Shown here: in pieces, positions 1 through 64,000 of the stretch | How positions within the stretch are numbered: position 1 is the first letter of the stretch | How the letters are laid out: each line of letters begins with the position of its first letter | DNA from: Heptranchias perlo | Taxonomy: Eukaryota | Direction: 5' to 3' | NCBI RefSeq assembly: GCF_035084215.1 | Contig: NC_090329.1 | Location: 62,372,001 to 62,436,000 of the forward strand | DNA: 64,000 nucleotides | Position numbers and translations under genes: made by a program | Notes under the pieces: model-generated | Seen by the model: the letters and a program-made list of their open reading frames with translations, nothing else | Databases searched by the model: none | What the model was told of the DNA's origin: nothing

Positions 1-405
1 ATGGTTTCTTGTTAATAGTAACTCACCCAATCCTCTCAAACCTTCAGGACCAACATAAAAATGAATAAGCATGCACAAGAAATCAAGCATTAGAGAAAAC
101 AGTGTGGTACTATTAGCAAGAAACCGTGGGGCAAAAATGGGATCAGTAACTACCAGTTGGTAATCAGTTCTCATACCCAGAATGCTTTCTTAATAGGTAT
201 TCACAATACAATATATTAGCTTATACATGCTATTAATAATTCCAACATAGCCATAGCTGTTCATTAGTTCTTTTCATACAGAGACTACATTAAATCATTA
301 GCATCAGCCAAAGCTACATTTAATGAACAGTAAAGTAAATTCATTTCTTAATAAAGTGATTGAAACAGAAAAAGCTTTACTGCATATAGTAAACAGAAAT
401 AAAAT

Positions 406-920
406 TTACTTGACATTGAAAACTGCATTTGTAAGTTCAGAACTTACTTTGGTTTGCAGCCATGGAGACGTTGAATAAATTGGAAATTGATTGTAACATT
501 TGGGTTCACAATCTTTAAATCTCTTCAGCTCCCCACTGATTTTATTATATTCTGCTTTTAGATATCGATGTTCATCTTTCAAATCAGAAATCTCTGTTTT
601 CAGTTTTTCATTGATTTGCTGCAGTGCCTCACACACAGCGGTCATCTGAACACCTTCACAGCCTGAATTAACTTTGAAGATATCGAGCAAAGTCTGCGCA
701 GCCTCAAACCGTGCTTTTTCATCATCACCCTCTTGATGATTCAGTGAGAAAGATGCTACAACTGATCCTTCCTTTTGAATTGTAGGACCAGCAAAAGGTA
801 CTTTGGTTCTTTTTGGAAGATCCTTCTGTTGTCTCTGGCCATACTTTTGTTTTGCCCGCTTGTGAAATGCCAAGACATTCTGGGGATAGTTAAACTGGTT
901 TCCACCATGTGAAGGCTGGC
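406..920 (-). CDS. Terminal coding exon of THAP11-like gene (linker, coiled coil, stop)
   Basis: Inside the 188-aa ORF 406..972; pyrimidine-rich acceptor TTTTCTTATTTCTCTTCAG|GC is phase 1, matching the THAP exon donor; heptad-like segment EALQQINEKLKTEISDLKDEHRYLKAEYNKISGELKRF; TAA stop at 408-406. Confidence 0.75.
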
Positions 921-2697
921 CTGAAGAGAAATAAGAAAACTTGCTGATTTTACACTTCATACCTGTCAGCAAAGGTATGAAACCATTTAATATGAAGAAA
1001 AACTATAGTTAACAGAAAAAAATGGTAAAATAACCAGGATGCAATTAACGTCCTTACTATACAGTGACAGTCTTTTCATTATCTATCTGAAAGTAATTTT
1101 AACGTTTCTTTCTTATACCCTTATTTTGAGGCAGTGTACTTTCCTCTTCAACCAGATGGTCCAAGCACTTCTTCACAGTTGCCACCAACACTGGTTGATA
1201 CAGAGCAACATGAGTTATGCTCCTGTGAGGTAGGATTGATTTCCACAGATTAACATTTTCCTTCTTCCCAGGAGCTCAGCCAACACGGATTTTACACCCA
1301 GATTCAAATAGCAATTAAGACTGTAATTCGAACCTGGGTCTCAGTAAACGCCAGGGCTTTAGAATTTTAATAGGGAAAAAGTTATTTATGTCTGATAAAT
1401 GGATAACAATGTGAAGTATCGTTATATTAATGGCACAATGCATGGTATTGTATTTAATTATAATTAAAGATTATTGATAATATACTGTAAATGGTCTAAT
1501 GTGACTACTCTCAACTGCAGGTTGTAGAACTGCTCCAAGAATGTAAGTACATTGAAAGTCTCATAATTCTCTATAATCTGAATTAGTTCTGGGAGAAAAC
1601 AATTAATTTGTAACAGATATTTTGAGTCACATTCAAATGAATCCAGTTACTTATATTACTCTGTCTACAATATGATACCTCAAAGATCAAGAGTCCTTCC
1701 CTCAGTGGAAATAACACAAGCCTGACTCTGTGAAGTAGCAGGATAGAGCAAAAAAAAAATGTTAACTTATTCTTGGCCACTCAAGAGTGATAACTGTCTG
1801 AGAAAGTATATGTGCACACAGAACCTGAAACTTATATGAATACAATTGCATATGTGGATTAGTAGCTATATAAATATATTGAATTTTTGCAGCAGAAATT
1901 AAATTTAAATGATTATGGAACACTGCAATCAAAAAAGATATTTTAAAATAATACAACAGAAAAATTATTTTTTTAAATAAAGAACTACTTTTTGTTCACA
2001 CAGAAGACCAACTGTTGCTCCACAATCTAAGTCATTACTGGGCAAATGACACCACCCTAGCTCTGATTACTGTAACGGGCATATCTGCTTATTTAACAGT
2101 GTAATGACACACATCAAAATGTTTTCACTGCTTTTTGGGTTAAATTTATGAATAATGTCAAAAGCTGAAAATACTGAGAGGCAGCACTGAAGGCTCAGTT
2201 GTAAACACACTGCCCAGTGTCATACTGAGCCATGTAGACCAGGAGGATCCAAGGTTAATTTTTTGATCTGCACATAATAATTTTTAGATAATGGGTCCAA
2301 TGTCTATAAATATATATTTGGTGAAACATATACCTTTATATGAATGAAAAGGACAAGTAGTCAAGTAGTGGAATATGGGTATGGAGGAGTTCTGAAGTCC
2401 TTTCCAGATCTACTTGGACGCTTCCAAATTCATCCTTGTGCTATAATTTAGGATTCAGAGAATGTGCATTTGGGATCCATTTTAGGCAGGTCTCAGCTCA
2501 TCTTTGCTCAAGCATAACAGCATTATGGTCATGAAAATTAAAACCAAAATTGGCCCAACAAAATAGAGCATTCACTTTCTCTCCAAGTCCTCCTCTCTTC
2601 ACTCTCCAGTACCTGGTCTTCCTGCCTCATTCTCGCACATCTCTCTTTCCTCCACAGTTTTCTGCTTCTGAATTGTGCTTGTACAAATCAGCAGCAC

Positions 2698-2810
2698 ATG
2701 GAGCAGTCAGCATGCATTAAAATTTCCTGCTCTCTGCAAAATTACCTCATCAATCACCACAGCTCCCATAGAATACTAAATTTGATTTTAATGTATGCTG
2801 ACTGTTCCAT
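2698..2810. repeat. Inverted repeat/hairpin (26-bp arms)
   Basis: atggagcagtcagcatgcattaaaat (2698-2723) pairs with attttaatgtatgctgactgttccat (2785-2810). Confidence 0.7.
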
Positions 2811-3263
2811 CATGCACTACTGCCTCTGCACACAAGTGTTAAGCAGGGAGCAGTACAGGTGCTGAAAGAGTGGCACTGATGACTCCAAAGCAGACAGGCA
2901 AGCAGGACTAGGTCAGAAGCAAGTGGGTGCACTCCCCAACAGTGAGTTTCAGAAACATCCACTCAAATGGTACAGGTGTAAGATGTTCACCGCTCCTTCC
3001 CTCCCACTCCACCCCCTCCCCCCCCCCCCCTCCACACCATTTGAACTCCCATACAGGGACCTAAATTTCTTTATACATGAGCATGTACGATAGGCTGATC
3101 ACAAGTGGGTCATCATACAAAATTACTACCCTCTACATGTCAAACATGTCTTTGGTGCCACTTGTGGTAAGACAGAAAAATAGCCTAATATGAGGCAAGA
3201 ACTTACACATAAAACCTATCTTTACACATGATGTGGAGATGCTGGTGATGGACTGGGGTTGAC

Positions 3264-3317
3264 AATTGTAAACACCAAGTTGGACTATAACTTGGTGTTG
3301 TAAAATTGTTTACAATT
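3264..3317 (+). mobile_element. Short Penelope-like terminal fragment, partly palindromic
   Basis: ggactataacttggtgttgtaaaattgtttaca is the reverse complement of sequence at about 22170-22202. Confidence 0.55.
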
Positions 3318-3826
3318 ATCTTTACACATGCAGTGTTAATCCTATTTATAGCTTGATGGCGTTGAGATTGGCTGGTGACTGAAAGCATTCATTCAGAGGT
3401 GACTAGCTTCAGCTTCAGTCATGCGTGCGAAACAGAGTAGCAGCGGGATGGGTATGCTTTCACTCTGTAATACGCAAGATATTGTATTTTTAGAATGACT
3501 AGAAATAAGACAGCTCTAAATGATGTCTTACTTAAAATTATGGAAACACTAACCATAAAAGGACAGTATAATTATTATTAGTGACTACTCCCACTGCAGT
3601 CATTGAACACATTTAGGCTATTGGCACCAATATGCCAGAGGAAGAATTCTACTTTTGATACTGTGTTTATATACTTCTTGTACAATACTCTTAATCTATC
3701 ATCTCTACTTGCTGTCATGAACACCAGTGACAGACTTATAACCATCAGACTTCATCATGGTCTTTGTCACATTTCAGGATCTTTTGGCTATTTTTCCATT
3801 AAAAAAGATTTGAAAAAATGTTGTGT

Positions 3827-4435
3827 TGTAAAGCCCACTATTTTCGTGAAAATAAAGGAAAAAGGGGATCCGAGATGGCAGGTAGTTAAGATGCTAATGA
3901 GCTAGCTTTGATGTTGATTCCTCATGGACTGCAAATAATAAGCAATTTATTAGCTCGTCTCAGTAATCGATAAACGTCCTACTCCCACTGTGTCAGAAGC
4001 TTTCTGATCACTTTCTGGGTGAGAACTGCCAGAAATAGAGAGAGAGACTGGCACTAACATAAGACAGCCTGGCTTTTGGAAACAGCTTGCTGCGGAGGCA
4101 ATCAGACTGAAAAAATCAGGCTCAGGAAAAGGAAGGAGATGGCAGGAAGAGGACATTCTTCTGTGAGCTGTAGTACGGAATGCAGACGAGTTACTCTGTT
4201 TGAGTTAAATAAGATGACCCATTGAAGTTGGAGATTATAGTGTGTTCATCAGCACCAAGATATGTTTTACCGATTGAACTAAGTAAATTCCATCATTATT
4301 GTTGCTCTCTGTGTTCACCTTATTGTGTAATAAAGCAGATTAATTATTCATATTGTATTGGCTCAGTTTGGAGAGATTGAAAAAGTTCACATGCGAAATA
4401 TATGAGTATCCAATCCAGAGAATGCTATTATTACA
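3827..4435 (+). mobile_element. Possible solo-LTR-like element
   Basis: TG...TTACA ends, internal AATAAA, 3' part resembles the reverse complement of 5317-5520; no target-site duplication found. Confidence 0.3.
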
Positions 4436-4489
4436 TCCCAGGTTATGTTATCAAACAAGTAAATATAGGGCAGTGTAAGTCAACTCCAA

Positions 4490-5234
4490 TTAATGTGTAC
4501 CTACCATGTGAATGGAAATTTCTGGTCTGAATTCAGCTTGAAGAGAAGGAAAGGATAGGAAAGTAAAGGATAAACAGCTTGTGATGGGTGAACTAGGTGT
4601 TTCAGTGGTGAACATTGTCCTTTCACCTCCGAGATGTGGACTTGAATAGTCATGTGATGACATTAGCTCTCTAGTCATGACTGCTGAAGGGAGCAACTGA
4701 GGCCACTAAACCCTAGAAGATATCTATTGGCAAATAACAGACTTACATGGCTCAAAATGTTCTCTTCCAACACAACCTAAGTTTGGAAGAACAAATATTT
4801 GTATTTGTACAGGTGAGTGCTTTTCCAGGTCAGGCATAATTTGGACCAGGTTCAAGGTAAGTTCCTCCAACAATGCCCAATAATGTATCTCAGCACCAAG
4901 GTGCTCATAGCAACACTTCTATTGCACTGTGACATTTTCATTTCACATACTGGCCATCCTTCAAGCTTCCGAATAACTGTGAATTTAGTTCCACAATATA
5001 TGCTATGAAACTGGGTTGATACACCCCAAATTCACTTTAGTTAACAACGTCACGACTACAGAGATAATGTCATCTCATCACATTCAAACCAAGATCTGAG
5101 GTGAAAGGACAATGTTCACCACTGAAACATCTAGTTCACTAATCACAAGCTGTTTATCCTTTACTTTCCCATCCTCTCCTCTTTAAGCTGAATTCAAACC
5201 AGGAATTTACATTCACATGGTAGGGACACTTTAA
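4490..5234. mobile_element. MITE/non-autonomous DNA transposon, TTAA-flanked (Kolobok/T2-like)
   Basis: Imperfect terminal inverted repeats of about 195 bp (4490-4685 vs 5041-5234), TTAA at both outer ends, no coding capacity. Confidence 0.75.
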
Positions 5235-6581
5235 TATTAAACATACTGTTACAAGTTTTGGATCTGCCTTAGATATTCTCTCTCCATAGGCAGTCTGTGC
5301 ATCATATGAGCAGCAGTGTAATCATACGGCCCAATATCTAATTATACTATAGCGTAACTCTGGAGTGTAGTAATCTGATCTGTCTTTTGCATGCACCCTC
5401 ATGCACTTCTCCAATCTTTCTGAAGGTGGATTGAGAAACTTTAGTGAGACAAGACCAGATATGAATGGTTAAGCTGCTTTATTTTAGACAGTAAGTGAAT
5501 GTACAGAGTAACAGATGTAATCAAATCTCATCTTGTTTCAATTAATTACAGAACCTTCAAGACAAATAATAAAATTACACCACACCATCCCAATTAGCAA
5601 GTTTGCTTAACTTTTCCCTGGTCATCCTTCTGATCCTGTCCGGTTCCGGGAACAGCAAGTTTCCCCTTGCTAGACCAGGCTTCCTCCCCAGACCTAGCTG
5701 GCTGACCCACTGCCCATCTGTTCCCAGCCTGTGAGAAGGCAGTCCATATGACTTCTTCCCCGTTCAATGATTCGCAAGTAGACCTGGCAATAAAACCAGC
5801 TACCTCTCCTCTCTCATTTGCTATTCTCAAAATGAATAAGGGCCAGTCCAGCTTAATGGGCCTGGGATGAGACAACTGACCTTCACTGTCTCTATCCGAA
5901 GTGGAGAGTGATCCATGACAGTCCACAAACTGGCTCGTCTAACTTTAATACACAGGTTCAATGCCTGAAGCCTGTGCCCTTTTTCTCAACCTGTGTCAAT
6001 TCACTGTTTGATATGTACCTGTCTCAAGTATTGAATCACCAAATAACAGAATCCTTACAACAAGCTGTCACACAGATTGGTTAAAATGCTGTCGAAGGCA
6101 CTTATTTTGAGAAGATAGTGTAATCAGAGAAGTCGATGAAAGATGAGTGAAAATGCAGAGGTTGCAAGAGTACAGAGAAACTTTAAGTTTAAGAACTCCA
6201 CTAATGAATAAGTCAGTCTGTCACTTGTATGCAAGAGTTAAGTTTCTGAGAACAGAAGCAAGGTTTGTGGTACCAAGATTGAACAGACATCAGAAGGCGG
6301 CCAAACTATTAGGACATCAGATGGATGATGCATCGCGCTGACATCCCGAGACAGACCTGAGTATCCTAGAAGGAGGGGAGAGCACCAAACCTACTACACC
6401 AACTTGGAAGGGATGAGGTGTAAGATTAGGAATCTTTGCTAAAGCTGCAAGCTCATCGCCAATAAGATGAACTAACTGGACTTTTAATGTATCTAATAGA
6501 CTGTTAACTTTCAGATATATACAGAGCCTAATCTAAAATAACCTTATTGACTTTATATCAATCTTGGACATTGAGTACAAT

Positions 6582-7157
6582 TAGGAACATAGGAACAGGA
6601 GTAGGCCATTCAGCCCCTCATGCCTGCTCCGCCATTTGATAAGATCATGGCTGATCTGTGATCTAACTCCATATACCTGCCTTTGGCCCATATCCCTTAA
6701 TACCTTTGGTTGCCAAAAAGCTATCTATCTCACATTTAAATTTAGCAATTGAGCTAGTATCAATTGCCATTTGGGGAAGAGAGTTCCAAACTTCTACCAC
6801 CCTTTGTGTGTAGAAATGTTTTCTAATCTCGCTCCTGAAAGGTCTGGCTCTAACTTTTAGACTGTGCCCCCTACTCCTAGAATCCCCAACCAGCGGAAAT
6901 AGTTTCTCTCTATCCACCCTATCTGTTCCCCTTAACATCCTATAAACTTCGATCAGATCACCCTTTAACCTTCTAAACTCTAGAGAATACAACCTCAATT
7001 TGTGTAATCTCTCCTCGTAACTTAACCCTTGAAGTCTGGGTATCATTCTAGCAAACCTACTCTGCACTCCCTCCAAGGCCAATATGTCCTTCCGAAGGTG
7101 CGGTGCCCAGAACTGCTCACAGTACTCCAGGTGCGGTCTAACCAGGGTTTTGTATAG
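6582..7157 (-). mobile_element. CR1 LINE 3' fragment (young copy)
   Basis: ORF 6663..7175 LYKTLVRPHLEYCEQFWAPHLRKDI...FYTQRVVEVWNSLP is the CR1 ORF2 C-terminus; typical 3' tail. Confidence 0.92.
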
Positions 7158-7366
7158 TTCGAGCCCAGCTGGCACTGAGTTACTGTGATACGAATGAACC
7201 TCAGATGTTAATTATATCAGTTAATAATGTCTAGCTAAGTACCTTAAATACTCTTACTGATCAAGATTCTGATAATTGTATTATAAGTACGTTAATAAAG
7301 AAATGTTAGTTCATGATTTCATGATCTGACTTCCTATCTGATGGCTGGCAAGGAGAGGTTAGCTTA

Positions 7367-7809
7367 AAAAAGAACTTACATTTATATAATGCTTTTCAAG
7401 ACCTTAGAAAGTTCCAAGACGCATCACAGCCAATGAAGTATTTTTGAAGTGATGTTACTGTTATAATGTAGGCAAGCCGACCAGCCAATTTGCAAACAGC
7501 AATAAGATAAATGACCAGATGATCTGCTTTAGTAATGTTGGTTGAGGGATAAATGTTGGCCAGGACACTGCCAGAATGCCCCTGCTCTTTGAATAGTGCC
7601 GTGGGATCTTTTACATCCACCCGAGAGGGCAAACAGGGTCTCAGTTTAACATCTTATCCAAAAGACGGCACCTCCAGCAATGCAGCATTCCCTCAGTCCT
7701 GCACTGAAGTGTCAGCCTAGATTATGTGCTCAATCTCTGGTGTAGGACTTTAAATCACAACCTTCAGACCCAGAGGTGCAAGTGCTACCACTGAGCCAGG
7801 GCTGACACC
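7367..7809 (-). mobile_element. tRNA-derived DeuSINE (SacSINE1/AmnSINE-like)
   Basis: Minus strand starts GGTGTCAGCCCTGGCTCAGTGGTAGCAC (A-box-like); central gggtggatgtaaaagatcccacggcactattc resembles the Deu domain; L2-type 3' tail. Confidence 0.75.
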
Positions 7810-8555
7810 TCATTCACTCAGTAGATTACATGTACCCTATCAGGCGGTTAAGATGGTTCAAGTGAGATACCCGCAATCTGCGTAACAAGCTTAAGCTGCT
7901 ATTTTCGACTATAAATGTGGACATAGGAACTAATAATAGATAAAAGTTGACACAGGAAATGTGACAAAAAATAACAGGAAATCAAGTAAAGCAGATAGGA
8001 AATGCATACAAATGTAAGATTTTTAATGCATTTATAGATTTTTAACGTATTCTATCAAATTTGACTCAGTTTCTATGACCCTCATAGTTGAATAGCTCAC
8101 AACTCAGGTTTAGACATGAAGGCCTCGGTATTAACCAGCACCCCCACCCCCGCCCAGCCCCCCAAGATGGGCAAGGGTCGGGGGGGGGGGGGGCGTTTAA
8201 AGAGTTAAATACGTGGAACCCGTCTCCAACACACATGCACACGCCTGCTGTCTTTTTTACGATGGCGGGTTTCGTGGCATCCCGCGTTTAGAGGCAAGAC
8301 GCTTAATTAACATTTAAATCGGGCTCCCACAGTGCAATTGGAAGCCCAATTTAAAATTTACTGCTGCTGCGCAGGTTTCCCAGGGGTCGGGAAACCCGGC
8401 AGTGGAAGGGAGAGAGGCGGGAGCTGCCGGCTCCGCAAGGAAGTGCCTTTTTCAGCACTCCTTGTGGGCTAGGACGAGCAGGCGTGAACCCCCCGACCCC
8501 TCAAGGAAGCCTTCGGCCTCCCCAGCCCCAGTCGCCAACCTATCACTCACAGCCC

Positions 8556-8995
8556 TCCCGATCGCGGCCTCCCTCTCTCCCTCCCGATCCCGATCGCGGC
8601 CTCCCTCTCCCGATCGCGGCCTCTCTCCCTCCCTCCCTCCCTCTCCCGATCGCGGCCTCTCTCCCTCCCTCCCTCTCCCGATCGCGGCCTCCCTCTCTCC
8701 CTCCCGATCTCGATCTCCCTCTCTCCCTCCCGATCTCGATCGCGGCCTCCCTCTCTCCCTCCCGATCTCGATCGCGGCCTCCCTCTCTCCCTCCCCCTCC
8801 CGATCGCGGCTTCTCTCTTCCTCCCNNNNNNNNNNNNNNNNNNNNNNNNNNNNNNNNNNNNNNNNNNNNNNNNNNNNNNNNNNNNNNNNNNNNNNNNNNN
8901 NNNNNNNNNNNNNNNNNNNNNNNNNNNNNNNNNNNNNNNNNNNNNNNNNNNNNNNNNNNNNNNNNNNNNNNNNTCTCTCCATCCCCCTCCCGATT
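8556..8995. repeat. Pyrimidine-rich minisatellite (ccgatcgcggcctccctctctccctc-type units)
   Basis: Repeated CCCGATCGCGGCCTCCCTCT units running into and out of the N block. Confidence 0.9.
8826..8973. other. Assembly gap (148 N)
   Basis: Run of N inside the minisatellite. Confidence 0.99.
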
Positions 8996-9982
8996 GCCGT
9001 GGACCATCTCCAAGAGTCCGTGGCTGCGGCCTCCTGTCGCTGGTGTTCCCTCCACGGTCACCAATTCAATAGGAACTTTCCAAAGGGAATTGGGTATATA
9101 CTTGAAAAGGGAAAAATTGCCAGCACAGCCACAGTGGGTCAAATGGCCTTCTTCTGTGGTATAAGATTCTATTTTCTCTCTTCTCCCCAATTCATGTGTG
9201 TCTTCTAATTAAAATATTTTTAGGCATCTCTAGATTTCTACCTCGATCTGTCAGATCCTCTTACCCACAACCTGTCCCTGAACAGCTGCAATATGTAACC
9301 AATAGATTGCTGGAATTCTTTTGACAGTAATATATTTTTAAAAATTGATTTCTGCCTAGTTTTCATTATCTTGGATATCTATTAATATGGTATTTCAGCA
9401 TACAAAGCTAAAATATGCAATTGAACACAGAGTCTTTTTCCAAAAGATCAAGCGCAATCTGGACAATGGTGGAATTTTCCCAATTTACAAAATATCTGGA
9501 GGGAAGTGAACTCTGAACTTTAGTTTCAAAGAAGATAAAACACTGATTTCATTTTCCCTGGGCCCTCAAGCCTAATTCCAAGATATTTATTTACTATTAT
9601 AATTTTCAATCCTAACTGAATTTTATAATAGGAGCTACTCCACTCAGCTGCCAGGCATTCAGTACACAGCCTAAGAGATGTTCTGTTCAACTGCGTCAGA
9701 TGCTAATACCCTATGTATAGTCAATATGTGGAGTTGAATTTGCTCCATTTGGCTCATAGACATTTAGATTGAATCTCTACCTTCTGATAAATCCTAACTG
9801 GAGGCAATTCATCAAGGTTTTCCAGTAATTCTGAAGTGACATCCCTGATTGCTGACAAAATAATTCTGGTCAAGCAATATGGAGCAATGAAAGCAGGGGG
9901 AATAATGCTAGAAAATGATCTAACAATTAAACCAGTGTGAACATTTCTGGCTGGCATCTGACAGAGAGACATAAAAACTTAC

Positions 9983-10021
9983 AGGGCAAGCTGGATACCA
10001 GAATTAAGGTGGCAGAATTTA
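9983..10021 (-). CDS. Candidate 39-nt micro-exon of THAP11-like gene
   Basis: TCTTTTTAG|TAAATTCTGCC...TTGCCCT|GTAAGT; symmetric phase 1-1; open frame VNSATLILVSSLP. Confidence 0.45.
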
Positions 10022-10967
10022 CTAAAAAGACACAATGAATCAGATGTCAATAAAATATTGCCATCAATAGTAGTATAAAACTGATCAGTTTGCAACTCAT
10101 GCCAATATCCTTGAGCTCTGCTGTACTCAGAAAGCTTTGTATAACAAAGCACAGGACTATTAGCACTCACTAAAAATAGACCTGACACGGTACAGTATAT
10201 GCTGCCACTGCAGTAATAATTTTTGTTCATTTTAAACTCCACCTCACAAGTTTCATTAAATAACTAGGGCAGTGTGATTCAATGTGCTGTGCCACTAGTG
10301 GCAGAATGTGCAACTGAGCTTAAGTGGCCTCAGGAGAATTCCTGTCAAGGATGTGCTGGGAGGGTGGTGTGAGGGGGGGATGGTGGTGGTGGATATTTCT
10401 AAATCTTTTCTTAATACCTCTTGTTCTTGTGATTTCTTGCCTGACATGTGCACACAGAGAGGAAAAAGACAGAGAGCAAAGTATCCCAGGCCGCTGGTCA
10501 ACTATAGTCACCTATTCAATTGGCAATGGAACATATTGCTTTCTTGTCCTCTCAGTGAGGGAATGACATGATGCAGGAAGCTAAAATTAAATCAGCTGTA
10601 TCCTAACCTCATTTAAAAACAGACTATCAAACCACAACGTCATCACAAAATACTCAATAAAAACTAGTGAATTATAGAACACAGTTACACAACTGAAGAG
10701 TTCAGATTACACTGTGAACAAAAAATATTGCAGCTGATATGATTGAAATCTCCAGATCTGTGCAATTAATTTACCAGATGCAACAAACATGCCTGACAGT
10801 GGGAGACTGCACCTCAAGACAAAATGAATCACTTTTTTAAAAAAAAACTGAACTTTCCACTTGGTGATATTGTGTTGCTCAATTCAGCACGGATTAAACT
10901 TTTGTCTTGACCTCTGGCGTCCATTTACTGCAAGGCTGGAGTGAAGTGCCTGTGCCTGTGCCTGTAC

Positions 10968-11283
10968 CTGGGTGTGTTGGATCCCTCGCACCGGGCAGCA
11001 GCAGCCTGGGCTGCTCCTTCCTGCGGAATCCCTCGACCTTCACGGGGAAGACGATGGGCACATTGTTCATGTAGGTCTTCTTCCCACCGGGGAAGTGAGC
11101 GTCGCAGACTTTGTGATGGGCTTTGGGCCGCCACACGCTGAATTTCCTCTCGTCCAAACGCGACAGGTTTCTGATCCAAACGCCTCGGAGCTTCTCGTCT
11201 TTGGGGAAGACGTGAAAGGAGAGCTCCTTGTTCTTGAGCGTGTTGTTGAAACAGCCCGGGACGCAGCAGTAGGTTCCCACCAT
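10968..11283 (-). CDS. First coding exon of THAP11/Ronin-like THAP zinc-finger gene
   Basis: MVGTYCCVPGCFNN...FHVFPKD...W...KVCDAHFPGGKKTY...VPIVFP shows the C2CH signature, conserved P/W/F and an AVPTIF-like box; Kozak atcATGg; donor CAG|GTACAG, phase 1. Confidence 0.9.
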
Positions 11284-11339
11284 GATCACCAAGGAGCTGG
11301 AGGAGGAGAGGAGGAGGAGCTGGAGGGAGGGGGAGGGGG

Positions 11340-11470
11340 GGGGGGGAACTCACATCCCGGCCTGCACCGCGCCCACACAGCCGGGCATGCGCACTGAGCG
11401 CCGGGGGGCGGGCTCGGGCATCATGGGAGCTGTAGTTTTTTGTTCCTCGCTGACAGGCCAGAAGTGAAAC
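11340..11470 (-). promoter_or_regulatory. CpG-rich promoter of THAP gene with ZNF143/THAP11 (SBS2), NRF1-like and GC-box motifs
   Basis: Minus-strand ACTACAGCTCCCATGATGCCC at 11416-11436; GCATGCGCA at 11385-11393; GGGGGCGGG near 11404-11412. Confidence 0.8.
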
Positions 11471-12059
11471 TTCAATTAGTCCAAATGTTTCCTTTTTTAA
11501 AAAAAAATATTTAAAAAATCATACATAATTTCATCTGGTAATGAGGTCATCGTCTTTAAGTGATCTGCTGACATCCACAGATAAAAAGAAAAACTGTTGG
11601 AAATTACAAACAAAAGATGATGGAAATGACAGCAAAGCAGTCAGGAATTTATAGGGACAGAGGAATGGCTGAGACCCTTCTTCACAATTTAACTCTCAGA
11701 TGTTGACCAACTGCTGTGCATTTCCACCATTTTCTGTTAATCTCCATGTTTGCCTGGATCACAAAACTATTCATTTACAATTTTTGGTTCAAGTTTTATG
11801 AATAGAATGTGCTGCCATGAGTCAAGCGTAAGCATAAATGTATATACCCAGGCAGTGCTTATCATTAACCATTCTATCACACATTGGTAAACTTAAATTG
11901 TGAATCTTTATCATATTTATTTTGTTTGGTTATAAAATATCCTCTATTTTAAACTGTTGCTCCACTTAGGAAATCAAAATATAAAACATAATATGAAAAT
12001 GATCACAAAGCTTGATGTTTTAGATTGCTGTAATTAGCTTATATATTGTTGAGGACAAA

Positions 12060-14105
12060 GACAACAGTATACTGAACAGGTGGAAAGAATAAAATATGCA
12101 AATGGACTAGAAGCTGAGGATAAGCACAAAATAGGGAATATTCTGAATGAATATTTCCTCCAAGTATTCACAAGGGAAGAAATAAGCAACATCCCACCCC
12201 AAACAAAGATAATCAATGACTTCATTGTATATGAGATGGAATTGCTAGGGAGGCCATATGGGATCAAAACAAATACCCAGATTTAGATGGTATTTATACC
12301 AGAGAGACTAGGGGAGAGATTTGTACGGCATTGGCAATCATTATTATGGACACTGGGGAGGTATCATTAGATTGAAAACTAATGTGGTGCCCACATTCAA
12401 AAAGTGGGACAAAACAAACACAGGCAAATGAAAACCCAATTGTCATAAGAACATAAGTACATAAGAAATAGGAGCAGGAGTAGTAGGCCATTCAATAAGA
12501 TCATGGCTGATCTTCTACCTCAACTCCACTTTCTCACCATATCCCCATATCCCTTGATTCCCTGAGTCCAATAATCTATCGACTCAGTCTTGAATATACT
12601 CAATGACTGAGCATCCACAGCCCTCTGGAGTAGAGAATTCCAAAGAATCACAACCCTCTGAGTGAAGAAATGTTCCAACAGTTCGGTCCTAAATGGCCAA
12701 CCTCTTATCTTGAGACTATGTCCCCTAGTTCTAGACTCTCCAGCCAGGAGAAACAGCCTCTCAGCATCGACGCTATCAAGACCTCTAAGAATTTTATAGG
12801 TTTCAATGAGATCACCTCTCATTCTTCTAAAATCCAGAGAATATAGGCCCATTCTTCTCAATCTGTCCTCATAGGACAACCTTCTCATCCCAGAAATCAA
12901 TCTAGTGAACCTTCATTGCACCCCCTCTAAGGCAAGTATAACCTTCTTTAGGCAAGGAGACCAAAACCGTACACAGTTCTCCAGGTGTGGTCTCATCAGA
13001 GCCCTATATAATTGCAAGACCTCCTTACTCTTATACTCCAACCCCCTTGCAATAAAGGCGAACATACCATTTGCCTTCCTTACTGTACCTGCATGTTAAC
13101 TTTCTGTGATTCGCATACAAAGACACCCAAATCCCTCTGAATACCAACATTGCTTGGTCTCTCACCTTTTAAAAAATCTTCCTATTTTCTATTCTTCCTA
13201 CCAAAGTGAATAACCTCACATTTCCCCACATTATACTCCATCTGCCACCTTCTCGCCCACTCACTTAACCTGTTTATATCCCTTTGCAGCCTCTTTGTGT
13301 CCTCCTCACAGCTTACTTTCCCACCTAGCTTTGTATCATCAGCAAACTTGAATACATTACACTTGGTCCTTCATTAATCATTAATATAGATTGTAAATAT
13401 CTGAGGCCCAAGCTCTGATCCTTGCGGCACCCCACTAGTTACAGCCTTCCACCCCGAAAATGACTCGTTTAATCCTACTCTCTGTTTTCTGTCCGTTAAA
13501 CATTCCTCAATCCATGCAAATATATTATCCCCAATCCCATGAGCCCTAATCTTGTGTAACAATCTCTTGTGTGGCACCTTATCAAATGCCTTTTGAAAAT
13601 TCAAATATACTACATCCACTGATTCCCCCTTATCTACCCTGCTAGTTACACCCTCAAAAAACTTACTTTAATTCCTTGTAAAATAATGGAATTGATTATT
13701 AGAAGTAAACTTGAGAATCATCTGCACAACAATAACCTAGTTAACAGCAGTGAGTATGGATCTAGACAGGGCAGATCCTGTCTGACCATCCTCTTCTTTG
13801 AGGAAGTGACAACCCAATGAATGGTGGGAAGCCCTATGATGTGGTGTACCTCAACTTGGTATGGATAAACTTAACCCAGAATATCACTAGGGGATACAGG
13901 TTTAAAGTAGTAAAAGCTCATTTTAGGACTTATATAAGAAAATTCTTCTTCAGACAAAGAGTGATCAACATGTGGAAAAACCCTGAAATCATTTATGAAA
14001 CAACTGTATGCTACAATGGAGGTATGTTAGGATCTCTATGGATGGATGAATCGAATGGGCCAAATGACTTTTCTCATCTGAAATTAATTATCTTGTGATC
14101 TTATG
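12060..14105 (+). mobile_element. Old degraded CR1 LINE, interrupted at 12444-13661
   Basis: ILNEYFLQVFTREE motif before the insertion; LTLIPCKIMELIIRSKLENHL...GRSCLT resumes after it; 3' remnant FFRQRVINMW. Confidence 0.75.
12444..13661 (-). mobile_element. CR1 LINE, 5'-truncated, nested in older CR1
   Basis: ORFs 13374..13619 (YLNFQKAFDKVPH, SGVPQGS) and 12520..12900; CATAAGAA tail. Confidence 0.92.
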
Positions 14106-14769
14106 ATTAAAGACTTAAAACTCACACTGAAAGGTGTATTTACCAAGAAAGAAGACATCTGTAATCAGTGGATATCCGAAAACTGTCAAACTATTGGACT
14201 ACCCTTTGAACCAGAGCATAGTCCAACAGTTCTGACGTTTATCGTATATGTGGAACAGTGTAATCCAACAGTTAATTCAGTAATATAAGTTAGGAGGAGT
14301 ATAAAAAGTTTAGTGCAGTAAAACAGTGTAAATGCATCTATGGTATTGGCTAGAAGGGAGACAAAAATGATTGCCAAAAAATCAGGAAGAAAACAATATG
14401 CAACTTGCTGAGAAAGTACCTCAAAGGCCAGAAGCACTGCACCGCAGAGAAAGACAGAACTGTTCGCTAACCAAAGGCAATATTTTTTATATTAATATCA
14501 TCCAAGTTATAGACTTAAATGTAACACAGAAGTGCTGCCTGTTAGTTTGATATATAAACTGAAAATAATAAACTTTGGCAAACATGTGTTGTAATCCTTG
14601 AAACTGTTATGCAATTTCAAGTTTAACCCAGCTAATGAACAAGAAACAAAAAACTGCTGGAAACCTGAAACAAAAACAGAAAATGCTGGAAACACTCAGG
14701 CAGCATCGGTGGAGAGAACAGTCAAGTTAACGTTTCAGGTGCAGATGCTTTCTCCAACCAGCCTGCCAC

Positions 14770-15760
14770 CTCTGCACACCAGATGATTAAGAATAAAAAG
14801 TGTTGGGGACGGGTGGATTTCACAAGGCTGCAGAACAAGAGAGTGTTCGTAAACTGGCTCAATATTTTATTCAAAGCCACAGTGCCGTGCAACACTCTGA
14901 GTGTGCAGCATCCAATTGTACAGGAAATCCCACCATGCAGAGTGGAATGGCACGGAGGGAATTTCCAAGAGAAGGCTCAAGTTGTGAGGCGGAGGTTCCT
15001 GAGGGAGGTTTTGGAGCTTTGTGTCGATGAGCACTCCATCCAAACGGGGGTGAGATCGGACGGAACCGCTCCACAAACTTTAACCTTCCTCAATACACTG
15101 CACTGAGTCAGGGCCGAAAGAAGACTTTGTTTCCTGGATAGCTCTGGCCACAAGGTTGATGTAACACGAAGACATCTGGGCAGCTAATGCATCTGGCAAT
15201 ATCCACCCTACCCCATTACCATCCAGTAGGACCCTAACTCTGATTACTTTTGCAACAAGGCTATTCACTCCACCAGCCTCATGTTACTAAATCCGAACAC
15301 GGGCAGCTCTGAGGAGCGGCTCCACCAGGATCGCCGCCTCCTTGTTTGGGAGCGAGCCCTGCAGGAAGCAACCAAATTCCAAACCTTTAGTATGTCCCAG
15401 TAGAAGACAGGCAGTTTCTGCAAAGATGCAGTCAATCCCTGCAATCAGGCCAAGAAACTGGTGGAAGAAAAAAATCACCAGCGCACACCGCAGTGAAGGA
15501 TTCTCAGCTTATAGGTATGTCTGTGGGGCTGGACCACCAGTTGGTTAATGACTAATGTTCTACCCAGAGGAGCACTCCATCAGCTTCCTGCAGAAGCCTA
15601 CTAGTTTGCACAATTAGGCTGTCAAGGAGCCCATGATAAGGAGTCAAACTGCCTGTGGCCATCTCAGGATTTGGGGGCTCTGACAGAAGGTCCACCTTCA
15701 TCCCAAGAGGTTCATAATATTTTGTGGCAGCCATCTACATTTCAGACCCCAGGCCCTCTG
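14770..15760 (-). mobile_element. Tx1 (L1-group) LINE remnant
   Basis: Frameshifted peptides LRVLHGTVALNKILSQF...FC (zf-RVT-like) and ILVEPLLRAAR resemble the Tx1 ORF2 C-terminus. Confidence 0.55.
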
Positions 15761-16349
15761 GTGACACATAGAAGTTTCAGAGCAGTGCACCAAAAAACTT
15801 GTGTGGTCACAAGGAATGTGCATGGTGACAGAACTAAATGATGTGTTTGTAAATATTCGTAATAAATTACAAGAATATTTGATGTAAGCAACAACAATAA
15901 CAGCAACAAGTTGCATTTACATAGCACCTTTAACGTAGTAACACGTCCAAAATTTGATACCGAGCCACATAAGGAGATATTAGGGCAGGTGACCAAAAGC
16001 TTGATCAGAGAGGTAGGTGTTAAGGAGCATCTTAAAGGAGGAGAGAGAGGTAGTTAGGCAGATAGATTTAGGGAGGGAATTCCAGAGCTCAGGGCCTAGG
16101 CAGCTGAAGCGCAAGAGGCAAGAATTGGAGAAATGCAGAGATCTCGGACGGTTGTAGGGCTGGAGGAGGTTTTTAAGATAGGGAGAGGTGAGGCCATGGA
16201 GAGATTTGAAAACAAGGATGAGAATTTTAAAATCGAGCCGTTCCCGGACCGAGAACTAATGAAGGTCAGTGAGCACAGGGGTGATAGGAGAACGGGACTC
16301 AGTGCAAGTTAGGATACAGGCAGCAGAATTTTGGATGAGCCCAAGTTAA

Positions 16350-18866
16350 GATCATAAGACCATAAAAGATAGGAGCAGGAGTAGGCCATTCGGCCCCTCA
16401 AGCCTGCTCCGCCATTCAATGAGATAATGGCTGATCTGATTTTTACCTCAATTCCACTTTCCTGCCCTTTCCCCATATCCTTTGACTCCCTTGCTGATCA
16501 AAAATTTGTCTAACTCAGCCTTGAATTTATTCAATGACTCAGCCTCCACAGCTTTTTTGGGGTAAAGAATTCCAAAGATTCACAACCCTCTGGGAGAAGA
16601 AATTCCTCCTCATTTCCGACTTAAACAGGTGACCCCTTATTCTGAGACTATGCCCCCTAGTTTAAGATTCCCCCATGAGGGGTAACATCCTCTCGGCATC
16701 TACCCTATCAAGTCCCCTCATAATTTTGTATGTTTCAATAAGATCACCTCTGATTCTTCTAAACTCCAATGAGTACAGACCCAATCTGTTCAGTCTTTCC
16801 TCATAAGACAACCCTTCCATACCCGGAATCAACCTAGTGAACCTTCTCTGATCTGCCTCCAATGCAAGTATGTCCTTCCTTAAATAAGGGCACCAGAACT
16901 GTATGCAGTACTCCAGGTGTGGTCTCACCAGCACCCTGTACAGTTGTAGCATGACTTCCCTGCTTTTATACTCCATCCCCCTAGATATAAAGGCCAATAT
17001 TCCGTTTGCCTTCCGGATTACCTGCTGCACCTGTATGTTGACTTTTTGTGTTTCATGTACGAGGACACCCAGATCCCTCTGTACCGCAGCATTTTGTAGT
17101 ATTTCTCCATTCAAATAATATTTTGCTTTTTTACTTTTCCTCCCAAAGTGGATGACATCACATTTTCCCACATTATATTCCATCTGCCAAATTTTTGCCC
17201 ATTTGCTTAACCTGTCAATATCCCTTTGCAGACACGTTGGGCTCGATATTACCAGGGCGGCTGGTTCGCGGCAGGGGGGGGCGATTGGGCGCGTGGGTAA
17301 CGCGCCCGGTGAAATCAGTCTGCCCTGCGCACGATCACAGCCTAATTGGATCCACTTACCTGATCTTCTGGGTTCCCCGCTGCTGAGCTGCGCGCCGGGT
17401 GAACTGCACATGCGCAGTAAGGTCTGTCAGCTGGAGGAGCTCTATTTAAAGGGGCAGTCCTCCACTGACTGATGCTGCAAGAAATAGGAAAAGTTACAGC
17501 ATGGAGCAGCCCAGGGGGAAGGCTGCTCCCAGGTTTAATGATGCCTCACTCCAGGTATCATTGGATGTGGTGAGGAGGAGGGGTAGGACAGAGACCTTGC
17601 CCCCGGCGGGCGGGAGGGAGCGGCCTGCCTCTGCCACCAAGAAGGCCTGGCTCGAGGTGGCACAGGAGGTCACCTGCACCACCAACACATCTAATCTGTT
17701 TACACAGTCCACTTTAGCCAATTCCACCCTCATTCCTTTATAATTGCCCTTATTTAAGTTTAATACAGTAGTTTCAGACCCAAGATCCTCGCTCTCAAAC
17801 TGGATGTGAAATTCTATCATGTTATGATCACTGCTTCCCAAGGGATCCTTTACTTTGAGATCATTAATTAATCCTGTTTCGTTAACCATTACCAGATCCA
17901 AAAATGACCTGTTCCCTGGTTGGTTCCCCGACGCATTGGTCTAAGAAACAGTCCCTAATACACTCTATGAACTCCTCCTCAGGGCTATTTTTGCCAATTT
18001 GATTTGTCCAATCTATGTGAAAGTTAAAATCGCCCATGATTATTGCATTACCTTTTTTACAAGCCCCCCTAATTTCCTAATTTATATTTTGCCCTACAGT
18101 GTAGCTACTTTTAGGGGGCCTATATACTACTCCCACCAGTGATTTCTTTCCCTTGCTATTTCTTACCTCCACCCAAATTGATTCGACATCTTGATCTTCT
18201 GAGCCAAGATCATTTCTCACTATTATATCAATTTCATCCTTTATTAACAGAGCTACCCCACCACCTTTACCTTTTCTCCTATCCTTCTGAAATGTTAAAT
18301 AACCTTGAATATTTAGCTCCCAACCTTGGTCACCTTGCAACCACGTCTGTAATGGCCACGAGATCATACCCATTTGTTTCTATTTATGCTGTCAATTCAT
18401 CTATCTTATTATGAATGCTGCGCACATTCAGATAAAGAATCTTTAATTTTGACTTTTTACCATTCTTTCCTACCCCGGCCCCATTTGCTAGCGCACTCGT
18501 ATGTTTGTACACTCTGTCCCTTCCTGACACACTCTGTTTATCATTACCCCCATCACTTTCCTGTACTACTTCCTTGCCTTTTCTCTTTATCAATCTAAAC
18601 TTTGCCCCACCTGAGCCCTCCCCCACTCTATTTAGTTTAAAGCCTTCTCTACCGCCCTAGTTATTCAGTTTGCCAGAACTCTGGTCCCAGCTTGGTTCAG
18701 ATGAAGCCTGTACCAACGGAACAGCTCCCTCTTTCCCCAGTACCGATGCCAGTGCCCCATGAATCAAAACCCACTTCTCCCACACCAATCTTTGAGCCAC
18801 GCATTCATCTCTCTGATCTGATTTACCCTGTGCCAATTTGTTCATGGCTCAGGTAATAATCTGGAT
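16350..18866 (-). mobile_element. CR1 LINE (RT C-terminus, APE endonuclease, ORF1 end) with internal deletion
   Basis: ORFs 16662..17411, 17494..17901 (LGSSDHNMIEF), 18077..18373 (GGGVAL, GVVYRPP), 18384..18626 (LKILYLNVRSIHNK). Confidence 0.9.
17239..17687 (+). mobile_element. PIF/Harbinger fragment encoding Myb/SANT-like accessory protein N-terminus
   Basis: ORF at 17501 MEQPRGKAAPRFNDASLQVSLDVV...TKKAWLEVAQEV; upstream TATTTAAA; GC-rich left terminus. Confidence 0.7.
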
Positions 18867-19489
18867 GTTTATAGATGGTGGAAGATGGGAGGCCAGCTAG
18901 GACAGCTTTGGAATAGTCAAGTCTAGAGGTAACAAAGGCATGGATGTGAGTTTCAGCAGCAGATGAGCTGAGGCAGGGGCGGAGACGGACGATGTTATGG
19001 AGGTGGGAGTAGGTGGTCTTGGTGATGGAGCGGATATGTGGTCAGAAGCTAATCTCATGCTCAAATGGGACCCCAAGATTGTGAATGATCTGGTTCAGCC
19101 TCACAGAGTGGCCAGGGAGTGGGATGCTGTCAGTGGCTAGGGAACAGAGTTTGCGGCAGGGACCAAAGACATTGGCTCTGATCTTCCCAATATTTAGTTG
19201 GAGGAAATTTTTGCTCATCCAGTACTGGATGTCGGACCTGCAGTATGACAAATGAGAGACAGTGGAGGGGTCCAAGAGAGGTGGTGGTGAGGTAGAGCTG
19301 GGTGTCGTCAGTGTACATGTGGAACCTGACGTTGCTTGATGTTTGGTTCTCTTGTATGATAATGGGGAACAGGTAATATGCTGATGTTTAAGTTCTGGAT
19401 TAGGATGTGATGGTTGACAGTGAGAAGCACGGATTTTATATTGATCATAGGGAGTTTGGATAGAGGAGGCCAACCATTGATGTGCTAAG

Positions 19490-19915
19490 ACTTCCAAATA
19501 ATAGTACTCTATTCATCTATGATGGTGTGCAAAATGAGTCTGTCTCTCACCTGTCCAGCAGCCAATGCCACTGCATCTGTTTCCTGTTCTTCATGGGCTG
19601 GGTCTACAGCATCAGCAATGTCATCATCAGGTTCTCTGGCATCCTCCGGGACATCTACCATCAGTCCATTCCTGATTGGCGGAGGCACAGTACAGCACGG
19701 CACAATACGGCACGGACTCGATGGGCAGAATGGCCTCCTTCCTGCTGTAACCTTTCTATGATTCTATGATTGCAAAATTGTGAAATACACAACATGCTAC
19801 CACAATTTGTTAGACAGTGCTGGACATATTCTGCAAGGCAACCCCGGAATTATCCAAATACTGGAACCTTCCATTGAGCATCCAAACGGTTTGCTGAATT
19901 CTTAACCTGGTCTTT
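19490..19915 (-). mobile_element. Harbinger (HARBI1-like) transposase remnant interrupted by a CR1 tail
   Basis: TVWMLNGRFQYLDNSGVALQ and an acidic tail ending AGQVRDRLI resemble the DDE_Tnp_4 C-terminus. Confidence 0.55.
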
Positions 19916-20679
19916 ATGTGTGCATCAGGGTGGGGGAGGGGAAACAGCAGGTCCGGCAAGAAATATAAAAGATGACGTTCAACTGGCCTGCTAGCAGCAG
20001 TACCCGGGAGATTCATGCCCCATTCCTAGAGACTTCTGGACAATCAGAGAGGGATGGCAACCCTACCTGCAGTGAGTCCCAAGATATGGCCAAAAGTCTC
20101 CATTAGGTATCTCAGTGAACAGTGTCCCTTTAATGAAGTACTTCCATCTTATGAAGTCCTAGTAAGCTGTGCCTTTTAAACACTGGTGCACATTGTCACG
20201 GGCAGATGGGAAAACATGAATCCTGGGATTTAGGATGATGTCATCCTGTCCTAAGTCCGTCGGTTGCATGTGGCTGTGACTGTGAGGTTAGGCGCTTCTT
20301 CAGGCTGCCCTGAAACTGGACAGAATTTCTAGTGGAATCCCTTAATAAATCGGCCCCACCAGAAATTTCTACTCCCATCCCCCAGAGATGCTAATTTTGG
20401 CTTGCGCCTTACCACAACCAAAGAATTTTACGGCTATATAATTCAAAGTACTCTGCCCAGGCTTAAGTTGAGAAGGGGATTTTTTTTTTAGACTTTTAAT
20501 GAAAATTTCACACACCCACTATTAGGCTTTGCTGAAATCCTAATGCTAATGCAAATCATTCAATCTGGCATTCAACAATATTCCTGGAAGCATATTTTCT
20601 TCTGTGTGTAAAGTTAAAGGATAAAATTGTAATTCCTTCATACAGTTCAGGAAAAACATTTTTTCATTTTATTCATTAG

Positions 20680-20937
20680 AGCTAGGCCATTAAGGGGTGA
20701 TGTCTGGAAGCACTTCTTCACACAAAGAGTTGTGGAAATCTGGAACTCCCTGCCCCAAAGACCTGTTGAGGCTCGGCCAATGGAAAATTTCAAAACTGAG
20801 ATTGATAGATTTTTTTTAGGCAAGGGTATGACGGGTTACTGAACTAAGGGGGAATAGATGGAGTTAAGATACAGATCAGCCATGATCTAATTGAATGGCG
20901 GAACAGGCTCGAGAGACTGAAAGGTCTACTCCTGTTC
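20680..20937 (+). mobile_element. CR1 3' fragment abutting CDC5L promoter
   Basis: cacttcttcacacaaagagttgtggaaatctggaactccct and tail ctactcctgttcc. Confidence 0.85.
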
Positions 20938-20999
20938 CTAGAGGAAAATCCACCGGTGCAGGTTAGGGTGGGGGTGATGGATGTACCTGGGTGCAGTGA

Positions 21000-21330
21000 C
21001 AGTCAGCCTGCCTAGAGGGAGCACACGCCCTGGGAGTGAGGGCGGCGGCGGCGGCATGTGGCCGTCTTGCTGCAGGGGAAGCGGAGGTCGCTCTTTGTTG
21101 GGCCTCGGTTGTTGGTGTGTGCGCAGGGCCGAAGCCTGCGTCCCCCCTGGGCCGGGATCCAGCTGCTGAGAAACCCAACGGGTTCCCCCTTTTCTTCTCG
21201 CTCTGCTGTCGGAGGATCTCCTCCGGCCCGTCGCCAAGCGCCAGGATGCCGCGGATAATGATCAAGGGAGGAGTCTGGAGGAACACGGAGGTGAGCGGCC
21301 GCTGGCGGGCCTGCGCCACACGGGCCGGGG
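21000..21330 (+). promoter_or_regulatory. CDC5L: CDC5L CpG island / promoter and 5' UTR
   Basis: GC- and CpG-rich stretch with (GGC)n immediately upstream of the ATG. Confidence 0.7.
21246..21290 (+). CDS. CDC5L: CDC5L exon 1
   Basis: MPRIMIKGGVWRNTE, donor GAG|GTGAGC. Confidence 0.97.
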
Positions 21331-21331
21331 C

Positions 21332-22085
21332 GGGGCCGGGGACCCGGGCCACTGACCCTGTCCTCGGGCCGGGGACCCGGGCCACTGACCCTGTCCTGGG
21401 GCCGGGGACCCGGGCCGCTGTCCGCTGTCCTGGGGCCGGGGACCCGGGCCGCTGTCCCCTGTCCTGGGGCCGGGGACCCGGGCCGCTGTCCCCTGTCCTG
21501 GGGCCGGGGACCCGGGCCGCTGTCCCCTGTCCTGGGGCCGGGGACCCGGGCCGCTGTCCCCTGTCCTGGGGCCGGGGACCCGGGCCGCTGTCCGCTGTCC
21601 TGGGGCCGGGGACCCGGGCCGCTGTCCGCTGTCCTGGGGCCGGGGACCCGGGCCGCTGTCCGCTGTCCTGGGGCCGGGGACCCGGGCCGCTGTCCGCTGT
21701 CCTGGGGCCGGGGACCCGGGCCGCTGTCCGCTGTCCTGGGGCCGGGGACCCGGGCCGCTGTCCCCTGTCCTGGGGCCGGGGACCCGGGCCGCTGTCCGCT
21801 GTCCCCTGTCCTGGGGCCGGGGACCCGGGCCGCTGTCCGCTGTCCCCTGTCCTGGGGCCGGGGACCCGGGCCGCTGTCCGCTGTCCTTTGTCCTGGGGCC
21901 GGGGACCCGGGCCGCTGTCCGCTGTCCTTTGTCCTGGGGCCGGGGACCCGGGCCGCTGTCCGCTGTCCTTTGTCCTGGGGCCGGGGACCCGGGCCGCTGT
22001 CCGCTGTCCTTTGTCCTGGGGCCGGGGACCCGGGCCGCTGTCCGCTGTCCTTTGTCCTGGGGCCGGGGACCCGGGCCGCTGTCCC
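21332..22085. repeat. GC-rich minisatellite, 34-bp and 41-bp units, about 21 copies
   Basis: Unit cctggggccggggacccgggccgctgtccgctgt; later copies gain 7 bp (cccctgt or cctttgt). Confidence 0.97.
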
Positions 22086-22164
22086 TGCCATGGGGCTGTG
22101 TTTAACTATCGAGTGGTATTTTTAAGGGCTTCCTGTCTTTAAGGAAGAGGGTGACCGGATCATG

Positions 22165-22272
22165 AGATTTGTAAACAATTTTACAACACCAAGTTATAGT
22201 CCAGCAATTTTATTTTAAATTCACAAGCTTTCGGAGGCTACCTCCTTCCTCAGGTGAACGATGTGGAAATCA
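22165..22272 (-). mobile_element. Penelope-like element terminal fragment
   Basis: Hammerhead motif followed on the minus strand by AATAAA and ggactataacttggtgttgtaaaattgtttaca; related copy at 3264. Confidence 0.65.
22220..22258 (-). ncRNA. Minimal type I hammerhead ribozyme motif
   Basis: UUCAC-CUGAGGA-A-GGAGG-UAG-CCUCC-GAAA-GC-UU-GUGAA: core CUGANGA/GAAA, stems I and II pair perfectly, palindromic AAGCUU in place of stem III. Confidence 0.7.
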
Positions 22273-22559
22273 GGATCATGAGATGTTCTTTCAGTTCTAT
22301 CTACTGACTGACGAGTCAAGTCTGGGAACCGCGAGAGATGTTCTGCTGGGAATCAGTTGCTTCACCTAATGTGTGGCTCACTGAGTTTCTCTACCTGCTC
22401 AGCTTGGACTGGTCTTTTTAAGTGCACCACCCCAGTATGCAGGTGATGCTATTCCAATCTGTTCAGAGCCCAATGCCCGCCCAGTCCGAGCTTTCTCAAG
22501 GTGTCTTTATCTCTGTTTCCTATCTAGAGAGAGACACCTGCCGTTTTTGACCTCAAAGT

Positions 22560-22835
22560 AACTCACTTCCTTAGAAGTGAGTCGGTTGTCCATCATGTAA
22601 ACGACGTGGTTGACTTAATGCTGTTGAGCATTGTTTTGATGCCAGTTGTATTGGTTTCAGAAAGGACTTCCGATGCACCACGTCATGGTTGATGCATGTG
22701 AAGTTTGTTCAGTTTCTTCACCTGACATTGTTGCACAGCCATACCCCACAGCAGTGGAGAGTTGGGAGAATTGCTGTGTTGTAGACTTTAAGTTTGGTCT
22801 TCAAGATGATGCCATGCTGACTCCATATGTGTTCA
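22560..22835 (-). mobile_element. RTE LINE remnant
   Basis: HGIILKTKLKVYNTAILPTL-type RTE C-terminal peptide. Confidence 0.55.
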
Positions 22836-22839
22836 TGTA

Positions 22840-25800
22840 TATAGGACCAGGAGTAGGCCATTCAGCCCCTCGTGCCTGCTCCGCCATTTGATAAGATCAT
22901 GGCTGATCTCCATATACCCGCCTTTGGCCCATATCCCTAAATACCTTTGGTTGCCAAAAAGCTATCTCAGATTTAAATTTAGCAATTGAGCTAGTATCAA
23001 TTGCCGTTTGGGGAAGAGAGTTCCAAACTTCTACCACCCTTTGTGTGTAGAAATGTTTTCTAATCTCACTCCTGAAAGGTCTGGCTCTAATTTTTAGACT
23101 GTGCCCCTTACACCTAGAATCCCCAACCAGCGGAAATAGTTTCTCTCTATCCACCCTATCTGTTCCCCTTAATATCTTATAAACTTTGATCAAATCACCC
23201 CTTAACCTTCTAAACTCTAGAGAATACAACCCCAATTTGAGTAATCTCTCCTCGTAACTTAACCCTTGAAGTCCGGGTATCATTCTAGTAAACCTACGCT
23301 GCACTCCCTCCAAGGCCAATATGTCCTTCCGAAGGTGCGGTGCCCAGAACTGCTCACATAACTCCAGGTGCGGTCTAACTAGGGTTGTGTATAGCTGCAG
23401 CATAACTTCTGCCCCCTTGTACTCTCGTCCTCTAGATATAAAGGCCAGTGTTCCATTAGCCTTATTATTTTCTGCACCTGTTCATGACACTTCAATGATC
23501 TATGTACCTGTACCCCTTGGTCCCTTTGGACATCCACTGTTTTTAACTTTTTACCATTTAGAAAGTACCCTGTTCTATCCTTTTTTGATCCAAAGTGGAT
23601 GACGTCACATTTGTCTACATTGAATTCCATTTGCCACAGTTTTGTCCATTCACCTAATCTATCAATATCGCTTTGTAATTTTATGTTTTCATCTACACTG
23701 CTTACAATGCCACCAATCTTTGTGTCATCGGCAAACTTAGATATGAGACTTTCTATGCCTTCATCTAAGTCGTTAATAAATATTGTGAATAATTGAAGCC
23801 CCAAGACAGACTCCACTAGTCACATCCTGCCAATGTGAGTACCTACCCATTATCCCTACTCTGTCGCCTTTCGCTCAGCCAACTTCCTAACCAAGTCCGT
23901 ACTTTTCCCTTGATTCCATGGGCTTCTATCTTAGCTAACGGTCTCTTATGTGGGACCTTATCAAATGCCTTCTGGAAGTCCATGTAAATAACATCCATTG
24001 ACATTCCCCTGTCCACTACTTTAGTCACCTCTTCAAAAAATTCAGTCAAGTTTGTCAGGCACGACTAACATTTCACAAATCCATGCTGGCTCTCTCTGAT
24101 TAACTGAAAATTCTCGAGGTGTTCAGTCACCCTATCCTTAATTATAGACTCCAGCATTTTCCCCACAACAGATGTTAGGCTAACTGGTTTATAATTCCCT
24201 GGTTTCCCCCTCTCTCCTTTCTTAAAAAGCGGAGTGACGTGCAATTTTCCATTCTAGAGGGACAGTTCCTGAATCTAGAGAACTTTGAAAGATTATAGTT
24301 AGGGCATCTGCAATGTGCTCACCTACTTCCTTTAAAACCCTGGGATGGAAACCATCTGGTCCTGGGGATTTGTCACTCTTTAGTGCTATTATTTTCTTCA
24401 TTACTGTTGCTTTACTTATGTTAATTTTGTCGAGTCCCTGTCCCTGATTCAATATTAGTTTTCTTGGGATTTCCAGCATGCTATCCTCTTTTTCTACTGT
24501 AAATACTGACGCAAAGTAATTGTTCAACATGTCCGCCATTTCCCCATTGTCAATTACAATATCCCCACTTTCAGTTTTTAAGGGGCCAACACTGATCCTG
24601 ACCACCCTCTTTTTCCTAATGTAACTATAACAGTTCTTCGTATTGGTTTTGATATCCCTTGCAAGTTTCTTTTCATACTCTTTTTTTTTGTAGCTCTTAC
24701 TATCTGTTTTGTGACCCTTTGTTGATCTTTGTATCTTTCCCATTTGCCAGGATCTGTGCCATTTTTTGCCTTTTTGTATGCCCTTTCCTTATGTCTTATA
24801 CTGTCCCTTACCTCTTTAGTTGTCCATGGCTGTTTTTTTTGGCAAGTAGAGTTCTTGCCCCTCAGGGGTATAAACCGATTCTGTATCACGTTCAATGTTT
24901 CTTTAAACATTTCCCACTGATCATCAGTCGTTTTACCCATTAACAGATTTGTCCAGTTTATTGTGGACAGTGTCTCATCCCATTGAAGTTGGCCTCACCC
25001 AAGTCTAGAATCTTAGCAGCTGATTCACTTTTTTCCCTTTCATACACTACATTGAACTCTATCATGTTATGATTGCTATTGAATAGATGTTCGCATACAG
25101 TTAAGCTGTTAACTAAATCTGGTTCATTACTTATTACTAAATCTAGTATGGCTTGCCCCCTTGTTGCCTCCAGGACATACTGCTGTAGAAAACTATCCTG
25201 GACACACTCAGGAAATTCACTACCTTTCTGACAGTTGCTAGTCAGCTTTTCCCGATCTATGTGAAGGTTAAAGTCCCCCATTAAGACCACTATGCCTTTC
25301 TTACACGCTTGTCTAATCTCTGCATTTATATAATCTAGCACTTCAGAGCTGCTGCCAGGGGTATTATACACAACTCCCACTATAGTCTTAGATCCTTTCC
25401 TATTTCTCAATTCAACCCATAAGGTCTCTGTTGGCTGCTTACCTCTCGTTATATCCTCCTTTATCATTGAAATGATCTCATCTCTAATCACTAAGGCTAC
25501 TCCTCCCCCCGTTCCATTTTCCCTATCTCTCCTGTAGACCTTATAACCCAGTATATTTAGTTCCCAATCCTGACCATCCTGCAACCATGTCTCAGTAATA
25601 GCTATCATGTCATACCCTCCAATTTGAATTTGAACCTGTAGTTCATTTAATTTATTCCTTATACTCCGTGCATTTATATATAGAACTCTTAGTTGGGCCA
25701 CACACCCTAGCCTGACCTTCAGCTTTGATGCTGGGGTAATCGCATTACGCCTTCTAGTTTTCACTTCATCTGTAGTGTCTAAAGTACACTTTCTTTCTGC

Positions 25801-26195
25801 TGCTCTATGCTTTTCCCTTTCACTTGTTCTTGAACAACTGTTTGTAGTATTTGTATTGTAAAGTTCCCCTGTGTCTTCCCCTCTCTTGCTGCTCTCAACT
25901 TTACTCCCTTCTGACTCCCTGCTCAGGTTCCCATCCCCCTGCCACTCTAGTTTAAACCTTCCCCAACAGCACTAGCAAACACCCCCGCGAGGACAGTGGT
26001 CCCGGTCCTGCTCGGGTGTAACCCGTCTCGCTTGTACAGGTCCCACCTTCCCCAGAACTGGTCCCAATGTTCCAGAAATCTAAATCCCTCCCTCGGACAC
26101 CATCCCTGCAGCCACGCAATGATCCGGTCTATTCTCCTGTTCCTATACTCACTAGCATGTGGCACTGGTAGTAATCCTGAGACCACTACCTTTGA
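22840..26195 (-). mobile_element. Long CR1 LINE (frameshifted ORF2 plus ORF1 esterase end)
   Basis: ORFs 25947..26186, 24958..25764 (APE: YINARSIRNK, ITETWL, MGDFN), 24222..24743, 23843..24049, 23379..23816 (FADD), 22897..23403. Confidence 0.95.
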
Positions 26196-26299
26196 TAGAT
26201 GTAGATACTTGTATTATGAACTTGTCTACATCATGTATTCGTAGTGGTAGTGTGTCCATTGTACTTAAGGATGACAGCGCCAACAATGAGTTCATCGTA

Positions 26300-27000
26300 G
26301 ATAGGTATGTTGATGACTGCTGGCGGATACGTGATAGATTTTGTCTACCACAAATTTTACATAACCTCATTCCTGGCGAGCTCTCCTGCTGATCCCTCTG
26401 TTGTTGCTGATCCATTTGTCTCTTGCATCTTATCTCCACACTGGCATGGTGTTGTAGCTCCAAAGCCTTCATCCCTTCTGTCACTTCAGCATGCCATTGC
26501 CGTCTATGCATGGCCAGGGTTACCCAAGAGGCAATGACCAGGTCGCATTGCTTCAAGTGAATCTTCGGTGTGCCTTTGTGTGCCATGCTTTCATCTGCCA
26601 TACACCAGTTCTCCATAAAGCACCTGCTTCGGCAACCGTACGTCATCTATCCTAACATGTTCAGGCCAGTGGAGCTGAGTATTGATTATCATAGCTTCAA
26701 TGCTGGTACCGTCAACACATTCCAATGCTTTTTGTTAGAGATCTTATCCTGCCATTCTTAGTAATCAACGAGGCATCTTTGAGACATTTCTCAGGTAATT
26801 GGACACGAGTCATGGTGGTCAACTCTGTGCTGTTAATGAGGACTAAAGGTGCAGTGTAAGTTTTTCTTGATGCAGGCTGGCACATGGCTTCCAGTTTTTC
26901 TGAGGCTGTGCCCAGAATCTGTGTTGTGCCTTGCAACGCACTGTTATTAACCTTGGTAAAGATCCTTGTCAGTGTGCTCCTGAACCATCTAATAGCAAAC
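26300..27000 (-). mobile_element. RTE LINE remnant
   Basis: WQDKISN...SIEAMIINTQLHWPEHVRIDDVRLPKQVLYGEL and C-terminal CKICGR. Confidence 0.65.
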
Positions 27001-27009
27001 ACTTAAAAT

Positions 27010-27250
27010 AGTGGATTGGGGATAGCACACTTGGGATCTAGGTTTGAACCCAGTCTAAACTGATGAATTGAAAGTCTCAGGTCTTTGTTCGCTGGCGTGG
27101 CTCTAAATGACACGAGATTGGGCAGTCTCAATCTGCTTCATTTGATCATGTATACCTGACAACATTTCTACAATTTGTACAAATTAGCAATCTCATTTTG
27201 TGGTTTGTAAAGATAGCTGGCGTGAAACAAATTCATAGTGGCGAAGGTCA
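27010..27250 (+). mobile_element. Degenerate tRNA-derived SINE (LF-SINE-like)
   Basis: B-box-like ggtttgaaccc followed by a body resembling ancient vertebrate SINEs. Confidence 0.35.
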
Positions 27251-28111
27251 GAGATTTGAGTTGAGAAATTTCCGTGGAGTTTGCTCTTCCCCTAAGTGTG
27301 ACCTGGGGATACTTGACAATGGGTGCAAAAAAGATGTTCCATTTCCTCGCACTGACATCTCTTGCCTTGATGAAAACACTGACAGTTTGGGGTTTTTAAT
27401 TCATGAGTCTTTGTAGAATTGCAAGATTATCAATTCCAGGGTGGCAGCAATTGTGAGAATTTGATTGATCTCGTGAATTTGTCTTTTCCACCAGTCTTAA
27501 ATGAATCTTCCAATAAATCCATTTTAATCCAAGTTTTCATATTTTCAGAATGAATTTAATCTCCATTCATTTAGGAGACTACAAAGAGCTCAATGCATTG
27601 CCCTATCTTAATCTAGCATGCATCAGTGGCACAAGGCTAGACATATTTTAGAAAAAAAGTTTCTGACTTGTTTCTGTTTCATTTATTTTACCCTACCGCC
27701 CTCTGGTCCCCCACTTTTTAAAAAAAAATCTTCTGTTCCACATTCTATTTCCCCTGAGACAAGTGACCTCGGATTACTGTCCATTTGTTTGTGTGAAATT
27801 CCTGCCCTCTGTTCATTGTGTCCACCCGATCGCGCAGTCAAGATTGGGAGCTAGTTAGACTGGAGAGTCATGACAAAGTTTCCATGGCCTTCCAATTAAC
27901 AACGGAGAAGAACAAACAATATTTTAAAATATTTTAGTAAATGTAAAAATAAAATTATAGATGGAAGTATTCAGACTAACCAAGACTCCTGTCAGGATTT
28001 GTCTGGTTCTGCAACCTTAATGCCTCATGTGCTAAACATATTTATTTGCTTTAAAAAGTCTCTCATTAATTCTGTCATAAGTAATTCAGAACATTTTATC
28101 TATTTATTTAG

Positions 28112-28216
<105 letters not shown>

Positions 28217-30139
28217 TAAGTTTGACATTTTCTTTCCATTGTATCAAAAATTGTTGTGTAAGCCTGCTAGTGAGGACAAAATAGCTGTTGTGCAACAGAA
28301 TCCAAAAGTGTGACTACATCACGCAAAGGGTAATGAGAATCTGGAGTTCTCATTCCCCCCGCCCCCCAAAAAAAGGCTGTGAATACTGGGTCAATTGAAA
28401 TTTCCAAGACTGAGAAAGATAGATTTTTTTTTAGGTAAGGGTATCAAGGAATAAGGAGAAAAGGTGGATAAATGGTGCTGAGGAACAGATCAGCCATGAT
28501 TTACTAGAACGGTGGAACAGGCTTGAGGGACTAAATGGTCTACTCTTGTTCCTATGTTCCAAACAGATGAAAAGTATTTGCATATCACAGCTAAAAGAAA
28601 TCTTAGTAAGTTGGTAAAAGTTTCTTGCTCTTGTTCACTATTATTTGAAGCAAAAATAGACATCCTTCACAGGAAGGTGGTATGTTCCCACTGAGTGGTG
28701 GAATGTGACCGTATGTTTGCAGTTCACCACACTAAGTTCCTGATCTCCACTTTGATTTCTTTGGAACCACAGAGCAGAGGCCAGGGGGCTTTCACAGATT
28801 GGGAGGGATTAAAAAGAGTTTTCCACATGCTTTAATGTTTATTTGGACTTTTTGGAAGCTTTTAATGAAGTTCCACATGAAAGACTTTTTGATTAAACTA
28901 AATTCCATGAGAATCCATGATAGAACATGGAACTAGATGAGAAGTTGGTCTAAAAAACAGGAAGCAGAGAATACCAATGAGATGTAAGAAGAGATTTTCT
29001 TGGATCAGTACCAGGTTCACTGGATTGCCTAGCCACAGCGAATATGGAAAAATTGGAGAGCATGCCTGTAAAGGAACCCACCTGATTTTTCTTCCATTTA
29101 AACTAATGGAAGGATAATTGGGCGGGGTTCTTTATAGGTGTGTGCTCCAATCTGCCTGATTTTCCAATATTTGCTGCATTCCAGGCAATTCAGGTCACAG
29201 GCGCAGGAAAATTTTCCTTGTGTCAGACTGAAGGGAGAAGTGTGGAGTCCGCAATACTCAGTGCTTGGACAGCTGTAATTATTAATCAGTGTAATTAACC
29301 TGAATGTTAAAACTAGTTGAAAGTTTATTAAATTTACAGATGACACTAAAATAGGGAGAGCAGTAGACGCAGAAGATATAGTTTAAGATTTGCAGGGGAC
29401 TTGGACAAGCTGTACAATAGGGTAAATGAAATTTAATGCTGACAAATGTAAAGAATTGCACTGGGATGTGCTTCATTGTTTTTTTTCCCATTAATTTTGC
29501 CAATCGTATAGGGCTCTCATTCTCATTTTGTTCCTCTTTCATATTAGCAACAGTTTCCACTCATCAAACAACACCTATCCACTTTTGCTGATGATTCCAC
29601 TCTATATTTGTCACTTTCCTTCAGATCTACGCCCTCGGTGCACCTAATGTCCAATCCTTTTTTCAGTGCAGTTGCTGAATAACTATATCCTAATTCCCCC
29701 TCCCCATGTCCTTCAATGGGGCAACAAAAAGTGTTGCAGTTCTTCAGAAACACAGTTTCTTCATGTCTTTTGCAGATGTAACAGCTACCATCAAAATCTC
29801 TGGCTCGCCTTTCTCTCTGGCTCGCCTTTCTCTCCTCCCTTGTACTAATGTTGAGATTTTCACATAAAGAACGATGGACACATGGAATGGATTTCTGGTC
29901 AGAGTAGTGCTAGTAAAATCTTTGAGTCCTTTAAGAGTCCCCTGGGTGCTGTGATGGGTGAGCAAAGTTGAATTAAATGACCTTCCTCATTTGCATTTAT
30001 CTTGGGTATGATTAACTGCATTGATGTCATCTACTGCAAGCTTAATTTGGAGTTTATCAAGACATTCCATGGCCAGTAAAATTGTACAGTTATTTTTTTC
30101 AATTATAGCCCTTCAATGAGCTTTCAGTATTAACAATAC

Positions 30140-30573
30140 TGTCTGGAGTTTAGAAGAATGAGAGGTGATCTTATTGAAATATATAAGATTCTGAGGGGGC
30201 TTGACAGGGTAGGTGCTGAGAGGATGTTTCCCCTGGGCTGGAGAGTCTAGAACTAGGGGGCATAGTCTCAGGATAAGGGGTTGGCCATTTGAGACTGAGA
30301 TGAGTAGGGATTTCTTCACTCAGAGGGTTGTGAATCTTTGGAATTCTCTACCCCAGAGGGCTGTGGGTGCTCAGTCATTGTGTATATTCAAGGCTGAGAT
30401 GGATAAATTTTTGGACTCTAGGGGAATCAAGGGATATGGGAATCGGGGGGGGGGGGGGGGGGGGGCGGGGGGAAAGTGGAGATGAGGTCGAAGATCAGCC
30501 ATGATTTTATTGAATGACGGAGCAGGCTCGAGGGGCTGTATGGCCTACTCCTGCTCCTATTTCTTATGTTCTA
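30140..30573 (+). mobile_element. CR1 3' fragment
   Basis: ORF 30213..30485 GESRTRGHSL...FFTQRVVNLWNSLP; tail ttcttatgttc. Confidence 0.9.
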
Positions 30574-30982
30574 TCAAGATTTCCAGTTTACTGACTCTCT
30601 AAATTAATACCATAAAAACTGATGTACAAGATGCACATTGGAAATCATATAATCACTTGTATTTGTGCCAGTAAACATCCCATAGACTGTTAAGAACTTG
30701 TGTTTAAGGTGCAACTGGTGTATCAGATTTAGATTTATCTGATACAGAATGTCATACAGCTTCACAGCATAGATTAAGTATAGATTATATTTCGTTGTGA
30801 TTTTAGTCACAATGCTTCATAAAATGGGGATTATAATGAATTGTCTTATTGTGTATTCATGTATAGTTTTAATTTGTTGTAGTAAAGTGTTATTCGATTA
30901 AAATAGTTTTTTAATACTGCGTCAAGCTTTTTAAGTTGTATGTGCTTCTCTTGCTAATTACAGTAAAAATATCTAAATATAA

Positions 30983-31219
<237 letters not shown>

Positions 31220-32608
31220 TAAGTTGACAGATAATGTGGCTTGAAATTTAAAATCTGCAACCTGATTGTTTTCTTTAGTTAAATTTTAGTTTGGAATTGA
31301 GAGACAGATGTTGCATTATCAAGAATGCACAAGATTGCAATTACTTGTGACATTGCTGATTAGTTATTCCCAGTTATTCTTCAATTAGTTATTGTTCAAT
31401 GTAAAAACAATCTCCCCATGTTTCCATTGAGTAAAAATATTATAGAGGAAGTGAGAAGAGAAAAAAACATCTGCTGCAATCCTGGGGAAAACTTATATTG
31501 CCATTGGGGGTGACTTGTAATCGAATAGAAATACCTAACAGCTGACCAAGTACAGTACTGTAGATAATGCAATATGTTACAAGTTTTTATTTAAGTGGAA
31601 AAACTCTCTTTATTGAAGAAAGATCCTATTTGACACAGATGTAAATCATTTATTTAAACCAGAAATTCTGTTTTTTAAACTGGTTAGACACTGAATCTAG
31701 ATGATAGATTTGGGGAAAAGAGTGTATTTTTTTACACTGGTGTGCAATTTACTTATGATTTGGGATGGTGTGCCTAGTTTTGTTGTGTTGCCTGTAGATG
31801 TCAGGAATTCAGTAGTTAATTCCACTTACAAGTGGTAGACAGGATCATTTAATCTGTCTGCGTTCTTCACCTTGCTTGTTCAAATCCAGTGCTGCGTGTT
31901 AGTGTGTAAGTTGACAGGCAGTTGCTCTTTTAATTTTACGATTGCCGTTATCTAATTGTATAAAAAGCTGCAGATACCAAATATTCTCTTCCTGCGATGT
32001 AGAGGAGAAAGAGGATTTTTTGCACACAAGTGGCTCTTCAAGGCAGAAAGGCACTTTTTATTAAAGAAATCTGCTCCGTTTTTCAATAACCTACTCTAAC
32101 AGCTCCCTTCGGTTGGGATTTCCTCCTTGTTTTAATATTTTGCAGTCATAGTTTCCTGATCTGACTTGTAGCTAAGTTGCTTTGATACTCAGAAATGGTA
32201 TAAACTTGGTGTAAGTGATCTGGACAAATCTGAATTCCAGCAGGTCTGCTAGAAATCATTGTACAGAGTCCAAAAGCATTAATATGGTCGCTTGTTGCTG
32301 GAAATGAGAGGTGCTTCAATTTTCAAATCACAATTTAAATATTGAGGATACGCTTGGAGGAGCGACATGAGGGTGTGGGCATGCATGGTTCATTCGTTGT
32401 AAATCATAGGTCTTTGTATTCTGCATTTATGCCAGAGATGATTAGTTTTTACATTTACATTTGTTTTTGCACCAATTTAAACTGGTTTTAAACATTTTTG
32501 TTTTAGCGAGAAGCTATCATGAAGGAAACTGAATCATTTGTACATTTCCTATGCACAAAAGCTTGAGCCAGTTACCATCATATTGCCATTGTAACATTTA
32601 AAACCTCC

Positions 32609-32736
32609 ATCCAGAAACTAAACCAGCCAGGCCTGATCCAGTTGATATGGATGAAGGTACATCTCGGTTAAAATTAGTAATGTTATAAGGGTGGCTCTGT
32701 AGAGCTTAATTTCGAGGTACAAAATTGTCACTCTAA
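32609..32736 (+). repeat. 128-bp duplicate of CDC5L exon 4 3' end, donor and intron start
   Basis: Matches 33696-33823 with two substitutions. Confidence 0.95.
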
Positions 32737-32809
32737 GTAATCCATTCCTTTGGCTGAATCAAGTTTTTTGATTTGTACACAAATCGTAGCTCAAATATTT
32801 CTTTTTTCT

Positions 32810-33485
32810 CCCACCATCAACATCCTGGGGGTCACCATTGATCAGGAACTTAACTGGACCAGCCATATAAAAACTGTGGCTACAAGGGCAGGTCAGAGGC
32901 TGGGTATTCTGCGGCGAGTGACTCACCTCCTGACTCACCAAAGCCTTTCCACCATCGACAAGGCACAAGTCAGGAGTGTGATGGAATACTCTCCACTTGC
33001 CTGGATGGGTGCAGCTCCAACAACACTTAAGAAGCTCGACACCATCCAGGACAAAGCAGCCCGCTTGATTGGCACCCCATTCACCACCCTAAACATTCAC
33101 TCCCTTCACCACCGGCGCACTGTGGCTGCAGTGTGTACCATCCACAGGATGCACTGCAGCAACTCGCCAAGGCTTCTTCGACAGCACCTCCCAAACCCAC
33201 GACCTCTACCACCTAGAAGGACAAGACAGCAGGCACATGGGAACAACACCACCTGCACGTTCCCCTCCAAGTCACACACCATCCCGACTTGGAAATATAT
33301 CGCCGTTCCTTCATTGTCGCTGGGTCAAAATCCTGGAACTCCCTTCCTAACAGCACTGTGGGAGAACCTTCACCACACAGACTGCAGCGATTCAAGAAGG
33401 CGGCTCACCACCTTCTCAAGGACAATTAGGGATGGGCAATAAATGCCGGCCTCGCCAGCGACACCCACATCCCATGAACGAATAT
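32810..33485 (+). mobile_element. Non-LTR retrotransposon 3' fragment (CR1/L2 group, distinct family)
   Basis: ORF 32750..33442 ILGVTIDQELNWTSHI...VRSVMEYSPLAW; tail gggcaataaatgccggcctcgccagcg. Confidence 0.85.
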
Positions 33486-33595
33486 ATTTTTAAAAATGTC
33501 TTTAGTGTGTAATTTGATTTTACACATACCAACTTTGATCTAGAAAAATATTTAGAAAATCTCTCTTTATAAGATCTGTTATGCAACTGACTTAA

Positions 33596-33793
<198 letters not shown>

Positions 33794-35084
33794 TAATTTC
33801 GAGGTACAAAATTGTCACTCTAAAAAAATTTCTTGTAACTGATATTTCAACATCCTAATTATATATGACAATGTACTGCATCACACTTTTAAAAATGTGT
33901 ACAGACCTATCTATAATTATGTGGTGTTGCATGTGGGGAGTCATGAGCAAGTGCAGTATTCAGGTCAAACTAGATTAGAGGATGGGGGATATTTGGATGC
34001 AGGTGGGGGAAAGGGAAGTGGGAGAGGAGTGGAGGATAGGGGGAAGAGGAGTACAGCGGGGGTAATTCAGGTACATTATCTCATCGGGGAAGTGGGGTAG
34101 TGCATGAGCTGCCATTTCCTCCCCAGTCCAGTGAGCTGCTCTTCACTCCTTCATAGCTTTGGCTTTGCTTTCAGCGGCTGGCTGAGGGGGCAGCTTCCTT
34201 TAAATCTTTTCATTGTGCCAGTATCAATATCATCACGTGAGGGGAAGGTTTCTGAGGGACGCAGGTTAATTCATTCCCATGTTGTTTTAAGCTCTTTGCA
34301 GCTGGAAAGTTGTAAGGAGGTTGTGGGAACAAGTAGCTCTCCACCATTACTCAGCAGCGGGGTGGGGGGGGTAGTTGGTCTGGTGGCTATTTAACATTGC
34401 AAAGCAGGGTCTGAGGGCAATGGGTTAAGGACGGGACTTATTATCGGCAAGTAGCAGACTTTGGTGTGGCAGGCCTCTTCATGTGGACGTGTTGGCTGTC
34501 ACAGACACTTGATTGAAAGATTAGAAATCTAATTTTAATTTTCCTATACAGAGAGGAAAAAGAATATAGTATTAAACATTTACATTCTTATTACTTTGCT
34601 GCACTTCGGAAAATACTTAGTCTTCGCCCATGGAGTCTGTGGTAAGCGCAAGAAGAATCCTGGGCTTCAATCCCATGTCAGTGAAGCTGGATATATCTTG
34701 CATCCTGATTGACACTTACATGCAACACCACCTAATTATAGATAGATGTATACAATTGGTGTAAAAACCCACAGAATTTCTGAGTGAGTTTTGCACCTGA
34801 ACAAAATAGACCATGTGTTTGGGATAAAGGGCTTAGTAGATTTATGGGACTCCTGAGGGAAGTTACAGATTATTTAGAAAAACCTAATAGTATAGATTCA
34901 GGGCCAACTAGAAGTCTACCTGAGCTCTTGATGTGGAACATTTTTTAGACTCAGAGGGGAGGTGAGAGACAACATAATTGGGACAGCATTTCTTAGACAG
35001 TCTTTGAGTGTAGTTCATAGTATCATAGTAGGTACAGCACAGGAGGAGGTCATTCGGCCCATCGTGCCTGTGCCGGCTCTTTGA

Positions 35085-38000
35085 AAGAACATAAGAAAAA
35101 AGAGCAGGAGAAGGCCATGTGACCCCTTGAGCCTGCTCCGCCATTCAATAAGATAATGGCTGATCATCTAAGTCGCACCATTTTCCTGCCCCATCCCCAT
35201 ATTCCTTGATTCCCTTAGCGTCCAAAAATCTAACAATCTCAATCGTGAATATACTCAACAACTGAGCATCCACATCCCTCTGGGGTAGAGAATTCCAAAA
35301 ATTCACAACCCTCTGCGTGAAGACATTTTTCCTCATCTCGGTCCTAAATGGCCGACCTCTTACCTTGAGACTATGACCCCTAGTTCTGGACTCTGCAACT
35401 AGGGGAAACAGCCTCTTAGAGGGCTTGACCAGGGTAAATGATAAGAATTTCATAAGTTTCAATGAGATCACCACTCATTCTTCTAAACTCCAGAGAATAT
35501 AGGCCCATTCATTCAATCTCTCTTCAAAGGACAACCTTCTCATCCCAGGAATCAATCTAGTAAACCTTCTTTGCTCCCCCTCTAAGGCAACTATATCCTT
35601 CCTTAGGTAAGAACACCAAAACTGTACACAGTACTCCAGGTGTGGTCTCATCAGAGCTCTATATAATTGCAACAAGGTCTCCTTACTCTTATGCTCCAAC
35701 CCCCTTGCAATAAAGGCTAACATACCATTTGCCTTCCTAATTGCTTGCTGTACCTGCATGCTAACTTTCTGTGATTTGTTTACAAGGACACCCAAATCCC
35801 TCAATACCAACAGTTCTTAGTCTCTCACCTTTTAAAAAATATTCTGCTTTTCTATTCCTACCAATGTGGATAATTTCACATTTCCCAAAGTTATATTCCA
35901 TCTGCCACCTTCTTGCCCACTCACTTAACCTGCCTATAGCCCTTTGCAGCTTCTGCGTCCTCCTCACAGCTTACTTTCCCACCTAGCTTTGTGTCGTCAG
36001 CAAACTTGGATGCATTATACTCGGGCCCCTCATCTAAATCATTGATATATATTGTAAACAGCTGAGGCCCAAGCACTGAACCTTGCAACACCCCCACTAG
36101 TTACGACCTGCCCCCCCGAAAATTACCCGTTTATTCCTACTCTCTGTTTTCTGTCCGTTAATCATCCTCAATCCCTGAGCCCTAATCTTGTGTAACAACC
36201 TCTTGGGTGGCACCTTATCAAATGCCTTTTGAAAATCCAAATATACTACGTCGACCGGTACCCTCTTATCGACCCTGTTAATTAAATCCTCAAAAAACTA
36301 ATAGATTTGTCAAACGCGATTTCTCTTTCTTAAAACTGTGTTGACTCTGCCTAATCATATTATGATTTTCTAAGTGCCCTGTTACTGCGTCCTTAATAAT
36401 AGATTCTAGCATTTTCCCTACTACTGATGTCGGGCTGACTGGTCTACAGTTCCCAGTTTTCTCTAACCTTCCTTTCTTGAATAGCGGGGTTACATTTGCT
36501 ACTTTCCAGTCCATGGGGACTGTTGTAAAATCTAGGGAATTCTGGAAGATCAAAACTAATGCATCCACTATCTCTGCAGCCACCTCTTTTATAACCCTAG
36601 GATGTAGGCCATTAGGCCCAGGGTATTTGTCGGCTTTAAGTCCCAGTAATTTCTCCAGTACTTTTTCTTTACTAATCTGAATTACTTTAAGTTCCTCCCT
36701 CTCATTAGACTCTTGGTTCCCCACTATTTCCGTTGCGTTTTTTGCGTCTTCTACTGTTAAGACAGATATAAAATATTTGTTTAACGTCTCTGCCATTTCC
36801 TTATTCCCCATTATAATTTCTCCTGTCTCTGCCTCTAAGGGACCTATGTTTACTTTCACTAATCTCTTCCTTTTTACATACTTGTAGAAGCTCTTACAAT
36901 CTTTTTATATTTCTCGCTCGTTACTCTCATATTCAATTTTCTCCCTCTTTATCAATTTCTTGGTCATCCTTTGCTGATTTCTAAAACCCTCCCAATCCTC
37001 AGGCTTACTATTCTTTTGGGTAACATTGCAAACATCTTTTAATTTAATACTATCCTTAACTTCTCTCCTTAGCCACGGTTGGATCACTTTTCTCATGGAG
37101 CTTTTATTCCTCAAGAGAATGTGTATTCGTTGAGAATTATGAATTATTTCTTTAAATGTTCGCTATTGCTTATCTGCTGTCATATCTTTTAATCTAATTT
37201 CCCAATCTACCTTAGCCAACTTGCCCCTCATACCTACGTAATTGGCTTTGTTTAAATTTAAGACCTTGGTTTCGGACTTAACTACATCACTCTCAAACTC
37301 TATGAAGTTCCATCATATTATGATCACTCTCCCCATAGGATCCTTAACCGTAAGATTACTAATTAAACCTGTCTCATTACACAATACTAGATCTGAAATA
37401 GCCTGTTCCTTAGTTGGTTCCACGACATATTATTCTAGAAAACTGTGTCTCAAATGCATTCCATGAACTCGTCCTCCCAACTACTTTTGCCAATTTGGTT
37501 TACCCAGTCTATATGAAGATTAAAGACCCTCACGATTATTGCATTACCTTTGTTACATGCTCCTCTAATTTCCTGATTTATACGCTGTCCCAACACTACA
37601 ACTACTGTTAGGGGGCCTATAAACTACTCCCACCAATGTTTTCTGCACCTTGTTATTTCTTAGCACCACCCAAAGTGATTCTACATCCTGATTTTCTGAG
37701 CTAAGATCCTTTCTCTCTATCCTTTATTATCAGGGCCACCCCCCCCCGGCCACCCCACCTCTCCTTTTTCCATTTTGCCTATCTTTTCTAAAAGTCAAGT
37801 ACCCTGGGATATTTAGTTCCCAACCTTGGTCATCCTGCAACCTCAGTAATGGCTACTAGATCAAACCCATTTATCTCTATTTGTGCCATTAATTCATTTT
37901 CTTGTTACGAATGCTTCGTGCATTCAACTTTTTATTATATTTCCCTGATGTGACCGTAATCACTAATGCCCAGTTACCTTTGTTAAACTCCCTGTCCCTT

Positions 38001-39060
38001 CCTGACACACTCTGCTTGTCTTTACCCAAATCGCTACTCTACTCTACAGTCTTGACTTTTCTCTTTAGACTTATAAATTTACCCTTACCTGAAACCCCCT
38101 TCCCCTCCCCTTATTAGTTTAAAGCCCTATCTACTGCCCTAGTTGTTCGATTCGCCAGGACACTGGTTCCAGCCTGGTTTAAGTGGAGCCCGTCCTAATG
38201 GAACAGCTCCCTCTTTCTCCACTACTGATGCCAGTGTCCCATGAATTGAAAGCCACGCATTTAACCATCTAATCTGTTTGTCCCTATGCCAATTTGTGCG
38301 TGGCTCAGGTAGTAATCCAAAGATTATTACCTTTGAGGTTCTGCTTTTTAATTTGGACCCTAGCTCCTCAAACTCCCTCTGCAGAACCTCATTCCGACGG
38401 CTACCTGTGTTGTTGGTTCCTATGTGGACCACGACAACTTGATCCTCTCCCTCGTGCTTCAAGTTCTTTTCCAGCTGTGAGGCGATGTCCTTAACCATGG
38501 CACCGGGCTGGCAACACAGCCTTCGAGATTTCTGGACACTGCTGCAGAGAACAGTATCTATCCCTCTGACTGTACTATCCCCTAACACTACCACATTCCT
38601 TTTCGCTCCCCCCACTTGAATGGCCTCCTTTACCACGGTGCTGTGGTCAATTTGCCCATTCTCCCTGCAGTCTTTGTTCTCATCCACACAGGTAAACAAG
38701 TACTTTGTACCTGTTGGACAAGGGCAAAGGCTGAGGCTCCTCTACCACTGCATCTGAGGTCCCCTTACCTGCCTGACTCAGTCACATCCTCTTGTCCCTG
38801 ACCACTAACCAAATCTAAACCACTACCTAACCTAAGGGGTGTGACAGCCTCCTGGGTCAAAGTGTCCAGGTAACTCTTCCCCTCCCTGATGCATCGCAAT
38901 ATCTGCATCTCGGACTCCAGCTCAACAGCTCTGAGCCGAAGTTCCTTGAGTTGCAAACACTTACTGCAGATGTGGTTGCCTGGGATCACGCTGCTCTTCA
39001 CAAGCTCCCACATGCTACAGTTATGGCACACCACCTGCACTGTCATCTCTATCTAACCTT
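35085..39060 (-). mobile_element. Near full-length CR1 LINE with ORF1 and decayed ORF2
   Basis: ORF1 zinc-finger/zipper (CHNC..HICSKC, 38765..39046) and SGNH esterase (VLGDS, VHIGTNN, 38139..38699); ORF2 pieces 35145..37114. Confidence 0.95.
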
Positions 39061-39484
39061 GTTTTATTTATTTACTTAAAGTATTTATGTAATTACTTCA
39101 CTTGGTTTATTTTTAGTTATTTTTTAAAATTAATTAATTAATCTAGTTTTAGAATTAATTAATCTACACAGATCAGCCATGATCTTATTGAATGGCGGAG
39201 CAGGCTCGAGGGGCCGATTGGCCTACTCCTGCTTCTATTTCTTATGTTCTTATGTAGTTTAAATTATTAATTAATAAGTTATAGGTTCCTAGTTTAAACC
39301 ACTCCCTTGCAGCCGCTTACACTAACCAACACTTAACCAAAAAACGAAATACTTTTTTGTAACTTACTTTCGCCACTCTGCCTTGTATTGTGACGTCACT
39401 TTTTGATTTTTTTTTTCTGTCTGTTTCAGACTTACCAGGCTACTGGGGGGGATTCCCCCGCTTTCTCTGGGCTGCTCTCTCTCC

Positions 39485-40513
39485 GCTATCCAATTAGCCC
39501 CATTCCCCTGCTCTTTCCCCATAGCCTTGTAAATATTTTCTCTTCAAGTATTTATCCAATTCCCTTTTGAAAGTTACTATTGAATCTGCTTCCGCCACCC
39601 TTTCATGCAATGCATTCCAGATCATTACAACTCGCTGCGTAAAAAAATGTTTCCTCATGTCGCCTCTGGCTCTTTTGTTGATCACCTTAAATCTGTGTCC
39701 TCTGGTTACTGATCTTTTTGCCACTGGAAACAGTTTCTCCCTATTTACTCTATCAAAACCATTCATGATTTTGAACACCTCTAGCAAATCTCCCTTTAAC
39801 CTTCTCTATTCGAAGGAGAACAAGCCCAGCTCTCCACATAACTGAAGCCTCTCATCCCTGGCACCATTCTAGTAAATCTCTTCTACACCCTCTCTAAGAC
39901 CTTGACATCCTTCCTAAAGTGTGGTGCCCAGAATTGAACACAATACTCCAGCTGAGGCCTAACCAGTGTTTTATAAAGGTTTAGCATAACTTCCTTGCTT
40001 TTGAACTCTATGCCTGTATTAATAAAGCCCAGAATCCCATATGGTTTTTTAACAGCCTTCTTAACTTGTCCTGCCATCTTCAAAGATTTATGTATGTGCA
40101 CCCCCAGGTTTCTCTGTTCCTGCACCCCCATTAAAATTATACCATTCAGTTTATATTGGCTCTCCTCATTCTTCCTACCAAAATGCATCACTTCTCACTT
40201 CTCTGCGTTAAATTTCATCTGCCATGTGTCTGCCCATTTCACTAGTCTGCCTGTCCTCCTGAAGTCTGTTACTATCCTCCACACTGGTTACTACCTTTCC
40301 GAGTTTCATGTCATCTGCAAACTTTGAAATTATATCCTCTATCCCCAAGTCTCGGTCATTAATATATATCAAAAAGATCAGTGGTCCTAATACTGACCCC
40401 TGGGGAACACCACTCTATACTTCCCTCCAGTCTGAAAAACAGCCGTTCACAACTACTCTCTGCTTTCCATCCCCTAGCCAATTTTGTATCCACACCGCCA
40501 CTGTTCCTTTAAT
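39485..40513 (-). mobile_element. CR1 LINE 3' fragment
   Basis: ORFs 39494..39787, 39883..40191. Confidence 0.92.
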
Positions 40514-42519
40514 ATGTTGCAACTTTAGTATCTCAGAACAGTAGCTACAATATAAACACACTCTTGGATGTTTCTTGGAGCAGTCAATGCTAATGCATAT
40601 AATTGGAAATGATGGTGTTTGTAAAAGGACTTTGAGGATGTGGTATTGCATAAATGATATTTAGGAATGTAGGTTAAAAATAACATGAGTATATCATGCT
40701 GTTCAAAGTTGCAATAAAAGTGTTCCATGCATGCATCAGGGTCATGTTGATTTATCGGTCACTGTTGGTGTTCTGAAAGATATGCCAAACTCAATTTATA
40801 AATTTTCCAATGGTACTTTGGCAACTAGATTTCTGTGACCTTGCTGTTAAGATTAAAATGATTAATGGATCTTGTTTAATGAAAGTTTAAATGGAAAATG
40901 CCATTTGATCATACTTGTGTCTAACCATGCTGACATCGTTGATGCTCCTTCACAACCATTGAATGACCCAGTTTAACTAGCTAATAATAAAACCCTCAAA
41001 CATAGTAACTCCATTTTATTTTTATGCTTATACTATTTAAAAGCCTCTGTTTGCAGTTTTTATTTGGCTGATTTAAGATCTTGTGAGCTCCAGCACTATT
41101 TAACAGCAGGCATTTTGCCCTTGAGTTTTGATTTTTTTTCAAAGGGTATACATATCCTTAAGATTTATTCTTCGTGGACAGTCCTTTGACTTAGTACCTC
41201 AGACCTGTTAGATTGACTGTGGTTGGTGGAGGACCTGCTTCCAAGTTTCTATTAAAGCATCTCTATAACAAACTGCTAGGAGCTGTGGAAAAATGTTTTA
41301 TGGTTGTAACTCCAGTGCACTAAGCCAGTAGTTTGCCAAATTGTTGAATTATCTGAATAGCCTTTCTCACCTGGAAGGTTATTGAACTGCTATTTTTACG
41401 CGAACACGCCCCAGGGAGCATTTTGGTGTTTTGCAGCAGAGTTTATGATGTTGGCTTGTACATGCATTGAGTGTCTGACATTAAAATAGCACAGAAAAAT
41501 GTCATAAACTGCTCTGCTGACCGAACAGGGAGATGTGGGACACTGAGCATACAGTTGGAAAGGTCCCAGGTTTGATTCCCAGTATGAGCTGGATTAGCCA
41601 ATTTCAGCTGGGATATGTTTTTATCTTTCAGAGAATTAGGTGAAGGGCCAGGTTCCAGTTTGCAGGACATCAACAGTGGTGAAAGGAGTAGAAAAAAAAA
41701 GATGTAATTCAAGAGCAATCATGGACGTGTCATATAATTCTTGAATTTTAGAAGTTAGGTTGCAGGAGGATTATTATTCATGCGAGAATAAAATGCTTAT
41801 AGATTGTAGGAGGAAGGGAAGACAGGGTGGTAGTGCTGCACAGTTTTGTGGTCTTGGGAAAGAATGAGTTAAAGTAGGAAATGATGAGTCTTGACTTCAA
41901 TGACATTAGAACATCAGGGAGGAGAAAGGGTATAGAACAATATATTTAGAAATAAGGAGAAATAAAGAGCAAAGTTCAGAAGAACAGTGATAATAGTATC
42001 AATAAAATAAAGGCAAGAAAGGTTACAATTGTGAGAAAAGTCAGAGGCTAGATGTGAGAGAAAGATTGCCAATCAGTTGCCAGGCATTTGCTTGTATCCT
42101 GTCTGGGAGTGTGGGAATGGTGTGTGGAAAGACTCTGAAAATGTGGGAGCAGTGTTTGAGCCTGATGGACTAGAACTTTGTAAAACTGATTGAGGAAAAG
42201 AAGTGTTTGGCATGAAAAGGGAAACCAAGTTTCTTGGATGCAGCTTTAGCGATGGAGTGACGTGGGGGTTCCATTTGATGTCGTAGGAGATCGGATCAAA
42301 AATATTAATAGATGAAGAACTGAGGGTGGAGACATCAATGGTAATTAGAAAAGTAATGTAACAATTGATCTCAGCATCCCCAGCTGAAGGAAAAAACTTG
42401 CCCAGGGTTCTAGTTCCTGATCCCTGTCCAGTGTCACCTACTGAAATTTTCTGACTGTGGAAGTTTGTTGAAAAAAGGATCAGTTGACTTGATACTCAGA
42501 CTAAATCAGGCCATGGAAA

Positions 42520-43190
42520 ACCGTGGCATCCTGTTTGACCCACATCTGAGCTTCAAACCACACATTGTATCCATCGCCAAGATCACATACTTCCACCTCT
42601 GCAACGTTATCCATTTCTACCCCTACCTATACCAGTGAAATCCTTATTAATACTTTTGTCACCTCTACATTCAATTACCCCAATGCTGCCTTTGCTGGTA
42701 TCCCATTGTCCACTATCCAGAAACTCCAAATTGCCTAAAACCTGGCTGCCCGTATTCTGTCCTGCTTCCCATCATTCTGTCTCCCGATGCGTTAAATTAA
42801 AATCCTATCCCTCACCCTCAAATCTTGCCACAATCTCGTCTCACCCTGTTTGTACAACATCCTCTAGATGTAAATATTCTCCCACATCCTTCCGTCCTCG
42901 GTTTTTGTGCATTCCCGTTCCCCACCCCCCCTTCCTTTGGCCCACCCTTATAATGGCAAAGTCTTCATTTGCCTTGGCCCTTATTCTCGAACTCCCTCCT
43001 TAAACCCCTTTGCCTCTCCACTTCTCTTTTTTTTAAAAACCATCTCAATACCTATGTTTTCAACCAAGCTTTTGGCCACATCTACTAATCTCTCCCTCCA
43101 TAGCTCAGCGCCCATTTCGCTATTTCTAATGTGAAATGCCGTGTGCCTATTCATACATTAATGGCACTATATAAATGCAAGTTGTTGTCG
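42520..43190 (+). mobile_element. Old L2 LINE 3' remnant
   Basis: GILFDPHLSFKPHI-like peptide and L2 end gcactatataaatgcaagttgttg. Confidence 0.6.
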
Positions 43191-43444
43191 ACAACACACA
43201 CAAAAAGGACCACTTCTGCAAGGTACCAGACAACATGGCATGATTTACCATTTTCAGAAGATGGGTAAGAGAAGAAAATGTGGGTTAGGAGTGGGGTATA
43301 GTCATAATTGAACATGACCCACAATTCCTTGTTTGAGGACCCTAGTAGTCGAACATTATGTGGATGGTCACAATTTAATTTAGAATTAAATATCAGTTTT
43401 CTAGACTAAGATAATCTCAAGTTTATTATCGGTTAAGTTATGCT

Positions 43445-46252
43445 GGGCGCTAAATTGGGCTGTGTAGCGCCCGTTGTTTCGGCGCTACCCGGCCTCTCCG
43501 ACATCCAAAATGCATCTTGGATGCGCACTGACGTTTCCAGCGTGACATGTGCTGGACGCCATCTTGGTATAGGAGTTAGTGCAGGTGCAAATAACGAACG
43601 CTGGAATCGTGTAAAGTAGGGTGAAAATGGCTTCAATCAGTGTGCAACGCTGATTAAAAGTGATAGACACCATTTTGGGACTTAACGCTCAACTCAATGC
43701 ACAGTCTTAACCCCAACCACCTGAACGTGTCTTAGTGTGCCTGGAGGACCCCCCACCAGCGCTATTTAAAGGGACCGTGCAGGATTTACAGGTTAGTGGC
43801 TGGATTATTGCTTCCAGCTGCCGAGACATTTGTAACTGTTTTTGGAGGTCTCCTAGACTTCAATACTAGGACGCGGGGACATAGCCTAACATTTAGAGCC
43901 AGGACGTGCAGGAGTGTTAGAAAATGCTTCTACACGCAAAGACGTTTGGAACGCTCTTCTGCAAACGGCAGTTGATGCTAGCTCACTTGTGAATGTTAAA
44001 TCTGAGATTGATAGATTTCTGTGAACCAAGGGTATTAAGGGATATGGATCTAAGACGGGTATATGGATTTAGGTCACAGGTCCACCATGATCTCATTGAA
44101 TGGTGGAACAGGCTCGAGGGGCTAAATGCCACTGCCACTTGCTGCCTCCTGATATGCGCCACCTTCTCCTGCAAGAAAGTGGGACGTGTGTCTGGGTGAT
44201 GTACCTGTCATGGTTGAATAGCTGCCAGTGTGTTTGGCCTGTGAGTTGTGAGTGGGCGGCTTGCAACAGTGGTAATGTGTAAGGGTGAGAGGAAGCATCT
44301 GGTTGGAAGAGTTGAGCACTGATGGAAAGAGTTTGTTGGTATGTGGGTGATGGAGGGTGTAGTGCATGGTGCAGTTGGTAGGAGACGTCACTTGACCGTT
44401 GGCCTCACTCACCTTGACCATTCATGTCAAAGCATTCAACTTCTTCTTGCACTGCATCCATGTTCATGATGCTGTGCGCCTGGCATTGACTTCGTTCCCC
44501 GTTGCCTCCCACTGCCTTTTGGATATATGTCTACCAGGCCTCTTGCCCCCCCCTTCCCCCGCGGATATAGGATGTCCCCCCTGCTATCCACCTCTTGCAC
44601 CAAGGTCTCTCGTGCATCAGCAGAGAACCTTGGTGCATGCACTCTCACAGGCCTGGCACCAACTCAGATCGGCAGTTCGGGAGGCCTGGCGTGCAGATTG
44701 GAGGACGTGGGATTTAGTAATGTGCAACTTTTATTCAATATTTTAACATAACTCATCAGTTTGTAAACATAGGGATGGGACCGGCATCTGTGTTTTACGT
44801 GTGCGATGCCTGAGCTCTGTTCAGACTCCGTGCAGACAGTAGACTGTTATTTTCAGCAAAAAACAGGTACCAGCGACCTTTAAGAGATTTCTAAAAAAAC
44901 ATCCTTCCTTTAAGAGAGATGCTTTTGACAAGGTCCCACATGGCAGATTGGTCAAAAAAGTAAAGGCCCACGGAATCCAAAGGAATGTGGCAAATTGGGT
45001 CCAAAATTGGCTCAGTGGCAGGAAGCAAAGGGTAATGGTCGACGGGTGTTTTTGCGACTGGAAGGCTGTTTCCAGTGGGGTGCCGCAGGGCTCAGTACTA
45101 GGTCCTTTGCTTTTTGTGATATACGCCAATGATTTGGACTTAAACGTAGGGGGCATGATTAAGAAATTTGCAGATGTCACAAAGATAGTCCGTGTGGTTG
45201 ATAGTGAGGAGGAAAGCTGTAGACTGCAGGAAGATATCAATGGACTGGTCAGATGGGCAGAAATGTGACAAATGGATTTCAATCCGAAGAAATGTGCGGT
45301 AATGCATTTGGGGAGAGCAAACAAGGCAAGGGAACACACAATAAATGGGAGGAAGTGAGGGACCTTGGAGTGCATGTCCACAGATCCCTGAAGGTAGCAG
45401 GACAGGTAGGTAAGCAGGCATATGGAATACTTTCCTTTATTAGCCGAGGCATAGAATATAAAAGCAGAGATGTTATGCTGGAACTGTATAAAACACTAGT
45501 TAGGCCACAGCTTGAGTACTGCACACAGTTCTGGTCACCACATTACAGGAAGGATATAATTGCACTAGAGAGGGTACAGAGGAGATTTACGAGGATGTTG
45601 CCAGGACTGGAGAATTTTAGCTATGATGACAGATTGGATAGGCTGGGGTTGTTTTCCTTGGAACAGAGGAGGCAGAGGGGTGATTTGATTAAGGTGTACA
45701 AAATTATGAGGGGCCGAGATAGAGTGGATAGGAAGGACCTATTTCCCTTAGCAGAGGAGTCAATAACCAGGGGGCATAAATTTAAAATGATTGGTAGAAG
45801 GATTAGAGTGGAAATGAGGAAAGAATTTTTCGCCCAGAGAGTGGTGGGGGTCCGGAACTCAATGCCTGAGAGGGTGGTGGAGGCAGGAACCCTCAACTCA
45901 TTTAAAAAATACCTGGATGTGCACCTGAAGAGCCATGACCTGCAGGGCTACGGATCAAATGCGGGAAAGTGGGATTAGGCTGGGTTCTCGGATGGCGCGG
46001 ACACGATGGGCTGAATGGCCTCCTATGCTGTAAATTTTCTATGATTCTAAGAAATTGAACTCCCCGTGGTGGTGGAAAGTTCGAATTGCATTGATTCCAT
46101 GTGCAGGGTCTGGAATGGAACGCAGATTGCAGGTGAGTTCTCGGGTGGGCTGATACTTGCGTCCTGCCTGCGCATGGGGTCATTGGGCGCAGGGTAATAG
46201 CACATCATGCTACCTGCGCCCAAAAACGGCCCCTATCAATTTTTTTCCCCCC
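43445..46252 (-). mobile_element. Composite Harbinger-derived element with Myb/SANT-like ORF remnant and CR1 insertions
   Basis: ORF 44436..44648 RVHAPRFSADARETLVQEVDSRGDILYP continues after a frameshift to WMQCKKKLN; GC-rich termini with weak GGG..AAATTG inverted match. Confidence 0.55.
44921..46049 (+). mobile_element. CR1 LINE, 5'-truncated
   Basis: ORFs 44948..45268 (SGVPQGSVLGPLLF) and 45253..45978; ATTCTATG-type tail. Confidence 0.92.
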
Positions 46253-47204
46253 TCAGAGTCATTAGTTTAAGATACTGTTTAAGGTACCTCTACTGTTTGT
46301 CCCACCCGTACCAAAACTTTCTTCTGAATACAAGATTGTGTTATTAGCTGGCACTATTTTAAAGATACCTGTTTTAGGTTGTTGCTTAGTGTTTTTTTTA
46401 TTACTGACAGTATATGATTAAAAATATGTTTAGTCAGCTAAGAATTAGAATATACATTTTATGTGCTAAAATAAATGTGGTCCTGTATCCACTTTTATTT
46501 GTCTGGAACATAGTTTGCAAAGCCAAAATGTCTGCATTGTATCCGAATCCTGGAAGAGTGACATGCCCTTTGTTGTATTTTCTAAACGTCAAGCAAAATA
46601 TTAACTGCATATCAAATTTCATTACTGTTCTACTGAGCGGATGAATTCCATGGTCCATGAAATCTTTGTAATAAAATTGGTATTTACATTGGGGAGGGAG
46701 AGACTCAGTTTCCTACCATTTCCAGTTGGTATTATAACAGTAATATACTTAATTCTGTTAATCCCAGATGTTAATGTTAGTGTAAATGGATTTACTAAAT
46801 GTTCTCGGTCTGAGATTTGACACAGCACACAGATTCATAAGGACTGACTTATTTTTCAGTGTTTATTATTGGTTCGTTTGATATGGTGTTTGGGACTTTA
46901 ACTGCAGTTTTTTTATACTGAATACTCTTCTTCCCCTTGCATATCCCAGAAATACTGATTTTAGATTGTCCCAGATTACATTCTTTTAAAAACTCAAAGA
47001 TATTGTAACCAGTATCTCTCCTTGCATTCCCCTCGTGCAATTGTTTTGATTCTGGTTTTGAAGATCTTCAAAGATCTGGTTTCAGTTACACTGGTTTCTT
47101 TCATTCACGTGCTCCCTGAATGTTTTTGACCTAATCTTCTAGAATAATTTTGGCACCTAAAATATAGTGATTGAGAAAACCATTTTTTCTTTTTCTCCCC
47201 TTGA

Positions 47205-47429
<225 letters not shown>

Positions 47430-48070
47430 TAGCATGTTTTGTGAGCAAATGTCCCTGCTTTCTTTGGGCAGAATCCCACTGTGAGGGACATGTGCATAGA
47501 TATTATTAAGCTTAGTATTAGACTTATTTTAGAATAAAGTTCACTTCATTTGTACTTTATGCTATATAGCTGGACTGTGGCTGATATGAGTGCCTTATAT
47601 TATATCATTTTAGTTTCTGGGGTTATTCTTCTGCCTTTATTTATGAGGACTAGTTCATTGTATTACTTGTGGAAGAAAATTAAACAGTTTTCTGGAGCAC
47701 ATTGCATTATTTTCTTAATGCAGATGACCATAGTTTTTTTGTAGTATGGATAAATTTTCACAAATTCTGGACTTCCTCTCATTGTGCTCATTGCCTTGCA
47801 GCATCTGAGGATAGTTGTGGCTGCAGGATGATGTCTGAATACGAGGGGAAAAACATTTTTAAAAATTAGCTTGCTTCACCCACAGCTACTGTTGTACTTG
47901 GAGTATTAAGCAACATGAACTGACAGCTGTGAAAATGATTGTCGTTTAAATGACTTATTACAAATGCACTAGTTAATCCATAGATCATGGAAGCATGACT
48001 CAGCCTTCTTTCAATAATCATAGTGGGAGTACTGTAGTTTGAATAAAATATGCTGTCCTTTAGACTTCAA

Positions 48071-48493
48071 TTATGTGGAGAGACTGGAGAAGCTGGGGTT
48101 GTTCTTAGAACAGAGAAGGTTAAGGGAAGATTTGATAGAGGTGTTCAAAATCATGAACGGTTTTGAAGAGTAAATAAGGATGGCAGTGGCAGAAGGACCG
48201 GTAACCAGAGGACACAGATTTAAGGTGATTGGCAAAAGAGCCAGAGGCGACATGAGGAAACATTTTTTAACGCAGCGAGTTGTAATGATCTGGAATGCAC
48301 TGCCTAAAAAGGTGGTGGAAGCAGATTCAATAGTAACTTTCAAAAGGGAATTGGATAAATACTGAAGGGAAAAAAATTACAGGGCTATTGGGAAAGAGCA
48401 AGGGAATGGGGCTAATTGGATAGCTCTTTCAACGAGGCAGCACTGGCACGATGGGCCGAATGGCCTTCTCCTGTGTTGGACCTACTGTGATAC
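48071..48493 (+). mobile_element. CR1 3' fragment
   Basis: ORF 48180..48365 VTRGHRFKVIGKRARGDMRKHFLTQRVV. Confidence 0.9.
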
Positions 48494-49087
48494 TTCCTCT
48501 TTAAGTATGGTTTCAAACAGGTTGCAAATGCACGTCCTCGCATCTATGGACAATTTTTCTTAAAAAGAAATGAAATATTTTTTTTAAAAATGCAAACTAT
48601 ATAAATATAAAATAACTTGTAATCATTTTTCTGCCTACAATAGCCTAAACATTGCCTGTAAGAGGGGTATTCACCCATGAGAGATATTTTAAAGTACTTT
48701 TTTCATCCATTTTTTTCTTCTGTGCTGAAACAAACTTACATCACAGGGTTACATTTAAAATGGATAAAAATACATTTTAACAAAATATATTATTTAATGA
48801 AATAAAAAGTAAGTATCACAAACCCACTCCAGAGTAGGTTAAGATTGGCATTATTCTGGTGCTTCCTTTTATGTAATTTTAAAGAACAACAAACATTTGC
48901 TAACCTTTATGTATCGGCAGGCTTCAGGATTAGTCTGATCAACCTCAGTTTCCTGACTTGCACACTAATTTGCCTTAATTTTTCTAACTTTGGCATCCAT
49001 CGGACTGTATATCAAATGTAATTTCTAATCAAATGGGACTGGGAGTGGCAACCTTAATGGTAAATTGATAATCTACGTGTCTATTAA

Positions 49088-49321
<234 letters not shown>

Positions 49322-50109
49322 TAAGTCACGGCAAAAATACTAAATCATAATTATTCTTAATGTCTACTTTTGCTGTATTTCTGTTATGAAGCCAATTGCT
49401 TACTGCATGAAAATGTACATACTGTGCATCTCTTTCTTCACTACGTAGTGCTTTTTATTTGTGTATATATCAAGATGTTACAGTTTGGACCTTCTCCCAA
49501 CACTTTAAAGTTCTTCACACAGTAAAATGGCAGTTCCCATAAGCAGTCTCTTTTGAGTTGGAATAAAGGTGTTTTCATATATGTGCGTGAATAAGGTAGT
49601 GTGCACAGGACTCGCGCTGCACTTGTGATATTGGACACTAGAGATTGCCCATGACATTCTCATTACTCCTTTGAAAGATAGAAAGTACAAGCCACTCAGA
49701 TCAATATGCACAGGTTAAAACTAATAAACATATTTACAGGTAGAACAGTAAATCAAACCAGTAAAACATGGAAAGCTACTCAAAGTAATACTTAAAACAG
49801 TGGAGAGAATCAGTCCACAAGGGGTTAATATGCCCTTTCAGAACATATTACACAGCTTGATGAGCAATAGGATCATTGAAAGAAATTGTCTTCCATAGAC
49901 CGTCACGTTGTGGAGTTGCTCATGGATGATGTAAGTTTCAGATTTCTGGACAGAACTATAGCTGGGTAAGCAGATGGTTAGATGTAGGGCGGTAAGTAGT
50001 TGGAAAGGATGGAAGAGTCAAGGGTGGGTTCTGGATGAGGGATGTGATAACGGCACTTTTGAGGGGTGAGGATTGTACAGAAGGGTGGATACAGGTTGCA
50101 TAAGAAAGT

Positions 50110-50810
50110 ATAGGATCGTTAAAGACTCTGCAACCCGTGCACTCCCTCAAATATTTATCTAATTCGCCCTTAATTTTTTCCACACTATCTGCCTCCCTGA
50201 GCTGTCTGTTTCATATGTTCACCATCCCTGTGTAAAGTCATTAAGTCCAAACTGACCGTTCCTCTTCTAAGTTTGAGCCCATGTTCCTTGGTCGTAGAGT
50301 TTGTGACGATCATAAACATATTATTTATCTATTCCCTTAAGGATTTTAACTACTTGAATAATATCTTACCGTAGCTTTCTCCTCTTTGGGTAAACAGCCC
50401 ATTCTCTTTAACTTCTCCTCTTAGCTCAGATGACTTCAGCTAAGTATCTATTTGATTGCCCTTTCCTGTATCTTGCTGTAGTACACAGTACTCCAGGAGT
50501 GGTTGTACCAGTGCTCTGTACAGACTTATCGGTAAAGGCTTTGAACTTGCAGCCTGAATGTAAAACCAGCGATGCTGATCAGCCCCTTGTTTTAGAAACG
50601 GCCCAATTTTCAAGATTCGGTGAGCTTTCCTTACTGTTGCTATGCACTGCGCTGTAGGCTTCAATGAACTATTCACCAGATCTCAAAGATCCCTCTCCTG
50701 TGTTGCGTCCTATAGTCTAAAACCATTTAATATATATTCTCACTGTTTATTTCCCTTTCCGAGTCTCATTATCATGAATTTTTCCCGATTGGAATGATGT
50801 TGGCAAGTAT
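50110..50810 (-). mobile_element. Old CR1 remnant
   Basis: SLYRALVQPLLEYC motif in ORF 50440..50676. Confidence 0.6.
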
Positions 50811-51799
50811 GGGGCTGAAGAGGTAAAGTTGGGAGGTCAGGATCTGGGATCAGAGATCAAAGGAACAGCTTGAAGGCTTCTTGGACAATATGGGTGTGCT
50901 GAGGAGGAGATTGGGAAGAAACAGCAGAGAACAGGACTGGAGAGGCTCCTTTGGGTGGAGGACAAGAGGGGGATTGAGGGATAGTCCGAGGAGCCGGTGG
51001 CAACTGCCCCTTGGTTTTGAACACAAAAGTAATTTTAGGATTAGCGTTAATCATGTGATGCATTATTAGTGCGCTGCTCCCATCTAATTTTGCACGCTCA
51101 GCTTCATTTACATAATGTGATTAAGCTCTCCAGCCACTGGTCCTGAAATTGTGAGTTTAGCATTGGGACAGGGGTGAAAATAGGTTTAAAAAAATCGTGA
51201 TGCAGCTCATAAAAGTCTGCTTAGAAGGGGTGTTGAATAATTTTAAAGGGATGAGGCCACTTAAAGTTAAACAAGCATTTGGGGGATTAGAGCGTTGGTG
51301 ATTTTTACGAAGCCTTCTAGTATTTATAATGTACATTTCAGCCTTTGCAAATGCGGTTTGGGTAGTATAAATGCCCAGCAAAACCCAGTGAGTGGCACAA
51401 TAAAAGTGGAGACACAATACCAAGTTTATGACCAAGGGATGGAGTGGCGGAAAGCTCTGTTTGATGACTACAAAATGGAGTTGTTACAAAATGAAGTGGT
51501 TGCTAGGCGGTTGGCCCTGCTTGCCAGTCAGGGAACCCTGTTTAGAGGCAACATTGAAGTATGCCTGGATGCAGATGACTTGAGGTGTATTTGGCTATTG
51601 CTGTCAGTGGAGGTGGCTGTTTACCAGGAGGAATAGTGGGAATGGGAGACTGTCTAAGATTTAGTGAAGACAAGAGTGTGAAAGGAGACAGCCCAACAGC
51701 AAGGTTGACAGCAATGCTAATTACATCATGACTGGAAGGCCGATGTCCTGGGATGTTTGAATATGACACTGCACTTGTGAGGAGTTAGGGGTGTGATTG

Positions 51800-52300
51800 T
51801 TTCCAGGGTCAGAAGTTGATCATGAAAGGGTTTGAGGCAGGCAATAAAATAGGTAGGAGGAGGAAGATGAAGTGATAGGAGAGAGCCCTATTGTTGATGA
51901 AGACTTGAGGTTTAGTGTCCACATATGTTGTCAGGGTCCAGGGGATGAATGCTTGGGAAATAAGAAAGGCACAGAAGTCTGCTGAGAGCAAGGTTGAACT
52001 AAGATGGAGGTTGAAATTGCTGAGGATAAGGAGCTGCTTGGTGCAGCAACAGAGGGCAGACAGAAAGGAGAATTTGGCGAGGAAGATGCAGGGGCTGGGG
52101 ATAGTAGACAAGGAGGATCTTGAAGGAGGGATGCAAAGGAGGGAAATATCCCTAGGTGGATAAGGAGCCAGAGGAGAAGGAGATGGAAAGGAGGCAAAAG
52201 AGATTAAACTCCAGGGTAAGTTATCAGACCTGAAAAGCATCAGGAACGAGGAATTAATTTAGGATTTCAGTTGTACATCAATATTGAAGCAGGAATGGTA
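51800..52300 (-). mobile_element. Old L2-type LINE endonuclease remnant
   Basis: LLILSNFNLH (GDFN-like motif) in ORF 51809..52240. Confidence 0.4.
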
Positions 52301-53440
52301 TGAGTTCAAGTATGAGCAATGATCAAGCAGGAAATGCTTCAGACCAGAAGAGTCATGATCGACGAGGTCAGAACTTCTGGGGTCTGCATGCAGAGAGTCC
52401 AAGTCTGCATGAAGACCCTGAAATCCAAAGTCATCAAGGCGGTCAGAGAGTAGACCAAGGTCAGCAAGGAGGTCTGTGTGGTGATTAAAGAGTAGAACAG
52501 AGTTGGCCTAGATGTTAGTGTACCGGCAGGCCAAGGTAGCAGGGAAACCTCAACACCAACAAAGAAGCAGAAACAGCAGCAGTATGGGAGTTGGGCTAAT
52601 AGAAGCAGGGAGCATTGATCTGAGCAGTTGAGAGGTCTCCCCATCAAAGACAGTGAGAGAGACTATTAATTGCTGAACAGAGGTGTTGACGTAAACAAAA
52701 ACAATCCGTTCAGGATAGACTTCTCCCAAAACTATGGTCTGATTATGCAGCCAGTTATTGGTTACCATTGAAGAGAACAAATGGGCTTTCCCTAGACATA
52801 CAGTTAGTTGAAGCCAACTTTGAAATCACACTTATCTGTCTGCCTACACTCAAAATATATTATTATTGCTCTATATTGATGCAGTGCACTAAAAAAGCAC
52901 TAGGGACCATGCACTTGTGCCAGGTCTCAAACCTAAAATTATTCCCAACTCCTAATGTTTGTCTGACTCCGTCAAGAAGATTAGTGAGATGGAGTGTGGG
53001 CTTTCACTTTTTCACTGAGAAGGGGGTAACTATTGATAACAATATTCCATTTAAAAATTAGTGGCACTAAATGTTTGTGAATATATAATTGGTAGCATTC
53101 TGAATGTACAGGTGGATTGAAGCAGTAGTTTTCGCTGCAGCCTTTACTCCCTTTTGTATAATATTGATCAATGTAATCCATGATAATAAAAACAATTTAG
53201 AATTCAAAGTAGGCCTGACTGCCCAAAATTTTTCTTACTGCTTAGTTTTAAGATTTACAAGCAAGCCCATCTGTTTCATGAGAACAGGCTTCAGTAAATA
53301 TTTTTGAGTTCAATTATGTTAGTTTTCAGTTTCTTAGCCATATCAAAATACTGTGTTTTTAAAATACTTTGTAGTAGGTCAGAGAAAAACATGCCATAGC
53401 CATTTCACAAATTTAATGGGATGTTAGAGCCTGTGGTTAG

Positions 53441-53668
<228 letters not shown>

Positions 53669-54860
53669 TAAGCACCGCAAAGGTATTAGTTGTGTTTTCT
53701 GTGGTGTCATCTGCTTGACGCTACAGTCTTCCAAACATATGAGTAGAGGAAAGCTGCCACTGCACTGTTCCTTAGGGTGCACTCAGGTAGAGACACACAA
53801 ACATGTGCATGAAATTGGTCTGGCAAATTAAAGGACTCAAAATCTGACCTTGTTACTTAAGTTTTGACACCACATGAATTAAAAATGTCATTTTTAGAAT
53901 GACTTACCTGGGGAGGAACACTATTTTTCTTACAGCCGTGAACACTACTGCAATGTACCTCACAGTAGATCAGTTGGGCCTTTTCTTTTAAATGGCTACT
54001 TTTTCTGTTCTTTTTTAGTCCTACTCTTTTTTGTTTAAGTACCACACACTGTAAAACCTCCCAAGTTTCTCATCCTGAACTTTTATATAAAAATATGATT
54101 TTTACCTTCCCTCACTATGTTTTCACTTGGTGTTCTTTTCATCATAATTGTCCTAACTCCCTCTTTCTTACTCTCTTATTCCAACACCATATTCTGCGCA
54201 CTGCACTCACCAGCAGCAAATTTTGTGGCATCATCTAAATTTCTTTCTGAAACTTTTCGACTGTTGCCCCTCAAAATGTACCCAGTATTCGATTTTTACT
54301 ACCCGCTCACCTCTGCAACCATTTTGGTATTCAGTACCACCAACCAGTCCAGAGTCCAACTGGTTCCTCCCCTAATGTTTCCGATCCCTCCATCATTTAA
54401 GTGTTACTCCCCAGCCATCATATTTCTAACTTCACATTTGCCTTCAAAATAACAGGGAAACTAACACAAAAATGTAAAATTGTATTAATACTTCTAGTAT
54501 ACAATTTAAATGCATAATACTACATACAAATTCCATGTTACTTTACACATTATTAAAAAAAAATGCAAGATTTTTACATATGGATACACACTATACGATT
54601 TACATATTTCACTTTTTTTCCCATACCTCTGTATGAAAACCTTCTAATATGTTATTTTATCCCAATAGCTTACATTCATTTAATTTTTTTTATATAACAT
54701 CTATTTTTATTTAAAATGACGCATTCTCCGTCTAATACTTCTACCCTTCTGAAACAACATACCATTTGACTTCCTATGTGCAATGTCACGGGAGATTGAC
54801 TAGGAATATATTTTTAAAAATCTTGTGTCTGTACACACTGCCTGTCAACTTTTTCTAATT

Positions 54861-55552
54861 TAACTTCCTCTGTTCACATTTAAAATGGAAACTGCCTAAT
54901 ATAAACTTGTCGCCCTGTAGTTATAGGAGTGTTATTATAGCGTGAGCAAGTGTACATAGGCAGTTTCCATTATCAATATGGAAATAGGAAGTTATAATGG
55001 ATATAAAAATTGAAGACAGAATGTCTGACTTTATAAAGGGGCTGACTTACATCTGTGTGCTCTGGTCCAATTCTCTCCAGCCTCTATCCCTGCTTCACTT
55101 GAATACTACACCTGGTCTTGACTTCCCATGTGCAACATCATGGTCGATCGACCAGTGTATTTGTATCTGTGTATGTGTGTGTGTTCACTGCAAACTGTTT
55201 CCCCATGCGCATATAATGACCATCAGTGGTCTCATTGTTCAGCTCATGGGGACTGGTTTATTGCAGTTACTATATTCAGTAACTTTGACATATATTGCTG
55301 AAATATATACCCCAATGATGAACTGCTGCTATAGCTGTCAGTAATTTGAATAAACTGGATCATGATGAGCACATGGCTGTTTTGCACTGTGATAGCTTGG
55401 TGCACCATAGCTGCTCATGTTAACACTATAATAGTACAAAACAGCCATTTGCTCATCATGATCCAGATTATTCACATACATTTAATCTAAAGACACAGCT
55501 TGGTACACCATAGCTGCACATATCATCAGCTCTGTGTCTTTAAATTAAATGT
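54861..55552. repeat. Cluster of four hairpins/inverted repeats in CDC5L intron 7
   Basis: Stems at 54861-54994, 55187-55267, 55347-55474, 55478-55552. Confidence 0.75.
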
Positions 55553-57906
55553 CTGTGCATCAGTGTGGCTGTTCGGGTTTAAATGTTGACTTCACTGCTT
55601 GCTGTTGTATGTCTGTGCATCCTGAGTCATTGGCACTAAACCCTTCAGTACTTTTCACAACAATCAGTTTAACAACAATTCAATTGAAAATAGAAGAACA
55701 CATTTGATGGGATCCATAGGTTAGAATGAACCTAAGAATCCATTTATTATCTTGATTCTTAAAAAGTTTGATATTTCTTAACCTGGAAATTGCATTAAAG
55801 TGGCATATCCAGTTTTGAGGAGTAATGTATTTCGTTGGTCTTTTGCTGTGCAGTTTTACTTTCTCTTCACAAATAACTCTCAAATTATCTAATGGACATT
55901 GTCCAATGGTATCAGAAACCCTCCTTTTGTAAAATAAGAACGGAACGAGATTGAGCCCAAAGAACATGTCAATCTGTGATTATACTCTGATTTCTTTTCC
56001 AAGTATTTTAAACATTTGAAGATATGGATAAAGAAGTGAATTTGACATTAGCCACCTGTTATGTGCACAACAGGCTTGGATGTCTCTAATATCCTTTTTT
56101 TAAAAAAAATAACATTGATTATGTGATATGAGGTGGCAGCAATTTGTCCAATTGTAAAATTGCTCTAACTGTATTTTTAATTAAACTTCAGTTCCATCTG
56201 GAACAGAGAATTTAGTTGGGGCAAGTGTTTATCCCTAGTAATATACACACAGATAAATGCCGACTCAGAAGAACACTGTTGTGCACAAGTGTACAACCTG
56301 ACTTGGCAGCTGCTCTTTTGTAAAATTAACTTCGGCTATTTCCTTTCTAATTGCATCTGTTGCTACATTTCAAATTGTATGTGGCAAGTAAAATGCTGAC
56401 CCTAGACAGTCTGGATGGCCTTTGGTTGTCAAAAGGTCAAAAAATAATTTTTAAAACCTGGTTTGCATTCTCTAGTCTTCACTTTGTGATTAGACTGGAG
56501 ACAATCACCCTAACTAGAGATTTTGAAGCTATTACTATCTTTTACGGTCCCTCACATGAAATTCCCATTTTCCCTGAGGCTGCACAACTTAAATAGTTTT
56601 CCTTCTTCAAAATTCATACATCTGATTGTGTGAATTGCACACTTGCAGATATAATTTGATAACTTTTGCATAGCGAACCTTGAAGGATATGTAATGGTGA
56701 CTTTTATCTGTCCTGTGTGACTACTCTTCCTTCCTCTGTCCCCCTTAAGTAACACCATGTGCTGAACAGATGAGGCCACAGTCTTTGTACAAAAAAAAAT
56801 TTCAACCTTCTCATTCTAACAAACTGTTAAGGTCTGTGAAGACCAGGAAATAAATCAAGCCTGAGAAGGTGAACTCCTTATAAGCACCAATTCATTGGTC
56901 TCCATAGCTTGTGTTAGTAATAAGAATTAGCAATAATTATTACTTGAGCTGTTATATTTGCATTACTTGCATTATTTGCATCTTTTCCCCTGTCTACTTA
57001 CCTGTCCAAAGATCCCACTGCAAACACACTTCGTGGCGTCCACCCTACCTACAGACTTTGTTCTAAAGGTGACTCAAGATGTTTAGAAGGTTCTCTATAT
57101 TGTTAAGTCAGAAAGTAAATTCCTCCTTCCAGCTAAAGAAACCTTGAGTTGGCACTCATGGAGTTTTAAACAGTTAGTTATCTCACCAACTTCCTCTACA
57201 AAATCTCCTTGTTGTTGCACCCCCCCCACCAAAGTTTAATGCTGATTATACTTCTCTTTTAATTTCATTGGGTGCTTCCCTTTTCATTTGTACTTATACG
57301 TATGACAATCTTGTAAAACTATTTTTGACTTTGGTATATCTTGTTATCTAAAAACACGTATCTTTCTATCTTTCACCAAACCCAAAAGCAAATGGCAGAA
57401 TCATTACTTGGTTTCTAATGTTTTGTCTGGTGCTGATGAAAATCAATTGAAAACCTTGATAACTAATACCTCCATAGCATAAGGCATGGAAATAAGTGGA
57501 AAAATAGACTTAATTTTAAAAACTAAACTTTTCGTGTATAGTATGTTAGATTTTAGAAACTTCCAGACAATGCACTCAAAAGGTGGTGTTCCTTACAAAT
57601 ATGGTGCCCATACATCACTCATAAGGAGTAGACTCAGTCAGCTAAGACCTGCCCTGACAGACATAGCAAGGATGTGCTCCTCTTTTCAATGCATCACACA
57701 GGTTCATCTTTTCCAGCAGACAAATTGAAGATGTAAGAAATTCTGCAGACAATGTGTACATTATGTAGGGCCTCACATCGAAACAATGACAACACTGAAA
57801 GAACTCTACCTCAATCTATCATTCTGTAAGAATAATGGATATTTCACAGTCTGCAAAAGTAACGTTACACACTAAATAAAATTCTAAAAATTGTGCATGT
57901 ATTTTT

Positions 57907-57911
<5 letters not shown>

Positions 57912-57950
<39 letters not shown>
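57912..57950. repeat. (AC)n microsatellite
   Basis: About 19 AC units. Confidence 0.98.
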
Positions 57951-57954
<4 letters not shown>

Positions 57955-58545
57955 CATGATGAACCTTTATAAAACACTGGTTCGGTCACAACTGGAGTAT
58001 TGTGTCCAGTTCTGGGCACCGCACTTTAGGAAGGATGTGAAGGCCTTAGAAAGGGTGCAGAAGAGATTTACTAGAATGATTCCAGGGATGAGGGACTTTA
58101 GTTACGTGGATTGACTGGAGAAGCTGGGATTGTTCTCCTTGGAACAGAGAAGGTTGAGAGGAGATTTGATAGAGATATTCAAAATTATGAAGGGTCTAGA
58201 CAGATTAGTTAGAGAGAAACTGTTCCCATTGGCGGAAGAGTCAAGAACGAGAGGACATAGATTTAAGTTGATTGGCAAAAGAACCAAAGGAGACATGAGG
58301 AAAAACTTTTTTCCACAGCGAGTGGTTAGGATCTGGAATGCACTGCCAGAGGGGTGGTGGAGGCAGAATCAATCATGGCCTTCAAAAAGGAACTGGATAA
58401 GTACTTGAAAGGAAATAATTTGCAGGGCTACAGGGATAGGACGGGTGAGTGAGACTAGCTGGATTGCTCTTGAATAGAGCAGGCATGGACTCAATGGGCC
58501 AAATGGCCTCCTTCCATGCTGTAACTTTTCTGTGATTCTATGATA
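57951..58545 (+). mobile_element. CR1 3' fragment
   Basis: ORFs 57893..58114 and 58130..58408; ATTCTATG tail. Confidence 0.92.
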
Positions 58546-59130
58546 AGATACCCATAGCCATCCATTTTTTGTTCCTTGTATGTTATTAGAATGTACTGAG
58601 AGTTTAAATGTCGGCAGCTGTTTCTTCTTCATCCCACTCAATACAGGAAATCCCGTGCTTAATAAATCTCATAGCGACTATAGTTACCATTCAACAGAAG
58701 TTCTGAACTACCCACTTGAAGTGGTCCCTGCAGTTTTGTGCATAATAGCTACATAGCTGATTTCCCCCCCCCACTGCTTTGAGGTGTAATCTTTTTTACT
58801 TTCTTCTCACTATATAGCACTACATATCACATCATCTCAATCTGAAGTGGGACTATCTCACTTTCAGTATAATTATCTGTCTTGTATCTTTGATATAAGC
58901 AGCAAATAGTCAGAGAGCTATTGCATATGAATTACCTGACATCATAATGCATTTGTGACTTTGTCACTTTACCATTCTTTGCTAAGTTTCAGGTTGGATA
59001 AATATCATCCAACAGGTTTCAGATGTACACATAATAGTTGTATATTTTTTAATAGGACCTGTAAATGTCATAATACTAATGGAATTGAAGCTCTGTTATC
59101 CAATAAAGAATTATTTGTGTTTCTTTTTAA

Positions 59131-59337
<207 letters not shown>

Positions 59338-59739
59338 TAAGCTGAACTGGTGCAGATTTTGTATTGGAACACATTGTGCATTGTCATTGTATGGAGTCTT
59401 TATGCATATACTTTACCCACAGTACAATTATCACTGTAATGCTCCTGAATTCTTATGGATGGATAAATGCTGTCTGTAACTTTTTCTATTTTTTGGGCGA
59501 GATCCTTGTCTTGGATGAAGTGTGGAGTTCTTTCATTCCCTCATCTGAGTCGTTATGACGTTCACAAAACTCATTATATTGTGTTTTCTGACCTGAAGTT
59601 ACACTATTGCAGCCTAAAGTTTCCGTGGATAATTCATTTTTTTAAAATACAAACAAGTAATTGTAGAAGAGTAGTACCGGCCCTTTTAAATTGATTAGTT
59701 CTGGAGGCTAAGAAACCTTTTGTATTTAAGATTTTTTTC

Positions 59740-60110
59740 CACCAACTTTTATTCTGTCTTCTGAAGCTGTTCCAAGGCCACCAGCAACCTTGGTACCTTG
59801 CCTAAATACTCATTATTCACATGAGAGCCTTGACGGCAGGTGTCACGGGCTACTGGTCTACACAAGGCATCACAGCTGAGTCAGATCCTTTGTCCACACA
59901 TGAGCACTTCCAGCAGGGATCATTGAACCAGTTCAGGACTGGGAACTGTAGCTTATTTTCCTTTCTCTAACCCAGTGGCAATGAGGCCAGTGGTAGCATC
60001 GCTAATGCTGTGCTGGCTGAAATGACCTAACTCAGCACATCTCCGGGATCGAATCTCGGACTTTCCTGGTATTCATGGTTCAGCTTCTCCCTAATAAGCT
60101 CAATGAGCCA
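59740..60110 (-). mobile_element. tRNA-derived SINE
   Basis: Minus strand TGGCTCATTG (A-box-like) ... GATTCGATCCC (B-box-like); related degenerate pieces near 2190, 41540 and 63600-63830. Confidence 0.55.
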
Positions 60111-60219
60111 AATAAAAAAAAATCAAATTTTGCATTTTGACTGGAATGTAGCGAGGCTTATTGGAAGACTACAAGGTAGCAAAACACAGATTAGAGCTCT
60201 GCTTTGCTCTTGTTCTTTT

Positions 60220-61700
60220 TCACTAGAAAAGGGAATAGTGCCAGAGGGCTGGCAGTCAGCTAGTGTTATTCCTATATTTAAAAAGAGAGATAGAACAAGT
60301 CTAGGGAACTATCGACCAGTTAGCTTAATGTCGATGGTAGGAAAGATAACAGAATTTTTGCTCAAAGATGTAATAAAAAGACATCTAGAGAACGAAAATA
60401 AAATAAAGAATGGTCAGCATGGATTTTGGAAGGGACTGTCATGCTTGACCAACCTTATTGAATTCTTTGAAGAAGTAACAGAAAGAGTAGACGAGGGTAA
60501 TGCAGTAGATGCAATATATTTGGATTTTCAAAAGGCCTTCGATAAGGTACCGCATTGTAGACTCATGGCTAAGGTCAGAGCATGTGGAGTCGGGATAGGT
60601 AGCAGAATGGATAGCAAGTTGGCTACAAAACATAAAACAGCGAGTAGGGGTTAAGGATAGCTACTCAGGCTGGCAAAAGCTGGGAAGTGGTGTTCTACAG
60701 GGATCGGTGCTGGGACCACTGTTGTTCACAATTTTCATTAACGATTTGGGAATCTGAAGTACAATTTCAAAATTTGCAGATGACACCAAATTGGGGGGGT
60801 ATAGTTAATACAAAGCAAGAATGCGTCAAAATGCAAGAGGACAATAATAAACTTACAGAATGGGCGTGTATTTGGCAAATGAATTTCAATATAGATAAAT
60901 GTGAGGTGGTGCATTTTGGTGGGAAGAATAAGGAGGCCATATACTGCTTGGATAGTAAGAATCTAAATGGGATAGAGGAGCAAAGGGATCTAGGGGTACA
61001 GATGCACAAATCACTAAAAGTAGCGATGCAGGTTAGTAAGGCCATAAAAAAAAGGCGAATCAAGCACTAGGGTTTATTTCTAAAGGGATAGAATTGAAAA
61101 GCAAAGAAGTTATGTTAAACTTATATAGAATCCTGGTTAGACCACGCTTGTAGTATTGTACACAGTTCTGGTCTCCATATTATAGAAAGGATATAGAGGT
61201 ATTGAAGAGCATGCGAAAAAGATTCACAAGGACGATACCAAAACTGAGATGATATCCTCATCAGGAAAGCTGAACAGGCTCTTTTCTCCAGAAAAGAGAA
61301 GGCTGAGGGGTGACCTGATAGAGGTCTTTACGCTAATTATAGGGTTTGATAGAGTCGATATGGAGAAAATGTCCCCACTTGTCGGGGAATCCAAAACTAG
61401 AGGTTATAAATATAAAACAGTCGCTAATAAACCAAGTAGGGAATTCAGAAGAAACTTCTTTACCCAGAGAGTGGTAAGGATGTGGAAAGTACTACCACAA
61501 GGAATAGTTGAGGCAAATAGCATAGATGCATTTAAGGAGAAGCTAGATAAGCACATGAGGGAGAAAGGAATAGAAAGGTATCCTGATAGGGTTAGATGAA
61601 GTAGGGAGGGAGGAGGCTCGTGTGGAGTATAAACGCCAGCATAGGCTAGTTGGGCTGAATGGCCTGTTTCTGTGCTGTAATTTGGATGTAATTCAATGTT
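60220..61700 (+). mobile_element. CR1 LINE RT fragment
   Basis: ORFs 60103..60654 (NYRPVSL, YLDFQKAFDKVPH), 60687..61070, 61249..61599. Confidence 0.92.
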
Positions 61701-61945
61701 GTACTAATGTAGGGAGGTACTAAGCTCTTTCAAGGGTACGAATTTGAGAGGATTTGACAGGGGTCTATTCTTGTACACCACTGGTGTACTGCTGGCTCAG
61801 AGCAGGATTGGTGGAATGCTAAAAATGGGTTCCTTGGCTGACTTCAGCCATAGTTGAGTGATCTCCGGAGAAAGATGGGGAGCGTGAGCAGAAAAATTAG
61901 ATGGTTGTTAAAGTGCCTTTTTCTATTTTGCACTTCATTGTATAG

Positions 61946-62095
<150 letters not shown>

Positions 62096-62704
62096 TAAAT
62101 GTTTATATGTGTTTTCTTAATACAACAATTTAATATATTTTCAACCAGCTTTGGATTAAAAAGTCAGAATTTTTGTTTTTTTTGGGGGAGGAACTGATAA
62201 AAGATTGATATCTGACTTATTTGCCAAATTTGACTTGTGTAAAGTTTGCTCTATTTTTGAACTTCGTTTTTATTTTCATATTGCACAGTGATATTAATAA
62301 CTTCTAGATTATGTGCAACACAGACCACAGAGCATCTGCGTTGACTCTTGAAAAGAGAAATTACAATCCATCTCCTTGCATCATTATTTATGTTCAGGTC
62401 TTGAAAATTGAGTGGAGAATGATAAACCAGATCATAAGAAGTGTAGATCTGGATAGCATTGTTTCCAGTAAAACATATCCTTTATCTCCTTCCTGCCATG
62501 GTGGAGGGGGCAGAGAAACACCATGTAAGAATAAAGCAAAACAGCATTTCAAATGGAAAGCTGGAGGGGAATGATACCCTCACTATAATAACCAGTAGTC
62601 AGTACATTAATTGGGTTTTTAAGTAGCATCTGCATTGGAAACCCATCACCTTTTCAGCTTTTATTCGATTATTTGAAAGAGAGGAGTTTTTGCAAAGTGA
62701 ATGA

Positions 62705-62962
<258 letters not shown>

Positions 62963-64000
62963 TGATGTACACACAATGACTCATCTGAGCTTAAGTACTT
63001 GCCCTAACTAAAATTCCTCCACATATGCTGCACTTGCATTATGCTGTATAGATAGCAATATTCTAAGCAATTTTTCCCTTCAATTTGTTTTTATTTAGAT
63101 AAGGCTTGTAGTTTTGAGTTGATTTTAATTTGAGGTCAAATACCTTTACTTTAAAAGCTTTCAGTACAGATTGAATGCTAATGCTTTGCAGTGTATTAAA
63201 TGTATTAAAGCAGGAGAGATGTAGAATATTTGTCTAATTAATTAATTACTTCTAACCAGTGAAACTTTTATCACCTGCATTGCTAAATAGTTTGGTTATT
63301 TCTGCTTGCCTTTTTAGTCCTGAGGTAATTAACTTATCCAAAATGAAAGAGAAAGCCTGACTTGATTTATATTATGTAAAGTACATTTAATCTATTGGTC
63401 CAAAATTTCACTGCCTTCTGTTACACTGTTACAAAAAGGACATATAAACAGTAAGAGAAATCTTTGCAGAGATTTTGTACTGAACTATTTTCACCGTTAT
63501 TTAGTCTGTTGATTTAGCAGGTTTTTAAAAAAAATGTCATTCATTGTCGTCACTAGCAGATAATCCAGCCAATGTGTAGGTACAGTATTGTAGATCATCT
63601 GAAGAGCCTTTTTTTTGTTTTGTCAATTTTCTCTCCTTTTTCTCCCCTTCTCTTGTGAAGATGTCTGCTGCTGTTTGGGTAAGGATCCATGGTTATTGTT
63701 CATCCCTTGATATCTCACCCAAGTGTCCTTTCTTTGTATGTAACTCTTGATGGTGAGCATGGCCAGGCTTTTTGACCAGAGGGAAGGCACCACAGCCCAC
63801 CCTGATCTACTTTCTGGCAGGAGTCACCAGTAATGGCGTGTATGGTAGCATAGTGGTTATGTTTTTGTTTTCATTCTCGAGATGTGTGTGTTGCTGGCAA
63901 GGTTAGTGTTAATTGCCCAGCCCTAGTTGCTCTTAAGAATGTGGTGTTGAGCCTTCTTGTTAAACTGGACTAGTAATCCAGAGAGTGTGAAAATAAAAAA

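Follow-up and report, generated by a model that had tools for sequence, protein, structure and literature searches.

The 64-kb stretch of Heptranchias perlo DNA analysed here (the window) holds, on its minus strand, coding exons 1 and 2 of a spliced gene for a 649-aa fusion protein (P0001), which runs from a THAP11-like zinc finger through a block with an AAxxL motif and then a leucine zipper to a DONSON-like core. The account we favour, with a little better than even confidence, is that a copy of DONSON, likely made by genome duplication, captured a THAP exon that is likely transposon-derived, and that its product is now probably a dimeric, sequence-specific transcription regulator and not a helicase-assembly factor. 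The THAP domain would bind promoter DNA, two chains would be joined through the zipper and the DONSON core, letting a pair of THAP domains read a bipartite site, and the AAxxL block would recruit Sin3/HDAC, which would make the protein most likely a repressor; it should be unable to deliver GINS to MCM.

The fusion gene was found in 23 named chondrichthyan species (sharks, rays and chimaeras). Databases label its protein automatically as 'DONSON-like', and searches of the open-access literature turned up no description of a THAP–DONSON fusion among the papers listed. DONSON has been studied as an essential helicase-assembly factor; the paralogue is a natural separation-of-function variant, and the conserved parts of its core point to DONSON surfaces with roles beyond CMG assembly.

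Gene structure and splicing

Coding exon 1 (316 nt, 10968..11283, minus strand) encodes the THAP11-type C2CH zinc finger (residues 1-82) and a variable linker, and is covered by contigs of sequencing runs X1, X3 and X8, that of X1 extending to 11291. Intron 1 (921..10967, minus strand; 10,047 nt, phase 1, GT..AG) is repeat-rich, with a gap of 148 Ns at 8826-8973, and is skipped without inserted letters in contigs of the same three runs. Coding exon 2 (473 nt, 448..920, minus strand) encodes residues 106-263, and the translation of exon 1 joined to 448-920 equals residues 1-263 of P0001 exactly. The start of intron 2 takes up 1..447 of the minus strand, with its GTAAGT donor at 447-442. Residues 264-649 (386 residues, the DONSON-like core) are encoded off the window, and a tblastn search of the core against the window gave no match.

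The junction 10968-920, proposed in the initial annotation, is present: the two exons are joined directly in contigs of three of four runs (X1, X3 and X8), while the X5 contig ends at 923. X1 and X3 come from one sample and X8 from a second study; the runs are presumed to be RNA, none being recorded as such. Two further runs, X10 and X13 (share 0.06), yielded no contig here. Contigs from the two studies cross both junctions, from exon 1 to exon 2 and from exon 2 to the next exon. The contig match ends at 447, where the X1 contig has 2,125 further bases, and the loose end past this point translates to SAESSPVQP, residues 265-273 of P0001; depth in the bin 1-400 is absent in all four runs.

The DONSON-like core and its origin

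The closest known system is DONSON/DNSN-1, the CMG helicase assembly factor (8q6o, 8ouw), with which the fusion protein shares a globular core. P0001 matches Xenopus DONSON 8q6o (8q6o_R) at E 8e-74, and the domain family of all canonical DONSONs is also carried by 11 of the 12 matches at 84-100% identity to exon 1. Sequence and a low-confidence model agree on the same fold: a Foldseek search with the model of the C-terminal part (pLDDT 49.7) returned only three matches with E <= 0.001, all of them DONSON/DNSN-1, and placed the core in the DONSON family at E 7.8e-15. This core-only model was used for that one fold search, and the full-length AlphaFold2 model (pLDDT 36) was not used for fold claims. 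At the N terminus, the GINS/POLE2 tail of DONSON is replaced by the THAP domain, the AAxxL block and the zipper.

A canonical DONSON (P0317), which bears the GYSP motif, is present in Heptranchias perlo as well. It lies on another chromosome, its contig being 83.5 Mb long as against 137.9 Mb for that of the fusion gene. The fusion-gene core is 45% identical to shark DONSON and 44-45% identical to the DONSONs of frog, sturgeon, chicken and macaque, while those five are 71-81% identical to one another. The branch that divides paralogue and canonical clades has a length of 2.6 changes per column (100/100) in a tree that is unrooted and without cyclostome or invertebrate DONSON. Shark and chimaera cores share 83% identity, and 10 of the 12 coding differences listed for a second organism are synonymous. 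Sharks and chimaeras parted about 400 million years ago, and this second DONSON copy has been kept since before that split. Conservation of the whole core at 83% seems higher than a dimer scaffold by itself would call for, so a partner may have been retained.

Contact residues of DONSON (PMC10801813, PMC7616792) were followed, in Xenopus numbering, through 19 aligned paralogue rows. Y8 of the GINS-binding motif has no counterpart; the TOPBP1 contact N430 is T in 19/19 rows and S437 is H in 18/19; none of the four residues of the acidic MCM3-binding helix (D374, E377, W381, E384) is kept in any of the 19. The pattern F.WL.E occurs in 110/110 canonical proteins, and the acidic-FSWL pattern in 0/37 paralogue models. 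The RNPF motif of the POLE2 contact (N67) is absent from the paralogue (p 0.59-0.95 in 4 proteins), which is also short of about 50 C-terminal residues relative to DONSON. Because the alignment is poor in the MCM3 loop and the N-terminal region, residue-level losses there are read from the absence of motifs. At the dimer interface, where only these two residues were mapped, W234 is kept in 19/19 rows and M463 is L in 19/19, and the stretch PWLQLFPR around W234 is nearly identical in both paralogues. Judged by its sequence, the paralogue has shed the mapped GINS, POLE2, TOPBP1 and MCM3 contacts; mutation of the MCM3 helix cripples CMG assembly (PMC10801813, PMC7616792).

The kept dimer face bears on an alternative to which we give a minor but real share of belief, namely a protein that modulates replication initiation while tethered to DNA. 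It would form heterodimers with canonical DONSON and bring half-active DONSON/GINS/TOPBP1 to THAP sites, or act there as a dominant-negative damper. Such pairing fits the invariant W234, the shared stretch around it, the strong conservation of the core, the coexistence of both genes in one species and the finding that DONSON is an obligate dimer (PMC7616792). However, the zipper would favour homodimers, DONSON's dimer interface is where TOPBP1 binds (PMC10801813, PMC7616792) and N430 is lost, and the two cores are just 45% identical. That the chimera pairs with canonical DONSON and, at promoter motifs, tethers or titrates the machinery for GINS loading, thereby tying transcription-factor DNA recognition directly to origin firing in sharks and rays, we consider improbable; if the heterodimer reading were true, a vertebrate lineage would have built a sequence-specific handle on replication initiation. 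A complex prediction of the paralogue core with the shark DONSON core scored 0.00 with the partner fold uncertain, and counts neither way.

As to origin, the fusion gene adjoins CDC5L, whose first coding exon (21246..21290, plus strand) was placed by its translation and GT donor and a later exon at 31058-31219 by a match of E 5e-33. This is a position in the paralogous Runx block, RUNX2 itself being outside the window. Lamprey has Son, Donson and Cdc5l in linkage with RunxB, and in gnathostomes Son/Donson lie at Runx1 and Cdc5l at Runx2 (PMC4236176). Since lamprey has all three at one Runx locus, the DONSON copy next to CDC5L is probably an ohnologue of DONSON from whole-genome duplication. 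A duplication in chondrichthyans only, set beside CDC5L by chance and with no whole-genome duplication, would suit the unrooted DONSON tree and the lack of a bony-vertebrate copy among the best 120 of 578 matches listed and among the THAP matches checked; it is nevertheless unlikely, because the lamprey locus unites Donson and Cdc5l and the paralogue is no closer to shark DONSON than to those of other vertebrates. Under the ohnologue reading the gene would be a clear case of an ohnologue saved via capture of a transposase-type exon, and it would identify the Runx2 and Son-Donson-Runx1 blocks as sisters.

The THAP exon and the segments of exon 2

The initial annotation was right to call an intact THAP exon at 11283-10968 (minus strand): Pfam THAP scores 55 bits against a cut-off of 23.9 (E 1.4e-14), with zinc ligands C6, C11, C60 and H63. 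A THAP domain is defined as a single N-terminal C2CH module of 80-90 aa (PMC13631171), and P0001 begins with such a module. Exon 1 is on average 94% identical to 18 paralogue rows and 85% identical to chimaera.

The type is that of THAP11/Ronin, as had been proposed. The best PDB match of the domain is human THAP11 (2lau; E 7e-23), the whole protein matches THAP11 at E 3e-21, identity to coelacanth THAP11 is 51% over 89 residues, and a coiled coil and a [DE]HxY motif are shared. Unlike THAP11, the fusion gene is multi-exon and continues into the DONSON core, and its THAP domain falls in a separate clade: in a careful tree of 37 rows, picked by hand from a 99-row quick tree, the THAP11 clade (98/98) excludes it, so that the gene is not the ordinary THAP11 orthologue. 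It groups instead (98/93) with a Callorhinchus 'THAP11-like' protein (XP_042198073/4; P0021, P0278), whose domain is 56% identical and has the same first 11 residues, although that protein, encoded on another scaffold, is a stand-alone form of 207-227 aa with THAP, DHxY and coiled coil and no DONSON part. P0021 was flagged by the tree tool for skewed letter make-up. A common clade of THAP11 and the fusion gene that excludes transposases gave p = 0.468 in an AU test (37 rows x 85 columns), a value that does not tell a THAP11 sister gene from an independent domestication.

No similarity to THAP11 extends beyond residue 88 of P0001, there is no polyQ tract, and a transposase catalytic domain is absent, P0001 having no DDE and two transposases matching only the THAP exon in the window by tblastn; these three observations had been anticipated. 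The initial interpretation, a THAP11 sister gene or a domesticated transposon DNA-binding protein, survives in that the domain is THAP11-type, not from a THAP11 orthologue, transposase-related and lineage-restricted in the matches seen. It fails as a description of a small THAP and coiled-coil protein, since the C-terminal 386 residues are a DONSON paralogue.

The closest non-vertebrate relatives of the THAP domain carry HTH_Tnp_4/DDE_Tnp_4, and one metagenome locus pairs a transposase of this THAP-HTH_Tnp_4/DDE_Tnp_4 type with a YqaJ ORF, which is the ISL2EU layout (PMC4482050). The THAP subtype is common to the fusion gene and to transposases of ISL2EU (PHIS superfamily), but the former is a conserved host gene without HTH, DDE, YqaJ ORF or convincing terminal repeats; at 9000-14000 we found 18 short inverted pairs, none convincing as a terminal repeat. 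The exon has one copy in the window and one such protein is named for Heptranchias perlo. The captured exon is likely transposon-derived. In the ESM Atlas the whole protein fell in generic THAP clusters and residues 106-263 gave scores under 0.85. SETMAR and similar proteins are fusions of host and transposase domains, and C. elegans CTBP-1 reportedly likewise joins a transposon-type DNA-binding domain (THAP) to a host protein domain (CtBP). In contrast to these, the host partner here is the core of a replication-initiation factor without its replisome contacts.

Exon 2 contains a highly conserved block at residues 156-196 (649..771, minus strand; mean identity 93%, 95% to chimaera) with an AAxxL (Sin3-type) motif at residues 179-183. 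Of 37 THAP-bearing models, 36 keep the 10-residue motif whole. AAxxL is linked to Sin3A (PMC9890238), and Klaus et al. report AAxxL to be in general no more conserved than its flanks. AAxxL is a short and common motif.

Next comes a leucine-zipper-type coiled coil at residues 198-242 (511..645, minus strand), with L205, L212, L219, L226, I233 and F240 at every seventh residue. The coiled-coil exon of the initial annotation is real, although it does not end at the stop at 406. An EHRY motif (222-225) lies within the zipper with H223 at a core position, and [DE]HxY is present in 34/37 models. In THAP11 the HCF-1 motif precedes a C-terminal coiled coil that ends the protein; its position inside the zipper here makes the usual THAP cofactor route doubtful. 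Exon 2 alone, run against 23 candidates limited to proteins of 93-298 aa, scored none of them (0/23).

Residues 114-127 (856..897, minus strand) may be a worn remnant of the N-terminal GINS-binding segment of DONSON. Against a profile made from 20 canonical motifs they match best, with a score of 15.7 where the canonical motifs reach 53.5; the shuffle p is 0.074 for the whole protein and 0.019 when the range is narrowed post hoc to residues 83-280. If this segment were still a GINS contact, the protein might remain a replisome or fork factor with remodelled surfaces, its THAP domain serving as a chromatin anchor only. Alignment with DONSON F12, P15, I18, L19 and L21, and a best profile match at this segment in 15/19 paralogue rows, speak for that reading, but we hold it to be quite improbable, as the match is weak, Y8 is missing, identity to chimaera in this segment is just 50% and the MCM3 helix is gone.

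Alternative products and the promoter

The initial annotation had exon 2 run to the stop at 406, giving a stand-alone THAP and coiled-coil protein of 276 aa. The frame is indeed open for 13 codons beyond the donor, and the tail of a skate ORF (P0315) is identical at 8/13 residues and reaches its stop at the same position; as the main product this form is nonetheless largely refuted and very improbable, because exon 2 leaves at the GTAAGT donor after 448 for a 649-aa product, 406-446 is uncovered by any contig of the four runs (every piece from X1, X3, X5 and X8 begins at 447), the upstream intron flank of P0315 shows comparable similarity (8/17), as slowly evolving intron edges would be, and THAP and DONSON core stand in one gene model in 21 species. 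The 39-nt micro-exon of a 289-aa form drops out as well, with no insert in the three joined contigs or in P0001. Intron 1 offers seven possible 39-nt AG..GT segments, and use of another donor, at 10929, would likewise lengthen the protein by 13 residues; none of these appears in the joined contigs.

The gene had further been described as head-to-head with CDC5L. The divergent orientation holds, but the ATGs are 9,963 bp apart and the CpG-rich segments are separate (10801-11400 and 20801-22200); a bidirectional promoter common to both genes is ruled out by this 10-kb spacing and the separate segments. About 140 bp upstream of the THAP ATG, at 11424..11436 on the minus strand, is an exact M4/Ronin-type promoter motif (consensus from PMC5006282), the sole exact match among seven with <=1 mismatch in 64 kb.

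Structure and splicing of the THAP gene

Two coding exons of the minus-strand gene lie in the window. The first is the intact THAP exon that the initial annotation had recognized (11283-10968; Pfam THAP, 55 bits against a cut-off of 23.9); among solved structures human THAP11 is the closest (E 7e-23), with THAP2 second (6.6e-5). A phase 1, GT..AG intron of 10,047 nt on the same strand ends at the acceptor at 920 and leads into exon 2 (920-448, minus strand), which closes on a GTAAGT donor. Contigs from four sequencing runs, presumed to be RNA, were aligned to window positions 1-12000. Single contigs of X1, X3 and X8 span the exon 1-exon 2 junction with zero letters inserted, confirming the proposed 10968-920 splice and discarding the micro-exon proposed between the two. 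X1 and X3 come from one sample (mismatches 0 and 1) and X8 from a second study and organism, where 10 of the 12 coding differences listed are synonymous. One X5 contig ends at 923. The exon-2 pieces start at 447 in all four runs, not at 406, where a 276-aa protein had been predicted to end; beyond 447 the X1 contig holds 2,125 additional bases, and the loose end, identical in X1 and X8, translates as SAESSPVQP. Because the contigs leave at 447 with this continuation, exon 2 is 920-448 and the final 13 codons of the initial annotation are intronic; that the 276-aa protein is the main product is highly improbable.

Several annotated isoforms (P0008, P0283, P0287, P0303, P0004 and P0011) have the DONSON core or zipper partly truncated or skipped. 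A short X5 contig (894-1035) spanning the exon-2 acceptor and upstream intron, and a skate ORF (P0315) consisting of exon 2 with intron flanks on both sides, are retained-intron or genomic pieces. High-copy LINE/SINE-like fragments with very deep contig cover occupy intron 1 (6584-7210, 7500-7800) and the interval between the THAP gene and CDC5L (12520-13670); reverse-transcriptase-like ORF pieces occur among them.

The fusion protein and its DONSON core

Exon 1 found 19 matches among longer proteins, 12 of them at 84-100% identity; 11 of these 12 are chondrichthyan proteins with the domain family found on canonical DONSONs, and the other is a 246-aa model without exon 2. Residues 1-263 of the top match, the 649-aa Heptranchias perlo protein P0001 (auto-named 'protein downstream neighbor of Son-like'), are exactly the window's two exons, so the small THAP and coiled-coil protein first envisaged is the N-terminal part of a protein with a DONSON core. 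Xenopus DONSON aligns with residues 257-647 (E 8e-74), and with a low-confidence predicted C-terminal model (pLDDT 49.7) the only three Foldseek matches at E <= 0.001 were DONSON and DNSN-1 chains. Among the matches listed, the gene is present in 23 shark, ray, skate and chimaera species, with THAP and DONSON core within one model in 21 species; two models begin inside exon 2.

Heptranchias also has a canonical DONSON, GYSP motif present, on another contig. Residues 264-649 as query brought up 578 matches; the 120 listed comprise 11 at 74-100% (10 chondrichthyan and one in a skate cluster) and 109 canonical gnathostome DONSONs at 35-41%. No bony-vertebrate copy of the paralogue was among these 120, and a very divergent one is possible in the other 458. 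The P0001 core shares 83-84% identity with three paralogues, chimaera included, and 44-45% with five canonical DONSONs; identity among those five is 71-81%. The branch between the two groups in an unrooted 22-row tree measures 2.6 changes per column (100/100). Because this branch is long and those inside each group are short, the history of the paralogue would be one of rapid change, then constraint again.

Predicted function

The best reading, to which we give about an even chance, is that the THAP domain would recognize promoter DNA, dimerization would come from the zipper together with the DONSON core, and the AAxxL block would recruit Sin3/HDAC. The best-conserved parts are the THAP domain (94% mean identity) and residues 156-196 (93%), the latter containing an AAxxL motif intact in 36/37 models. 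AAxxL domains are reported to bind Sin3A and depend on it, and the motif to be in general no more conserved than flanking sequence (PMC9890238). A leucine-zipper pattern covers residues 198-242. The [DE]HxY pattern, an HCF-1 motif (PMC13631171), is found in 34/37 models; as an HCF-1 site it is doubtful here because its histidine occupies a zipper core position.

Two papers, by Lim et al. (PMC10801813) and by Cvetkovic et al. (PMC7616792), assign the DONSON residue roles used here, and their supplementary figures give further interface residues that could sharpen the comparison. The residues were placed on 19 paralogue and 8 canonical rows. Of the dimer residues, W234 is retained by 19/19 paralogue rows, and M463 is L in 19/19. 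A DNA-tethered heterodimer with DONSON, steering or damping origin firing, is unlikely. In the same 19 rows the GINS contact Y8 has no counterpart, the TOPBP1 contact N430 is always T, none keeps any of the MCM3-helix residues D374, E377, W381 and E384, and S437 is H in 18 and Y in one. The paralogue is without the ~50 C-terminal residues of DONSON and has no match to the POLE2 motif RNPF; F.WL.E occurs in 110/110 canonical proteins and the acidic-FSWL pattern in 0/37 paralogue models. Since mutants of Y8, N430 and the MCM3 helix are each reported to cripple CMG assembly (PMC10801813, PMC7616792), the paralogue is unlikely, on its residues, to do DONSON's job alone. A remodelled replisome factor is less probable still than the heterodimer. 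There is a weak likeness between residues 114-127 and the GINS-binding segment (p 0.074 for the whole protein; 0.019 for 83-280, a range picked afterwards), only a hint that exon 2 may descend from DONSON's N-terminus, the THAP exon having been added upstream.

Origins and genomic neighbourhood

Our searches of open-access literature listed no paper describing DONSON paralogues or THAP-DONSON fusions; public databases already include the proteins, with 'DONSON-like' names assigned automatically. Further host-transposase fusions exist. They are a known kind (PMC10027918), and DONSON as the host partner is new to us. Nah et al. report that the lamprey RunxB locus carries Son, Donson and Cdc5l, with Son and Donson at Runx1 and Cdc5l at Runx2 in gnathostomes, loci they ascribe to whole-genome duplication (PMC4236176); PMC533870 and PMC3974841 support the Runx-Clic-Rcan paralogy and Supt3h-Runx2 link, and the former also puts CDC5L there. 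A DONSON copy adjoining CDC5L fits the picture expected of a retained ohnologue; a chondrichthyan-only duplication we consider improbable.

A 99-row quick tree supplied the rows for a 37-row THAP tree. There the fusion THAP has as its sister a stand-alone Callorhinchus 'THAP11-like' protein (98/93), and THAP11 forms a separate clade (98/98). A joint grouping of all three was not rejected (AU test, p 0.468). The Callorhinchus gene (P0021/P0278, XP_042198073/4) encodes a stand-alone THAP, DHxY and coiled-coil protein, and is possibly donor or sibling of the captured THAP exon. Many close THAP relatives bear HTH_Tnp_4 or DDE_Tnp_4 (91 selected proteins scanned, many of them fragments). Metagenome locus L015 pairs a THAP-HTH_Tnp_4-DDE_Tnp_4-type transposase with a convergent YqaJ ORF (2-1411 and 1789-2712), the ISL2EU layout (PMC4482050); sharks are reported there to lack PHIS elements. 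No transposase body lies within the 64-kb window. The THAP domain, DHxY and coiled coil of THAP11/Ronin align with the N-terminal half of such transposases (alignment A5: P0013, P0034 and P0278 against P0061 and P0067), and THAP11/Ronin nests among them in both trees. Ronin may, from these alignments, be a domesticated ISL2EU N-terminus, not a P-element derivative; the literature searched held no description of it as one from ISL2EU.

CDC5L does start divergently at 21246 on the plus strand, a later exon matching at E 5e-33; the claimed head-to-head arrangement is looser, the two ATGs being 9,963 bp apart and CDC5L having its own CpG-rich segment. An exact M4/Ronin motif (11436-11424, minus strand) lies ~140 bp upstream of the THAP ATG. 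M4 is reported as THAP11-bound (PMC5006282), and THAP11/ZNF143 or the protein that the gene itself encodes may act through it. M4-type motifs are common among vertebrate promoters. A GC-rich tandem repeat fills the start of CDC5L intron 1 (21300-22090). The CDC5L exon with the KPARPDP segment is present twice, ~1.1 kb apart (32620 and 33707), with near-identical downstream flanks, and is a local duplication or assembly artefact.
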